47,658 bases of DNA. It comes from a virus. Taxonomy: Duplodnaviria; Heunggongvirae; Uroviricota; Caudoviricetes. The notes beneath the pieces are model-generated. The model worked only from the letters and a program-made list of their open reading frames with translations, had not been told where the DNA came from and did not search any database. The stretch is taken from IMG/VR virus record IMGVR_UViG_3300023371_000089, positions 64,001-111,658 of that record. One strand, 5' to 3'. Below are positions 1 to 47,658 of the stretch, piece by piece (within the stretch, counting starts at the first letter, position 1; each line of letters begins with the position of its first letter). The position numbers were made by a program, and so were the translations under genes.

Positions 1-1
1 C

Positions 2-1546
2 AACTTCAATACCTGTTGGTGGAATTATATTCCCATCATTATCCTTAGAAGATACGACAACATATTCGTTTGTCGAGAAATCGGTGGTAATTACTTCTTC
101 CTGCCCCAATGCATTAAGATAACGGTACTCCCATTTTGCAAGGACGCTTAAGTCATCTGAGTCATTGCTTCGACCAAAAGCATTAAGATAAAGAACAACG
201 CCTTCATCTGAAGTTGTAAGATTCATATCACTCTTATCAATTTCGATATTTGCTTCCGCCTCAAAGTATTCCTCATCATAATAAGCACGAAGATAGAGTT
301 TCGTTGGACCTTCCTCTAAAAGATTGAACTCCTGTTTCTTGATTGCAGAGAAACTGTCAAGAACGAGTGGGAGGTCTTCAGTAGAAATCTCCATCATATC
401 CATTCCCGGATATTCAATATATGTCTTAACATTACAAGTACTTTTACCATTATAATAAGCAGCATAAGTTATTGCAAGGTTTTCAAATTGTTTTGCCCCA
501 TAATAAGTAGGAACCCCACCCTTAGGGAGAATACCTTTAGAGTAATCGAAATCCAACTTTCTTGTTATATAAGGGGTTTCAATTTCGGTAGGAGTGTTTT
601 CAACAATAAATTCCCTATAATAAATTGGGGTGTAGAATGCTTCCTTTGATTCGGTATCAACGCACTTCATGTACATCTGAAGAGTGTGAAGGCCGATATT
701 CATCCAAGCATCGTGTGTTGTGAACACAAAATTCTTGTTTGCATTATTGATAACAGGATTTTCATTACTTTCCTTATATTCACCTTGAAGATTCCCATCA
801 AAATAATAATAAACAGTGGTTTCACCGACACCCTTAAGGTCATATCCCACAGGGATTGAAAGGACGCCAGTCGAATCGAACGCATAACGTTTCGTAATAT
901 CAAACCTATCAGTAAAATATATATCCAAAAGGTTGTATGTGATACGGCGCATACTTGAAATACCCGTATTTTCACCGACAACTGTTATTGTTACAACATT
1001 TTCGCCTGCAGATATTCTTCCATCAAGATTATATGTCACTCCATCCGAAATCTGATTATAAGGGTAAATAATTGTCTGTGATGATTCAACTCCACTACCG
1101 TTCTTGATACGGTAAGTAACTGTAACACCCTCTTGCTGAGGAGCCCCTGAGTTATCCTGTGTCTCAGCCTTAAAACGAATCACATTTCCTGTAGACCCGG
1201 CCAGTGCGGACTTATAACCGCCTTCGGGTTCAAGGACCTCAATTTTCATCGTGTAATTAAAAGGAGCGTCAAAACGACCCACAACACCATCAAGGGTGAG
1301 GTCTCCAAATGGGGCATCTTCAGTAATGGTCTCCTGATAAGCAGCAAAAACTTCAGCATCCCTACAAAGAACGTAGAAACCACCTGAAGTCGTCTTTACC
1401 TCACCAATATAACCTACTTTAGAATTAATGCTTTCTTTAATGAAAGATTGTACTCTTTCTCCTGAAAGAGGGAGATTACCCGTAGAGGCATCACCACCCC
1501 AATCGGTCAACATATTTACTTCGCCTTCCCAAAATTTCTTTGCCAT
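2..1546 (-). CDS. Large tail/tail-fibre-associated structural protein, N-terminal part (runs off left window edge)
   Basis: Absent from the ORF track because it is truncated. ATG at 1546 gives MAKKFWEGEVNMLTDWGGDASTGNLPLSGERVQSFIK. The segments translated (1546-1081 and 58-2, ending VVSSKDNDGNIIPPTGIEV) are open in the same frame. The DWGGDxSTGNLPxSG start resembles Bacteroidota phage tail proteins (recalled, not searched). Confidence 0.8.
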   Translation of the reverse strand, partial: MAKKFWEGEVNMLTDWGGDASTGNLPLSGERVQSFIKESINSKVGYIGEVKTTSGGFYVLCRDAEVFAAYQETITEDAPFGDLTLDGVVGRFDAPFNYTMKIEVLEPEGGYKSALAGSTGNVIRFKAETQDNSGAPQQEGVTVTYRIKNGSGVESSQTIIYPYNQISDGVTYNLDGRISAGENVVTITVVGENTGISSMRRITYNLLDIYFTDRFDITKRYAFDSTGVLSIPVGYDLKGVGETTVYYYFDGNLQGEYKESNENPVINNANKNFVFTTHDAWMNIGLHTLQMYMKCVDTESKEAFYTPIYYREFIVENTPTEIETPYITRKLDFDYSKGILPKGGVPTYYGAKQFENLAITYAAYYNGKSTCNVKTYIEYPGMDMMEISTEDLPLVLDSFSAIKKQEFNLLEEGPTKLYLRAYYDEEYFEAEANIEIDKSDMNLTTSDEGVVLYLNAFGRSNDSDDLSVLAKWEYRYLNALGQEEVITTDFSTNEYVVVSSKDNDGNIIPPTGIEV

Positions 1547-1570
1547 ATAATAATTGGTATGTTTTTATCT

Positions 1571-1762
1571 TTAATTTTTCCACGCCTCATCATTGGCCCA
1601 ACCTTTGGTATTCACCCAAATGCCGCTACCAAAACAAGAACGTATTGCCTGATAGAGGACTACCCCCATATAATAAATTGCCTGTACGGTCAGCCCTTTA
1701 CCAATACTTTCTTTTTTAGGAGTTTTAAGCCCCGTTAATTCTATGCCATTTCTATAAATCAT
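1571..1762 (-). CDS. Small tail-associated protein (63 aa)
   Basis: Ends ...LYQAIRSCFGSGIWVNTKGWANDEAWKN, a motif recalled from small Bacteroidota phage tail-module proteins. Overlaps the upstream gene by 4 nt (ATGA-type coupling). Confidence 0.75.
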   Translation of the reverse strand: MIYRNGIELTGLKTPKKESIGKGLTVQAIYYMGVVLYQAIRSCFGSGIWVNTKGWANDEAWKN

Positions 1763-2112
1763 GCTTCCTCCTCTTCCAACTCAGTGGCATCATAAGTATA
1801 ATAGTATACCTCAGGATTATAATCAACAGGACCATTGGTAATACCATCAGCACCCGTAACATATCCTGAACCTTCAGAAATGAGAATATCGTACTCATCC
1901 TGAGTACATATAACAGGTTTAAGTCTGAGAATTTCCTCAGCAATATTAACACCCGCATTATCCTTTACAACAAGGTCATTTGGGTAAAGAACTTTATAGT
2001 CTGGAGACCCGGGGGTTCCCACATAAGCAACCCAAGGGGTTTCAAGCAAGTTAACATTTGCCTGAAACTCCTCCATTGTTGCATAAATTCCTATGTGATT
2101 GTTAAAAGCCAT
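1759..2112 (-). CDS. Hypothetical protein (117 aa), tail module
   Basis: Open ORF with acidic C-terminus (ELEEEEA), packed between tail genes. Confidence 0.75.
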   Translation of the reverse strand: MAFNNHIGIYATMEEFQANVNLLETPWVAYVGTPGSPDYKVLYPNDLVVKDNAGVNIAEEILRLKPVICTQDEYDILISEGSGYVTGADGITNGPVDYNPEVYYYTYDATELEEEEA

Positions 2113-2136
2113 TCTTTTAAACGTTTTTCTCTAATA

Positions 2137-3978
2137 TTAAGCACCTGCTTGGAAAACAGCGTCATCAGCAAAACCTATTTCAAGACCATTAACTGCATCT
2201 GTTACGTCATAAGTTTTCTTAACACCAATTTCTAGTGCTGTGCCCTTAATTGAATTGTAAATTCTGTTTGCAAATTCCGTATAAAGAGCCTCCTTATATT
2301 CATTACTTTCAAGAACAGCAACCTTTTCCTTAAGAATTGCATTCTCTTCAAGCAATTTTGTGAGAATTACATTAACATTGGACTGCGAACTATCTGCCCC
2401 AACATAAACAATGTCGGCTGCCCTGTTCGAAGCATAAATTGAGCCTGAAGTTGCAACTCGTCTAAGAAGAGTTTGTCCCGAAACATTCTCCGGAGTAATA
2501 TCAGTCACCTCATTTGCTATGATTGTTTGTGAAACTATCTGTTTTACCGAACCAGGAGTTTCAAGACTCCCATTAAGCACTTCAACCTTCGCATCAACAG
2601 CATCAATTGCATTTACAAGCCCAACATTAGCAACATCAATTGCAGATTGTATGCCCGATACCTTTATACCGTCAGGTGATACTGTAAGAAAATTCTCTGA
2701 AGTTGCATCCCTCTTGATTGAAAAAACGTTGTCAACAAGTTGAAGACCGTCACCCGCCTTGTAAACATCAATAAGGTCTTTCACATTAAGGTCAATTACC
2801 TCCCCCGTATTGAAAGTAAAACGAATATAACTAACACCATCAATATCAATGAGTTCAACCCCATTAAGAATACCATCTTTAATGAAATCCGCAACATCAA
2901 TTCTTGAAATTACAAGACCATTCTTACCGATGAGTTGAATTTCATCATTGGCGGCCCCGTCTGTTGATTTCACCCACATCAATGAAAGCTGAGCATAAAG
3001 ACCGTTTTCATCATTTGTCAGAACTTTATCTTCCGAACTAATTGGTTGTCTAATTTCGTTTGCGTCAACACTAAGTTTACCTGTTAATGCATCAATAACA
3101 ATAGTCTTTTGGTCAACATTTACAGAAAGGTCAGTTCCAACACCATCGGTAGCGACAACACCAATGGTTTTATTTGTTGACATTACCTTATTAGTTGTAA
3201 TACTTGCTTTGGCTGAGTCAATATTTGCAATCGCGATTGAAAGCCTATCACTAATTTCATGCTCAGCGCCCATCGCTCTTGATGATTCTGCAGCAATTTC
3301 ACCACTTAACGCATCTTCACGACTTGTCGCTCTCCCAACTTCAGCATTTATTGCAGTTCTTATTTCGGTATGGTCATTTGTGTTGCTTGCAATTGTTTCA
3401 GAAAGACGTTGGTCAACTCCTTCAGCGTATGTTCTATTAACATTAATCTTAGACTGAAGGTCACTTTCAGCACTTTTTGCACGGTCGGATTCCTCATGGA
3501 GTAATCCCTTGATTTCATCTTCAACCCCCGTTGCTCTTGATATTTCTGTGGCGATTGCTTCATCTATTCTCTTGACTTCCGAATCAAATTTCTCCTCAAT
3601 TCTTATTGCATTTTTCTTAATCTCATCAATATTATTGTTAATTTCAGCAATAGCAAGATTAAGTTTCTCGTCCTCTTTTTTTAAAGTATCTACATTGCCA
3701 AAAAGAGTTTCAATGTCATTAATCGCCTTTGTATAGTCAATCAGATAATAAGGCATATTATTAAGAATATCCTTACCATCACCACCACGTCCAATACCAA
3801 TCAATGGCGTCGACTCTTCCGCTGTTTCACCATAAAAGACAACAACAGGCTCAGCAGGAAGGGAAGTTTGAGAATTTGTATTCTTACTGAAGAGATTTTC
3901 TATGAAAAGCACCGCCTTTTCCCTTGTATAAGGGAAAGAAGCAGGCATATAATAGTTAAATTGTAATCTATTCTTCAT
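2137..3978 (-). CDS. Tail fibre-like protein with coiled-coil ExxRAxxxExxL repeats (613 aa)
   Basis: Repeats EISRATGVEDEI, ESDRAKSAESDL, EVGRATSREDAL, ESSRAMGAEHEI, plus the segment IDVADFIKDGILNGVEL...IDLNVKDLIDVYKAGDGL typical of Bacteroidota phage fibres. Confidence 0.7.
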   Translation of the reverse strand: MKNRLQFNYYMPASFPYTREKAVLFIENLFSKNTNSQTSLPAEPVVVFYGETAEESTPLIGIGRGGDGKDILNNMPYYLIDYTKAINDIETLFGNVDTLKKEDEKLNLAIAEINNNIDEIKKNAIRIEEKFDSEVKRIDEAIATEISRATGVEDEIKGLLHEESDRAKSAESDLQSKINVNRTYAEGVDQRLSETIASNTNDHTEIRTAINAEVGRATSREDALSGEIAAESSRAMGAEHEISDRLSIAIANIDSAKASITTNKVMSTNKTIGVVATDGVGTDLSVNVDQKTIVIDALTGKLSVDANEIRQPISSEDKVLTNDENGLYAQLSLMWVKSTDGAANDEIQLIGKNGLVISRIDVADFIKDGILNGVELIDIDGVSYIRFTFNTGEVIDLNVKDLIDVYKAGDGLQLVDNVFSIKRDATSENFLTVSPDGIKVSGIQSAIDVANVGLVNAIDAVDAKVEVLNGSLETPGSVKQIVSQTIIANEVTDITPENVSGQTLLRRVATSGSIYASNRAADIVYVGADSSQSNVNVILTKLLEENAILKEKVAVLESNEYKEALYTEFANRIYNSIKGTALEIGVKKTYDVTDAVNGLEIGFADDAVFQAGA

Positions 3979-3995
3979 GATATATTAATTTCTTC

Positions 3996-5984
3996 TTACT
4001 CAGTTATAATGTTTCCCCCGAAACTGTAGTCCCCATCAAAATAAAGTCCTTCCTCATCAAACTTTATCATTCCACCTAATGGAAGTTTCACCGAAATTTT
4101 AGCCCCTTCAACGGCACCATTTTCATCGGTAAAACCCGGTACTATCACAAGTGTATCATCAGCAGGGGTAACCTTATTTTCACTTATCTGCCTCTGAAGG
4201 TCAGCATCTGCCTCATATCTCTGTTTCTCCTCAGAATCAATCCTGTCATCAAGGGCCATGTCCCCATCAATACGAGCCTCAGTTTCTTTCAATAAGCCTT
4301 CTTCATTAGCAACGAGCTTCCCATCAAGAACAGCATCTGCTGCAATTCTCTCACTTTTTTCAAGTTCAATTTTCTCATCAAGAACTTTTATTTCAGATTC
4401 GTTGTTCTTTATGTTCTCCTCAACATCAGCAATGCAAGTTTCAACAACATCCATTCTATCATCTAAGGCATCAATTCTACCTGAGACCTCTTTGATTACA
4501 GCATCAAGTTTTGCGAGTTCTTCACCGAACTCACCCTTTACCATCTCTGCAGTATCTACAAATTCGCCATCAACGAGACGCCACTCATGCATTCTGATAT
4601 CATCATGTTCAATGACTACAATCGACTCACCTTCATGAAGTTCGTGTTTTACCCATTTTGTGCCATCCCAATCATTTACATAGTATCTGATATCGGAATA
4701 GTTTTCCAAATGAGGTTCCCATTCTTTTGAAACGACACCCCCGAACTCCTTATTATTGAAACCAATGTTTTCTTTTGTCCAAATAAGGGTAGTATCGTAT
4801 TTTTCACGGTCACCATCCTTAACATCAATATAAATTGTTGGTACCGTATTACCATCAATTACCTCAGTATCATAAAGATTAGTACCATTATAATTTTTAA
4901 CAAGTCTAAGGCTAAGGTAACAATCGCGACCCCATGTATTCTGCTCTACAGCACATTCATCGTTTGAAAAAACCTTAACGAACATATCCTTTTTGGTATC
5001 TTCTTCTGAAGATGTCCAAAAAGCAGCCCATTTTCCAAAACCACCTATTGTACTTATACCTCTTCTTTCACCGAAACCGAGAGGATAAATACCGAAACCA
5101 AATCTATCGTCAGAATAAAGTTCCTTAACATAAGCCCCATTTTCATTAGGTATATACTGTCCATCCACATAATCATAACGTTCACCTTCAACAAAATCTT
5201 CATCCTCACGAATCTTTCTGTAGATAGGTTCCCAAAGTTCATTAGATTTAAGATACTTACCAGCATTTACACCAAGATATTCATTGGCGGGATTTCTCTT
5301 ATCATCATGCGTCTTATCCTGAGGACAATCCTCTACTATATTAAGAAGTTGGTCCCAATCCGCCTTTGTAGGTACTCGCCATTCACTCCCTATTTCTTCA
5401 AGGCGTTTCTGTATAGCCTCAATGCCATCAAGAGGGTAAAGAAGCCCGAAAGAACTAATTTTTTCCTTCGTTACATAACGGTCCCCCTTTGTATTTCCCT
5501 TAATAGGAATAGTTTTCCCTTCAATTGTATCAAGAATATCAATCACAGGTTGATATGTTCCGGTCTTTGCTATTGAAGAAACCTGTATTGGACGATATCT
5601 CGTACCGTCACCTGTAATTGTAGGATTCCCATAAACATGGAAATTTTTCTCAGAAAGAAAACCTTCAACCTCATTTACAACAACAGGTTCACCATCATCG
5701 CCTTTCACCATAGTAACTTTCAACACCCCATTAACCTTATCATACTCAAATTGATAGAGATTTGGGTTATATATGTTAACCGGGAGTTTTTCACCATTGT
5801 GGCGTATAATCGTAAGTTCGGTTTTATCTTTTGATACTTCAAAATCAGCAATATCATATCCCCTAAGGAAATTGAAGTTGCCATCGATTTCACCTCCGCT
5901 CAAACCACAATTTTTCGTAACATCACCATCATAATGGTTTCGTGGGTCAAGCTTATAGTATATAACACCGTTTTGTGTAGCCAT
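3996..5984 (-). CDS. Tail fibre/receptor-binding protein with Fib_succ_major (FISUMP)-like domain and C-terminal coiled coil (662 aa)
   Basis: Motifs FGLLYP, EWRVPTKADWDQL, AGKYLKS, FGFGIYPLG, AAFWTSS, SLRLVK and WTKENI match the Fibrobacter succinogenes major paralogous domain. ExxxRxxxDxxL repeats follow. Confidence 0.7.
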   Translation of the reverse strand: MATQNGVIYYKLDPRNHYDGDVTKNCGLSGGEIDGNFNFLRGYDIADFEVSKDKTELTIIRHNGEKLPVNIYNPNLYQFEYDKVNGVLKVTMVKGDDGEPVVVNEVEGFLSEKNFHVYGNPTITGDGTRYRPIQVSSIAKTGTYQPVIDILDTIEGKTIPIKGNTKGDRYVTKEKISSFGLLYPLDGIEAIQKRLEEIGSEWRVPTKADWDQLLNIVEDCPQDKTHDDKRNPANEYLGVNAGKYLKSNELWEPIYRKIREDEDFVEGERYDYVDGQYIPNENGAYVKELYSDDRFGFGIYPLGFGERRGISTIGGFGKWAAFWTSSEEDTKKDMFVKVFSNDECAVEQNTWGRDCYLSLRLVKNYNGTNLYDTEVIDGNTVPTIYIDVKDGDREKYDTTLIWTKENIGFNNKEFGGVVSKEWEPHLENYSDIRYYVNDWDGTKWVKHELHEGESIVVIEHDDIRMHEWRLVDGEFVDTAEMVKGEFGEELAKLDAVIKEVSGRIDALDDRMDVVETCIADVEENIKNNESEIKVLDEKIELEKSERIAADAVLDGKLVANEEGLLKETEARIDGDMALDDRIDSEEKQRYEADADLQRQISENKVTPADDTLVIVPGFTDENGAVEGAKISVKLPLGGMIKFDEEGLYFDGDYSFGGNIITE

Positions 5985-6028
5985 ACTGTATTATTATTAA
6001 TTGAATATTATTCGTCGCCTTATTTGTT

Positions 6029-6036
6029 TATAAATA
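6029..6036 (-). promoter_or_regulatory. Putative late-promoter motif TATTTATA
   Basis: Intergenic, 44 nt before the 5984 ATG; same octamer precedes four other non-replication units. Confidence 0.55.
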
Positions 6037-6042
6037 GTAAAC

Positions 6043-7770
6043 TCAAGCCAAAACCGAGTTGCGAATATCAGGATAATTGCGGAAACAATTATAAAATCTA
6101 AAACTTTTTATATCACCAATGAAACTACCACCAAAATCTTTCATTAAAGGGAAATAATCATCGGATACGATAATGTCTTTCAACCATATTCCATCAACAA
6201 GCCCCTGAGTACCCCCACCAATAGAAATATTATAAGGAACCGCCTCCTGTTTTTCAGGAATTTCATCAAGACCTCTAAATCTAAATTCAGGGAGTTCTTT
6301 ACTTACAAGAACAAGATTACCGTTTACATAAAAATATAGTTTCATTTTTCTGTCACCCACTCCCGTACCACATTCAACACCATCAGAACCTAATATCGAA
6401 ACTCTAATATTAATAGTTACCCATTCATCCACCTTAACAAGACCCGTAACACTCCTTTCACTCAGAACGCTGTAACCACTCTCAGAATCACAATCATTTA
6501 TTGCGTAACGATAACTTATCGCGCCATCCTCATCAATCTTAACAGCAAAAGCATTTTCTTTCAAGTCCTTAAGAACATCATATTGGTCCTTATTTCCAAC
6601 TTCATACTCATTGAAATTATCCGTTGTATAACCTGTTTTTGTTCTGTTGAACAATAAGAATTTATTTTCAGTTTCAGGTTTTGGGACATCAACGAACTTA
6701 ACTTTTTCAATTGTACTATCCCATGTATCTGTTGTATAACCTGTTTTCGTCCTATTGAACAACAAAAATTTATTATCAGTTATAAGTGTATCTTTTTCTT
6801 GTTGGGATAATGAATATCCATCTTTTGTCTTCAAACCTTTAAGTGTATCATCATTAATATCAACATCCGTTTCAAAATATTCCCCATCAAGAGCAAGCCC
6901 ATTATCAGGACATCCTTTATCGAAATAATCTCCACTGAAGTAATCATCCTCACCACATACATTGGTATTGTATTCCATTTCTTCACCAAAATAATCGGAA
7001 TCAAAAGGGGTATCCTTTATTATATCCACAGATTTGTTTGCACAAAGATATTCCCCACCACACATATTTTCATATGTTGGTCCGCCTTCAGCAAAATAAT
7101 CATCCCCCGAATTACTTACAAATTCCTTCTCATCAACACCATAGTAAACCGAAAACTTATTTTCGGCTCTTGTACCCATATAAAAGAAAATTCCTTTATT
7201 ATTTGGATATCTGTAGACTAACGTGTCATCCCCCACCTCATAATCCCTTCTCCGTAACGTAATCTCAAAATTCCAATCACTTTCAATTACATTAGGCAAG
7301 ATTTGGTAATCAGACCCCTCAATTTTATAAAAACCTTGAAAAAATCCGCCTTTAAGTGAAACAAAATCATCATTGGCCTCATAAGGATATGAATATCTTA
7401 ATGTATTCCCTGTTATTGGATACATAGTTATTGCTCCACCTGATGCAGTAAAACTGCTTCCTGTGAAAACATCGAGGAACTCTTTGTTAGTAATCCTATC
7501 TTTTTCAAATTTTATCAGACCGTTGTCAACACCAGTATAACCGATATTATTTAATAGAACGTCAGATGTGGTTGCCTCACCCCACATATATGACGATTTC
7601 CAAGACCCATCTTTTCCAATGTTCTTAGCATCCAACCCCATAACAATACAAGACGAGAAATCGTAAGCCGAATAACACTCACCTTTATAAAGCATGAAAT
7701 CATAATATTCATCGTTTCTCAGTTTAAGCCCAAGGCCCCTGACATTATTCTTTTTTATATTACCAAACAT
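6043..7770 (-). CDS. Virion structural protein with probable LamG/concanavalin-like fold (575 aa)
   Basis: C-terminal DEWVTINIR...LYFYVNGNLV...ISIGGGTQGL...FIGDIKSFRFY pattern is LamG-like. Contains an internal duplicated 16-mer. Confidence 0.65.
   Translation of the reverse strand: MFGNIKKNNVRGLGLKLRNDEYYDFMLYKGECYSAYDFSSCIVMGLDAKNIGKDGSWKSSYMWGEATTSDVLLNNIGYTGVDNGLIKFEKDRITNKEFLDVFTGSSFTASGGAITMYPITGNTLRYSYPYEANDDFVSLKGGFFQGFYKIEGSDYQILPNVIESDWNFEITLRRRDYEVGDDTLVYRYPNNKGIFFYMGTRAENKFSVYYGVDEKEFVSNSGDDYFAEGGPTYENMCGGEYLCANKSVDIIKDTPFDSDYFGEEMEYNTNVCGEDDYFSGDYFDKGCPDNGLALDGEYFETDVDINDDTLKGLKTKDGYSLSQQEKDTLITDNKFLLFNRTKTGYTTDTWDSTIEKVKFVDVPKPETENKFLLFNRTKTGYTTDNFNEYEVGNKDQYDVLKDLKENAFAVKIDEDGAISYRYAINDCDSESGYSVLSERSVTGLVKVDEWVTINIRVSILGSDGVECGTGVGDRKMKLYFYVNGNLVLVSKELPEFRFRGLDEIPEKQEAVPYNISIGGGTQGLVDGIWLKDIIVSDDYFPLMKDFGGSFIGDIKSFRFYNCFRNYPDIRNSVLA
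6619..6774 (-). repeat. 48-bp intragenic duplication encoding NKFLLFNRTKTGYTTD twice
   Basis: Copies at 6619-6666 and 6727-6774 differ at 6 positions, all synonymous third-codon positions. Confidence 0.9.
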
Positions 7771-7785
7771 TGAAAAATAGTTTTC

Positions 7786-7793
7786 TATAAATA
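7786..7793 (-). promoter_or_regulatory. Putative late-promoter motif TATTTATA
   Basis: Intergenic, 15 nt before the 7770 ATG. Confidence 0.6.
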
Positions 7794-7811
7794 TCCTTTT
7801 ATTTTAAAGGT

Positions 7812-8792
7812 TTAGGCTCTTGTCGAGTCTCTTTGTATTTTAACTTTCGACCAACCTGTATATTCAATAAGTTCTTTTTCAAGTTCTCTCCTCCTATCGG
7901 AAATTTTATCAAAAGAGCCTAAGAAAAAAATCTGACGCATTTTTTTACACCACGTCTGAAGAAGGTCATAGAAACGCATCGCATCAGAAGTATTCTTACA
8001 GATGACAATACCCATATTTCCGTCATCATATTTGATTATAATCTTGTTTTTATATATGAGAATGCGTTCAATATCATAATCTCTAACGAGCCCACCAACA
8101 ATCATATTATCAAATATCCATTTAAAAGTTTTCCTGTCCGTTTTCGGGCAATGACCATATACCCAAAAAGTTTCTTCAACAAAACGTTCGCATTTGTCAT
8201 AAACAACCCATTTGGGGTGATTTGTTATATGTTCAACGAGTTTCCCATATTCATTTCTGAGTTTGGTATTCTGTAAATCCCCGTTCCTATTTTTCTTAAG
8301 AAGAAGATATTCATCGCGACTATCTTTTAAGGAGCCAGCATTAATAACTTTTCTTCTAAAAATAACTTCATCATTTGATTTTTCAAGAGCATGAAAACAC
8401 TCGTAAGCGTCTTCAATACTTATGAATTGCCCTATATATTCGTTTTGGCTCCCATTCAAAACCCCAACTATCTTATAATCACAATAAACTTTACGACGTT
8501 CCTTCTTCTTTTTGGGAATATATCGTCTTTTCTTCTTAGGACCTCGTTTTTTAGGGCGCCCTCTTCTCCTTACATGCGATTTTCTCCGTTTCTCCCTCTC
8601 TCTTTCCTTCTCTTTTTCGGCCTCTTCCGGATGTTCCTCAAGCCATTTTTCATGTTCTAAACGCTCAGCATCCCTCTTTTCCTTATTACGTTTACGGGCC
8701 TCAATTCCCGCCTCATGCCAACGGCGAATACACTCCTCCCTCAAAAGTGTATTATTAGTTATTTCTTTGCTATTTTCTTTGATTTCAGACAT
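7812..8792 (-). CDS. Hypothetical protein with highly basic N-terminal region containing an AT-hook-like RGRP motif (326 aa)
   Basis: ATG at 8792 (the track start at 8795 is GTG). Contains RRRGRPKKRGPKKKRRYIPKKKKERRK. Confidence 0.8.
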   Translation of the reverse strand: MSEIKENSKEITNNTLLREECIRRWHEAGIEARKRNKEKRDAERLEHEKWLEEHPEEAEKEKEREREKRRKSHVRRRGRPKKRGPKKKRRYIPKKKKERRKVYCDYKIVGVLNGSQNEYIGQFISIEDAYECFHALEKSNDEVIFRRKVINAGSLKDSRDEYLLLKKNRNGDLQNTKLRNEYGKLVEHITNHPKWVVYDKCERFVEETFWVYGHCPKTDRKTFKWIFDNMIVGGLVRDYDIERILIYKNKIIIKYDDGNMGIVICKNTSDAMRFYDLLQTWCKKMRQIFFLGSFDKISDRRRELEKELIEYTGWSKVKIQRDSTRA

Positions 8793-8831
8793 CACTAAAA
8801 CGTTTAAATATCAATAAATTATCAAACACAC

Positions 8832-8839
8832 TATAAATA
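8832..8839 (-). promoter_or_regulatory. Putative late-promoter motif TATTTATA
   Basis: Intergenic, upstream of the 8792 ATG, back-to-back with the plus-strand host promoter. Confidence 0.6.
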
Positions 8840-8859
8840 TCATTTTTTCGTCAAAAAAA

Positions 8860-8891
8860 TTTGTTTTTTTCCCTATTAAAACCTATCTTTG
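8860..8891 (+). promoter_or_regulatory. Bacteroidota primary-sigma promoter (-33 TTTG, -7 TATCTTTG)
   Basis: TTTG 8860-8863, 20-nt spacer, TATCTTTG 8884-8891; ATG at 8915. Confidence 0.85.
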
Positions 8892-8914
8892 CAACATTAA
8901 ATGAAATAAAAATT

Positions 8915-9397
8915 ATGGGAAAGAAAAATTTAACAGTAGCAAGCCCCGAATATGAGGAATTGGTAAAAGAAGTTGTTAAAGAACGTACCGACCTAAGTGG
9001 TTACGTTGAATTCAAGGTTTTTAATATTAAGAAATCGAAGAAAGAAGTTACAAAGGTTCAGAAAGCAAATGAAATTGTTGAACTTGCCCTTGACATGGAA
9101 GATGTTGTTGTCATTTCAATATATGAAGCAGCCTTTGACCTCGTGGATGACCAAACAAAGCGTCTTTGGATAGAAAACGCTCTCGCTCCAGTACACTATG
9201 ATATGGAAAAAGATAAAGTTGTAATTGGTGGGGAACCAACAATTACAGTCTCTCTCGGAATGTACCATAAGTATAAGGATATCATCATACAGAAACTTGA
9301 ACTTGCTGCATTAACTCTTCAACAGATAGAAGATGAAGAAAAGAAACGCAAGGCTGAGGAAAAGGCACTTAAGAAAGCAAAGAAGAAAAATTCTTAA
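8915..9397 (+). CDS. Hypothetical protein (160 aa), possible degenerate phage-metallopeptidase-like fold; only plus-strand gene
   Basis: Start reassigned to ATG 8915 (MGKKN) because 8861-8914 holds a Bacteroidota promoter. ISIYEAAFDLVDDQTKRLWIENALAPV resembles PhageMetallopep-type sequences but lacks the HExxH. Followed by a terminator. Confidence 0.8.
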   Translation: MGKKNLTVASPEYEELVKEVVKERTDLSGYVEFKVFNIKKSKKEVTKVQKANEIVELALDMEDVVVISIYEAAFDLVDDQTKRLWIENALAPVHYDMEKDKVVIGGEPTITVSLGMYHKYKDIIIQKLELAALTLQQIEDEEKKRKAEEKALKKAKKKNS

Positions 9398-9401
9398 AAT
9401 A

Positions 9402-9429
9402 AAAAAGCATCGCCATGGCGATGCTTTTT
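9402..9429. terminator. Bidirectional intrinsic terminator between convergent genes
   Basis: Perfect 28-bp palindrome AAAAAGCATCGCCATGGCGATGCTTTTT. Confidence 0.9.
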
Positions 9430-9438
9430 CTTATTAAC

Positions 9439-10881
9439 TTAGTTATTTTCACTTGGGTCAGTTGAAAACTCATTATACTTTTCAACTTCCTCAATAATTG
9501 GTACTTCTTCTCCTATTTCTTCTGCTATTTCTTCTGGAGTTGCTTGATAAAAACCTTCTTTTACATATGATTTATTTGAGGCAATCAAGTTTTTAGCTTT
9601 AATATTATCCATCACCACTGCATCCCCTTCAATGTGAGTATTACCATTAACATATAAATCCATTTCTCTCTCAACACCAAAAGTGACACCCTTAAGCGTA
9701 ACTCCAATATTAGGGAGCGAATAAAGTCTTGTCACCTCCGGCATTTCACGAAGCCCCCCACCATCTACACTAAGATATCCGTCTTGTTCAAGATATCCTA
9801 AAAGATGAAATACTTTATCATTTACAGGTTCACCATACCATCCATCAATATCCCCATCTTCCGTGGCACCTTCCTCATAATCATAATCATTTCTATCGCC
9901 TGAAACATCACCCAGTGGTACAATCTCTATTTTACTTCCACCACCAACGATAGTGGTTGGCCCATCATTATTATCATTATTATTACTATTATCGATTTTT
10001 TCATTAAGGTCATCAACGTAAGATTTAAGCCGCTCAAACTCATTTAGTAAAGTATTATACAGACCTTCTATATTACCAATACGCTGAAGAATTGTCTCTA
10101 AATCAAGTTTCGATATCTCGTCTGCCAAATCATCCACGCGCTTACTTAAAGCCTCTAAGTCTGTTTTCTTAGCATATTCTGATAAATCATTAGTATTTTC
10201 ATCCCCCTTTTCTCCCTGAGGTCCCTGAGCCCCATCTTTACCATTCCTGATTACAAACATATATTCAGGAGCATTTTTTATTACTCCTGAATTAGGGTCT
10301 TCCATCGCAGGATTATCTTCCATATATATACCATACACGTCAATATACCCCGGCATACCGGCTCGTACAGTTTCACTTGCAGCCTGATATGTCACACTAT
10401 TAATATCAACCCCATTATTATTATCATCTTTGATAGAACCAAGATAACGAGTTCCTTTAATACCAACACCCCTTAAATCAGCACAATTTTCAGAATCCAC
10501 ATTAAAATACACGTCAGCACTAAGTATATCGGCATTCCCCAAACCCTTCCAATCAGAAATTGTAGTAATTTCATTTTCCCCAATTTGAGTAAGAGCACCA
10601 TTTGTTGCGCCGGATATTTTAGCCAGCATAGCATCAAATGCGTCCTGATATGCTGCAAGCCCCCCTTCAGAATTTTTGCCAAATTTATCCTCAGCCGCAG
10701 TTCCCACAGCACGTAAAAAGTAATCGGTTAAAGGGGTGTTCGACAAGAAACCATATTCCAAACTATACTTCGCTTCAGGGTTATTTTCTGTTTTAGGCCC
10801 CGTACATGCTTCTAACTTGTATGGTGGAAGAATATATGCATATTTATTGGAGTCGAGTCTCCAAGCGTAAGTTACTGCCAT
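9439..10881 (-). CDS. Tail fibre-like protein with short collagen-like Gly-X-Y segment and coiled coil (480 aa)
   Basis: GKDGAQGPQGEKGD followed by a heptad coiled coil (LEALSKRVDDLADEISKL...). Confidence 0.7.
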   Translation of the reverse strand: MAVTYAWRLDSNKYAYILPPYKLEACTGPKTENNPEAKYSLEYGFLSNTPLTDYFLRAVGTAAEDKFGKNSEGGLAAYQDAFDAMLAKISGATNGALTQIGENEITTISDWKGLGNADILSADVYFNVDSENCADLRGVGIKGTRYLGSIKDDNNNGVDINSVTYQAASETVRAGMPGYIDVYGIYMEDNPAMEDPNSGVIKNAPEYMFVIRNGKDGAQGPQGEKGDENTNDLSEYAKKTDLEALSKRVDDLADEISKLDLETILQRIGNIEGLYNTLLNEFERLKSYVDDLNEKIDNSNNNDNNDGPTTIVGGGSKIEIVPLGDVSGDRNDYDYEEGATEDGDIDGWYGEPVNDKVFHLLGYLEQDGYLSVDGGGLREMPEVTRLYSLPNIGVTLKGVTFGVEREMDLYVNGNTHIEGDAVVMDNIKAKNLIASNKSYVKEGFYQATPEEIAEEIGEEVPIIEEVEKYNEFSTDPSENN

Positions 10882-10899
10882 TGTATTATATATTTTATC

Positions 10900-13800
10900 T
10901 TATTCGTTATTTAATATTGCTGATTGTAAATAAGTTCTATGATAACAGAATACATCCCATCCCGTCATCGGTACCTTATACTTAAATATCGTCGTTGAAG
11001 GGATTATTTGCTTAACATAATGCATTGCTGAGTCATCTATAAACTCATACATGCTGTTCGGCGCCTGTAAATCAGGGATAAATTCAATATATAACGCTTT
11101 TGTGTTTATAATTGAATTAGCCGCCGCTTCATCATCTACTGAACCACCCTCCATATTATATGGAGTCATTATTGGGTATTGCCTGCTATTGAAAAGGCCT
11201 GTCGAACCATCCCCTTCGTCCCTGCGGTCTTCATAGAAACGAGGTGAGTCTCCGATTCCAACACTCGGTACCTCATGACCCAATTCATCATATTTATTAC
11301 CCCCCACATGAGAGAGAAGTTGGAGGTTGTGAGTCATTGACAAATCAGTAAAATACCAACATTTAATATTGTCGATTTCTTTCTTCATATTAAAACCAAT
11401 TGTCTGACCACTAAGATTTTCCATACCTTCCCAATTAAAGGAATCTGTCCACGGGAGTACTCTATCATCGACATAATCGAATTCTTCGTTATCCCTTGCA
11501 GGTTTGAACATATCTTCAAAGAATACTTTATATTCTTCTCCGTCATCATATTCACCCTTACCTGAGTGAGGCGCATTTCCAAGATTGTTTTCAACAATAC
11601 TTTCAAGGTAGAAAACCTTTTGAGCATCCCTTGTCTTACCTTCTTTCAATTCTTCCTCACTGATATTCTTCCAACCACATTTTCTCGTTGGATATTTTCT
11701 CCATTTAAGGTTAGGATATCCGGGCTCGTTAGTTGGGTCATCCACAAGTTCCCCTTCTTCATTAAAATATTCCCCATCATTTTCAATGGTCATATTACCA
11801 TTTTCATCCCTGATAACACCCAAAACCTCATCATATGCCGTATCCTTAAGGATGAAATAATGAGACATTGTTGGTTGGGGTTCCTCTCCTATAAGTCCCC
11901 AATCATACTTATCTTGTTCAGTAATGTCATATACATAATAGACATCATTAGTCTTAGGGTATTCACCCACGATATTCAGAAGGTCAGAAATCTTATCTTG
12001 AAACCTGAGATATTTAACACCTTCATCATAAACTTTCAATTCCTCTGTGGTTTCAATGTAGACATCACCATATTCAGGAACTGTGGTTGTCTTTATCTCC
12101 GTAAGCCCCCACCCACCTTTGGATTCAAAATAAATGTCTGTATCATAATCTTTATTGCGGTCAAACCAAGGTATTAGATAATTGGCTTCTTTACTTTCAT
12201 ACCCAACTGTTATGCCTTCCACAATTTTACCATCATGGTAAGCAATACCCGTTTTAATTGGTTCTTGCGTCATTGTCACAACCTCACGAACAGGTAACCC
12301 CTGAAAATCATCAGCATTATCGGAATCAAACGATACTTTTGTTGAGTTTACGCCTCTTACCAAATCTGCAGCCCCCTCTTTATATAAAAGGCTATCTTCA
12401 TCAGCAACATAAACATACTCAGTTATGTCATATACATTCCTTAAAATATCCTTTCTCTCATCCTCAGTCATATCAGCCCAATGTACAGTTTTCACCACCC
12501 CATTTCTGAAAATATCATGGAACGAATGTTCCACAAAATTAAGAGAGTGATATCCAAAAAGAGCAAGAACCATTTCAATTGACCTTTTAGTTCCCTTTGC
12601 CGAAAGAATTGCACCTGAATTTAAAAGAAGGCGTCTATAAAATTCATAATTGGCATCCTGAACTGTATATCCTGTCGTATGACTCGGATAAAGCGCCGAA
12701 GTTTCATATTTGCTTAATTTGGTAGGGACAGGAATACGAACATCCCATCCATAGTTAGTAAGGCTATCAGACAGGAACATGTCAGGGTTGTTGTTCGCCT
12801 CATCATAGGTGGTAGCATTCGCATAGGAAACACCATCTATATATCTCTTCAATTCATCAAATTCCCTACCGACAACATGCATAAAAGCCTTTATTCTCTG
12901 TGAATTAGGAGAATCATATTCTTCAGACACGCCATCTTTGTTGACTTTTGTTAATGTCCAATCATATGCAACAATCGCCTCATGGGTCATTGACCGCCAT
13001 ATATTATTTGTGTAGTATTCATCATAAAATTTGGCAATGTTCAACAACGATTCCAAATATTCTTTATAACGTACACTTGAAATATCTATATTCCAATCAC
13101 CATTACCAGTTTTCGGCCACGCATAAGCCTTACGATAACTCACATTTCCCCTGTTGGTCTCCATAGGCGTATCTAATAGTATTGAATACCCTGTCTTCCT
13201 ATTAAGAATTGCTGCCTGAAAATCGTCAAGGTCGTTAAAAAACTTATTTATCACCTTATTCTTAGGACGAATCGAAACATTTTGATATGTGCCATCATGG
13301 AAAAGGCGTTTCTCCCCATTAATATTGTAATAATAAAGAATTACATGGTTATTTCCATCGAAAGGGGCGCCAAGGTCTATGATTGACAATAATGTACCAT
13401 TCATAGTGCAATCATTTCCACCCATGAGGTTTCGAGTCCATGTAAGCGGTCCCATCTGTGAACCATTATGGATTACATAATCCTCATAAGAACTACTGAA
13501 AATTCGTAAAGGTTCATCAATTTTCTCATCAGGAAAAACAATCGCATCCATGTTTATATTAAATGGATTGTCCACATTGTATAATCGTCTTCCATCAAAA
13601 TCCACATGAGTATCCATAAGATAAATCTCACCGGGGAAATGATTGATTATCCCACGCACTGATGATTCCACCAATTTTTCAGCAGAGCCATAATAAGCAA
13701 AATCAAGAAGTGATGTATAATTTGGCTTTAAGAGTGTTCTTGAAAAGTTTGTAGTTGCGAGGGTTTCATCCTCACCCATACATTTAAGTGACCAATATGT

Positions 13801-14049
13801 ACTAACGGTATCACATGACTCATTTTTAAGCCACGAACCATACTGATGTTTCTTTTTGAGATTGATTCCATCATCAATAACCATTTTGAAACCGTTAAGC
13901 CCATATGCAGGAAGACTTCCCGGTGCATATGTGTTCAAGTCGGAAATGGTCATCCAATCCCTTTCATAGATATTTCCAATATTTGTTGACTGATGCAATT
14001 GTTTTATTGTATAATTGCTTCGAGTCTTCATGAAACGGTTTCTTGCCAT
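10900..14049 (-). CDS. Baseplate wedge protein (P2 gpI / T4 gp7-like position) (1049 aa)
   Basis: FYRRLLLNSGAILSAKGTKRSIEMVLALFG matches the KGT..i..l..lfG motif of tail protein I-like wedge subunits. Lies in the baseplate cluster. Confidence 0.6.
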   Translation of the reverse strand: MARNRFMKTRSNYTIKQLHQSTNIGNIYERDWMTISDLNTYAPGSLPAYGLNGFKMVIDDGINLKKKHQYGSWLKNESCDTVSTYWSLKCMGEDETLATTNFSRTLLKPNYTSLLDFAYYGSAEKLVESSVRGIINHFPGEIYLMDTHVDFDGRRLYNVDNPFNINMDAIVFPDEKIDEPLRIFSSSYEDYVIHNGSQMGPLTWTRNLMGGNDCTMNGTLLSIIDLGAPFDGNNHVILYYYNINGEKRLFHDGTYQNVSIRPKNKVINKFFNDLDDFQAAILNRKTGYSILLDTPMETNRGNVSYRKAYAWPKTGNGDWNIDISSVRYKEYLESLLNIAKFYDEYYTNNIWRSMTHEAIVAYDWTLTKVNKDGVSEEYDSPNSQRIKAFMHVVGREFDELKRYIDGVSYANATTYDEANNNPDMFLSDSLTNYGWDVRIPVPTKLSKYETSALYPSHTTGYTVQDANYEFYRRLLLNSGAILSAKGTKRSIEMVLALFGYHSLNFVEHSFHDIFRNGVVKTVHWADMTEDERKDILRNVYDITEYVYVADEDSLLYKEGAADLVRGVNSTKVSFDSDNADDFQGLPVREVVTMTQEPIKTGIAYHDGKIVEGITVGYESKEANYLIPWFDRNKDYDTDIYFESKGGWGLTEIKTTTVPEYGDVYIETTEELKVYDEGVKYLRFQDKISDLLNIVGEYPKTNDVYYVYDITEQDKYDWGLIGEEPQPTMSHYFILKDTAYDEVLGVIRDENGNMTIENDGEYFNEEGELVDDPTNEPGYPNLKWRKYPTRKCGWKNISEEELKEGKTRDAQKVFYLESIVENNLGNAPHSGKGEYDDGEEYKVFFEDMFKPARDNEEFDYVDDRVLPWTDSFNWEGMENLSGQTIGFNMKKEIDNIKCWYFTDLSMTHNLQLLSHVGGNKYDELGHEVPSVGIGDSPRFYEDRRDEGDGSTGLFNSRQYPIMTPYNMEGGSVDDEAAANSIINTKALYIEFIPDLQAPNSMYEFIDDSAMHYVKQIIPSTTIFKYKVPMTGWDVFCYHRTYLQSAILNNE

Positions 14050-14921
14050 TACTCTTCGGCTTCAATTATGTTATTATAATTCTGTGAGGTATCCACACTG
14101 TTTTTATTAAGTTTAATATCATAAAGAGGTTTACCAAGCCTTGTTTTAACAGTATAAGTCTCATACTGTTTGTAGATTTCATGGTCATTGTTATAAACAG
14201 TAAACGTACCATTGTCAAGATTACGCACTTGGTCGCCTTCCAACATATATGAAAGAGTCTCAGCATCATGGTCAACCATTTCTATTTCAAACATAACAGG
14301 ATTAAACTTAGTGTTGGAAATACGTACAACCTGTCCCGCTTCGCCAATACTTGGCATGAGGTTAGCAGTAAAACCATTTGCTGTTGAAGGGGTTACTGTA
14401 CAAAAAATCAATTTACCATTGCTCGAACCCGCATTTCCTGAATTGGTATATAGAGCAAATTTAGTTTGCCCTGCAGTAGGCACAACATAGCATTTATTAC
14501 TCGACGTTATTATACGTGTGAATTCTTCTTCAACATCTCCATACTGTATTCTATAACCTACCAAAGCATTATCAACATTAAGGCTTGAATCAAGTTTATC
14601 AGCCTCAAAAATAACACCACGAATATCAGAATAATTCTGAAGACTTGAAACTGCATAAATTGGGATTTCTATTTCCTTTGGCTTAATATAAATGGTATAT
14701 ATTCCCTTACTACCGAAAATAGATAACGGAAGTTTCATGTTATAAAGGCCATCAATATTTACCATGCCATCAGTTGTTGCCTTAATAAGATTAGATGTAT
14801 CCAATTTCTTGAAAGTAGTTGTACTATCATAACTCCTATCAGGTTTATAACTATAGAAAATCTCAACATCCTTATTGATGTTGATATTTGCAGGTTTTAC
14901 TGTTCCATATATTCCACTCAT
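14049..14921 (-). CDS. Conserved virion/baseplate-cluster hypothetical protein (290 aa)
   Basis: Open ORF with 1-nt TAATG overlap to the next gene. Confidence 0.75.
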   Translation of the reverse strand: MSGIYGTVKPANININKDVEIFYSYKPDRSYDSTTTFKKLDTSNLIKATTDGMVNIDGLYNMKLPLSIFGSKGIYTIYIKPKEIEIPIYAVSSLQNYSDIRGVIFEADKLDSSLNVDNALVGYRIQYGDVEEEFTRIITSSNKCYVVPTAGQTKFALYTNSGNAGSSNGKLIFCTVTPSTANGFTANLMPSIGEAGQVVRISNTKFNPVMFEIEMVDHDAETLSYMLEGDQVRNLDNGTFTVYNNDHEIYKQYETYTVKTRLGKPLYDIKLNKNSVDTSQNYNNIIEAEE

Positions 14922-14926
14922 ATCTC

Positions 14927-16567
14927 CTAAAGTCCAAAAATATTATTCGAATAATTTTCAATATCACTCATTGTATTAACTTCCCCCATTTTATAATGAA
15001 GTTCAAAAGCCGATATGAATCCCCTATCAATAACCACATCATCAACATTTTCTATCAACGTTTCAGACCTACCAAAATTATAGTCTTCCATTATAATGAT
15101 GTTGTTTGATATATCCTCCGTATTTCCCGTATAAGGTATAATCTTATCCTCATTATCAGAGTTTTTACTAGTATTAGTATAAAAACTAATCGTAGCAATA
15201 CCATCATCAGGGATATCATAAATTTTAACTTCTTTACTACCACTTATTAAGGTTTTATCATTGAAAGCATTGACCTCGACACCATTTTTAAGCATTATAT
15301 ATCGTCTTTCAGGGTCATTGCTGTAATCATACATGCGAAAAGGTATTTCCTCTACATATACAACACCCTCTATCATCTCACCACGTTCAAAACCATCTTC
15401 ATCAAAACTCCAAATCTTTGTTGTATCATCATAATGAAGCCTGCCACCAATTACATATTTGATAATATCTGTAGTTTCACCTGTCTGAATATCAAAAATC
15501 ATATCCCCATATATCACCACCTCATCATCAATTATTTCAGTGGAAGTGTTTTTTGGATAACCAATCATATAAGGATTTGTCATTGTCAAACTCTCTCCAT
15601 CCTCATTTTCAAGTAATACAACAGGTAATTCTTCATCAAAAGTAATTCCATCAACCGTTCTTTCGCAATAACTTACCTTACTATGGCGAAGATACTTAAG
15701 TTTACTTGGTTCAGTGATTGTGTGTTTTATAATGTATCTATCTTTCTCCTCCTTATCCGAGATAACATCAGTCACTGTATAAATACCAATATTATGAAAA
15801 TCAGCGTTTAGTGATAACGACAAAACCATTTCAGGAGAAACAGGTTCACCATTAGTAAGATAAAGGGATTTCTTCCAATAGTCAATTTCTTCAGAAATTC
15901 CAAGTTTTTTCCCGCCAAGATAAGTTAAAAATGAATCGCCCCCATACATTTCATAATCATTAACAGCACAACAATCCTCTCCTCTTTTCATCTCCCTCAA
16001 CATCTCGATATATGCAGGGACCTCAGTATAATACATCATCTCAGGAACATAATTATCCCCAAGATATTTAGAATCAACGATGAATATACCAAAAGCCTTT
16101 AAAATAAACTCAAGCATCATCACCCCACCGTTTTCTTCAAACGTCGAATCCCCATAAAGGCCATAAAGATTATCATCATAATCCCCTCCGGCCGGATAAA
16201 CAGGAATCTTATGTTTTTCACTCCAATCAGGGATATAAGGAATTTTCAACTCTTCACCATTTTTTGTTATTTTCTGATAATAAACAGCATTATTCATTAC
16301 CCTCCTTAGAACCCTATATTTCTTAACAATATCATTAAATGATATCCTTGCAGCCTTGTCATCTTCAGTATATCCAAAATAAACTTTCAGATTTTCAAAA
16401 CCCGAGCAACGGCAAACATCTATGTCATAAGGGTATTCACCCCAATTCCCATGGTCGGGGAATACAGGCATCCCCATCTCGTTGTATTCAATTCCAACAA
16501 ACGGGATAAAACTATGCTGCCTACTCTTAAAATTTTCGGTAGATATTTGTCTTTCAATTACCTCCAT
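14927..16567 (-). CDS. Hypothetical structural-cluster protein (546 aa)
   Basis: Long ORF coupled to neighbours; acidic, Tyr/Gly-rich. Confidence 0.75.
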   Translation of the reverse strand: MEVIERQISTENFKSRQHSFIPFVGIEYNEMGMPVFPDHGNWGEYPYDIDVCRCSGFENLKVYFGYTEDDKAARISFNDIVKKYRVLRRVMNNAVYYQKITKNGEELKIPYIPDWSEKHKIPVYPAGGDYDDNLYGLYGDSTFEENGGVMMLEFILKAFGIFIVDSKYLGDNYVPEMMYYTEVPAYIEMLREMKRGEDCCAVNDYEMYGGDSFLTYLGGKKLGISEEIDYWKKSLYLTNGEPVSPEMVLSLSLNADFHNIGIYTVTDVISDKEEKDRYIIKHTITEPSKLKYLRHSKVSYCERTVDGITFDEELPVVLLENEDGESLTMTNPYMIGYPKNTSTEIIDDEVVIYGDMIFDIQTGETTDIIKYVIGGRLHYDDTTKIWSFDEDGFERGEMIEGVVYVEEIPFRMYDYSNDPERRYIMLKNGVEVNAFNDKTLISGSKEVKIYDIPDDGIATISFYTNTSKNSDNEDKIIPYTGNTEDISNNIIIMEDYNFGRSETLIENVDDVVIDRGFISAFELHYKMGEVNTMSDIENYSNNIFGL

Positions 16568-18192
16568 TAGGATATTCCTTTTATTCTTGGTTCAAATAAA
16601 TTCAAAACTATCTTACCATCATTGTCATCAGCAAATGGGAAATGATAAACGTATTGTTTCAATCTCTTATCAAACCATATTTCAAGAGGGATGAGAATTG
16701 CATTCTGATAACCCTCAAAATCAAAATCTGTCAACATATTACCATTCCCATCATCAACAACCGGTGTAAAATTCATTGGGAATCCTGCATCTGTTGCTAA
16801 AATAATCTTCCCTTTCTCATCACGTGGAAGCATCATAGGTACTGTTTTTCCATAACCTGCATGATTAAATTCCACTTTCATATAAATAGTTCGAGGAATA
16901 CTTTCCCCTTCAATTTCAGACGGGAAAAGATAAAGATAAAAACCCTCACTTGATTTCTCTGACAAATATTTTCCCTTTACTGAGAATCTTGCACTAAGTC
17001 TCAAATCGTCTTCTGTTCTACCTGAGTCAAATATTGGTAAACCTTTCAATGAAATGGCATTATAAGTACGATAAAGTTCACCTGCATCAAGAAAAATTGT
17101 CGAATACCCCAACAATTCTTTTTTCAACATTTCTTTCGATGAATAAAACATAAGACGTATAAATGATTTTTTCACTTTCATCTTACTAAACCTAATATCA
17201 TCGGCTGTAAAACCAAGAACATCAAGTTCATCAGCATATGTGTCATCGAAACCATTCGTTGTATATCTAAGAACATCATCAGTTTCAGTTTCAGTATCCC
17301 CTCCCTTTCTAATTTCAAGTCCATTCCAAAGTTGTTCATCTGTCGTTCTCCACCCCTCACGAATAACTCTATTAGTAGCATCGCTATCAAATCTATTTCT
17401 GAAATGAAGATTAAACTCAATTTCGTTTACCGGTTTATATCTTTCACCTATAATAGATGTCGCATTCGAATATCGAATAACAGGTATAAATTGTTGTTTT
17501 TCATTATCCACAATCTCAGGCACAATAGTGCTTTTTACTGCTTCAAAATACCCATTTAAAATTGCTTGTTCATCATTAAGGCGATATGATGGTTCATGTG
17601 TTAAAGGGAGGGACAACTCCATGCCCAAAACATTCTCCTGAAAAACAATATCAGTATTAAAGCCATCTTCATTAATGAACCAATCATTCTTAATGTCAAC
17701 AAATCCACGGCCCACAAACCCAATTGGTCTTGAACACATTATCGTTCGGGACGCCGCATCTTCTTCATTTGTGGGGTCCCTGTTTTCATCATAAGAAATG
17801 TATACTCCGCCATTAAAAACCTCTCCCAAATATCTCAAAGACAAATTTTTAACATCTTTAACAACCGTATGTAAATTATCTTCAAGAAGTTCAATCAACG
17901 CATTTTCATTTGCAGCGCCAAAATTCTCAACTTGCAATGTTAAATACTCAGGAATATACACAACAAAACTCTTTTCATCCCTTACAACATAATTATATGT
18001 TTTTTCAATGGGACGAAAGCCTTTATCATAATAAAGGCAAAGTGCCCCCTCATCAGGCAAATTATGTTTTCCCACACATGTAACAACAATAGGTAACAAC
18101 CCATCTTCACCAACAGGCAAAATATCAGCAGTCAAATACTCTATTGGTCTTCTTTGTGCTTTTATATTTCTATTAATTACTAAAGTTCGCAT
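16567..18192 (-). CDS. Hypothetical structural-cluster protein (541 aa)
   Basis: Long ORF overlapping both neighbours. Confidence 0.75.
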   Translation of the reverse strand: MRTLVINRNIKAQRRPIEYLTADILPVGEDGLLPIVVTCVGKHNLPDEGALCLYYDKGFRPIEKTYNYVVRDEKSFVVYIPEYLTLQVENFGAANENALIELLEDNLHTVVKDVKNLSLRYLGEVFNGGVYISYDENRDPTNEEDAASRTIMCSRPIGFVGRGFVDIKNDWFINEDGFNTDIVFQENVLGMELSLPLTHEPSYRLNDEQAILNGYFEAVKSTIVPEIVDNEKQQFIPVIRYSNATSIIGERYKPVNEIEFNLHFRNRFDSDATNRVIREGWRTTDEQLWNGLEIRKGGDTETETDDVLRYTTNGFDDTYADELDVLGFTADDIRFSKMKVKKSFIRLMFYSSKEMLKKELLGYSTIFLDAGELYRTYNAISLKGLPIFDSGRTEDDLRLSARFSVKGKYLSEKSSEGFYLYLFPSEIEGESIPRTIYMKVEFNHAGYGKTVPMMLPRDEKGKIILATDAGFPMNFTPVVDDGNGNMLTDFDFEGYQNAILIPLEIWFDKRLKQYVYHFPFADDNDGKIVLNLFEPRIKGIS

Positions 18193-20947
18193 GATGAATT
18201 ATCTTCTACCATCTTATAATCAACATCAGGTAAATCTTTCTTAAGTCCCGAAACAACAAAATTAGCATAATCCTGAACTCTGTCATAAGTGTATTGAACG
18301 CCAAAACGTCCATCAGGGTCCTGTCTACGTACATAAAATCCAATGTTATTATTCATGTATATTGCACCATTGGAAAAAACACGGTTATAAATGTCTGAAT
18401 TTTGTGTCAATTCACTATCAGGTATAATCTCCCTCCACACTCTTTTTCCCGTTCCATCCGCAAGATAATTCGCATATTCAGGAACAGACTTATTTCGAAT
18501 ATATACCCTCCAAGGTTTTAAATTTTTCAATGTTTTACATGAAAATACAATTTTTCTACCCTCCGATTTTGGTGATACAACACATTCTTTATACTCTTTG
18601 TTTGGATAAAGAAGAACAATAACATCATCAGTAGTCAGATGGTATTCTGTGGCAGCGCTTATTTCATAATAGAGTCCATCCTCCGAACGTCTAATTTTGT
18701 CTCCATTAGAAAACGGAACAACAGGTATCTGAAGGTCAAAGTCTTTAGACAATAATGGTGAAAATTCACGCAATTTAACTCTATGATGAGCTTTATAAAA
18801 ATATCCCTCAGGGACAAAGCCATCACAATACACATTATTTTTTTCATTATATCGAAGACCTTGCATTTGTGTGACACTAAACTCAGCCAATGTATTTTCA
18901 GTCGCAGATTTACCCAAACTATCAGTAAAATCATTATCATCATATTCAAGTTCATCATAAACCATTTTATATAATGACACAGGAAACATCTTATTTGATG
19001 GTGTATATTTAACATTTCCCTTTGTGCAGTATTGAAACGATGATGAACAGTTTCCAAAATAACCTCTTCAAGTGTAAATGGAGAAAACTCCACAAAATCA
19101 CCACAAAAAATATTATCATATCCATCACCCGCAACAATATTCCTTTCAAGCGCCATTGGTTGTGAATAAGGTATACCCATAGATTCATGACCCGGGAATT
19201 CATAATTAGTTTCCATTATCCCATACAACATTCTTGCGTTATAATTCTTTAAAAGGTCATAATCCATGTGTTCGTTTTCCCCAATTTCAAAATCAAAGCC
19301 TGAAGTAACCTCTCCAAAACAATGAGAAAACTCAACATAACTTGGACTTGTCATTCCGGACATATACCATTCAATATAACCCTGATTTCGTTTTATAAAA
19401 GTAAGAAATACCTCAGTAATTTCACGCCCCATATGGTCTTTCAACCCCGAAATATCAACATCATCAGAATAAATAATTTGAGCAACAGGGTCCCCATATA
19501 TCGTCTTAGCAAAACCTGCTTTATTTATTGTCGACCTCAATGAACTTATACTCTTGAAATCCCTGATATAATACTCACATTGTTTTCCATTTATTGTCTT
19601 AGCAACAAAAATATTTGATGGTATTCTTATACATTCAATGGTATTACCAATAACATAATTCGTTTCTTCACCCCATCCATCTGCAAGGTCATCATATGAT
19701 ATCGCAAAATAATATTTTTTCATTTCACCATTAACATCACCAAGTGACATGACCCTACACGAAAAACTCTCCTTACCATCCGCATAAAGCACAACCATAT
19801 CACCTTCCTTAAGACCGTGTTTCGCTTTAGTTCTAAAATGTATTGAACGAGTTTCTCTTGTAATAAGATAATCATAAGTTTGTCCCTTCTTTTCCTGAAG
19901 AAAATTTGTCGAACTACCTTTCATTTTCAACGATTCTGTCGTATGCCATATGACCCTTAAGCCCTTATCTTTCTCAAAGAAATCATAAGGTTTACCATTA
20001 TCATCAACATAGCGTTTCCTGTAAGGATAAGTTATCCTCCAATCCCAATTATACTCTTCACGGTTATTATACTTCTTGTTTATCTTAGGAAGAAGAGAGA
20101 AAAGGGTTCTATCAGGGTACATGTCAACGAATTCACAGGCACCTCTATTATTTAAAACCTTATTAATCGTTATATCAACCGATTCCCCATCTTTATAAAT
20201 CGTACAATTAGGTTCATTAGCATAAGCCTTATTATAAAACCCCAACCAACCATTTTCTTCCTTAAGTTTAGCCATAAATGCGTTTTGAAATGACATGATA
20301 TTGGAGTGATTATACAAATGGCTCGGTCTATCTTTTGTCTGTGCGGTTGGACTCCCTCCCCCAGGTATTTCTCTCTTATGTGTTGCTATCTCACCATCGC
20401 CATATACCAAATAATCTTCAATGGTATTAAATACATTTTCATTTGATATTATTTTCCCATCAATTTTACTTTCGCCTCGTCTAATAGCAAAATAACCTTT
20501 TCCTCTAAACTGATGATTATTGAAGATATCCAATCCACAATAATAAGTAAAATTACCAAGGTCTGGATGGGAATATTCGGTATCTCGTATTGCTTCATAA
20601 CGAGTTATACCCTGCCCAATGGGGTACTTTCTTATACCCCTATCCCAATCTCCTGATTTGGCCAACCCACTGTCACCAAGTATGAAAGATTTTGTGGAAC
20701 CCTCTTCAGACACAATTTCAGTAAACATATTGAAAAGGATATTAGTCATGTAAGGGCTTACGGTGAAAAATAATTTATATTTTCTCGTCGAATTTCGTTC
20801 GTTCAAATATATTTCATATTGATTAATTGTTCCCGAAACATTACCCCCTGTAAACAAAGACTGCTTTGTTGATAATTTGATTGGTACAGAATTCTCAACA
20901 TTAATATTGTTTTGCCCGTTGGCACTATTTAATAAAATCTTTTGCAT
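18180..20947 (-). pseudogene. Frameshifted ~922-aa structural-cluster gene (track ORFs 18659..20947 and 18180..18989 look like one gene)
   Basis: The first frame reads naturally to ...HHRFNTAQREML, then becomes Met/Ile/Leu-rich shadow-frame sequence. The -1 frame reads KYTPSNKMFPVSLYKMVYDELEYDD from 19010. One extra A in ATG TTA AAT AT would fuse them. Confidence 0.65.
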
Positions 20948-20948
20948 C

Positions 20949-23900
20949 CTAACTCAATTTAAGAATATAATAAACTTTGCCATTAATGTTTTTCTTTTCA
21001 GACACAAAAACCTGACAAACGGTATGAGACCTTTTCTTTGTCGTAACTTCTCCCGCCCCAAACTCATCTTTCTCTATATTATTCAAAACTCGGTGCAATG
21101 TATTTCCACCAGCTAATAAATGTAAATTGGATATTTGAACCAAGTAGTCTTTATAATCCTCTATTCCTTCCCTATTTATCAAACTTTCCCTATCTGTCAC
21201 TGTAAACGTACGATTAAATATATTTTCAATACACCTAGTTGTAAATTCAGTATTCTTAGGAGCGAACATATGTACAATATTATTGTATATATCATTCGAA
21301 GAAACCGTCTCAAGAGATGGGTTATCATTGACAATAATCTTAAAATTACCCTCTTGTCTAATACCAACTTTATAACCGTTTGTTGCATTAGATGCAAGTT
21401 CAACATAACTAGATGATAAATTAGTATTTTTATCCCTTTGAACAATTCCAACATATTTAAAGACATTTCGCCAATAAGGAAGTTTAGCAACATGAACAAG
21501 CGTACACTGTCCTTCTTTAATTTCCTTACCTTTGTTAAATGAAACATCCCCATTAAACAATGTAACATAAAGTTTATTTGAAGAATTGCCACATGTAACT
21601 AACATCATATTATTGGTATCATATGCAAGAATAAATGTTTTTAGATTACTTATATTATTAAGAAATTCATTATAAGTCCCCATTGAATTTGTGTTAGCAA
21701 TAAAGATATTATAATCACCTTCCTTAACAATTCGTCCTTCACAATATTTAGTTCCCCATGCAATATCATCTGTTTTTTCATCTTCTGAATATAATGCATA
21801 ATACAAAGGATAACTACGGGAATCGCCAGACGTCGTCTCATTCAAAGCATGATAGAGATTGTCTGTACCTAAAACAAGACCTTCATCTTCAGCGGTCAAC
21901 GTAACCACAGAACCATGAGAACTAATTACACCCTTATTAAGTTTCTTATCAACATCATACGCCTCACCTAACAACAGCACATTACTATCCTTAGGACTCG
22001 CAGCCACATTAAGATTATGTGGAGTTGCATCAGTATTAAACTCACGATAATCAACTATAGTGCGATAAAGAAGATATTTCTCATTCTCATTCAAGTCTGA
22101 AGTAGATGATGAGAAATTATTCCACCACGAACCTTTCTTCTCTAAATTATATAATGTATTATAAGAAACTATTCCTAAGCCATAGTTAGGATTACCTATT
22201 GTAAATGTGAGAGGACTACCATCACGCACAATAAATGTGTCATATCTAAACTCGCAAGAATATTTTCCATTTTTCACATCTACCGACCTTATCCAAATCT
22301 CATATTCTCCATACCCCCACAAATAAAGTCTATCACCATCTTTCCAAGTAGCCCATTTATTATCAGGATAATAATTATCTATACCATTGTAAACACATTC
22401 AAAATTCAATGGATTAGCATCAGAATCATACCCCCCTATTCGTTTAATAACCACACGATAATACTTTATATTACTTGAGTCCCCCACGATTTTAAAACTA
22501 CCGTCGATATACCCGCCATTTTCAGCAGTCTTTGGGTTATAATCACTAACAGCGGCACCAAGTTTATATTGCATTTCAGTTTCAGCAACACTCGTTCTAA
22601 AATTTGTAACTGAATTTTTATCATAAGAAACTTTCAAAAGGTCTTTACCAACAACAAGTTCCTGAGAAATTTCATTACCATATTCATCCTGTACAAGAAC
22701 CTCATAAATACCAATCGGCACCCCCTTAATTTTAAAATTATTCGAAGCCTCCTGACCCTGAATAACAGCCATTGGTTGTTTAAAACTAGTAATTGTTTGA
22801 TAATCACCCTTTCCCACATTTCCTTTATCATCACAGTCTTTACTTTCTATAATATGATAATCATCCATATAGAGCCTTGTTAATGTATAGTTCTTTACAC
22901 TCTCTCTTTCAAGACCTTTTATGGAAACTTCCACATCAAAATTCATATTATATATATTAGTTCGACCTGTCGACCACATAACAGAAAGAGACATCTCACC
23001 CTTGGGAGTTGTAATTGCCTGAGGAGCACATGGTGCGTAATATTGTCTCTTGAAAGCATCCAATGCAGTTGAACCATTTACAAGTCCGAAATAAAAATAG
23101 AACGAATTCTGATAAACAGGCATCCTATTTCCACCATAAAGGTATTTCTTATTATCACCCATTCTAAAAGTGATATAATCATTACTTTCGAACTCACTTT
23201 TTCTCACTATCGTATTACCACTCTCGAAAGCAACATCAACCCCCAAATTAGGATGAGATTCCATCAGTTCATTAAAAGTAGACTCATTCCAAAGAGATTT
23301 GGTTTCCTGTGGAAGATGTTTGGTATAAGTATACCCACTACTACTACTGATTATTTTCTCCAAAGAACCATCAAATGAATCAGGAAGAAGATATTTGAAA
23401 TCGTATTCCTTATAACCATATGAATTAACTACAGTTCTAAGCGAATTCTGATTCATGGTTGCAAACGCACTCCTAAATGTCACATCATTTATTTGGTCCT
23501 TTGAAATCAAACCATTAGGTGCAACATACAGATAGTTAACAATATCATAAGATAAATCCGCGTCAGCCTTTAATCCGGATTTATAGCCCACAGGTATTTC
23601 CAAACGTTCTGATAAAGTCGTACCAATTTCACAGGCACGTTTAAGATTCACACATGACTTGATATTTGTCTCAGCATTAGAACATGAAAGACCCAAAAAA
23701 TGCCCACCCGGTGATAAAAGTTTATCATCAGAATATTCCAATCCATTATTTTCACCATGTTCACCATCATAACCAACACCCTTATACGACCAATCAATTC
23801 CCGAAAGTTCCGTAACAGGGAAAATATCCTCATAAGCCAAAGTTAGGTCAGATTTTGCTTCCGTATCTCCTACACCATCATCAACCGGCCATTTATAGAA

Positions 23901-26900
23901 ACCGCCTTGATAAAATACATAAGTTATCTTCGAGTCTTCATATTTCTTAGGAGGAAGCATATAACCATCAGGTATAATATATGTGTTAGTTTCATTAGCA
24001 TTGGTAGGCACAATAACCCTATCAGCATCACTTACCTTGTTTTTCAAAAATTGATATTCTGCACCATCTCCCCTATTATGATTGATATCATATCCCAAAA
24101 TATCTTTAACCTGAGGGACCGTACTATCTTTCAAAATCCTCTCATAAGAACCATAACCCTTGTCTAAAGAGTCTTCAAATGTCGCAAGATACTTATCAAG
24201 TTGTCCATAAGTTGGGGTATAAGGTTTAACACCTTCCGTACGAATATAAGGGGTCACCATGCGCCCATTACTTCCTCCCCAATCATCATGGTTCCATCTG
24301 TTACCCGGACATTTGGCATTGCAAGACCATTGTTGAATAACGTTAACTGTAGGCGCGGGCCAAACTGTGTTCTCCCCCCAAGCATCCTGTTGTTGTGCAC
24401 TTACTTCCAATTCGCTATAAACATCACTCTCATCATCAACATTCGTCTGAGCCAAATTTGGTGGGAGTTGATAAGTTGTTGCGAGAAGACTGTCAAATGT
24501 TGAAGGAAGCCCATATTCATTACAATCGAAAAGCGTGCCCAACATTACAATATCAGTCGCAAAAAACGGCACTCTATTAGAACCTCTGAACTCACATGGT
24601 TTAAGATAATACACACTATCGCCCAACGATGTTCTACTCTCGTTAACAACGCCACCCTTAGAACCAAAAACCTCAATCATATCACGTCCGTTGGCTTTGT
24701 GACATCTTAATTTATTACGATGGCACCCCACTTTAGTTGTGATTTCATTATTGGAATCATAAGCCAATGAACATTGCTGTACATATCTTCTTGATACCCG
24801 TGATATAGCCGTATTATTCATACAAGCCTTCACCTTCTCAGTTATAATTGTCTGTCCTTTCTTACGTTTTTTCTTATATTTTACATTTCTCGCCCAACGA
24901 GGGAGATAAACTGTTCCATTAATCCAATCGTTATAGAAATCAAACTTAATAACCTGATATTCCTGTGCAAGATTAATTTCGACACACTGCATAAGATAGT
25001 CAGTGTTATTGGTTAAATTAATACCAATCACCGAGTTCGACTTATTATCCAACATATTATTAACTTCCACAGAGGCATTGTCTTTTGTGGAAATTGTTGT
25101 GGGGTCAACCTGTTTAATAACAACGTATTCCTGATTATTAATTTCCACTTTATCGTCTGTTAATCTAAAAACGCCATTCTCTACCTTCCCACTAATTGTA
25201 AATTTCTTTACGGCCCAATTAGACCCCCCTTCTTCTGTATATTTAATTGTATATTCTTTAGAACCTGAAGTGGTTTCACCTGTTATTCCAAGTTCTGTTT
25301 TCAATTCATTCTCAGTGAAAACATCAGCCACTTCTAATATTGTATCATAATTATTAGGGTCAACAAAAACATACTCATATGAGACATCCCCCCCATCATT
25401 AAGTGTATCAACCCACCCATAAATCTGTTCCTGAAGGGTTTGGTCATCATCAACTCCTAAGTCAGCAACAATCTCTTTATAGGTATTACAAACAGACTCA
25501 TTTTCCCACTGTCGACATGTCTTATTACTCTTCGCCGTCTTAGGTGTAACTTTCATTCCCGGAGCAAAATACCAATATTCAAGGTCAGGGCAAATTTCAT
25601 TTGAAATATATGAATAAGGCGTAGTGAAACCAAGATTTCCAATAACACTCATCAAGCCACGTTTCAATGTATTAACCACCTTAACAATCCTGACCATCAA
25701 CTTTATGATATTGCACATAAGCCAAAACATGAAAGGTATCCTTATCCTTATATTGTTATAAGGAATTGGATTATTTACCCCATGAACATTCACTTTCTTA
25801 ATTCCTGTGAATCTATCTGTCAAAATATTTCTTGCCTTTTGAAAACGAGGTATAAATGACTTAATTGTATAGACATTATTCCACATAAGGGATTTGAAAG
25901 AATGGTCTTTTGTCCTTGAACCGAAATTATAGTCTATTTCATTCTCATTATTTGGATTATGAGGTACAAGCACTTTTCCACGATGATAACTTACAGCATC
26001 AGGGTTTGTTTCATCAAGAGAAAGTCTGAAACGAACCTCACAACGGGTAGGGATACCCTTTTCAGGGTTATCAGTAGGTACCATGTTTCCATATTCATCA
26101 GTCATCATATAATCAAGATTCATCGGAATCTGAAAACACCACACACCATTACCGTCAATAAGTTGAGTACCTTTAATCTGCAACTCAGAAACTGTGTTGT
26201 CAATATTCTTTCTAATGATTTCAATAGTACCGGGACCTGTCACCATCTCACTCATTTCACCCATTCTTTTTGATGGCACACATTTCCTACTTATACCTTC
26301 GTTAGGCGTATCAGTAACTATTGAACCCATAAAGACACATGTTGGTTCAAACTTAAAAGCAACATCTATATCCTTTCTTGTTATTCCAATCTGTGTCCCT
26401 TCCTTAGCGTCGCCCCAAAACGGTTTTACATCAACAGTCGTGTCCTGCGAGAAAACCTGTGAAAGTGTTGAAAGTTCAGTATCAACCTTGAATTGATTAG
26501 GATTCTCAAATTGTTCTATCGTATAACCCTTATAAATAAAATCCCTCGGCCTCTGTGAAAGTTTTCCACAGTCTGATATATCAAGGTCCATATGAAGGGT
26601 ATAGTTCCCTGTTGGAATACCGAAGAACATGTAATCACCCGCTTCATTTGTACGGGTCGTATATTTGTAATATTCGTCAAAAATCTCAAGAACCGACGTA
26701 TCATCAAGCATCAATCTTTTGTTAGGGAAAGTTCCCACAACGCGATGACAGTCATCTTTCTGTAGGTCAGGAAGAAGATTATAACGTCTACCATCTCTAT
26801 CCTTACCATTTATTATATCATAAGGATAAAGTATTTCTTTTACTATGTCATTAGTATCATTTTTCTCAATGAAAAGCGAAAGTTTTGCATTAGGTACACC

Positions 26901-27089
26901 AAAACCATTGTTGGCAAGAACTCTTCCCACAACAACGCCATAGTCGCCCACATTATATCTGTAGGTTCCTCTTTGGTCTATTTTCATTGACAGGATTTCC
27001 AAAACATCATATTCTTGCGTTAAATTAACAGTAACATATTGGTCCTGCCCCACATTTGTTCTAATTCTCAACGATTTATTGTTCTCCAT
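20949..27089 (-). CDS. Very large baseplate/tail-associated protein with N-terminal carboxypeptidase-regulatory-like beta-sandwich (2046 aa)
   Basis: VVGRVLANNGFGVPNAKLS...YTTRTNEAGDYMFFGIPTGNYTLHMD pattern. Located directly after the wedge genes. Confidence 0.65.
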   Translation of the reverse strand: MENNKSLRIRTNVGQDQYVTVNLTQEYDVLEILSMKIDQRGTYRYNVGDYGVVVGRVLANNGFGVPNAKLSLFIEKNDTNDIVKEILYPYDIINGKDRDGRRYNLLPDLQKDDCHRVVGTFPNKRLMLDDTSVLEIFDEYYKYTTRTNEAGDYMFFGIPTGNYTLHMDLDISDCGKLSQRPRDFIYKGYTIEQFENPNQFKVDTELSTLSQVFSQDTTVDVKPFWGDAKEGTQIGITRKDIDVAFKFEPTCVFMGSIVTDTPNEGISRKCVPSKRMGEMSEMVTGPGTIEIIRKNIDNTVSELQIKGTQLIDGNGVWCFQIPMNLDYMMTDEYGNMVPTDNPEKGIPTRCEVRFRLSLDETNPDAVSYHRGKVLVPHNPNNENEIDYNFGSRTKDHSFKSLMWNNVYTIKSFIPRFQKARNILTDRFTGIKKVNVHGVNNPIPYNNIRIRIPFMFWLMCNIIKLMVRIVKVVNTLKRGLMSVIGNLGFTTPYSYISNEICPDLEYWYFAPGMKVTPKTAKSNKTCRQWENESVCNTYKEIVADLGVDDDQTLQEQIYGWVDTLNDGGDVSYEYVFVDPNNYDTILEVADVFTENELKTELGITGETTSGSKEYTIKYTEEGGSNWAVKKFTISGKVENGVFRLTDDKVEINNQEYVVIKQVDPTTISTKDNASVEVNNMLDNKSNSVIGINLTNNTDYLMQCVEINLAQEYQVIKFDFYNDWINGTVYLPRWARNVKYKKKRKKGQTIITEKVKACMNNTAISRVSRRYVQQCSLAYDSNNEITTKVGCHRNKLRCHKANGRDMIEVFGSKGGVVNESRTSLGDSVYYLKPCEFRGSNRVPFFATDIVMLGTLFDCNEYGLPSTFDSLLATTYQLPPNLAQTNVDDESDVYSELEVSAQQQDAWGENTVWPAPTVNVIQQWSCNAKCPGNRWNHDDWGGSNGRMVTPYIRTEGVKPYTPTYGQLDKYLATFEDSLDKGYGSYERILKDSTVPQVKDILGYDINHNRGDGAEYQFLKNKVSDADRVIVPTNANETNTYIIPDGYMLPPKKYEDSKITYVFYQGGFYKWPVDDGVGDTEAKSDLTLAYEDIFPVTELSGIDWSYKGVGYDGEHGENNGLEYSDDKLLSPGGHFLGLSCSNAETNIKSCVNLKRACEIGTTLSERLEIPVGYKSGLKADADLSYDIVNYLYVAPNGLISKDQINDVTFRSAFATMNQNSLRTVVNSYGYKEYDFKYLLPDSFDGSLEKIISSSSGYTYTKHLPQETKSLWNESTFNELMESHPNLGVDVAFESGNTIVRKSEFESNDYITFRMGDNKKYLYGGNRMPVYQNSFYFYFGLVNGSTALDAFKRQYYAPCAPQAITTPKGEMSLSVMWSTGRTNIYNMNFDVEVSIKGLERESVKNYTLTRLYMDDYHIIESKDCDDKGNVGKGDYQTITSFKQPMAVIQGQEASNNFKIKGVPIGIYEVLVQDEYGNEISQELVVGKDLLKVSYDKNSVTNFRTSVAETEMQYKLGAAVSDYNPKTAENGGYIDGSFKIVGDSSNIKYYRVVIKRIGGYDSDANPLNFECVYNGIDNYYPDNKWATWKDGDRLYLWGYGEYEIWIRSVDVKNGKYSCEFRYDTFIVRDGSPLTFTIGNPNYGLGIVSYNTLYNLEKKGSWWNNFSSSTSDLNENEKYLLYRTIVDYREFNTDATPHNLNVAASPKDSNVLLLGEAYDVDKKLNKGVISSHGSVVTLTAEDEGLVLGTDNLYHALNETTSGDSRSYPLYYALYSEDEKTDDIAWGTKYCEGRIVKEGDYNIFIANTNSMGTYNEFLNNISNLKTFILAYDTNNMMLVTCGNSSNKLYVTLFNGDVSFNKGKEIKEGQCTLVHVAKLPYWRNVFKYVGIVQRDKNTNLSSSYVELASNATNGYKVGIRQEGNFKIIVNDNPSLETVSSNDIYNNIVHMFAPKNTEFTTRCIENIFNRTFTVTDRESLINREGIEDYKDYLVQISNLHLLAGGNTLHRVLNNIEKDEFGAGEVTTKKRSHTVCQVFVSEKKNINGKVYYILKLS

Positions 27090-27096
27090 ATTATAC

Positions 27097-27339
27097 CTAT
27101 ATTCGAACTTTTATTGCCTTAAAGAGTGAGATGGTTTCTTTTTTTAAAAAAGCCTTTACAAAAACAAGATAAAATAATACAATGGGGAAGAAAAGAATAA
27201 TTATAATCCACATGAAGACAGCCTGAAAAGCCATCTTCACTTTCTCCTTTGTAGGAATATTCTCTTTTGTCTCAGGTTCATAACCATAATATTTTTTGGT
27301 CGCCCTGACATAATCGGTTGCCTTACAATTACACCCCAT
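27097..27339 (-). CDS. Small single-pass membrane protein with N-terminal CxC (80 aa)
   Basis: Starts MGCNCK; hydrophobic stretch AVFMWIIIILFFPIVLFYLVFV; basic C-terminus. Confidence 0.75.
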   Translation of the reverse strand: MGCNCKATDYVRATKKYYGYEPETKENIPTKEKVKMAFQAVFMWIIIILFFPIVLFYLVFVKAFLKKETISLFKAIKVRI

Positions 27340-27340
27340 G

Positions 27341-29344
27341 TTATTTAAGTTTAACTCGTATCCTAATGTCCTGCTCAGGATATTTTATTTCTATCATAGT
27401 ATCATTTTCACTATAAAGAATATGGTCTGATACTGATAGGTCAATCTGACTTCTATTCATCGCCACTTCACCCGCCGTTGCCCCATAACATTCAGTCTTA
27501 GACATGATTTGCTGTGTCGTCTGTGTTGGCGAATAATTAGGGCCATACTCATTATAAACCCTGAGGTCTATCAAGTTTTTAACACCATCAATCAACGAAA
27601 TTTCCTTCTCAAGGTCACCAAGGAAAATATCGTCACCCATCTGATGAGTATCAATATTCATATATTCCTTAACCTTATTAATGATATTGGTAACTACATC
27701 CGCACTATTATAACTCTTGCTTATATAGCAATCTATTTCAAATGAAACATTAATAATACGCCCCGCCTTCATCTCCACGTAATCGTTAATCATTCTATAT
27801 TCAGAAAGATAAGACTCAAGGTTCTTAGCAAACGCAGCCGGTATTGATGGCGTAAGTTTACCATTCATATCAAGACCGAGGAGATAAATCATTATCTTAT
27901 TATTTTCTTCAGTAACACCAACACGATAAGGGGTACCAAATGCTGATGGAAGTTCCATGATACGACTACGGTAATCATTTAACGTGACACATCTATCCTG
28001 CGCCCCCTTATTATATTTAATATAGTTTCTAAGTTCCTCACCCGAAAGCATATCCCTACCTGATACTGCAGGAGTCGTATTTGTTACAGTAAATGAGTTT
28101 CTTATCTTAGCAACAGTATCGCTCTGCAACGTCTCATACTTACAATCACTAAAACCAACATTAAGATATTGAATCTTATTAATTGACCCCTTAGGTAGGT
28201 TACTATTAGCACCCGCACCCATCTTATAAAGGATATACATGGTCGTATTCGGTTTAGGAGTAATACCAAGTCCATCATTATTAATCATCCTCGTTATAAG
28301 ATACTTGCTAAAAGAAGCAGCATCACCAAGTGTATAATCATCTTCAATATATTTGTGCCCTGCACCAAAAATAACTTTCAAATATCCTTTATCAGTATAT
28401 TCAGTTATAAACTTCTGACGAAGCGGTTTCCATTCACCTTTTGAAATACATGCCGTTGGTACAGTAACTCCATTTTCACTAACATAACCATATGTTGTTG
28501 TTACAGGAAGATACTTATCATCCAAAACCTTTCCCCAACGGTAAGGCTGAACAAGTGCATCAACTTCAAAGAAACGATATATATCCTTTTTACTCTGTGT
28601 ATATTCAGCAGGCATATATTCTGTCTCCATCATAAATTCATCAAAAGAGGGTTCCAATTGGTAGTTAACGCCTTCCTTAAAAATAACAGACTCAACAGAC
28701 ATTACGTCATCAAATGGGAGGAGTATTTCCATGAATGGTTTCACGTCAGACTTAGTTATCTCTTTCTTGTATATAGCCGTCGTACCCGCAGTAATGACAA
28801 AATGTTTTGAAACCCTAAACCCAGTGATATCGTCATTTGAGTTCTTAACAACCTCTATTGTTCTATTAGGCACACCATTTTCATCAAAAGCCTGACTGAA
28901 GTCAACATCATGGTCGAGTTCAAATATTACAGTACCATTAGTAAACTTACTTCCCCTTTTCACAACAGGAGCAAGGGCCCAATTTGGAGTACGTCTTGTT
29001 GAAACCGCATTCTGTACCTCACTATTAACAGGTAAGATACAAGTTAATTTCAATTCAGTAACAGAACCTTTAGGCCCCGGTATCTTAACACCATTATTTC
29101 TTGCAAGATTATAAAGAGATGAAGTCTGCTGCGCAGTATTGACGTTAGTTTCTTGAAACGCTCTGTCTATATGATAACTAAGACTATCAGAAACGCCTGC
29201 AACTACATCCATAAGCCAAGAACCTACCGATGCATCATTAAGACTTTCTGAAATTTCAGGGTAATATTGTTTAGTAAAATCGACCAATGCCTCACGAAAA
29301 TCCGTGAAATCTTTATTAACGTAAGATATTTTTCTATCTGCCAT
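27341..29344 (-). CDS. Baseplate wedge subunit (T4 gp6 / baseplate J-like) (667 aa)
   Basis: ISYVNKDFTDFREALVDF...SLSYHIDRAFQE N-terminus and AQDRCVTLNDY motif of gp6-like proteins. Adjacent to a gp25-like gene. ATG at 29344. Confidence 0.85.
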   Translation of the reverse strand: MADRKISYVNKDFTDFREALVDFTKQYYPEISESLNDASVGSWLMDVVAGVSDSLSYHIDRAFQETNVNTAQQTSSLYNLARNNGVKIPGPKGSVTELKLTCILPVNSEVQNAVSTRRTPNWALAPVVKRGSKFTNGTVIFELDHDVDFSQAFDENGVPNRTIEVVKNSNDDITGFRVSKHFVITAGTTAIYKKEITKSDVKPFMEILLPFDDVMSVESVIFKEGVNYQLEPSFDEFMMETEYMPAEYTQSKKDIYRFFEVDALVQPYRWGKVLDDKYLPVTTTYGYVSENGVTVPTACISKGEWKPLRQKFITEYTDKGYLKVIFGAGHKYIEDDYTLGDAASFSKYLITRMINNDGLGITPKPNTTMYILYKMGAGANSNLPKGSINKIQYLNVGFSDCKYETLQSDTVAKIRNSFTVTNTTPAVSGRDMLSGEELRNYIKYNKGAQDRCVTLNDYRSRIMELPSAFGTPYRVGVTEENNKIMIYLLGLDMNGKLTPSIPAAFAKNLESYLSEYRMINDYVEMKAGRIINVSFEIDCYISKSYNSADVVTNIINKVKEYMNIDTHQMGDDIFLGDLEKEISLIDGVKNLIDLRVYNEYGPNYSPTQTTQQIMSKTECYGATAGEVAMNRSQIDLSVSDHILYSENDTMIEIKYPEQDIRIRVKLK

Positions 29345-29351
29345 AATCAAA

Positions 29352-29744
29352 TTAAATAACTCTTATCTGTATATTATCAGGTTCCTCAGTTTCCCCTTTC
29401 ATTATGCTGTAGCTTATATCTGCATAAACCCTATTTTCATTCTCCTCATCCATATAAAGAGATATGTCCTTAAATATTATCCTTGGAAGGTACTTAGATA
29501 CCTGTGATTTTATTTCACTCTTAATAGCACTCCATGCTTCATCATCGTTTGGTTCAAAAATATACTTAATCAAATTAGTACCAAAGTCGGGGTTCCTATA
29601 ACGCTGTCCCTTAGGCGTAAATATAATATGAAGCAATTCGCTCCTCATTTTATCTACATAAGTTTCATTAAGGTCAACGAAATAATTATTTTCAGACTCA
29701 TTCTGAAAAGGGTATTTTATACCAAAATATTGTTGTTTTGCCAT
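29352..29744 (-). CDS. Baseplate wedge / sheath-initiator protein (T4 gp25-like)
   Basis: GIKYPF...LLHIIFTPKGQRYRNPDFGTNLIKYIFEP matches the T..GeR...PdFG gp25 motif. Confidence 0.92.
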   Translation of the reverse strand: MAKQQYFGIKYPFQNESENNYFVDLNETYVDKMRSELLHIIFTPKGQRYRNPDFGTNLIKYIFEPNDDEAWSAIKSEIKSQVSKYLPRIIFKDISLYMDEENENRVYADISYSIMKGETEEPDNIQIRVI

Positions 29745-29762
29745 ATCATTAAAAACTACGTC

Positions 29763-29770
29763 TATAAATA
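29763..29770 (-). promoter_or_regulatory. Putative late-promoter motif TATTTATA heading the baseplate operon
   Basis: 18 nt before the gp25-like ATG, downstream of the helicase terminator. Confidence 0.65.
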
Positions 29771-29827
29771 GGTTAAAACTTATTTTCGTAGGTTATAATA
29801 AATTAACAATAAAACAAAAAACAGTAA

Positions 29828-29856
29828 ATAAAAAACCACCGCTTAAGCGGTGGTTT
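29828..29856 (-). terminator. Intrinsic terminator after the helicase
   Basis: AAACCACCGC-TTAA-GCGGTGGTTT followed by TTTATTT on the minus strand. Confidence 0.9.
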
Positions 29857-29859
29857 ACA

Positions 29860-31344
29860 TTAAAATACATCTGATTTAAATTCTTCAGCATCATTTTTCT
29901 GACGTATCTGTTTTGCCAAATCCATTAATTCCCGATGATGCCGAGCCTCAACCTCATCAGCCCTTTCAAAATAAGTCATAGCAGTGTCAAAAGTCTCAAC
30001 TTCGTCACAAGAAATTGTTGCAGTACCATTATCATACCTGATTCCCTCAAAAATCGCGCCCGATTTTCCATTACGATTCTTCAGAACAGCAAGAGTGGCC
30101 TTATTTTTATCAACATCGTCAAGTGAACGTGCAATTGAAATCACAACCTGACAAATCTGTGTCTTGGTAAATGAACCACCAACTTGGTCCATAGTAACAA
30201 CATCAGTACTTGTCACACTACCTCTATTACCCTGAGTTGGAATCCAAATGGCAATATTTAAATTTTTTGCCATATTCTCTATACGCCTCATTGTAATCGC
30301 ATCCCTTGTATAATCCTTTTCCTGATTATACGCAGTCCTCTCAGGAACAAGACATTCAAAGTAGTCAATAATCACAAGGTCAGGGGAAAAACCTCTATTA
30401 CGGAGTTTCTTAATATACTTTTCAATGTCAGATGCACTTTTAGTACCTGTATTGAAACGCTTGATTCTAAGATTCTTTGTAAGAAGTTCTCTATCCTTAT
30501 AATTAAGGAGTTGTTCTTTAATTTGTTGTCCAACCTCTTTATCCTTAATAATCATTCGGGCTTCAACCTGCGTAAGTTTTGAAAAATGTTTTCTTGTAAT
30601 ATCAACATCATCATCCTCAAAATAAATCTGCAGAACCTTGAATCCCTCATAATCATTTTGTGGAAGGCGGCATGTTGCAGCATTAGATGCTACGCACGTT
30701 GAAAACGTTGTTTTACCAAAACCCGCAGAACCAATAAGAAGCCCAACTTTTCCCTTGTTAAGCCCCCCTCCTGCAAGGAGTTCATCCAACTTAGATACGC
30801 CTGTTGGAATTGCCACCACACTATCAGGGGAAACGGCTTCATCAAGTAGGTCAAAAATTGACTTACCATCGTCATCTTCTTCCCCTATTGCAGCCGCATC
30901 ATCAAAGAGTTTCTGACACTCGTCATATCGCTCAATATCACCCTCACGTGCAATATCAAGAATTGTTTTCGATACTCTAATCAGGTTTTGTTGACGGAAA
31001 AACTTAACAGCCAATTCTTTAACCGTTTCAATACCTTCGGTGGACTTTTCCTTAAGATGAGATACAAAAGATTCATTCTGTTCAACATCAATCTGGGTTG
31101 ATGCCTTACTGTTGAGTAACATTTTAATTGTCTCATAAGTGGGGCAAGCATCCCACTCCTTAAAATAATCTTTCAATGTTCCCACAAAAGTCCTCATAAG
31201 AGGCTCTGAAAATACATTCTGATTTACAATGGGGTAGAGTTCCTTGAAGAAACCTGGTTCCTCCACAAACGCTTTAATAAGTTTATATTGGAAATCAACT
31301 CCAAGGAACCCCAAATTGTCTTTATTAATTGTTTTATTACCCAT
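29860..31344 (-). CDS. DnaB-like replicative helicase (T4 gp41-like) (494 aa)
   Basis: Walker A GSAGFGKTT, DLVIIDY Walker B, IWIPTQ and KNRNG motifs. Confidence 0.92.
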   Translation of the reverse strand: MGNKTINKDNLGFLGVDFQYKLIKAFVEEPGFFKELYPIVNQNVFSEPLMRTFVGTLKDYFKEWDACPTYETIKMLLNSKASTQIDVEQNESFVSHLKEKSTEGIETVKELAVKFFRQQNLIRVSKTILDIAREGDIERYDECQKLFDDAAAIGEEDDDGKSIFDLLDEAVSPDSVVAIPTGVSKLDELLAGGGLNKGKVGLLIGSAGFGKTTFSTCVASNAATCRLPQNDYEGFKVLQIYFEDDDVDITRKHFSKLTQVEARMIIKDKEVGQQIKEQLLNYKDRELLTKNLRIKRFNTGTKSASDIEKYIKKLRNRGFSPDLVIIDYFECLVPERTAYNQEKDYTRDAITMRRIENMAKNLNIAIWIPTQGNRGSVTSTDVVTMDQVGGSFTKTQICQVVISIARSLDDVDKNKATLAVLKNRNGKSGAIFEGIRYDNGTATISCDEVETFDTAMTYFERADEVEARHHRELMDLAKQIRQKNDAEEFKSDVF

Positions 31345-31358
31345 ATTTTGTTTTTGTT

Positions 31359-32084
31359 TTATGCCTTAACAGTAGTGTACCATGAGTTCTCATTGCTACA
31401 GGTACTCTGAATCTCCTTGATAATCCTGTAAACATAGTCAGGACGACCACCGAAAATCTTGTAAGACATAAACGCATCAAAACCAAGTGTAAAGGCATCA
31501 ACCTTATCATAACGACCTCTCTTATTTGTGAGGTCAATTGAATTTCTCACATAACGAGGATAAACCCCTGTCCATACTGTTGAACACACCTCCTGCCCAT
31601 TATCAAGGAACGACAACTTATATTCAACATAATCCTCAGAAGTAAGAGGGTTTGTAAACTCACCATCATCAAACTTAAAAGTGAGAGGCATTACCGAACC
31701 ACCAACAACATTACCTTCGGCATCAATCTCATGCTTCCATGCAAAATCGTGGTCCTCTACGTTCTTTACAACAATACCGTTACCTCCACGCATTCTCTTC
31801 TGATTATAAGGGTCAGCAAAAAAACGGTACATCTCATCCTCATCATTAAAAATCTGAGGGCACATCATCTCCATGTAAATGGCAGACTTATCCTTAAGGT
31901 CCTTGTCAATCATATCCGCAAGAAATCTCATTGTATCAAGAATATCCTCAGACTTGAGACTTGTTGGATTAAAATTGAAAATCTTGAAATACCTCTGACA
32001 AATAATATTGTCACCTACAGTCAACTTGAACTCGAAGCGTTCTTTATAGTCTTTCGCTTCAACAGACTTCTTTACTTCAACCAT
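31359..32084 (-). CDS. Hypothetical protein upstream of and co-transcribed with the helicase (241 aa)
   Basis: Open ORF with its own host-type promoter, 14 nt from the helicase start. Confidence 0.8.
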   Translation of the reverse strand: MVEVKKSVEAKDYKERFEFKLTVGDNIICQRYFKIFNFNPTSLKSEDILDTMRFLADMIDKDLKDKSAIYMEMMCPQIFNDEDEMYRFFADPYNQKRMRGGNGIVVKNVEDHDFAWKHEIDAEGNVVGGSVMPLTFKFDDGEFTNPLTSEDYVEYKLSFLDNGQEVCSTVWTGVYPRYVRNSIDLTNKRGRYDKVDAFTLGFDAFMSYKIFGGRPDYVYRIIKEIQSTCSNENSWYTTVKA

Positions 32085-32138
32085 TTTGAAATACTATTAA
32101 TTGTTAAACATACTAAAAATTCCATTGATTCTTAAATG

Positions 32139-32169
32139 CAAAGATAAAAATATTATTTGATAATACAAA
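32139..32169 (-). promoter_or_regulatory. Bacteroidota primary-sigma promoter for the hypothetical/helicase pair
   Basis: TTTG (32169-32166), 19-nt spacer, TATCTTTG (32146-32139). Confidence 0.85.
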
Positions 32170-32170
32170 A

Positions 32171-33358
32171 CTATTTTTTACCATATTCTTTTGCAAATTT
32201 CATCTTTTCTCTATTAGCCAATGAATTAAACTCAATGAAAAAACTTGAAAATTTATTTGAATCGAGTAATTCAAGAATATCATCTTCACGAACATAATTT
32301 GCTACATTTCCAAATGAGCGTCCTTCAGGGTCAATCGTAGCATACCTCATTGCATTTATTTCCTCCAAAGCACTTTCAGTAAGAAGAGGCTTGCGAAGAT
32401 TTATCAGTTTTTCATTAATCTCATAAAAATCGCCTTCATAATTTCTTCTTGAAATGCCGTTAACAACATTTTCCAAAAATTTCAAAGGCTTTTTCTTATT
32501 TTTAACACGTTCTTCATTCAACTCCTTTGCCCTTTCTTTAACCTCATTAACCGTAACAGGTCTATCTTTCATTTCAGGCATAATCTCAAATAATTTATTT
32601 TCCGATAGACCATCAATGTTACCAATATTATCAGAAGTGTCGCCACAAAAAATCTTTTTGATAAGCACATTTTCACTTGGGTAGCCGTTTATTGTCCTGA
32701 AATTATCATATGTGACAAACGAATTGGTTCGGGGATTAAAAATACACACATCAGGTGCAATCAATTGTGTCAAGTCCATATCTCCGGATACAATCACAAT
32801 TTTTTCATTAGGTTTCTTATTCAGAACATAGTATGCCATAATATCATCACCTTCAGTGTCCCTATCACATATACACCTTATGAAGAGTTCTTCAAAATAT
32901 CTCATCAACATCTGACGTTGACGGGCAAAATCCTCTTTCTTCTTTATCTCTTCAGGACTTTTATCCTTCTTTGGCTTCTTCTTTGAAAAGATAGCGGACC
33001 TCATCTTACGGAGGCTCTCATTATATGCTTTAGCATAATCCGATTCACCCTCCATATATGCATCATAGTTCTTGTCTCTATTAGCCTTATATTCATTATA
33101 TAACCTATAACGCATTATACCGCTATTATCATCATCGAAGACAACATATACATAATCAAAATCTTTTTTCTTAAGGAGGTTCTTCATCTTCACCAAAAAC
33201 GTGAAAAATGCACCATATTCCTCGCCACGAGTGTTAACTTTATTCGCAACCTCACATATCTTAAGAACATTAGTCCCATCCACCAATAAAGTATAAATCG
33301 GTTTCTCAGCCAATTCAGGGTGAGAAACAATAATATTCTGTCTTACAGGTTGTGCCAT
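32171..33358 (-). CDS. 5'-3' exonuclease / flap endonuclease (T4 RNase H-like) (395 aa)
   Basis: LLVDGTN, VVFD, YKANR, EGDDIMA, VSGDMDLTQL and GDTSDNI motifs. Start reassigned to ATG 33358 (MAQPV). Confidence 0.92.
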   Translation of the reverse strand: MAQPVRQNIIVSHPELAEKPIYTLLVDGTNVLKICEVANKVNTRGEEYGAFFTFLVKMKNLLKKKDFDYVYVVFDDDNSGIMRYRLYNEYKANRDKNYDAYMEGESDYAKAYNESLRKMRSAIFSKKKPKKDKSPEEIKKKEDFARQRQMLMRYFEELFIRCICDRDTEGDDIMAYYVLNKKPNEKIVIVSGDMDLTQLIAPDVCIFNPRTNSFVTYDNFRTINGYPSENVLIKKIFCGDTSDNIGNIDGLSENKLFEIMPEMKDRPVTVNEVKERAKELNEERVKNKKKPLKFLENVVNGISRRNYEGDFYEINEKLINLRKPLLTESALEEINAMRYATIDPEGRSFGNVANYVREDDILELLDSNKFSSFFIEFNSLANREKMKFAKEYGKK

Positions 33359-33362
33359 TATT

Positions 33363-33479
33363 TTACTCCCCCTCATTATCTAAACCAGAAAAAAATTCCT
33401 CAAAATCCTCTCCATCCCAAAAAAAGAAATCGTCATCAATTTCATCATCAAACCATGTTTCATCAAAATCCCTTTCCAT
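33363..33479 (-). CDS. Unannotated 38-aa acidic/aromatic peptide MERDFDETWFDDEIDDDFFFWDGEDFEEFFSGLDNEGE
   Basis: Hand-translated from ATG 33479 to TAA 33363. 18 of 38 residues are D/E and 10 are F/W. The leader is GGTAGAGGAAAACTATA-ATG and the stop lies 4 nt before the exonuclease ATG. Confidence 0.7.
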   Translation of the reverse strand: MERDFDETWFDDEIDDDFFFWDGEDFEEFFSGLDNEGE

Positions 33480-33505
33480 TATAGTTTTCCTCTACCATTT
33501 TTATC

Positions 33506-33692
33506 AACCTATCATATAATAACTAAAAACTCCTATTTTTCTATATTATATGATAGGTTATAACTTATCACATGTGTTATTTTATAACAGTTTTTTATAT
33601 ATAACTTATCGTATATAATGATTAATATAACTGTAAATATATTACCATTTAAATACAAAAATAAGGGATAAATGGTAATATATTACCATTTA
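33506..33692. repeat. Cluster of inverted and direct repeats in the AT-rich ligase-exonuclease intergenic region
   Basis: 16-bp IR 33506-33521/33544-33559; 24-bp perfect palindrome 33669-33692; 16-bp direct repeat AATATATTACCATTTA at 33636 and 33677; TATAACTTATC at 33559 and 33600. Confidence 0.9.
33656..33663 (-). promoter_or_regulatory. Probable -7 element (TATTTTTG) for the acidic peptide/exonuclease unit; no consensus -33
   Basis: TAnnTTTG match flanked by repeated 16-bp boxes; the -33 position is occupied by a palindrome. Confidence 0.5.
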
Positions 33693-35642
33693 TTACTTCA
33701 AATATTTTTCAGTAAAACCATCAATATCCATAATTTCAATACCCATCTTCTCAGCCTTTTTCATCTTGCTTGAATTTGAAGATAAGTCTTTAACAATCAA
33801 ACAGGTCGTGGCCTTTGTAACGCCATCACCAATAATACCACCAAGTTCCTCAATCTTCGAAAACATTTCTTGGTTTCTAAAACCTGTCACACAAACAACC
33901 ATCCCATTAAGAGGGCCTTCAGATACCGGGGTTGTGACATATGAAAATTTAAAATCCTCTACGAGTTCATTCCAAAATATAAGTTTCTCATATCCATCAA
34001 TGAATTTCTGAGCAGTAATTTCCTTAACACCCTCAATAGTAAGAAGATAATCCATTGCACAACCATCCATTCCACGAGCATCAATTATCTTCTGAAGAGT
34101 CTTTTCACCAAGGTCGGAAAACCATCCTGTGGCATGAAGAAACCTTGCAAACGGAAGTTCAGTCTTAATCCTATTCAGTTCAGATAAGAACTTATTGACG
34201 CTAACATCAGCCCATCCATCAAGGCCAATAAGGTCATCATATTGAAGGCCAAAGACCTCAAAATAGTTTTCTACTAAACCACATTCAAATAATTGGGTAA
34301 ATGTCTTTTCACCAAAACCATCAATGCCCGCAATTTCAAAAAATTTCACTAAAGAAGACAGTCTTCTTCCTTTACAGTAATCATTCACGCAAGCCATTTC
34401 ACACCAATCACCATCAGGCCCATAAACAGGTTGTAACTCATGTCCGCATATAGGACATTCATCCAATGAATTAACCTCATAATTATCAACCATCAGCATA
34501 GTAACACAAGACTTTCTCTCCTGAAGAGCAACCGCATATGCGTCTTCATACTCCTTGACCGTCTTATATTCTTCTCTGAAAGGAATCATCTTACCACCAA
34601 CCCCAATTACCTTAGGAATTACTTCTCCTGAACGAATAACAGTCACCATTTCCCCAGGATAAAGCATCCAATCATGGATATATCGCATATTAATCCCACT
34701 TACCCGCTGTATATCTGCACCCGCAAGATTAATAGACTCCTTAAGAATAAGAACCGGAGTTACAACACCCTCCCTATTAACACTACGTTCAATTCGGTCA
34801 ATTACCCCATAACCAACCTCAGAAAAACTTGGATGCTTATAAGCGACTGAATAACTTGGATTACCATTAGCCTCGACACTATGTCGATGCACATCCTCAT
34901 TAACATCTATCACAAGGCCGTCAATTGGATATAGTTGTTTCCACTGTATAAACATATTCAACAACTTTTCCTCAGTAAGATGATGTGGATTTGTTACCTT
35001 CTCATAGTTCTGATTCATCAATGCCATCAACTGCTCCTCCTTACTCGTCGTGGAACCTTGAATCTCATATGGCATCACTCTTAAAAGGGCGTACTCATTC
35101 TTCCTACCATTATCAAAATCTCCGTTAATCAAACCCGTTGCGGAATTCCTTTGGGACTTGGCACCCTCATTAATCTCCTTAAACTTTTTCCAATCGGCAT
35201 TGTCAATTATAATCTCCCCACGGACAACCATTTTTTCCGAAATGCTTGGTTTAAGATAAATTGCCGATACATGTTCAGTACAATCCTGCCCTGTTGTTCC
35301 ATCTCCCCTCGTCCACGATTTATCAGTACTCATTCCAACAGAAAGGCCATCATATTTAGGGGTAATGATAAACGTCGCATAAGGAAATTTCTTCATCCAA
35401 GCAATAAGGTCATCATAATTCTTAATCTTATCTAAAGACATCATTGGATAAGGTAATTTCATCTCCCTACTTTTAGGTTTTTCATCATTCACACCTTTCT
35501 TGAACCATTCATCATCAGGATTCATATCTCTAAGTTCCTGTTCAAGAGCATCATATTCAACATCGCTCATAATTGGAGTCCCTTCTCTATAAGCATCATT
35601 TGCTACCTTCAGTTCCTCCCTAATATTATTAATATTTCTCAT
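33693..35642 (-). CDS. ligA: NAD-dependent DNA ligase (649 aa)
   Basis: Domain Ia AYREGTPIMSDVEYD, adenylation motif KYDGLS, VRGE, PIDGLV, RSGEVIP, Zn finger CPIC...C...C, HhH repeats and BRCT. Confidence 0.95.
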   Translation of the reverse strand: MRNINNIREELKVANDAYREGTPIMSDVEYDALEQELRDMNPDDEWFKKGVNDEKPKSREMKLPYPMMSLDKIKNYDDLIAWMKKFPYATFIITPKYDGLSVGMSTDKSWTRGDGTTGQDCTEHVSAIYLKPSISEKMVVRGEIIIDNADWKKFKEINEGAKSQRNSATGLINGDFDNGRKNEYALLRVMPYEIQGSTTSKEEQLMALMNQNYEKVTNPHHLTEEKLLNMFIQWKQLYPIDGLVIDVNEDVHRHSVEANGNPSYSVAYKHPSFSEVGYGVIDRIERSVNREGVVTPVLILKESINLAGADIQRVSGINMRYIHDWMLYPGEMVTVIRSGEVIPKVIGVGGKMIPFREEYKTVKEYEDAYAVALQERKSCVTMLMVDNYEVNSLDECPICGHELQPVYGPDGDWCEMACVNDYCKGRRLSSLVKFFEIAGIDGFGEKTFTQLFECGLVENYFEVFGLQYDDLIGLDGWADVSVNKFLSELNRIKTELPFARFLHATGWFSDLGEKTLQKIIDARGMDGCAMDYLLTIEGVKEITAQKFIDGYEKLIFWNELVEDFKFSYVTTPVSEGPLNGMVVCVTGFRNQEMFSKIEELGGIIGDGVTKATTCLIVKDLSSNSSKMKKAEKMGIEIMDIDGFTEKYLK

Positions 35643-35661
35643 AATTAAAAATTTTCTTTTG

Positions 35662-35693
35662 CAAATATAGGTTTTATTTTTAATAAAAACAAA
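35662..35693 (-). promoter_or_regulatory. Bacteroidota primary-sigma promoter for the ligase
   Basis: TTTG (35693-35690), 20-nt spacer, TATATTTG (35669-35662). Confidence 0.85.
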
Positions 35694-35718
35694 AGAAGGG
35701 ACAAATATCCCTTCTTTT
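35685..35718 (-). terminator. Intrinsic terminator after the recombinase
   Basis: AAAAGAAGGGA-TATTTG-TCCCTTCTTTT-GTTTTT on the minus strand. Confidence 0.85.
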
Positions 35719-35722
35719 TAAG

Positions 35723-36853
35723 TTATTCAAAAGACTCTTCTTCAGTAAATTCAATTTCATCTACTGTTGCATTTTTAAGTTTACCACTCGTATCACCCGA
35801 TTTTAATTGAGCCAAAATATCAGGGAGAACCTTTTTCTTATATTCTTCAATTTCACTTTCAGCAATAATACCATGACTTGTACAAATTATTTCTCCCTCA
35901 TATGTCACGTTATACGGAGTCGGCAAATGGTTCTTCTTTATTGAAATTGGCGCTTCGGTTCCGAACACATACTTTTCACCTTTCAAAGTTGCCTGTAGTT
36001 TCTTAACACCTGACATAACAATTTTTCCACAGAAAATGAGCAAACGAAGAGCATACTCAAAACTTACGCCACCCTTGAGCTTAACCGAAGGTTTACCCAT
36101 TGTCGCCATTGATGAGTCCCAAATCTTATTCACAATAAAGAATGAATTAGTATATGGATAATTCTGACTTCTTGATGATGGAATTCTCGTATTTACAATT
36201 GTATTGAACGCAACTGATATTGAGTTAGCATCAAACATATTATTACCTGCTTTAGAAGTATATGATTTCCAACTACCAACACTACCTACTGAATCCCATA
36301 TAAAAAGAAGTTCAACAGGAAGTTCACCTGACTCCTGTTTATCAAGCAAGTCATTAATAATATATGCAATATCCTCAACTACTGCAACTTTTCTTTTAGT
36401 TGATTTTCTCGTCATAGTTGAATAATCCATATCCCCACAATATTCACAGATGGCCTCATTGTTAAAAAGGATGAAATTACCGTCATAATCAATAATTTTC
36501 TCTTCACCTGTTTCCTCATCAACACCCATAATAGGAGTTGCTTCCATACCACAATTTATTGCATATTGAAAATCAAAATTACTTTCAGTCTCAAACAATA
36601 CAGGGAGGACACCTTGACGTTGCGCAGACGCAATCAAGCAATTTTTCAATGTTGACTTACCTGTAGAATTCCAACCACAGCATCCAGAAAAATAACCTTT
36701 AGGTATTCCCGGAAGGGATAGTGCATCAACATATCCTTTAGGCATTATAAACCACTCCATTGGTTTATCCGCTGTAGTAGGTAATTTTAGATTCTTTTTA
36801 AAATCTTTAATATCAAATGCTTTAACATTTTTTTTCTTTAACGGCTGTGCCAT
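35723..36853 (-). CDS. RecA/UvsX-like recombinase (376 aa)
   Basis: Walker A GWNSTGKST, LFETES, FIWDSVG, IVNKIW, and LKGG motif. Confidence 0.88.
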   Translation of the reverse strand: MAQPLKKKNVKAFDIKDFKKNLKLPTTADKPMEWFIMPKGYVDALSLPGIPKGYFSGCCGWNSTGKSTLKNCLIASAQRQGVLPVLFETESNFDFQYAINCGMEATPIMGVDEETGEEKIIDYDGNFILFNNEAICEYCGDMDYSTMTRKSTKRKVAVVEDIAYIINDLLDKQESGELPVELLFIWDSVGSVGSWKSYTSKAGNNMFDANSISVAFNTIVNTRIPSSRSQNYPYTNSFFIVNKIWDSSMATMGKPSVKLKGGVSFEYALRLLIFCGKIVMSGVKKLQATLKGEKYVFGTEAPISIKKNHLPTPYNVTYEGEIICTSHGIIAESEIEEYKKKVLPDILAQLKSGDTSGKLKNATVDEIEFTEEESFE

Positions 36854-36884
36854 ATTATATAAATTTTATTTTATTATTCTTTCG

Positions 36885-36892
36885 CAAATATA
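36885..36892 (-). promoter_or_regulatory. -7 element (TATATTTG) upstream of the recombinase
   Basis: Exact TAnnTTTG 31 nt before the ATG; -33 only TTAG. Confidence 0.6.
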
Positions 36893-36899
36893 ACGAAAA

Positions 36900-37523
36900 T
36901 TATTGATTTTTCCTAATATACAACGGATTTTCTACCTTCTCATAGTAACATTTCCGACACATTGAAACATAACGGTCATCACCACCAACTTCAATCTGTT
37001 CACCATCAACAACAACATTTCCGTCCTTGTCAACACGAGCATTGAAAATTGTCTTCCCATCACATTCGCAACTTGATTTAATTTCAATCAACGAATCCGC
37101 CACTTCAAAAAGGCGTTTACTCCCTTCAAAAAGATTTGTCTGAAAATCGGTACGAAGCCCGTAACACATGACACTAATATCGAACTTATCAACAACTGCA
37201 GCCAATTGGTCAACCTGTTCCTTTGAAAGGAATTGTGATTCATCAACAAGAATCCATTTAAGTTGTGGCTTGTACATGGCATTATTAATGTTAACCATTG
37301 TCGATATCAGTTTATAGATATTTGTTGTTTTCTTGATAGTAACACACTCCCTATCACCTAACGCACGTGAATGTATAACATCTGTACCATCACGGTCATC
37401 AATCTCACTTTTCAATATTATAAACGGAATTTTCTTTTCTTGGAAATTATGAGCCTGTGCCAACAATTGCAGACTCTTTCCTGAATTCATAGTTCCATAC
37501 GAAAAATAGAGTTTCTTACTCAT
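36900..37523 (-). CDS. tdk: Thymidine kinase (207 aa)
   Basis: YGTMNSGKS, VDESQF, YGLRTDF, CEC and YVSMCRKCY motifs. Confidence 0.96.
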   Translation of the reverse strand: MSKKLYFSYGTMNSGKSLQLLAQAHNFQEKKIPFIILKSEIDDRDGTDVIHSRALGDRECVTIKKTTNIYKLISTMVNINNAMYKPQLKWILVDESQFLSKEQVDQLAAVVDKFDISVMCYGLRTDFQTNLFEGSKRLFEVADSLIEIKSSCECDGKTIFNARVDKDGNVVVDGEQIEVGGDDRYVSMCRKCYYEKVENPLYIRKNQ

Positions 37524-37544
37524 TTAATAATCAATAAATTATAT

Positions 37545-37584
37545 AACAAAAGGAGCCCATAGGATACAATTATCCCATAGGCTC
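37545..37584 (-). terminator. Intrinsic terminator after the SSB
   Basis: GAGCCTATGGGATA-ATTG-TATCCTATGGGCTC-CTTTTGTT. It pairs fully only as minus-strand RNA, via two G-U wobbles. Confidence 0.85.
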
Positions 37585-37597
37585 ATTTGTCTTATTT

Positions 37598-38599
37598 TTA
37601 GAATGGAAGGTCTTCCTCGTCCTTATCATCCATGAACATGGTATTCACCTCAGCCTCAGCCTTGGCCATCTGTTCTTCAACCTCAGATTCAACCTTTGCA
37701 TTAGCAGCGTCACGCTGTGCATCTGCAGTTGTCTTCGGAATCCACTTTCCTGATTCTCTATCAAACCAAGGAATCTCACCTGTACTGATAATTGAAAGAT
37801 ATTCATAAGGTTTAACAACAAAAACGTCACTCCACTTCTTTGTGTCGTTAATCCACTCACTCATGAGAGCCTCATCCTTAGAAATTGGTGTCTGAGAGAG
37901 AGCCTGTGTAACTGTTGTTGTTGTCTTATTATCCTTATCATTATCTGAACCCGAAATTGTAATAATAATGTCACGTCCCTTGAATGAATCATAAAGATTT
38001 TCCTCTACACCCTCTTCAAGTCCCTCCTTATAAAGGCGCTCCGCAAGCTTCTTAATGAGAGAATATGCATCATCACCTCTACGTGAGACATTTACTTTCC
38101 AAAACTTAGGTCCCTCAGATTCTTTGCCACGTTCAATTACGCGCATAATGATAGTCTCTCTTGCAATGTTTCCAAGAGATAGTTCTTTAAGTTTCTCCTT
38201 TTTGGTTGGGTCTGTTTCAGACACTGATTCATTATAAGCACTCCTCTGTAACTCACAGAAAGGACACTTCTTACCAAACTTCTCGTGGTCAATATCAGAC
38301 TTTTCAAGGCAGATGTATGACTTGAAACCTGATTCCGAAACCTCCTTTGGAAGCTTGTTTACTGAATGTGTGTGAACCTTGATAAATGGACTGTATCCGG
38401 GCTGTCCCGGATTAGGGAGAAGTCTGACTCTTATTTCCTTTGTCTTCTCACCATTCTTAAGACGTGTGTCAAGATAATTCTTAGGGTCAAATGAATTGAA
38501 CTTTGTTGTACCCTTATTTTCTCTCTTCGACTTCATTTCCTCCTCAATCTGAGCGAGTTCTGCAAAATTTACGCTAGGAATGTTAACCAAATTTCCCAT
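37598..38599 (-). CDS. Single-stranded DNA-binding protein (T4 gp32-like) (333 aa)
   Basis: IRVRLLP, YICL...CPFCE Zn-site pattern and acidic tail DDKDEEDLPF, within the replication block. Confidence 0.85.
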   Translation of the reverse strand: MGNLVNIPSVNFAELAQIEEEMKSKRENKGTTKFNSFDPKNYLDTRLKNGEKTKEIRVRLLPNPGQPGYSPFIKVHTHSVNKLPKEVSESGFKSYICLEKSDIDHEKFGKKCPFCELQRSAYNESVSETDPTKKEKLKELSLGNIARETIIMRVIERGKESEGPKFWKVNVSRRGDDAYSLIKKLAERLYKEGLEEGVEENLYDSFKGRDIIITISGSDNDKDNKTTTTVTQALSQTPISKDEALMSEWINDTKKWSDVFVVKPYEYLSIISTGEIPWFDRESGKWIPKTTADAQRDAANAKVESEVEEQMAKAEAEVNTMFMDDKDEEDLPF

Positions 38600-38644
38600 T
38601 TCAATAAAATATTTTTAAAAAATTATTATAATCGTTTCTAAATG

Positions 38645-38675
38645 TAAAGATAGGTAAAAAAACGTTAAAAACAAA
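38645..38675 (-). promoter_or_regulatory. Bacteroidota-type promoter for the SSB
   Basis: TTTG (38675-38672), 19-nt spacer, TATCTTTA (one mismatch). Confidence 0.7.
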
Positions 38676-38695
38676 ACGTTTTTAATAAAAATTTT

Positions 38696-38724
38696 CGGTC
38701 ATCAGGGATATATCCCTGATGCCG
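38696..38724 (-). terminator. Hairpin terminator after rpsU
   Basis: Perfect palindrome CATCAGGGATATATCCCTGATG (38700-38721) extended by CGG/CCG; T-rich sequence follows further downstream on the minus strand. Confidence 0.7.
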
Positions 38725-38743
38725 TAATACGTTAAATTAACAA

Positions 38744-38938
38744 CTAATTTTCGTGGTCAAGTTTATACTTGTTGGCATAAATTGCCTTCTTCATCTTTGT
38801 TCTGTGTTCGACAGAAGGCTTAACATATTCCTTCCTTTCTCTAAGTTGTTTAATTAATTTTGTCTGTTGTTCCTTTCTTTTGAATTTTTTGAGGGCTTTC
38901 TCTATTGTATCCCCCTCATTAACCTTAACAATAAGCAT
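38744..38938 (-). CDS. rpsU: Phage-encoded 30S ribosomal protein bS21, Bacteroidota type (64 aa)
   Basis: IEKALKKFKRK...LRERKEYVKPS...KAIY matches the bS21 family signature (ALxxFKR...R..y.KPS). Confidence 0.93.
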   Translation of the reverse strand: MLIVKVNEGDTIEKALKKFKRKEQQTKLIKQLRERKEYVKPSVEHRTKMKKAIYANKYKLDHEN

Positions 38939-38947
38939 TAATATAAT

Positions 38948-38952
38948 CTCCT
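38948..38952 (-). promoter_or_regulatory. Shine-Dalgarno sequence AGGAG of phage rpsU
   Basis: Leader reads TAA-AGAAT-AGGAG-ATTATATTA-ATG (9-nt spacer). Confidence 0.7.
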
Positions 38953-38957
38953 ATTCT

Positions 38958-39767
38958 TTAAAAATCAAAAATATTCTTAAGACTGTTTAATTCAGCCATA
39001 TCATCAAAAGATTTAGCGATTTCATTCCAATCCGATATACCATCAACATCGGCTTTTGTTATCTGATATTTAGGATTATCCTCGCCATTATTGTCATCTT
39101 CAACACTATAATTCTCAGGAGCCACATTCTGCCAATAGTTTTCAATTGACTGATTAAATGGGGCTGATTTCTGTTGACGAAGACTCATCTTCTCTTCAGC
39201 ATTTGGGGCGCGACGTTCAATCTCCTGTTTAAGGGATTCAATGCCCTGATTATTTGCTTCAACCTTATCTTGAAATTGAAGTATGAGGTTTTTCAGGTCT
39301 TTCAGTTCGTCAGAAACCCTTCCAACACCTTTAGCAGTCTCTTTCTGATAACCCGTAAGAGCATCTATGTCAATGACCTCGTCGCCATCTTCCATATCTT
39401 CAATATCCTCATCTTCCTCCGGTTCTTCAGTAGAAACATCTTCACCGCCCTGAGGATTCAGACCTTCAACACCCTGTTCGCCTTCAGCACCACCCATTTC
39501 AGGAGTCTCAGCACCTGTCTGTGGAGCAGGAGCATTTCCCATTGGACTTGTTGATGCAGCATCAGCCATATCCATACCGCCCATCGGGTCATTTCCACCC
39601 TCAGCACCGCCCATTGCAGGGTCAGCAGGGGCTGCAGGGGCGGCACCGGCCATAGGGTCCTCAGTAGGGTCCGCCTCAGTGATTCTTGTTGGAGCAATTG
39701 CCTGTGTATACTCCATTATTCGATTAAATCTATCTCTATAATCCGCTTCAGTCAATATCTTAGCCAT
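38958..39767 (-). CDS. Acidic, largely disordered protein with coiled coil; possible prohead scaffold/core protein (269 aa)
   Basis: Pro/Ala/Gly/Met-rich linker, EEPEEDEDIEDMED tract and heptad region. Function is an inference from composition and position. Confidence 0.65.
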   Translation of the reverse strand: MAKILTEADYRDRFNRIMEYTQAIAPTRITEADPTEDPMAGAAPAAPADPAMGGAEGGNDPMGGMDMADAASTSPMGNAPAPQTGAETPEMGGAEGEQGVEGLNPQGGEDVSTEEPEEDEDIEDMEDGDEVIDIDALTGYQKETAKGVGRVSDELKDLKNLILQFQDKVEANNQGIESLKQEIERRAPNAEEKMSLRQQKSAPFNQSIENYWQNVAPENYSVEDDNNGEDNPKYQITKADVDGISDWNEIAKSFDDMAELNSLKNIFDF

Positions 39768-39931
39768 TAGTCATTAAGTATTTGACGATTATCTTCAGTA
39801 AGAACCACTTTTGATGACTCTGTACGTTCAATGAGGCCATGGTTATTCCTAACCCTATTGATTCGGTTAGGGTCAATACCACTAAGAGCATTTACAAGTT
39901 CCTCAGCCTGTTTCAATTTATTCTCGTCCAT
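39767..39931 (-). CDS. Small hypothetical protein (54 aa, MDENK...VVLTEDNRQILND)
   Basis: Start reassigned to ATG 39931, which overlaps the upstream gene by 14 nt. TAATG coupling to the next gene. Confidence 0.7.
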   Translation of the reverse strand: MDENKLKQAEELVNALSGIDPNRINRVRNNHGLIERTESSKVVLTEDNRQILND

Positions 39932-40160
39932 CTTCTTCAACTTTTTCTTCTTTATCTTTGTCCACCTTTTCACTCTTTTTAGGTTTACGTTTAACCTCAA
40001 CGGGAGTTTCAATAACAGTGGGTTCAATTTTTTCTACATTTATGTCATTTGTTATCACAACAGGTTCAATAACAGTAGGCTCAGCACTTCGTTTTACCAT
40101 TATTCTACTGTCAAACCTATCTTGACGAACATTTCTTGCTTTTTTCGAAACATAAAGCAT
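39918..40160 (-). CDS. Small charged hypothetical protein (80 aa)
   Basis: ATG 18 nt downstream of a TATTTATA motif; repeated (V/I)EPTVIE. Confidence 0.7.
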   Translation of the reverse strand: MLYVSKKARNVRQDRFDSRIMVKRSAEPTVIEPVVITNDINVEKIEPTVIETPVEVKRKPKKSEKVDKDKEEKVEEDGRE

Positions 40161-40178
40161 AACTGCACAATATTTTCA

Positions 40179-40186
40179 TATAAATA
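40179..40186 (-). promoter_or_regulatory. Putative late-promoter motif TATTTATA heading the operon that ends in rpsU
   Basis: 18 nt before the 40160 ATG. Confidence 0.65.
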
Positions 40187-40207
40187 TCAGTTAAAACAAG
40201 AAAATAA

Positions 40208-40807
40208 TCAAGTATTTGCGTAACAAAACATTGCTGCAATTATAATATTGTTGTCTTCAAAGAAAATTTTCTCTTCTTCAGTTAAAAAACTGTTTTCTGT
40301 TGTAACATTTGTAAATCTTTTTTTAATCAAACTATATATTTTCTTCTTTTTCACCCCAACATATTCACAATCATCCAAAGAAATACCCAAAACCCTTTCA
40401 CCATATGCGATATATAATGTCTTTTCTGTGAAATAAAAAGATTTTGGAGTATCATCTTGTAAAAAACGCAAAAAACCACGAAATTTCTTCCTCGAACATG
40501 TCAAAACATTGAAAAATGTGTATTTTATTGTCTTTTTAAGACGTTTTAAAACCTCTTTTTTGAAATTTTCAATATCACGTTCATTGTCTGAACGTTTCTC
40601 AGTTGTTGCAAATGTCCAAAATATATTATCACTCGTAATTCTCTCAATGTAATCCAATTTTTCAGTAAGCATAACCTCAGCGTTAGATACACCAATCACT
40701 AATGTAGGCAGAGATTTATCAACACCATCCAACGTATCAGATAAGTTAATAAACCTGTTGAACCTATATCTCTCTAATTTTGAAATTATGTTTCCTATAT
40801 AACGCAT
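40208..40807 (-). CDS. Hypothetical protein (199 aa)
   Basis: Open ORF with its own Bacteroidota-type promoter. Confidence 0.78.
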   Translation of the reverse strand: MRYIGNIISKLERYRFNRFINLSDTLDGVDKSLPTLVIGVSNAEVMLTEKLDYIERITSDNIFWTFATTEKRSDNERDIENFKKEVLKRLKKTIKYTFFNVLTCSRKKFRGFLRFLQDDTPKSFYFTEKTLYIAYGERVLGISLDDCEYVGVKKKKIYSLIKKRFTNVTTENSFLTEEEKIFFEDNNIIIAAMFCYANT

Positions 40808-40846
40808 AAAAGACTATTTTCACAAAATTTTCTGCAAAAATAGTCT
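40808..40846 (-). terminator. Probable terminator after the hub/amidase gene, overlapping the next promoter
   Basis: AGACTATTTT...AAAATAGTCT 10-bp arms with wobble-paired interior, then TTT. Confidence 0.55.
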
Positions 40847-40865
40847 CTTTTTACTAAAACACAAA
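40835..40865 (-). promoter_or_regulatory. Bacteroidota primary-sigma promoter for 40208..40807
   Basis: TTTG (40865-40862), 19-nt spacer, TATTTTTG (40842-40835). Confidence 0.8.
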
Positions 40866-40868
40866 AAG

Positions 40869-43800
40869 TTATTTCAAAAAACTTGTGAAAAATTTCCCAA
40901 AACCCCATTTTTCTTCATTAGTTGTCTCATCAGCAGATACCGTTTCGCTATATACCTTAGGGGACATCTTCATGAAAAAGTCATCAATTCCATCAGCATG
41001 TAATTTAGCGAAAAATGCAGCCCCACCTTTCGAACCTAAAAATCTAACACCATTGGTATTCGTATGGAATACATTCTCAGTAAGGACTGTAGGAGCAAGA
41101 GAGTATGTTGTTGGTCTAATGCCCTTATACGATTCACTGAAAACCTTAGGTTCGGAGTAAACACGAACGTTACCAATCTCATTATGTTGCTTGAACGATA
41201 ACTCCCCGAAATTCTTAGCAGCAGCGGAACCAATACATTGGGCCAAGACAGTACTTACATCAACATGCGGCGCTTCCTTATATGCGCTTAAATAACTTAT
41301 ATACTCTCGCGACTGTCGATAAACAGACCAATAATTAGCATCATTCATCGTCTCACCATTACCCGCAGCATTACTATGTATTGAAATCAATATGCAATTA
41401 CCATTCTTTTCACGATATATATTGTTCACTATTGGCAAAAAATTGGTAATAGAATCCGCGTCAACGCCTTTTGATGAAACAATTCTTACATCAGGATAAC
41501 CTCGCGATTCAAGTTCCTTTTTAAGTGCATCAGCAATCTTTCGATTTCCCCAATACTCCCTATATCGGCCCGTACCTTCCCCATTGATACCAAGTCCATC
41601 GACAAACGCTCGCGAACCATCTGTTTTCTTGGCTCTCATTGTACCATCAACATCCAAATCCGGGGTAAACTCTTCCGTCCCACCCCAAACATCAGCCGCA
41701 TCTATCTTTGGCGACTGTTTTCCTGACGTTTTCATATCATGCCCCGCATCAATCATAATTGTGGTATCATACTTATTGTATGGTATTGACGTAGCCACAG
41801 GTACTGAGTTATCACTAATTGTTGAATATACCTCAATCTCACCATGGTCACCTATTTGCGAATCAACATTTGTTGATTTCAATGACGTAATATTAGCATC
41901 CTTCTTGGAATCAAGTTCAAAACGATTCTTGTTTATCCTAACACCTTCAAAAGAAGTCGTCATCCCATTCTTGGTGATATTATGTTCGACATGTATTATG
42001 AAATAACCGCCTTTAAATAACGGTATGTTATTCAATTGGAAGTATGTCATTGGCATAATCTGCACATTACCCATCATTTCAACTTTACATGTATACGACT
42101 TAGTTGCATATACATCAAAAATATCATGAGCCTCAAAACCAAGAGCATTAGCACCTGAATTACCCTGTTGTGATATAAGAAGTTCAGACATCAACGAATG
42201 GGCAGTTGCTTTAGGATTATCCATACCAACAGAAATATCCTTAAAAAATCTTTGTGTTGACAAACCATAAGTTACACCAAAGACGGGGACGTCATTCCTA
42301 TTATCATCATCGTCATATTTCCTAACAAAGTCATTCGTCTGCATAAGGAAATCGACACCGTCATCATCATACCCATTATAAGCCGCGGTATTGTTCAAGT
42401 GTTCCGAAGGTTTATGAGAATATACACCAATATAAGTCGTCACCATTGCACTATCATCTACCGCCATATACGGATATGGAGTGAATACTTCTTTCATCTT
42501 TTCAAGACTACTAAGATATTCATATGTATTGACAGGCAAGGCACATAAAGTGATATTACTAAACTTACAAATCTCATATATGAATGAATATACGGACATT
42601 TCAGAAGAACCATCCATAATTTTTCTAATGAGTTTGCTCAATTCTTCAGGATTTACCACATAACTCTTTTTAATATCACTGTAATGGCTATCATAAAACA
42701 CAAAATTATTTATATCAACCTTATAATTTTGCGCAGAGCCACTATTACCAGCAGACCTTATTGCACCAAATTTCCATCGGTCATAAAGTTCTTTCAACGT
42801 CATATACGTGGCCAATTTCTTATCACGAGAACCATAAGTCTCTCCATTTCGCAATACAGTACTCTCAGTATTCTCTATTTCCCCACAAAGCGATTTTATC
42901 TTGTCTATGAAATATTTTACGGCATTTTCACCTTTTTGTTGATTTTCACTGTCTCCAATAACAGACATTCCCAATATACAGTCGCTACACACTTTTTCCT
43001 TTTTACCCTTTTTTTTACCCTTTTTTTTACCCTCAGTATTGAAAACCGAATTCTTTTTTCCATGAAGATTAAAAATAACAACATCTTCTTGGAAGATTTG
43101 CTTCAAAATATCTTTAGCAGCATCAGGTAAAATATATAAGTTATATTTATTTTTTTCACTTACCCTATTTTTTTCCGTACATAAATCAACTATTTGCTTT
43201 AACTTACCATATAATTCATTGGCAAATTTTTCATAAAGTGAATCCTCACTTCTAAAATATTTTTCCAACGAACCATAAGTAACATCTTTATTATATTCAC
43301 CAACATACCCAAAATAAACAAAAAGAAGTTTCGGCATCTTAAATATACCATGATATTGAATATCTGTCATTCCTGAAGCATTTATATCCCCTTGTGGGTA
43401 TATGTTACCGGAATTTATCATTCCCAATTGCGTGAAAAATTGTCTAAACAATTCTTTTCGTTCTATATTACCATTACGACCTGCCCTTACTACTTTTACA
43501 TTCGTAATAAAATCAATATCCGCTTCTTCAAAACCAGCATCATTAGGGTAGTATTCTTTTAAAACCATTCTTGTATATGGAGCAAAAGATTGTACTAAAT
43601 TAAAATTAATGTCCTCTAAAAAAGAATCGATTTTTCTAATATTTGAACCATCATTTCCGTAACGCCATACCTCACTATCACTATAGTCCCATGGGTCCCA
43701 TTTTGTATATTCCCATTCATTATCTTTGTTTTTGGTTTTTAATATAAAACCAGTATTATTTCTGTCTCTTTTTACATCATCATCGAAATACCCATATTTC

Positions 43801-46004
43801 CTTTGAAATATCTGAGGAAAAACATTCGAATAGCCATCAAGATTTCCATTCTTGGAATTAATCCAACCCATGACATTATCCATTCTCATGTCATAACCGT
43901 TAATCTCAAGCTGACTACATTCATCACTCCACACATTTTTTTCACCGGCTGTTAAAATTTTTTTTCCACGGCCCGTGTCAATAGTGTCTTTATCATCATT
44001 ATGATATACCTTATAATCTATTGAATATGTTTGGGTACCATCATATGATGCAAGATAGTTTTCAAGATATTCCTTAACTTTTTCTGTTGCATGGTTAGCA
44101 TCCCAAACGGACGAATCCTTAAGTATTTTTCTCTTGGATGATTGTGAATTACACATAAAGAGATTTAATGCTTCAACCTCGGCAAATGTTTTCAATGACA
44201 GCGCTGTATCCTCCCCCTGATTGAACATATAGCGAAGGGCTAACCTCTTGGCAAATATCTTCAAAGCCTCAGGAATCTTCCCACCATCAGCCTCAAGTGG
44301 TGCCCCACTATAAAACACATTATCGCTACCGCCCTCATAAAGGTCAGTCAAAAGTGATGGAATACCACCCTGTGGAAAACCACTCCATTTTGTAGAACTA
44401 TCAAAATCCGCAAGAACATCAGCAGCCCCCTTTGCATATGATGTTGCGCCCTTTACAACATACTCAACAAAATCCCTTTCATCATAGTTACTAAGTTGAG
44501 GGCTGTCAGCATCGCCAATCCAAATATATTTCTTATCAGATGTTAACATTGGAAATGGCGGCACCGTAAGTTCACGATTTCCGTGTTCCCTACAATCAGT
44601 ATCATAATGTATTTCAGTAAGTTTACGGTTCATGCGATGACCATCAATGTTAGTCATGCATCGTTCCATATTCTTATAGAACTTATCAAGATGTGCAAGA
44701 ACCATTTCAATCACATTACCGATAGTAGGGTCCCATCCCAATTCATTTGTGAAAATATCTATTATTCTGTTATTTATCGCTTTTGTATTATTTTCTTCTT
44801 CAACAGCAATCGCCTTTGAAATCTCCCTAACCTTCTTCTTATCACTATCATAATTCCATACCAACTTTACTTCAGACTGTATATTTACACTTTCAAAATT
44901 TTTGGTGTTTATATCAAGTTCCGAAATACGATGAACCACTGCAAACTCATTTTGATTATATAAAGTATAAGCATTTTGAATGTTTTCTTTGTACAAACAA
45001 AGTTGTTTATACGTTGTTTCAACGTTATCATCCTTTACGGTGTTACCTTTGGCGTCAACTGTTTTTCTTTTCAACGTATATATTTTTTCAAATTTATCTA
45101 ACACGCTTTCAGCAATTGTGCATTCATAAACTTCCGAAGTCACCATGTCGTTATGAAGTTTTTCAATTGCCCCATCAAGTTCATTAATGAGTTTCTTACA
45201 TTCACTAATATTTTTACCAACATTTTTACTAACAGTAAGTCCTTCATTCTGGCTTGAATTTTTAATCGCGTTGGTAATCTTACCCATGAAATCCGAAAAT
45301 GTAGGTATTGTACTCTCCCCCTTTATTTCTTTATTGAAATGAAAACTCCCAAGGTCAGAAGATTCACCTCCATAATTGATATGAGGGGCAATAAGAAGAT
45401 ATTGCATTGGAATATCATTAAGATACCCAAACATGTAACCTATAAATTTAACAACAAACTCAAAATTACCTGTTGCTGAATTGAAATTTGAACGAACATC
45501 TCTTACCGTTAACTTATATGTTACGGGTTTGCCATAATAACCTTTCACAGTCAACTTAAAAATTGGATATGGAAAAGAAAATAGAGCATTCAAAAATGAA
45601 CCCTTCTTGTTCCTATCATCCCTACGCGCCTCCATAGGACTCATAAGAGCATTACCCCTAAGGTCAATAAATTTAATATCCACCTCAGGAAAATACCATG
45701 TATTATACCGTATATTAATGTATTCAATACCTATTGAATCCATGTTTCCCCCATTGTGAGGGTCAAGCGAAGAAATGTCCGAATATGAGGTTGTCATATA
45801 ATCCCCATCCTTATTTCCAAACAAATCAACATTATCAATAATAGTAGTCCATGACCCTACCGTTGTTCCGGTACTACTTCCATCATTACTACCCGACAAT
45901 GGACGGCCCGGCACATCAACCTCTAACCTCACGCCAATGCAAAGGTCTTCATTGTTAAACGGTAAATCATTAGGCTCCAAATAGTGTACTGTTGTTACAT
46001 CCAT
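40869..46004 (-). CDS. Baseplate hub / virion-associated lysin with C-terminal N-acetylmuramoyl-L-alanine amidase (Amidase_3) (1711 aa)
   Basis: Zn-amidase motifs IMIDAGH, REY, ISIHSNA and VLTENVF at the C-terminus. N-terminal hub-like IKFIDLRG...PYPIFKLTVKGYYG. Follows a gp53-like gene. Confidence 0.8.
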   Translation of the reverse strand: MDVTTVHYLEPNDLPFNNEDLCIGVRLEVDVPGRPLSGSNDGSSTGTTVGSWTTIIDNVDLFGNKDGDYMTTSYSDISSLDPHNGGNMDSIGIEYINIRYNTWYFPEVDIKFIDLRGNALMSPMEARRDDRNKKGSFLNALFSFPYPIFKLTVKGYYGKPVTYKLTVRDVRSNFNSATGNFEFVVKFIGYMFGYLNDIPMQYLLIAPHINYGGESSDLGSFHFNKEIKGESTIPTFSDFMGKITNAIKNSSQNEGLTVSKNVGKNISECKKLINELDGAIEKLHNDMVTSEVYECTIAESVLDKFEKIYTLKRKTVDAKGNTVKDDNVETTYKQLCLYKENIQNAYTLYNQNEFAVVHRISELDINTKNFESVNIQSEVKLVWNYDSDKKKVREISKAIAVEEENNTKAINNRIIDIFTNELGWDPTIGNVIEMVLAHLDKFYKNMERCMTNIDGHRMNRKLTEIHYDTDCREHGNRELTVPPFPMLTSDKKYIWIGDADSPQLSNYDERDFVEYVVKGATSYAKGAADVLADFDSSTKWSGFPQGGIPSLLTDLYEGGSDNVFYSGAPLEADGGKIPEALKIFAKRLALRYMFNQGEDTALSLKTFAEVEALNLFMCNSQSSKRKILKDSSVWDANHATEKVKEYLENYLASYDGTQTYSIDYKVYHNDDKDTIDTGRGKKILTAGEKNVWSDECSQLEINGYDMRMDNVMGWINSKNGNLDGYSNVFPQIFQRKYGYFDDDVKRDRNNTGFILKTKNKDNEWEYTKWDPWDYSDSEVWRYGNDGSNIRKIDSFLEDINFNLVQSFAPYTRMVLKEYYPNDAGFEEADIDFITNVKVVRAGRNGNIERKELFRQFFTQLGMINSGNIYPQGDINASGMTDIQYHGIFKMPKLLFVYFGYVGEYNKDVTYGSLEKYFRSEDSLYEKFANELYGKLKQIVDLCTEKNRVSEKNKYNLYILPDAAKDILKQIFQEDVVIFNLHGKKNSVFNTEGKKKGKKKGKKEKVCSDCILGMSVIGDSENQQKGENAVKYFIDKIKSLCGEIENTESTVLRNGETYGSRDKKLATYMTLKELYDRWKFGAIRSAGNSGSAQNYKVDINNFVFYDSHYSDIKKSYVVNPEELSKLIRKIMDGSSEMSVYSFIYEICKFSNITLCALPVNTYEYLSSLEKMKEVFTPYPYMAVDDSAMVTTYIGVYSHKPSEHLNNTAAYNGYDDDGVDFLMQTNDFVRKYDDDDNRNDVPVFGVTYGLSTQRFFKDISVGMDNPKATAHSLMSELLISQQGNSGANALGFEAHDIFDVYATKSYTCKVEMMGNVQIMPMTYFQLNNIPLFKGGYFIIHVEHNITKNGMTTSFEGVRINKNRFELDSKKDANITSLKSTNVDSQIGDHGEIEVYSTISDNSVPVATSIPYNKYDTTIMIDAGHDMKTSGKQSPKIDAADVWGGTEEFTPDLDVDGTMRAKKTDGSRAFVDGLGINGEGTGRYREYWGNRKIADALKKELESRGYPDVRIVSSKGVDADSITNFLPIVNNIYREKNGNCILISIHSNAAGNGETMNDANYWSVYRQSREYISYLSAYKEAPHVDVSTVLAQCIGSAAAKNFGELSFKQHNEIGNVRVYSEPKVFSESYKGIRPTTYSLAPTVLTENVFHTNTNGVRFLGSKGGAAFFAKLHADGIDDFFMKMSPKVYSETVSADETTNEEKWGFGKFFTSFLK
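43000..43032 (-). repeat. 12-bp tandem repeat (plus strand TTTTTTTTACCC) encoding GKKKGKKKGKK
   Basis: Two perfect 12-mers at 43009 and 43021 plus a partial copy at 43000. Confidence 0.85.
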
Positions 46005-46006
46005 TA

Positions 46007-46321
46007 TCAAATATTGTTATATGCTTTATAATTTTCAATGTCGCTATCATATCTTGAAAGAGTGATATTAAGAGGGTACGGAATTCTTATTTGCGCCTTA
46101 TCAGGAATCATATATTCAAGAGAACCATACTGAGGATTAGCCTGCATTATCAGCCATGCATAGTCAGGGTCCTTATAATAATTGTAAGAAAGGATATCCA
46201 AACGTGTCTTACCCTTCTCATACACCTCATAATAATCAGTATCTTTTACGGGAATAGGAATGAACGGAGGAAAAAGCGTATCTCCGTTCACCCTAAATTT
46301 ACCATATCTATCGTAAGCCAT
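46007..46321 (-). CDS. Baseplate wedge protein, T4 gp53/LysM-like (104 aa)
   Basis: TRLDILSYNYYKDPDYAWLIMQANP...IRIP motif. ATG at 46321. Confidence 0.85.
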   Translation of the reverse strand: MAYDRYGKFRVNGDTLFPPFIPIPVKDTDYYEVYEKGKTRLDILSYNYYKDPDYAWLIMQANPQYGSLEYMIPDKAQIRIPYPLNITLSRYDSDIENYKAYNNI

Positions 46322-46361
46322 GTTTTTTAACAAATATAGCGTTTATTATTCAAAAACTAAA

Positions 46362-47657
46362 TTATTGTTTCTTCAACTCAGGATTCCAAGTTCTTGCAGC
46401 CCTTACTCCACCATTATCATCATAAACCGATATATCACTCCTATTATCATATATTGATGTATTTGCATAGTAGTTAAACGATACTGCATTCTGCAGACGC
46501 TTAATCGGAGCAGAAATGTCGGAACCACCAATAATGTCAATATTCATTTGAACTTTGGCCATCATAAACTGAACACCAATCCCATCAGGGTTAAGGTCCC
46601 ACATACTGTCAGGATAAGTGATATTCACACTCTTAACAACAATCTTAGTATTCAAGAAATCACCCAGCCTAAGAATACAGAACGGCGCTCTTCCAAATGC
46701 AAGATTGGCTGCAGTTGTTTTTGTACCCAAATCGGAAGCGGTTACCGTAGGCCCCTGACGTGTACATTGCTGTAAGAACGTTAATCGAGCATTAAAACCC
46801 TCAGGAGTAATCGAATGATATGCAGGAGAGAAAAACTTCACCTTATCAATAAGATTCGAATATGCAATATCATCATTTTCTTTAAGCATTTGGAAGAAAA
46901 GACGTTCATCATCATATCGGCGATATCGTGTTTGACCTGTAGAAAAACTCTGGAATCTTTCATCAACCCCTTCACTAACAACGGCATTATCCGATACATC
47001 GCTGTTTATATAATCTTCACCAACAACAATCACAACCTTGGCATTCCTATCTTTCTTTGAAATGATGTCGGAAATATCTTTTGACTCATCTTGTGGGGTC
47101 TCAACGTTTGTTGTGCCTGATGTTGAATTAACTACATCAGGAGCATAACCATTTTCATCAGCACCAAACACAGGTAGAGATTTTAAATATTTTTTCAATA
47201 TCTCACCCCTTTGCTTACTAAGGGCATCATTTTTAGACCTTTGGCCATCAGAAGATGCATCTCCCACAATATTAGCCGATTTCACTTTAGTCTTTATATC
47301 TTTGGACTGCTGATTAAGAACTAAACCAATATATTTTATTCTTTCACTCACCTCATTAATCTTCTCTTCCAATTCCTCACCTTTCAAGTTCAAATACCTT
47401 TCCAAAATAGCGCGTTCACAAGCAAGTACAAAATCAGTATAGGTACCACCACTAATACCATCTTTTACACCTGCAAAAAACTCACCAAAACTACATGTAA
47501 CACTTCCATCACCAACTTCCCGTTTAACCACCTCATAGGTTGAATTAAGGCCGAACGAACGAAGGTCAGCATAATTTGCGGCCCATGTCAATTGTTCGTT
47601 ACTCTTATTAGAATCATAAGGGTATTCATATGCTTTTTTATTCTTATCGTTATCATA
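46362..47657 (-). CDS. C-terminal part of a baseplate/tail-tube-initiator-like protein with an OmpA-like motif (runs off right edge)
   Basis: The frame stays open from 47591 to the window end (...YDNDKNKKAYEYPYDSNKSNEQLTW). Contains GDASSDGQRSKNDALSKQRGEILKKYL (OmpA-C-like) and GRAPFCILRLGDF...VNITY (tube-initiator-like). Confidence 0.7.
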   Translation of the reverse strand, partial: YDNDKNKKAYEYPYDSNKSNEQLTWAANYADLRSFGLNSTYEVVKREVGDGSVTCSFGEFFAGVKDGISGGTYTDFVLACERAILERYLNLKGEELEEKINEVSERIKYIGLVLNQQSKDIKTKVKSANIVGDASSDGQRSKNDALSKQRGEILKKYLKSLPVFGADENGYAPDVVNSTSGTTNVETPQDESKDISDIISKKDRNAKVVIVVGEDYINSDVSDNAVVSEGVDERFQSFSTGQTRYRRYDDERLFFQMLKENDDIAYSNLIDKVKFFSPAYHSITPEGFNARLTFLQQCTRQGPTVTASDLGTKTTAANLAFGRAPFCILRLGDFLNTKIVVKSVNITYPDSMWDLNPDGIGVQFMMAKVQMNIDIIGGSDISAPIKRLQNAVSFNYYANTSIYDNRSDISVYDDNGGVRAARTWNPELKKQ

Positions 47658-47658
47658 A

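What the first reader, a model, noticed from the sequence alone, without database searches (positions are those of the whole stretch)
33363..33479. Hidden 38-aa hyper-acidic, Phe/Trp-rich peptide coupled to the 5'-3' exonuclease: candidate DNA mimic or replisome-docking decoy
Seen: MERDFDETWFDDEIDDDFFFWDGEDFEEFFSGLDNEGE has 10 D, 8 E, 8 F, 2 W and a single basic residue. It is missed by the 60-aa ORF cutoff and stops 4 nt before the exonuclease ATG. Established: acidic plus aromatic surfaces characterise phage DNA mimics (T7 Ocr, T4 Arn, several anti-CRISPRs), SSB C-terminal tails (DDxxPF) and T4 clamp-binding LDFLF-type motifs. Inference: it may inhibit a host DNA-binding defence enzyme (restriction, BREX, Cas, RecBCD-like) or compete for SSB-tail or clamp pockets. 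A +1 slip at GAG-GGG-G would fuse it to the exonuclease frame (…RGSKIMAQ), but this is speculative.
Basis: partly seen in the sequence, partly recalled or inferred. Interest (0 to 1): 0.8.

Follow-up and report, generated by a model that had tools for sequence, protein, structure and literature searches.

The report
Leftover acidic tail of phage ADP-ribosylhydrolase
The 38-codon hyper-acidic reading frame is real, but it is best read as what remains (start codon plus acidic tail) of an ADP-ribose-removing enzyme gene that sister phages still carry whole at this exact spot, so it is an evolutionary remnant that may or may not still act as a small acidic decoy.

Summary
The ORF is exactly as described: 33363-33479 on the minus strand, 10 D, 8 E, 8 F, 2 W, 1 R, with its stop 4 nt before the exonuclease ATG. 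It is the most acidic small ORF in the 111-kb record.

It occurs only in one species-level clade of a Bacteroidota jumbo phage: 7 protein variants, and the window's own variant sits on 28 contigs. It has no detectable homologue elsewhere.

The decisive result is positional. In sister phages (exonuclease 82-88% identical), the same slot holds a 308-314-aa ADP-ribosylglycohydrolase (ARH). That slot lies between the same palindrome/hairpin intergenic region and the same exonuclease start. The ARH ends in a ~50-aa disordered tail of the same rare composition (D/E 40-45%, net charge -16 to -21). Bacterial ARH homologues lack this tail.

pep38 keeps the ARH start position, an ARH-like Met-Glu-Arg start, the tail composition and the junction with the exonuclease. 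I therefore read it as an in-frame deletion of the catalytic domain. This rests on position, composition and a tree, not on an alignable sequence.

Within the clade its dN/dS is about 0.4-0.55, against 0.02-0.07 for neighbouring genes, and one lineage has a truncated form. It is probably still translated and kept open by coupling to the exonuclease. A residual decoy role is possible but unproven. The +1 frameshift idea is not supported.

The parts
33363..33479 (-). pep38 ORF: 38 codons plus TAA. A hyper-acidic, Phe/Trp-rich peptide predicted to be disordered.
   Evidence: sequence; coding score and acidity rank; 7 protein variants, same length and place; AF2 pLDDT 56, only a short helix at 23-33.
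33359..33362 (-). 4-nt spacer (AATA) between the pep38 stop and the exonuclease ATG. In relatives the slot gene's stop overlaps the exonuclease ATG (TAATG).
32171..33358 (-). 5'-3' exonuclease gene (FEN-like, PF02739), 395 aa from the ATG at 33358.
   Evidence: Pfam E 2.5e-21; phrog_107; N-terminus MAQP(V/I)R kept in nearly all relatives.
33463..33498 (-). Out-of-frame 11-codon upstream mini-ORF. Its ATG (33498) lies 19 nt upstream of the pep38 ATG and its TGA lies inside pep38. It could compete with pep38 initiation.
   Evidence: Read. Present in the pep38 clade; L074 and L076 have no ATG in the corresponding leader.
33506..33559 (.). Inverted repeat with 24-nt arms (hairpin) about 25-30 nt upstream of the slot gene's ATG. 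Conserved in the ARH-bearing sister phages.
   Evidence: I2, 88% complementary; blastn 82-88% identity, same distance to the ATG.
33656..33663 (-). The only Bacteroidota-type -7 promoter motif (TATTTTTG, matching TAnnTTTG) between the ligase and pep38. Likely promoter of the pep38-exonuclease unit.
   Evidence: Flanked by the palindromes. Function inferred.
33627..33692 (.). A 24-bp perfect palindrome (33669-33692) and a partial second copy (33627-33651) bracketing the promoter motif. Operator-like, and conserved in sister phages.
33693..35642 (-). NAD-dependent DNA ligase gene, the conserved left flank of the variable slot.
   Evidence: Synteny.

Best explanation
pep38 is what is left of a phage ADP-ribosylglycohydrolase (ARH, PF03747) gene after an in-frame deletion removed the roughly 260-residue catalytic domain.

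What remains:
- the promoter/operator region, the conserved hairpin and the start position of the gene that fills this slot in sister phages (the short leader between hairpin and ATG is not conserved in sequence);
- an ARH-like Met-Glu-Arg start;
- about 35 codons with the composition of the enzyme's disordered, hyper-acidic, aromatic C-terminal tail;
- the tight stop-start junction with the 5'-3' exonuclease gene.

The slot between the ligase and the exonuclease is a hypervariable accessory locus. It holds an ARH in the nearest relatives, a DNA methyltransferase or a WG-repeat protein in more distant ones, and other genes further out.

Inferred mechanism. The remnant is still transcribed from the slot's promoter and probably still translated into a 4.7-kDa disordered polyanion. 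The frame stays open mainly because, in this Shine-Dalgarno-less phage, exonuclease translation rides on ribosomes terminating right at its start codon. Any trans activity would be what the tail did on the enzyme: binding a basic, probably nucleic-acid-binding, partner.

My sub-odds: pep38 corresponds to the ARH tail, about 0.85. Given that, the direction is deletion rather than fusion, about 0.75. It is translated, about 0.65. The peptide has a selected function of its own, about 0.3.
For: Shown by tool results:
1. The slot differs among relatives. Sister phages with exonuclease 85-88% identical carry ligase, then a 308-aa ARH, then the exonuclease, with the ARH stop overlapping the exonuclease ATG. 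A 77% relative has an N6/N4 methyltransferase there, and a 69% relative a WG-repeat protein.
2. Both flanks are homologous. The palindromes and hairpin of the intergenic region match at 82-88% identity. The ATG lies at the same distance (24-29 nt) from the hairpin, and the exonuclease start is identical.
3. All nine distinct phage ARHs examined (P0129-P0134 and P0138-P0140, 308-314 aa) end in a 47-53-aa tail with D/E 0.40-0.45, net charge -16 to -21 and aromatics 8-19%. pep38 has D/E 0.47 and net charge -17.
4. Bacterial homologues (about 60-65% identical, some named as Alistipes proteins) stop at the end of the catalytic domain.
5. Tails are only 23-55% identical where the catalytic domains are 77-90% identical, yet length and charge are held. 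Fast sequence turnover is therefore normal for this module.
6. pep38 starts Met-Glu-Arg, like the ARHs of L083, P0132 and P0133 (Met-Glu-Arg-Gly-Ile-Ile-Gly). Its only basic residue sits at position 3, where every phage ARH has R, K or H.
7. In the exonuclease tree the pep38 clade (100/100) is sister to P0010(ARH)+P0012 (95/89). That group sits inside a clade (99/93) whose other branch also carries the ARH.
8. AlphaFold2 of the ARH gives a confident domain and a disordered tail with one short C-terminal helix, the same picture as pep38 alone.
9. Within the pep38 clade, dN/dS is about 0.55 pairwise and about 0.4 over 10 sequences, against 0.02-0.07 for five flanking genes. One lineage (L036, L037) has a frameshifted 32-aa form that keeps residues 1-30.

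From the sequence: overlapping or abutting stop-start junctions are frequent in this window, and no promoter motif lies inside pep38.
Against: 1. Residue-order or base-order similarity between pep38 and the ARH tails is not significant once composition is controlled. Smith-Waterman gives p 0.04-0.5, a profile HMM of the tails gives p about 0.5, and DNA against codon shuffles gives p 0.11-0.63. Common origin therefore rests on position, composition and the start codons.
2. The direction of change is not proven. With only taxa of known slot state the tree is a trichotomy, and the AU test does not reject ARH-bearers forming one clade (p = 0.099). Phage mosaicism could also uncouple the slot from the exonuclease tree.
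3. The leader between the hairpin and the ATG is not conserved in sequence between the pep38 clade and the ARH bearers.
4. An out-of-frame upstream ATG 19 nt before the pep38 ATG may divert ribosomes.
6. The close relatives were found through their predicted peptide, so lineages with a destroyed ORF would have been missed.
7. An in-frame outcome has a 1-in-3 chance, and 14 substitutions leave an ORF intact about half the time. ORF survival is therefore weak evidence of selection.
Confidence: 0.55

Rival explanations
1. A stand-alone functional decoy, essentially the first reader's idea in updated form. The acidic tail is an autonomous module that binds a basic DNA- or RNA-binding host protein, such as an ADP-ribosyltransferase defence toxin, a nuclease or a nucleoid protein. 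The pep38 lineage keeps that inhibitor after shedding the enzyme. It would act as a disordered polyanionic competitor of nucleic acid.
For: - The slot carries counter-defence-type genes in relatives: an ARH and a DNA methyltransferase.
- Charge and length of the tail are held constant across ARHs despite rapid sequence turnover, the signature of a selected disordered module.
- pep38 keeps that charge, and residues 1-30 stay in frame in all 7 variants.
- The identical peptide occurs on 28 contigs.
- Phage ADP-ribose erasers are established counter-defence enzymes, and DarG2 pairs its eraser domain with a toxin-binding domain (PMC11825919).
- T7 places its small acidic RecBCD inhibitor gp5.9 directly upstream of, and overlapping, its 5'-3' exonuclease gene (PMC9836394).
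Against: - dN/dS of 0.4-0.55 cannot be distinguished from near-neutral drift with these numbers.
- A truncated natural variant exists.
- Known DNA mimics are folded and often dimeric, whereas pep38 is predicted to be disordered.
- There is no homology to any mimic, anti-CRISPR or PADLOC-era family that I could search.
- No partner is known.
- The clade is very narrow.
Confidence: 0.25
2. The direction is reversed. A small acidic gene upstream of the exonuclease is ancestral, and the sister lineage inserted a host-derived ARH in front of it and fused the two. pep38 would then be the unfused ancestor, not a remnant.
For: - Bacterial ARHs lack the tail, so the tail was added in phages.
- Six of eight distinct tails have a Met-Glu, or a Met close by, two to five residues past the end of the catalytic domain (GDMEAF, GELEMC). 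That could be a fossil start codon.
- The AU test does not reject ARH-bearers forming one clade (p = 0.099).
Against: - The larger exonuclease tree nests pep38 among ARH bearers (95/89 and 99/93).
- The pep38 start matches the ARH N-terminus (Met-Glu-Arg, basic residue at position 3), not the internal Met-Glu-Ala.
- A single deletion is mechanistically simpler than an insertion followed by a fusion.
Confidence: 0.15
3. A silent relic. The frame is open only because the deletion is recent. It is not translated to any useful level, and it is simply part of the exonuclease mRNA leader.
For: - Substitution pattern near neutral.
- The region is more variable (12% of columns) than the intergenic region (8.5%) or the flanking genes (6-7%).
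- A competing upstream ATG and a frameshift variant exist.
- No SD-type signal is used in this phage.
Against: - It keeps the slot's start position and A-rich start context.
- Non-synonymous change, about 0.10 per site, is well below the synonymous rate of the flanking genes, about 0.25-0.29 (my arithmetic on the counts).
- No early stop or start loss occurs in 10 DNA sequences, although ascertainment is biased.
Confidence: 0.15
4. A regulator or chaperone of the exonuclease. The polyanion occupies the basic DNA-binding groove of the co-translated FEN-like exonuclease.
For: Adjacent genes that are probably coupled in translation. Nuclease-inhibitor gene pairs are a well-known arrangement (general knowledge).
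Against: Exonuclease homologues at 50-88% identity work without it. In sister phages the same tail is attached to an unrelated enzyme.
Confidence: 0.05
5. A programmed +1 frameshift at GAG-GGG-G fuses pep38 to the exonuclease as an acidic N-terminal extension.
For: The geometry is right. The exonuclease is in the +1 frame, and that frame is open for 6 codons before the ATG.
Against: - The G5 run is interrupted in six of the nine relatives: GGGAG in L031-L035 and GGGGA in L038. It is lengthened to G6 in L036 and L037.
- No slow codon follows the run.
- The exonuclease starts at MAQP(V/I)R behind every kind of upstream gene seen.
Confidence: 0.01

Closest known systems
C-terminal acidic tail of the phage ADP-ribosylglycohydrolases at the same locus (P0129-P0140; loci L074-L077, L082, L083)
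   Same: Same genomic slot, with homologous flanks on both sides. Same rare composition, net charge and predicted disorder. Same abutment to the exonuclease start codon, and an ARH-like start (Met-Glu-Arg).
   Different: pep38 has no catalytic domain. It is shorter (38 against 47-53 aa) and richer in Phe/Trp (26% against 8-19%). Its residue order cannot be aligned to the tails beyond what composition gives.
T7 gp5.9 (52-aa acidic RecBCD inhibitor, a coiled-coil DNA mimic; PMC9836394)
   Same: A small acidic phage protein whose gene lies immediately upstream of, and is coupled to, the phage 5'-3' exonuclease gene. An accessory counter-defence role is plausible for both.
   Different: No sequence similarity (BLASTP E = 6.5). 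gp5.9 is a folded parallel coiled-coil dimer with net charge about -8. pep38 has net charge -17, is aromatic-rich and is predicted to be disordered. The host here is a Bacteroidota member, and no target is known.
Folded phage DNA mimics (T7 Ocr, T4 Arn, lambda Gam, SPO1 Gp44/Gp46, Ugi)
   Same: Strong negative charge and a phage accessory context.
   Different: Those are 50-120-aa or longer folded proteins that display carboxylates on a rigid scaffold. pep38 has no predicted fold and no homology to any solved chain.
SSB C-terminal tip (D-D-D-I/L-P-F) and acidic tails of T7 gp2.5 or T4 gp32
   Same: An acidic stretch with phenylalanines, which in those proteins docks into basic/hydrophobic pockets of partner proteins.
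   Different: The defining C-terminal Pro-Phe-COOH is absent, because pep38 ends in NEGE. The phage's own SSB carries a canonical DEEDLPF tip.
DarG2-type two-part antitoxins and phage ADP-ribose erasers (AdfN; PMC11825919)
   Same: By analogy only: an ADP-ribose-removing domain combined with a second module that could bind the toxin. The phage ARH plus tail may be organised this way.
   Different: Different enzyme family (ARH/DraG-like, not macrodomain or NADAR). No toxin is identified. The tail is a disordered polyanion, not a folded domain.

Membership tests
ADP-ribosylglycohydrolase (PF03747) | Catalytic ARH fold of about 260 aa with a di-metal site | tested here: not met
   pep38 has no Pfam hit. 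tblastn with ARH proteins finds no catalytic remnant in the 111-kb record. Only the start codons and the tail-like part remain.
ARH C-terminal tail module of this phage clade | Lies directly before the exonuclease ATG, behind the conserved palindrome/hairpin region | tested here: met
ARH C-terminal tail module of this phage clade | D/E at least 40%, net charge -16 to -21, aromatic-rich, disordered | tested here: met
   pep38 D/E 0.47, net -17; low pLDDT, one short helix.
ARH C-terminal tail module of this phage clade | Alignable residue order | tested here: inconclusive
   Shuffle-controlled Smith-Waterman, HMM and DNA tests are not significant. The tails themselves are only 23-55% identical to each other.
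DNA mimic proteins (Ocr, Arn, Gam, gp5.9) | High density of surface carboxylates | tested here: met
   18 D/E in 38 residues.
DNA mimic proteins (Ocr, Arn, Gam, gp5.9) | A stable fold or dimer presenting charges with DNA-like geometry | tested here: not met
   AF2 mean pLDDT 56, pTM 0.22, only a short helix. Helical hydrophobic moment is no better than shuffles. A prediction, not a measurement.
DNA mimic proteins (Ocr, Arn, Gam, gp5.9) | Binds the DNA site of a DNA-binding protein | not testable with these tools
   No candidate partner is known, and the host genome is not identified.
T7 gp5.9-like RecBCD inhibitor | Sequence homology to gp5.9 | tested here: not met
   BLASTP E = 6.5. No PHROG or Pfam hit.
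SSB C-terminal tip mimic | C-terminal acidic run ending in (I/L)-P-F-COOH | tested here: not met
   pep38 ends in LDNEGE. The phage SSB (37598-38599) ends in DEEDLPF.
Programmed +1 frameshift site | A conserved slippery run plus a slow codon, with a conserved fusion frame | tested here: not met
   The G-run varies among close relatives. The exonuclease start is conserved as its own ATG.

The most novel reading that the evidence does not exclude
The hyper-acidic aromatic tail is a portable nucleic-acid-mimicking inhibitor module. On the phage ARH it forms a two-pronged counter-defence against an ADP-ribosylating defence toxin: the enzyme erases the mark while the tail blocks the toxin's DNA/RNA groove. 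This would be analogous to DarG2. The pep38 lineage would have kept only the inhibitor prong, as a 38-residue disordered stand-alone anti-defence peptide, one of the smallest known.
Probability: 0.12. Interest if true: 0.75.

Novelty: new variant of a known kind. Interest (0 to 1): 0.36.

Why it matters
Two things are worth keeping.

First, this is a clean natural example of how a "hidden" orphan mini-gene can arise. An enzyme gene collapses to its start codon plus its disordered tail while keeping the expression signals and the coupling to the next gene. Extreme composition and a high coding score then reflect ancestry, and need not reflect current function. That is a caution for small-ORF discovery in phages.

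Second, the comparison exposes an apparently undescribed feature. A clade of Bacteroidota jumbo-phage ADP-ribosylglycohydrolases carries a charge-conserved, sequence-fluid acidic tail that its bacterial homologues lack. The gene sits in a slot that swaps counter-defence-type genes. If that tail is a partner-docking or toxin-blocking module, pep38 offers a natural tail-only test case.

Tried and rejected
- **Peptide-exonuclease complex** (complex prediction with alignments A2 and A1): no verdict, score 0.01. It counts neither for nor against binding. The first attempt failed because the machine was busy.
- **Family and structure searches with pep38:** Pfam and PHROGs gave no hits. The PDB profile search found nothing at E up to 10. 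tblastn against 50,697 GenBank phages found nothing, and blastn of the locus against the same set found nothing.
- **ESM Atlas:** best feature score 0.80, which is chance level, and no structure is held.
- **phmmer against 1.84 billion representatives:** only the peptide's own 50% cluster.
- **Five large relatives (G001-G005):** no match to the peptide.
- **Composition scan of a complete 355-kb relative:** no analogous small ORF.
- **Exact-pattern scans of IMG/VR:** the exonuclease 5' end gave no hits, and near records are withheld. The 15-nt hairpin pattern gave 117 or more chance hits, none next to an exonuclease. That scan was wasted.
- **Order-specific homology tests of pep38 against the ARH tails** (Smith-Waterman, HMM, DNA, all against shuffles): not significant.
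- **Sigma-70 promoter overlapping the ATG** (TTGATA-18-TATAAT, 11 of 12): discounted. The phage and its host use Bacteroidota-type promoters and no SD.
- **Rfam:** only a sub-threshold miRNA-like hit on the hairpin.
It was rerun with four extra in-frame upstream codons from the window to reach the 40-aa minimum.
- **Amphipathic-helix idea:** rejected, because the helical moment is no better than shuffles.

Full report
**1.
On the minus strand an ATG at 33479 opens a 38-codon frame that ends with TAA at 33365-33363. Four bases later (33358) the 5'-3' exonuclease gene starts (PF02739, E 2.5e-21). The composition is as reported: 10 D, 8 E, 8 F, 2 W and one R. Net charge is about -17.5 and mass 4.7 kDa.

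The frame is not a chance ORF. Among 1,164 ORFs of at least 25 aa in the 111-kb record it is by far the most acidic. Its codon-usage score is +19.5 bits in frame and negative in both other frames, which puts it in the top 0.2% of 30-50-aa ORFs.

**2. Context.**
The window is part of a 111.7-kb fragment (CheckV 31%) of a jumbo phage whose relatives reach 200-355 kb. On the minus strand the neighbourhood reads: SSB, thymidine kinase, RecA-like protein, NAD-ligase, a 213-nt palindrome-rich intergenic region, pep38, exonuclease, a 241-aa unknown protein, and a DnaB-like helicase.

The phage does not use Shine-Dalgarno sequences. GGAG or GAGG occur upstream of 2% of its genes, against a 3-4% background. 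It has A-rich leaders and Bacteroidota-type TAnnTTTG promoter motifs close to many starts. The SD-like strings near pep38 and the exonuclease therefore carry no weight. The sigma-70-like promoter that overlaps the pep38 ATG is discounted for the same reason.

The only TAnnTTTG motif between the ligase and pep38 lies at 33663-33656, bracketed by the palindromes. No promoter motif lies inside pep38. The ORF is therefore part of the exonuclease transcript (inference).

**3. Distribution.**
An exhaustive phmmer search of 1.84 billion representatives found a single cluster. The word-indexed search and the cluster listing gave seven protein variants, 84-92% identical to the window's and 32-39 aa long. 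The window's exact peptide occurs on 28 contigs, the longest of 349.8 kb.

All variants for which gene calls or DNA were returned lie between the ligase and the exonuclease, in phages about 95% identical in DNA. The peptide is absent in several other sets:
- upstream of the exonuclease in 22 IMG/VR and 14 metagenome relatives (exonuclease 50-59% identical);
- in five large relatives searched whole;
- as a composition type, in a complete 355-kb relative.

**4. Selection within the clade.**
Against the 95.5%-identical locus L031, pep38 has 7 non-synonymous and 2 synonymous differences, giving dN/dS 0.55. Six flanking genes give 0.02-0.07.

Over ten DNA sequences, 14 of 114 columns vary. I count about 10 amino-acid-changing and 4 silent events. 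The first 199 exonuclease codons show 6 variable codons with an amino-acid change and 34 with silent changes only.

Non-synonymous change in pep38, about 0.10 per site, is below the synonymous rate of the neighbours, about 0.25-0.29. The intergenic region (0.085) is equally constrained. The data therefore do not separate protein-level from nucleotide-level constraint.

L036 and L037 carry a -1 change in the T7 run and a +1 change in the G run. This yields a 32-aa product that keeps residues 1-30.

The relatives were found through their predicted peptides. Lineages with a destroyed ORF would therefore have been missed.

**5. The decisive comparison.**
A search with the exonuclease gave a graded series of relatives. 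Fetching their contigs showed that the slot between the ligase and the exonuclease is hypervariable:

| Exonuclease identity to the window | Gene in the slot |
|---|---|
| 85-88% | 308-aa ADP-ribosylglycohydrolase (PF03747), its stop overlapping the exonuclease ATG (TAATG) |
| 77% | N6/N4 DNA methyltransferase, also TAATG-coupled |
| 69% | WG-repeat protein |
| about 59% and below | RecA-like, PhoH-like or endonuclease-like genes |

The intergenic region of the ARH-bearing phages is homologous to the window's. The palindromes and the 24-nt-arm hairpin match at 82-88%, and the slot gene's ATG lies 24-29 nt after the hairpin in all of them.

Every phage ARH at this locus (308-314 aa) ends in a 47-53-aa tail with D/E 0.40-0.45, net charge -16 to -21 and many aromatic residues. 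Motifs such as WFD(D/E)D and DIEE(F/Y)E occur in it. The bacterial homologues examined are about 60-65% identical, and several are named as Alistipes proteins, which points to the likely host group. They end at the catalytic domain or carry other extensions.

pep38 has the same charge (-17) and D/E fraction (0.47). It sits in the same place against the exonuclease start. It begins Met-Glu-Arg, like the ARHs of L083, P0132 and P0133 (Met-Glu-Arg-Gly-Ile-Ile-Gly). Its single basic residue is at position 3, where all phage ARHs have R, K or H.

AlphaFold2 models the ARH domain confidently (pLDDT above 88 over most of residues 1-260). The tail comes out disordered, with one short helix near the end. 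pep38 folded alone gives the same picture: pLDDT 56 and a helix at 23-33.

**6. Limits of that inference.**
Residue order and base order of pep38 are not more similar to the tails than shuffled versions are. This is unsurprising, since the tails themselves are only 23-55% identical where their catalytic domains are 77-90% identical. It does mean that common origin rests on position, on a rare shared composition and on the start codons. Three of the several hundred ORFs of a 355-kb relative contain a comparably acidic, aromatic stretch.

The direction of change is favoured but not proven. In a 27-row exonuclease tree the pep38 clade is sister to P0010(ARH)+P0012 (95/89). That group lies inside a 99/93 clade whose other half also bears the ARH. 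With only taxa of known slot state the three groups form a trichotomy, and the AU test does not reject ARH-bearers forming one clade (p = 0.099).

**7. How it most likely works.**
Shown: pep38 occupies the ARH slot with the slot's upstream signals and the junction to the exonuclease.

Inferred:
- An in-frame deletion removed ARH codons from about 4 to about 270.
- The remnant is still translated.
- The frame is kept open chiefly because ribosomes terminating at the exonuclease start support its translation in an SD-less system. In the ARH- and methyltransferase-bearing relatives the stop of the slot gene overlaps or nearly abuts the exonuclease ATG.
- Fast amino-acid turnover and tolerance of a truncated end fit this reading.

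An 11-codon out-of-frame mini-ORF starting 19 nt upstream (33498-33463) may reduce pep38 initiation.

A residual trans function remains possible but untested. That would be the tail's presumed binding to a basic partner. Both the ARH domain (net -9 to -12) and the tail are acidic, so intramolecular docking is unlikely.

**8.
- The SSB-tip idea fails. pep38 ends in NEGE, while the phage SSB itself ends in DEEDLPF.
- There is no clamp-binding motif.
- The +1 frameshift fails on conservation. The G-run is interrupted in L031-L035 and in L038. The exonuclease starts at its own conserved MAQP(V/I)R behind every upstream gene type seen.
- The DNA-mimic idea is neither supported nor excluded. There is no homology to any known mimic and no predicted fold.
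- A positional parallel does exist. T7 gp5.9, a 52-aa acidic RecBCD-blocking DNA mimic, lies immediately upstream of, and overlaps, T7's 5'-3' exonuclease gene (PMC9836394). Phage ADP-ribose erasers are established counter-defence enzymes (PMC11825919).

**9. Earlier scan notes.**
Earlier notes of this scan report an acidic "docking" tail on a huge-phage ARH (e1-1603536) and an acidic C-terminal module on a phage macrodomain (e1-163266), both in other genomes. I did not test them. They suggest that acidic tails on phage ADP-ribose erasers may recur. A full-text search found no paper describing such tails.

**10. Verdict.**
This is a real ORF with an ordinary origin, a gene remnant, and an uncertain function. 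It is of moderate interest as a case study, and for the undescribed tail on the sister phages' enzyme.

Noticed in passing
window 33359-33692, and loci L074-L083: The interval between the NAD-ligase and the 5'-3' exonuclease is a gene-swapping slot. It holds an ADP-ribosylglycohydrolase, an N6/N4 DNA methyltransferase, a WG-repeat protein or pep38 in otherwise syntenic phages. In the ARH and methyltransferase cases the slot gene's stop overlaps or nearly abuts the exonuclease ATG.
   Followed up: yes
L074:2075-3001, L076:2075-3001, L082:2501-3439, L083:2501-3439 (proteins P0129-P0140): The phage ARHs are about 60-65% identical to bacterial ARHs, some of them named as Alistipes proteins. They have gained a 47-53-aa disordered acidic tail whose charge and length are conserved while its sequence turns over 4-5 times faster than the catalytic domain. 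This suggests host gene capture and an Alistipes/Rikenellaceae-type host.
   Followed up: partly
window 37598-38599 (-): The phage SSB-like protein (phrog_1192) ends in a canonical bacterial-type SSB tip (DEEDLPF). It could therefore use or compete for host SSB-tip-binding partners.
   Followed up: no
window 33506-33559 and 33627-33692: The 24-nt-arm hairpin and the palindrome pair around a TAnnTTTG motif are conserved at 82-88% in phages whose exonuclease has diverged 12-15%. They are as constrained as coding sequence and look like an operator/promoter plus a leader structure.
   Followed up: partly
L036:2001-2125 and L037:550-675: Two homopolymer changes 28 nt apart (T7 to T6, G5 to G6) keep the total length. 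The G6 version alone would restore an ARH-like ending (EGGVK, with TAATG overlap on the exonuclease start). This may be an ancestral-like 3' end or an assembly artefact.
   Followed up: partly
whole record (G000), upstream regions of genes: There is no Shine-Dalgarno enrichment. A-rich leaders are the rule. TAnnTTTG motifs and a second recurrent motif, CTATTTAT(A/T), lie about 20-25 nt upstream of several starts and may mark a phage-specific promoter class.
   Followed up: partly
G000:C1:5089-5304 (-), outside the window: A second small acidic, aromatic-rich ORF of 71 aa, with 17 D/E, 12 F/W/Y and a positive coding score (its C-terminal half contains EYEAWASEWEDEWGEYDG).
   Followed up: no
window 35723-36853 (-), and relatives L009-L015, L059: The RecA/UvsX-like protein ends in a conserved short acidic-aromatic tail (EFTEEESFE here, SFEEEDNFDE in relatives). 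In more distant relatives this gene lies directly upstream of the exonuclease.
   Followed up: no
complete relative G004 (loci L041-L058): The complete 355-kb relative has no homologue of the NAD-ligase or the thymidine kinase at E < 1e-5. In it, about 7 kb separates the RecA-like gene from the exonuclease.
   Followed up: no

Follow-up and report, generated by a model that had tools for sequence, protein, structure and literature searches.

Known systems of bS21 synthesis control

Ribosomes of Bacteroidia hide the anti-Shine-Dalgarno (anti-SD) sequence of 16S rRNA in a pocket formed by ribosomal proteins bS21, bS18, and bS6 (PMC7797042, PMC9976891, PMC13000453, PMC13000457), and Tyr54 of Flavobacterium johnsoniae bS21 stacks on A1534 (PMC7797042). 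When bS21 is missing, ribosomes initiate more efficiently on mRNAs with an SD and less efficiently on those without one (PMC9976891). Such specialized Bacteroidia ribosomes represent the clearest bacterial case of functional ribosome heterogeneity. The gene for bS21, rpsU, is autoregulated via its SD in F. johnsoniae (PMC7797042, PMC9976891). This circuit employs an extended SD that pairs over 9 to 13 bp with an energy below -13 kcal/mol (PMC9976891), and its natural 13-bp helix acts in part by sterically ejecting bS21 (PMC13000457). In F. johnsoniae reporters, AGGA showed no response to bS21 loss, while AGGAGGU responded ~2-fold (PMC9976891). The preliminary description of the DNA studied here had set out both the hidden anti-SD and the F. 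johnsoniae autoregulation, in agreement with the published accounts (PMC7797042, PMC9976891). In Bacteroidales, rpsU was reported to lack an SD (0 of 104; PMC7797042; see also PMC13000457). Many Bacteroidales ribosomal genes have SDs of -7 kcal/mol or stronger (PMC7797042).

bS21 is the commonest ribosomal protein encoded by viruses. Phage bS21 was proposed to replace host bS21 (PMC9723584, PMC6375957), and McNutt et al. go no further than the speculation that autoregulation in the host might counter phage bS21 (PMC9976891). Both phage bS21 and the SD-based control of pocket-protein genes are already known; we found no report of an SD on phage rpsU in the literature consulted. A selectively maintained SD on the bS21 gene of a phage whose genome otherwise avoids SDs, as described below, connects phage bS21 with ribosome heterogeneity.

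A Bacteroidia-type bS21 gene in a clade of gut phages

The window, i.e., the whole stretch of DNA analyzed here, comprises the last 47,658 bases of a 111,658-bp phage contig (35% G+C). An open reading frame on its minus strand (38744..38938) encodes a 64-aa protein that matches the Pfam Ribosomal_S21 family (PF01165; E 5.9e-14, 52 bits, curated cut-off 27) as well as PHROG 21469 (S21). The protein aligns without gaps from residue 1 with the bS21 chains 9i5v_9 and 7jil_z (F. johnsoniae), its best solved Bacteroidota relatives, which confirms the rpsU start codon. Tyr54 is in register with Tyr54 of the F. johnsoniae chain and is retained across all members of the phage clade, and the C-terminal part is weakly basic (6 K+R and 3 D+E in residues 43 to 64). 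With these two features, the phage protein shows the full signature described for Bacteroidia-type bS21 (PMC7797042).

Codons 23 to 28 (window 38855-38872) encode EQQTKL in all clade members, as opposed to F(E/D)(K/R)TG in every bacterial bS21 compared. This clade-specific stretch replaces a motif that is nearly invariant among those bacterial proteins. Position 55 (A, V, or L) likewise differs from all host sequences.

Among GenBank phages, no related phage was found at the DNA level. In the protein collection searched, 23 bS21 sequences are 67 to 92% identical to the phage protein. Their contigs come from animal-gut metagenomes, with ruminants and sheep indicated by the names of the records and the labels of the runs. 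The gene order is common to all of them, namely a giant protein, a 199-aa protein, a protein of ~80 aa, a 54-aa protein in most relatives, an acidic protein of 260 to 287 aa, rpsU, a gp32-like single-strand DNA-binding protein (SSB), thymidine kinase, and a UvsX-like recombinase, and this synteny is kept across more than 15 metagenomic contigs. The bS21 genes of the clade are flanked by phage genes, and a baseplate wedge gene lies in the same window, as expected of phage-encoded bS21.

Contigs with identical or near-identical bS21 (clusters P0001, P0002, and P0010) reach 300 to 350 kb. The 111.6-kb contig is therefore probably a fragment of a jumbo-phage genome.

An SD precedes phage rpsU

The rpsU leader on the minus strand reads TAA-AGAAT-AGGAG-ATTATATTA-ATG. 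It is made up of the stop codon of the upstream 269-aa gene (38958-38960), AGAAT (38953-38957), the SD core AGGAG (38948..38952), a 9-nt A/T spacer (38939..38947), and the rpsU start codon (38936-38938), which confirms the arrangement AGAAT-AGGAG-9 nt-ATG given in the preliminary description. The core is complementary to CUCCU of the 16S 3' tail, with a computed duplex energy of -7.3 kcal/mol, and lies at a working distance from the ATG (9 nt here and 7 to 10 nt in relatives, in which the spacer sequence is not conserved). A leader RNA switch was not seen, as the leader displayed no conserved secondary structure (consensus energy of 0, single-sequence z-score of -0.69).

To place this SD in its genomic setting, we called genes over the whole 111,658-bp contig by a codon-usage score, which yielded 107 genes, 82 of them on the minus strand, at a coding density of 94%. 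Positions -20 to -4 of each start were scored against ACCUCCUUU with ViennaRNA duplexfold. The median anti-SD energy over the 107 starts was +0.1 kcal/mol, and rpsU (-7.3 kcal/mol) ranked 6th; this scoring covers the 111.6-kb contig only, while related contigs reach 300 to 350 kb. Among the 67 genes with a free leader of at least 10 nt, rpsU is the sole one with a start at -7 kcal/mol or below. The next-best free leaders score -5.8 kcal/mol (AGAGG before a 38-aa peptide gene, 33363-33479) and -3.6 kcal/mol. The claim that rpsU stands out holds for the free leaders of this contig. Ten minus-strand leaders previously listed as SD-less do lack an SD (+2.8 to -1.5 kcal/mol), and the AGGAG before the gene starting at 14921 is indeed only 2 nt from its ATG, just as the AGAGG of the peptide gene had been read correctly.

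SD-like words are rarer in free leaders than inside genes: 2 of 67 leaders reach -5 kcal/mol, compared to 81 of 488 windows within genes (Fisher p = 0.0016). The same depletion was described for Flavobacteriales by McNutt et al. (PMC9976891). The leaders consist of 81% A+T, and the chance of GGAG occurring in a 14-nt window of this composition is 0.011.

The five sites stronger than that of rpsU belong to contig starts 65762 (window 1762), 10155, 10883, 47496, and 51966. In all five cases the gene start overlaps or abuts the preceding gene, so that the purine run falls in coding sequence. In the sole relative obtained from one metagenome scan (L137, 71% identical), GGAG is found 14 nt before the ATG of the 242-aa gene, inside the end of the upstream gene; the 195-aa gene, which also has one of the stronger sites, is absent from this relative. 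On this thin evidence, the five stronger sites appear to be incidental to coding. Overlapping starts at -7 kcal/mol or below amount to 5 of 39, versus 4.3% inside genes (p about 0.03).

The SD core is conserved while its surroundings diverge

The preliminary description had proposed examining related bS21 phages for the SD, and its conservation was borne out, with one exception. In 14 of 15 distinct rpsU leaders, AGGAG, AGGAGG, AAAGGAG, GAGGAG, or AGAGGAG is kept, ending 7 to 10 nt before the ATG. The SDs of these 14 leaders have energies of -7.3 to -10.2 kcal/mol against a 9-nt tail and pair over 5 to 7 bp; with a 15-nt tail, the energy reaches at most -10.2 kcal/mol. The 6-kb loci of eight relatives were scored as well, and in every one of them no start other than that of rpsU reached -7 kcal/mol. 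The sequences flanking the core vary (AAAAAAGGAGAAAAAAAG, GAAGAGGAGAAAAGATACA, and TTTTTAGGAGGATTTAAAGC; AAAAAAGGAGAAAA, GAAGAGGAGAAA, and TTTAGGAGGATT), as does the intergenic length (13 to 31 nt). The third-codon identity of relatives' rpsU to the window gene is only 44 to 68%, and of 33 synonymous third positions just 5 are the same in all 13 SD-bearing lineages compared. A four-base SD core that survives while flanks and synonymous sites diverge is under purifying selection. Judged from these comparisons, AGGAG is a genuine, selectively maintained SD element, which would act by pairing with the anti-SD.

The exception is L138, whose bS21 is 67% identical and whose synteny is the same, and which has an A-rich leader without an SD. 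In the tree, L138 branches within the clade, with L045 beside it. Its position within an SD-bearing clade indicates that the loss of the SD is secondary, and its existence that the SD is dispensable.

rpsU is the last cistron of a four-gene operon

Upstream of rpsU on the minus strand lie genes encoding proteins of 80 aa (39918..40160; 67 to 87 aa at this place in relatives), 54 aa (39767..39931, overlapping both neighbors; 54 to 58 aa in most relatives), and 269 aa (38958..39767; syntenic in all relatives). In three relatives (L043-L046), one gene of 118 to 120 aa replaces the 80-aa/54-aa pair. The 269-aa protein is highly acidic (61 D+E, 21 K+R), with long Pro/Ala/Gly/Glu-rich stretches, and its gene is always linked to rpsU in the relatives. 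No Pfam or PHROG match was found for the 80-, 54-, and 269-aa proteins or for the 199- and 1711-aa proteins. The first three genes overlap one another, while 19 nt separate the stop codon of the 269-aa gene from the rpsU ATG; rpsU is the only operon gene that does not overlap its upstream neighbor. No other uncoupled internal cistron of the contig has an SD.

A terminator-like hairpin with a perfect 9-bp stem and a 4-nt loop (38700..38721, minus strand) follows 22 nt after the rpsU stop codon. It is missed by a simple terminator scan because its T-run begins 8 nt after the stem. Relatives keep a hairpin at this place with different stem sequences, in several cases with a T-run directly after it. 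Farther downstream on the same strand, a Bacteroidota-type promoter, TTTG-N19-TATCTTTA (38645..38675; TATATTTG at this site in relatives), precedes the gene for the gp32-like SSB (37598..38599; Pfam PF08804, E 9.9e-14; PHROG 1192). As predicted from these elements, the operon consists of the 80-aa, 54-aa, and 269-aa genes and rpsU, followed by the hairpin, and another transcription unit begins with the SSB promoter.

At the other end of the operon, a TATTTATA motif (40179..40186, minus strand) lies 26 nt before the 80-aa gene and is a candidate phage-specific promoter. Its ATTTAT core is present at this site in all 9 distinct relatives, and the full TATTTATA in 7 of the 9. Twelve of the 18 occurrences of TATTTATA on the contig (both strands) are located 23 to 67 nt upstream of gene starts. 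In the window these sites are 40179-40186, 29763-29770, 8832, 7786, and 6029, and seven more lie elsewhere on the contig. The gene behind 29763-29770 encodes the baseplate wedge protein (29352-29744; PHROG 261, E 1.5e-16), while most large proteins encoded behind TATTTATA have no Pfam or PHROG match. Unlike the TATTTATA genes, the replication genes carry host-type TAnnTTTG promoters. The motif would fit a phage-specific and possibly late promoter class. Late synthesis of bS21, as previously suggested, is not supported beyond the sharing of this motif by the rpsU operon and the baseplate wedge gene.

An intrinsic terminator was noted on the contig at about 34489-34519 (L159:1190-1220, minus strand). 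Its stem, AAAGGAGGAC-UUCG-GUCUUCCUUU, has one SD-like and one anti-SD-like arm, and it comes after a 169-aa gene (outside the 107 called) and before a TATATTTG promoter. A small RNA complementary to the anti-SD was considered and rejected, as the sole intergenic AAAGGAGG of the contig is the 5' arm of a UUCG-loop terminator hairpin.

Bacteroidales hosts and their rpsU and rpsR leaders

The 80 nearest bacterial bS21 sequences (at most 60% identity) are almost all from Bacteroidales of gut and rumen. The genes for the SSB, the recombinase, the ligase, and the 199-aa protein have Bacteroidota-type TTTG-N19-TAnnTTTG promoters in front of them, both here and in relatives. The predicted host context is Bacteroidales, an assignment made to the order level only. 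A comparison of 20 kb of the window with 401 genomes of this order produced no spacer-like perfect match, and only short A/T-rich or thymidine-kinase/rpsU-like matches were returned. The canonical 16S end, GGCTGGAACACCTCCTTT, was present in three of the five Bacteroidales genomes checked.

In 59 of these 80 bacteria, the best match in the rpsU leader is weaker than -5 kcal/mol. The preliminary description regarded the phage SD as a possible hijacked bS21 feedback sensor; with most Bacteroidales rpsU genes lacking an SD, among these neighbors as well as in the published set (0 of 104; PMC7797042), there is perhaps no host rpsU circuit to hijack, and the idea is weakened accordingly. Eighteen of the 80, however, carry an extended AAAGGAGGTG of -11.8 to -13.2 kcal/mol in the same scoring. 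One of these is labeled Flavobacteriales, and 17 have Bacteroidales-type labels, i.e., Bacteroidales, Bacteroidia, or Cryptobacteroides, including ruminant MAGs (L050, L055-L057, L060, L064, L065, L067-L070, L095, L101-L103, L124, and L126; rpsU at about 1470-1500 of each locus). The occurrence of AAAGGAGGTG on 17 Bacteroidales-type rpsU genes qualifies the published statement that the SD is lacking.

The phage clade (100/100, on a long stem) was placed beside three SD-less Prevotellaceae bS21 sequences in a first tree (95/89). Once three long-branch Flavobacteriales sequences and those of the other phages were omitted, the best tree no longer contained this grouping. On an alignment of 64 columns, both the Prevotellaceae grouping (p = 0.245) and a placement with the SD-bearing hosts (p = 0.43) were compatible with AU tests.

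The gene for another pocket protein, bS18, offers a closer match. In five Bacteroidales genomes, rpsR is preceded by AAGGAG, GAGGA, AAAGGAG, or AAGGAGG with energies of -5.9 to -11.1 kcal/mol, and the purine core ends ~8 to 11 nt before the ATG, so that these SDs and that of phage rpsU fall into one class. Phage rpsU has all features of a moderate SD of the rpsR type, i.e., a core of 5 to 7 nt, an energy of ~-7 to -12 kcal/mol, a distance of 7 to 10 nt, and a position on a gene for a platform-pocket protein. It shares core length, energy, spacing, the likely host order, and a pocket-protein product with the rpsR SDs of Bacteroidales (PMC7797042), for which feedback by bS18 was proposed (PMC13000457). 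It differs in that the SD sits on a phage-borne bS21 gene, while most Bacteroidales rpsU genes have none. The phage SD also has a bearing on what the moderate SDs on ribosomal genes of Bacteroidales, as yet unexplained, do.

Possible feedback on phage bS21 supply

Phage rpsU resembles the autoregulated rpsU of F. johnsoniae and other Bacteroidota (Jha 2021, PMC7797042; McNutt 2023, PMC9976891; 2026 structures, PMC13000457 and PMC13000453) in having an SD on the bS21 gene, in the avoidance of SDs by the other leaders, and in Tyr54, and the logic of ribosomes with an exposed tail may apply to it as well. Differences are apparent as well. The phage gene comes last in its operon of four genes, while the host gene is monocistronic, and the steric clash between helix and bS21 requires a long helix, while the phage SD pairs over 5 to 7 bp with -7.3 to -10.2 kcal/mol, short of the 9 to 13 bp and the energy below -13 kcal/mol of the extended SD. 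For the proposal that the phage has kept or re-evolved the bS21 circuit, the SD, the selection on it, and Tyr54 are in favor; the extended SD on which the F. johnsoniae circuit depends is absent.

With the anti-SD hidden in the bS21/bS18/bS6 pocket, replete ribosomes gain nothing from an SD. Most likely, the rpsU SD is recognized by 30S subunits in which an incomplete pocket leaves the 16S tail uncovered; these would be either newly made subunits or ones that have lost bS21, bS18, or bS6. Phage bS21 would then fill the bS21 site and, with Tyr54 kept, should hide the tail again, resulting in negative feedback. Synthesis of phage bS21 would rise as bS21-poor subunits accumulate and fall once they are filled, so that the arrangement could work as a low-gain homeostat, like rpsU and the proposed rpsR feedback of Bacteroidia. 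Since the phage SD lies between AGGA and AGGAGGU and cannot form a long helix, we regard it as a tentative reading, somewhat short of an even chance, that the SD is functional, that 30S subunits with their anti-SD uncovered use it, and that it gives feedback on phage bS21 supply. It is a slightly more doubtful idea that the phage clade wired its own bS21 with a short SD of the rpsR type, such that the protein is made preferentially on, and delivered to, 30S subunits with an open pocket, and that this homeostat may keep ribosomes SD-blind and efficient on SD-less phage mRNAs once host bS21 fails. If true, the phage paralogue would be loaded onto exactly the vacant ribosomes. A single 5-nt element would provide a simple handle on whether phages exploit or maintain a subpopulation of bS21-less ribosomes.

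The strongest competitor is a plain constitutive SD, as on Bacteroidales rpsR, rplI, rplE, and rplF, among others, that helps an uncoupled internal cistron and does not sense bS21 occupancy. Strength and spacing do match those of host rpsR SDs scored alike, SDs of -7 kcal/mol or stronger are found on many Bacteroidales ribosomal genes (PMC7797042), and rpsU alone in its operon lacks an upstream overlap. However, replete Bacteroidia ribosomes were reported to be SD-blind (PMC7797042, PMC9976891), so that a moderate SD would need subunits with an exposed tail as well, whereby the feedback would return, and the remaining uncoupled internal cistrons of the contig manage without an SD. We regard this explanation as unlikely, if worth keeping in mind. 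Much less probable is a feed-forward scheme in which ribosomes with phage bS21 expose the anti-SD and therefore translate the SD-led phage rpsU better. The divergence of phage bS21 from all hosts at residues 23 to 28 (EQQTKL versus FEKTG) and at position 55 would suit such a change of function, but Tyr54 and the weakly basic C terminus are retained, and with rpsU as the sole SD-bearing free leader, freed tails would serve no other gene. This makes the scheme very improbable.

The motif might also be no SD at all. It is common for ribosomal proteins and proteins of phages to repress their own mRNAs, and GGAG could be the central part of a site bound by a protein or by an RNA different from 16S rRNA, e.g., a phage translational repressor or bS21 on its own mRNA. 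Many relatives have TAGGAGAT in common, in keeping with such a site; yet only four to five bases are invariant over the 14 leaders, with differing flanks (AAAAAAGGAGAAAA, GAAGAGGAGAAA, and TTTAGGAGGATT), the spacing from the ATG corresponds precisely to that of an SD, and there is no conserved structure, which leaves a binding site improbable. We give the least credence of all to the motif being a neutral relic of a donor leader, or a chance match, without present function. A donor could be sought among the 18 of 80 bacterial rpsU genes with AAAGGAGGTG, with which the AU test allows the phage to group (p = 0.43), and the motif is absent from L138. Neutrality is difficult to reconcile with a core kept in 14 of 15 leaders when 5 of 33 synonymous sites are invariant and the intergenic length ranges from 13 to 31 nt, and chance with a probability of 0.011 for GGAG in a leader-like 14-mer.

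SDs on the rpsU genes of other phages

More distant relatives, with SSB proteins ~40% identical, have no rpsU beside the SSB gene, and most other phage bS21 genes examined lack an SD, which makes the gene and its SD features of this clade. A large IMG/VR clade has the conserved SD-less leader AATTTAAATTAAATTA-ATG, and L001, L002, and L013 are likewise without an SD. This clade with A/T leaders may be that of Chen 2022 (PMC9723584). The bS21 proteins described earlier from Bacteroidota phages (Chen 2022, PMC9723584) and from Pelagibacter phage HTVC008M (Mizuno 2019, PMC6375957) resemble the present one in the aromatic residue 54 and in a non-host promoter motif. In contrast to those reports, in which no SD on the phage gene is described, the clade studied here is from animal gut, and its rpsU lies beside replication genes rather than terminase, portal, or capsid genes.

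AGGAGG precedes a TTG start in L003 and L005, whose strongly basic C termini show that they are not of the Bacteroidia type. Three of the huge phages reported by Al-Shayeb et al., LR756502, LR756504, and LR745206, lack an SD before rpsU. The 735-kb phage LR756501 (Al-Shayeb 2020, PMC7162821; L148/L158) encodes a bS21 with Tyr54 behind AAAGGAGG, as the present clade has Tyr54 behind its SD, in a gene at ~542900-543130. It differs from the present clade in its 4-nt spacer before the ATG, in the commonness of SD-like starts, and in belonging to an unrelated phage lineage: none of the 86 starts scored over 46 kb has a stronger SD than its rpsU, and 13 of the 86 score -7 kcal/mol or below. SDs on phage rpsU thus appear to recur sporadically outside this clade.

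Follow-up and report, generated by a model that had tools for sequence, protein, structure and literature searches.

[quoted passage not shown]

The window analysed in this work is a stretch of 47,658 nucleotides at the end of a 111,658-bp phage record of IMG/VR, which is 31% complete according to CheckV. Its minus strand carries a small gene for the ribosomal protein bS21, listed here with the features in and around it (positions are those of the window).

38696..38724, minus strand: terminator-like hairpin just past the bS21 stop codon, followed by an A/U-rich tract (fold of −20.8 kcal/mol, z −5.6).
38744..38938, minus strand: bS21 (rpsU-like) coding sequence, 64 aa plus a TAG stop, the longest frame; assigned from the ORF list, PF01165, TIGR00030, PHROG 21469 and the gapless alignment to 7JIL_z and 9I5V_9.
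38777..38779, minus strand: Tyr54 codon (TAT), in register with Tyr54 of F. johnsoniae, which stacks on A1534 of the 16S rRNA.
38813..38821, minus strand: K40-P41-S42 motif, with which the C-terminal domain begins.
38855..38872, minus strand: codons 23–28, E-Q-Q-T-K-L, in place of the cellular F-E-K-T-G-V/I at the junction of helix 1 and helix 2 (24 phage against 80 cellular proteins).
38948..38952, minus strand: AGGAG core of a Shine-Dalgarno (SD) sequence, 9 nt before the ATG (−14 to −10), in the 19-nt gap after the upstream stop.
38958..39767, minus strand: gene of a 269-aa acidic, partly disordered protein, upstream and co-oriented, conserved beside bS21 in all related loci.
40179..40186, minus strand: TATTTATA motif, placed 18 nt ahead of the first gene (80 aa) in the unit 80 aa, 54 aa, 269 aa, bS21; a candidate phage-specific promoter, not of the host type.

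The open reading frame at 38744–38938 (−) is a bona fide bS21. The Pfam profile PF01165 matches residues 4–56 of its product with 52 bits against a cut-off of 27, the TIGR00030 equivalog model gives 49.3 bits (curated cut-off 28.95), and the ORF matches PHROG 21469, 'ribosomal protein S21'. The core of the family (A-L-K-K/R-F-K-R, R33, R35, an aromatic residue at 38, K-P-S/T) and a length within about 55–75 aa are all found in the window protein, and they are invariant or nearly so across its phage clade. Among all PDB chains, the best two matches were the P. gingivalis protein in 9I5V, with an E of 9.3e-14, and chain z of F. johnsoniae 7JIL, with 9.5e-12, better by 5 to 7 orders of magnitude than the other solved bS21, the next-best of which had an E of 7e-07. 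HMMER aligned residues 1–59 on 1–59 of 7JIL chain z and 1–60 on 1–60 of 9I5V without any gap. A Foldseek search of the PDB with the AF2 model (pLDDT 78.7) gave weak bS21 matches only (E at least 0.1, rmsd 8–11 Å); an isolated model of a protein that is extended when bound to the ribosome is uninformative on helix packing and on the geometry of Tyr54.

Relatives of the phage were looked for in several collections. Megablast of GenBank phages with 6 kb around the bS21 gene gave no match, and tblastn found just distant bS21 (36–55% identity) in huge uncultured phages and faecal contigs. A scan of IMG/VR with the clade alignment returned distant phage bS21 only (39–61% identity) and no close relatives; the latter were obtained from a search of metagenome contigs encoding the protein. 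An identical bS21 protein is encoded on a contig of 349,824 bp and close relatives on contigs of 300–306 kb, and the carrier is a jumbo phage of roughly 350 kb. Its DNA is present in runs from animal faeces and gut metagenomes, sheep included; the sequencing-run search gave no RNA runs carrying it.

On the same strand, bS21 is preceded by genes for a 1713-aa amidase-domain protein, a 199-aa protein, two small ORFs and the 269-aa acidic protein, and it is followed by those for a gp32-type SSB, a thymidine kinase, a UvsX/RecA-like recombinase, an NAD-dependent ligase and a 5'-3' exonuclease. This gene order is kept in seven further metagenome lineages, which makes eight including the window. There is a variable spot in the otherwise rigid synteny between recombinase and ligase, where L039 has an extra amidase gene and where L035, L036, L038 and L040 (at about 9.2–11.1 kb in each locus) have DUF723/DUF4379 genes, of which the window phage has none.

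The phage clade consists of 24 protein clusters with 66–100% identity, and it is monophyletic on a long stem (96/91). In the seven lineages, protein identity to the window is 72–92%, while third-codon identity is just 44–59%. Since third codons have diverged while the proteins stay similar, bS21 is under purifying selection in these phages. The best 80 cellular matches all belong to Bacteroidota, mostly gut Bacteroidales and some Flavobacteriales, with an identity to the phage protein of at most about 60%. The patterns for this cellular scan were built from the clade alignment and are therefore biased; the unbiased PDB search agrees with the result. The bS21 tree names no donor lineage, because its branches are long and an alignment of 64 columns is too short.

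The promoters and leaders of the phage are of Bacteroidota type as well. TAnnTTTG, the −7 element of sigma-ABfr (consensus from Baez 2019), occurs 31 times in 7.1 kb of intergenic DNA, compared with 12 ± 3.6 times in shuffles, and its density there is four times that in coding DNA. Of 18 matches to the full TTTG-N17-21-TAnnTTTG, 11 are intergenic. The leaders of the phage genes are A-rich, with peaks at −13 (0.68), −12 (0.58) and −3 (0.53) and with G never above 0.25; A-13, A-12 and A-3 are positive determinants reported for F. johnsoniae leaders. Pairing with the 16S 3' tail at −6 kcal/mol was found for 7.5% of the leaders of 106 ORFs and for 7.4% of random windows. The ORF set is a crude one (ATG-only, longest frame) in which some starts are wrong, and the SD-less result is robust to that. 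Thus, four independent lines, i.e., relatives, promoters, A-rich leaders and absent SD pairing, point to a host of Bacteroidota type. Strong SD-like leaders (to −11.9 kcal/mol) were seen in a few other ORFs, such as 1571–1762 (−) of the window and 47496–47690 (+) and 9568–10883 (−) of G000; the translations of the six other ORFs with SD-like leaders, two of them of 63–64 aa, have no obvious common theme.

In the leader of bS21, AGGAG occupies the place at which A-12 and A-13 are found in the other phage leaders, and there is a U at −3. Its duplex with ACCUCCUUU has −7.3 kcal/mol and ranks 7th among the 106 ORFs, which in the window alone is not significant, as about 3% of random 19-mers pair equally well. 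It is the conservation across lineages that makes this SD convincing: AGGAG is invariant in the eight lineages, at 7–10 nt from the ATG and with −7.3 to −10.2 kcal/mol, with spacers and flanks that vary, and only 2 of 72 neighbouring genes reach −6 kcal/mol or stronger. The possibility that it is a general property of phage bS21 was rejected: the SD is specific to the clade, and in IMG/VR the leaders of most of the more distant phage genes for a Tyr54-type bS21 are A-rich and without an SD, with L002 and L006 as exceptions.

In F. johnsoniae, rpsU alone has a strong SD, and its faster translation by bS21-free ribosomes results in autoregulation (Jha 2021, McNutt 2023). Like the phage gene, F. 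johnsoniae rpsU has an SD in an otherwise SD-less genome, and both products have a weakly basic C-terminal domain. An SD was present in the 25 nt before the start of 18 of the 80 cellular rpsU genes (L042, L044, L047–L049, L051, L053, L057, L058, L060–L063, L092, L098–L100 and L112), 17 of which read AAAGGAGGTG while L099 reads AAGGAGGA; they serve as a positive control for the scan. L112 belongs to Flavobacteriales and the rest to Bacteroidales, many of them from animal gut (Ca. Cryptobacteroides, RGIG MAGs). These SDs in Bacteroidales contrast with the description of Jha 2021, according to which SDs are absent from rpsU in class Bacteroidia. We consider the lineages with an SD-bearing rpsU as candidate hosts. 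The phage SD differs from theirs in being a 5-nt core, much weaker than the extended 9–11-nt match of the cellular genes, and in belonging to a viral gene that is probably transcribed from a promoter of non-host type. Nevertheless, the arrangement that goes with autoregulation of the rpsU type (McNutt 2023; Naeem 2026), an SD before bS21 and other genes without one, is found in the phage, and by analogy its bS21 gene looks wired into the same vacancy signal as host rpsU.

The protein reads K40-P41-S42 and K51-A52-I53-Y54 when counted from Met1, as the first-pass annotation had it. The same annotation had given the sequence of F. johnsoniae bS21 correctly, since the alignment with 7JIL chain z has KPS at 40–42, KAAY at 51–54 and F23 without gaps, and the alignment to host and phage bS21 sets that it had proposed places Y54 in register with Tyr54 of F. 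johnsoniae. Y54 is found in 24 of 24 proteins of the phage clade and in 80 of the 80 nearest cellular relatives, all from Bacteroidota; K40, S42 and A52 are also invariant, or nearly so, in these 24 and 80 proteins. Such a degree of conservation at positions 40, 42, 52 and 54 indicates that the register is due to homology and not to chance. The host proteins of F. johnsoniae (7JIL; Jha 2021, McNutt 2023) and P. gingivalis (9I5V; PMC12123416) share with the phage protein the length, a gapless alignment, KPS at 40–42 and K-A-x-Y at 51–54.

Ribosomes of Bacteroidia hide the anti-SD with the help of bS21 (Jha 2021). Tyr54 stacks on A1534 at the point from which the 16S rRNA turns its 3' tail towards bS18 and bS6, Ile55 adds a van der Waals contact (Jha 2021), and bS18 and bS6 make most of the contacts with the tail in the published structure. 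In 30S subunits without bS21 the tail has been found released. Reporters with a strong SD go up 3–5 fold with Y54A or with deletion of residues 43–64 (McNutt 2023). Y54A alone causes only partial derepression in F. johnsoniae (McNutt 2023); therefore, Tyr54 is needed for full occlusion, while its presence is no proof of it. The second hallmark of Bacteroidetes given by Jha 2021, a weakly basic C-terminal domain, is present in the window protein as well: the part after KPS has a net charge of +3 and a pI of 9.6, the means of the 80 Bacteroidota proteins are +2.45 and 9.45, and the aligned 22-residue C-terminal segment of E. coli has +7. Genes for bS18 and bS6 were not found in the 111-kb record, which is 31% complete.

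Taken at the level of sequence, the expectation that the phage protein would occlude the anti-SD like the host protein, instead of switching the ribosome to SD-dependent initiation, is supported by Y54, the charge, the conserved core and the Bacteroidota relatives, and it fits all the tests save position 55. The opposite mechanism, in which phage bS21 displaces host bS21 and frees the anti-SD for SD-bearing phage mRNAs, was already disfavoured and is scarcely credible. It has in its favour the SD of its own gene only, whereas the protein still has Tyr54 and a C-terminal domain like that of Bacteroidota. Moreover, freeing the anti-SD would not benefit the phage mRNAs, since the phage genes have no SD signal above background and have A-rich leaders of the Bacteroidia type.

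Position 55 deserves separate consideration. It is Ala in the window protein, a residue that is hydrophobic yet smaller than Val or Ile; in the clade there are 12 Ala, 11 Val and 1 Leu, and in the cellular proteins 70 Val and 7 Ile (77 of 80). As Ala55 takes the place of the Ile55 contact of F. johnsoniae, contact with the 3' tail and hence occlusion could be weaker. A mechanism can be built on this, in which Ala55 and Asn56 (Gln in cells) would hold the tail loosely and give partly SD-competent ribosomes, with positive feedback on the SD mRNA of bS21 itself and on other SD messages. It would draw on the fact that Ile55 is a named contact and on the conserved SD of the gene. Yet half of the clade has Val55 or Leu55, Tyr54 is invariant, SD-like pairing in about 7% of the phage leaders equals the background, and the few SD-like ORFs share no theme. 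In addition, a freed anti-SD would boost host rpsU too. We thus regard this mechanism as quite improbable. Regarding the residues that follow Tyr54, the C-terminal tail A-N-K-Y-K-L-D-H-E-N is as the first-pass annotation described it and conforms to the clade pattern [AV]-N-K-x-[KR]-L-x-x-E-x, but it is less unusual than was implied there, because cellular tails are likewise variable and acidic-ended.

A larger departure from the cellular proteins lies in the N-terminal half. Glu was correctly noticed at position 23 instead of the usual Phe, and this E23 belongs to a block of six residues, rewritten at the junction of helix 1 and helix 2 and invariant in the clade. Residues 23–28 are E-Q-Q-T-K-L in the phage, F-D-K-T-G-T in F. 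johnsoniae and F-E-K-T-G-V/I in most Bacteroidota. E23, Q24, Q25 and L28 are found in the 24 clade members and K27 in 22 of them. Among the 80 cellular proteins (L041–L120), E23, Q24, Q25 and K27 never occur, L28 occurs once and G27 is universal. The positions that are at least 90% uniform in the clade and almost never so occupied in cells are L2, K5 (P or Q in cells), E23, Q24, Q25, K27, L28 and N56. In the AF2 model the helix is still broken at residue 27, where the confidence is moderate, and the loss of Gly27 might change the packing of the two N-terminal helices. About half of the more distant phage proteins of the Tyr54 type in IMG/VR have Lys27 as well (T-K and not T-G; L002, L004–L006, L008, L010, L016 and L018–L020). 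To judge from these sequences, viral bS21 may in general be marked by the loss of Gly27.

This block bears directly on the simplest role that one can conceive for the protein, namely that of a host-equivalent bS21 which keeps ribosomes replete when expression of host rpsU collapses, the 23–28 block and the tail being neutral markers. Full conservation of the core signature and of Tyr54 agrees well with such a role, and the upstream SD is consistent with a simple supply loop that senses vacancy. Furthermore, SD-less mRNAs are translated less well by F. johnsoniae ribosomes that lack an intact bS21 (McNutt 2023), so that replete subunits alone would help the SD-less phage genes. However, the constraint on residues 23–28 (24 of 24, with K27 in 22 of 24, near-absent in cells and with an invariant Gly replaced) exceeds what is expected from neutral markers, and the same region is divergent in an unrelated set of phages (Chen 2022). 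For these reasons we think that mere supplementation is rather unlikely.

The transcriptional context offers some indications on when the gene is expressed. The hairpin just past the bS21 stop is found at the same place, with different sequences, in six of the seven other lineages (L037 is without it), and the fact that different sequences are kept as hairpins at one site suggests a selected terminator. The hairpin was missed by the consensus terminator scan, because the U-run starts 5 nt past the stem. After the hairpin and before the SSB gene there is a promoter of host type, with one mismatch in the window. TAnnTTTG stands before the 199-aa gene that precedes the unit, both in the window and in all but one of the seven other lineages; in that one, L037, the annotated TTG start overlaps the motif. 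The start of the unit that includes bS21 is of another kind: a TATTTAT core lies at the same place, about 18–20 nt before it, in L031–L040, with TATTTATA in six of the seven other lineages and TATTTATC in L035. Judged from this recurrence, TATTTATA may represent a phage-specific promoter class, and the layout suggests that the bS21 unit may be expressed non-early. Non-early expression would fit the late expression of phage bS21 reported by Chen et al. 2022 (PMC9723584).

The 269-aa gene is probably co-transcribed with bS21. The N-terminal half of its product is very acidic, rich in Gly, Pro and Met, and disordered; no Pfam or PHROG family matches it, and its Atlas clusters are viral-only and 'hypothetical'. 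That a strongly acidic protein is always encoded directly upstream could be taken as a hint of an extraribosomal role of the phage bS21, as an RNA chaperone, as a decoy for a host factor or defence sensor, or as a partner of this acidic neighbour, and non-ribosomal associations of bS21, e.g., with the OLE RNP, have been reported. Nonetheless, the conservation of the protein follows the ribosomal pattern (rRNA-binding core, KPS, Tyr54), and we find a role outside the ribosome very unlikely.

The closest precedent is the study of lake phages by Chen et al. (2022, ISME Commun, PMC9723584). The bS21 proteins of Bacteroidetes phages have there kept an aromatic residue at position 54, which is Tyr in 54 of 61; they diverge at Arg21, Phe23, Asp25, Thr28 and the C-termini, and they are proposed to 'mimic' host bS21, possibly favouring phage mRNA. 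The likeness to our clade is considerable: Bacteroidetes-like bS21, with Tyr54 in 24 of 24 here; divergence at the end of the N-terminal helix, at 23–25 and 27–28 here; C-termini that are variable between clades and conserved within them; genomes of up to about 330–350 kb; and the same mechanism, i.e., mimicry of host bS21 with the anti-SD kept blocked and phage mRNA perhaps favoured. There are also differences. The habitat is animal gut and faeces here and lakes in that work. Arg21 is kept and Gly27 is replaced in this clade, as compared with the lake phages. The bS21 gene is co-oriented with its neighbours in all eight lineages, between the acidic hypothetical and the gp32 SSB, TK, UvsX-like and ligase genes, while that of the lake phages is described as reversed inside a module of TerL, MCP, protease and portal, an arrangement not seen here. 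Three peptides of 8–9 residues from our protein (N-terminus and positions 18–27) are absent from two supplementary text files of that paper, and its available text contains no mention of an SD before the phage bS21 gene. The reading of Tyr54 retention as occlusion is, then, already published for the lake phages, and the present case is a new example of it and no new principle. Specific to it are the 23–28 block with loss of Gly27, Ala55, the gut jumbo phage, the replication-side context and the conserved SD.

Incorporation of a viral bS21 into ribosomes has also a precedent. No other ribosomal protein is encoded by phages as often as bS21, and that of the Pelagibacter phage HTVC008M was shown to enter E. 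coli ribosomes (Mizuno et al. 2019, cited in PMC9976891), which makes incorporation plausible in general. The case differs from ours in its alphaproteobacterial host and in a bS21 that is not of the Tyr54 Bacteroidota type and involves no anti-SD sequestration.

In our opinion, the best explanation, and a fairly probable one, is that the protein is a functional phage paralogue of bS21, acquired once from Bacteroidota, with host-like anti-SD occlusion and clade-specific modifications. The ancestor of a clade of gut jumbo phages of about 300–350 kb would have picked the gene up from a host lineage of Bacteroidota. Its product would bind the bS21 site of the host 30S subunit, either by filling vacant sites or by exchange with host bS21, where Tyr54 and the weakly basic C-terminal helix would steer the 16S 3' tail into the platform pocket of bS18 and bS6. 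The ribosomes would in this manner remain SD-blind and keep translating the SD-less, A-rich leaders of the phage. By analogy with host rpsU, AGGAG would cause the bS21 mRNA to be preferentially translated by ribosomes without bS21. For the rewritten 23–28 junction, altered handling of mRNA or of bS1 is one possibility, since, according to Chen et al. 2022, the N-terminal helix is on the side of bS21 that faces the mRNA.

A more elaborate scheme can be drawn from these steps, and we see it as conceivable though doubtful. The phage bS21 would be in it a replacement part that seeks vacancies: an SD mRNA without A-12, A-13 and A-3 would be read mainly by bS21-less ribosomes, its product would hide the anti-SD again through Tyr54 and silence the host feedback, and the surface formed by E23-Q24-Q25 and K27-L28 would bias mRNA or bS1 handling to phage leaders.

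The conservation of Tyr54 in a second, ecologically distinct group of phages strengthens the published view that these phages imitate the SD-blind ribosome of the host and do not rewire it. We think that this clade is a good test case, as it combines an invariant block that replaces a universally conserved Gly, a conserved SD in an SD-less genome and many sequenced relatives. Together with the existing genetics of F. johnsoniae rpsU, it could serve to address the effect of a viral bS21 on mRNA selection and the use that phages may make of the host rpsU feedback loop.
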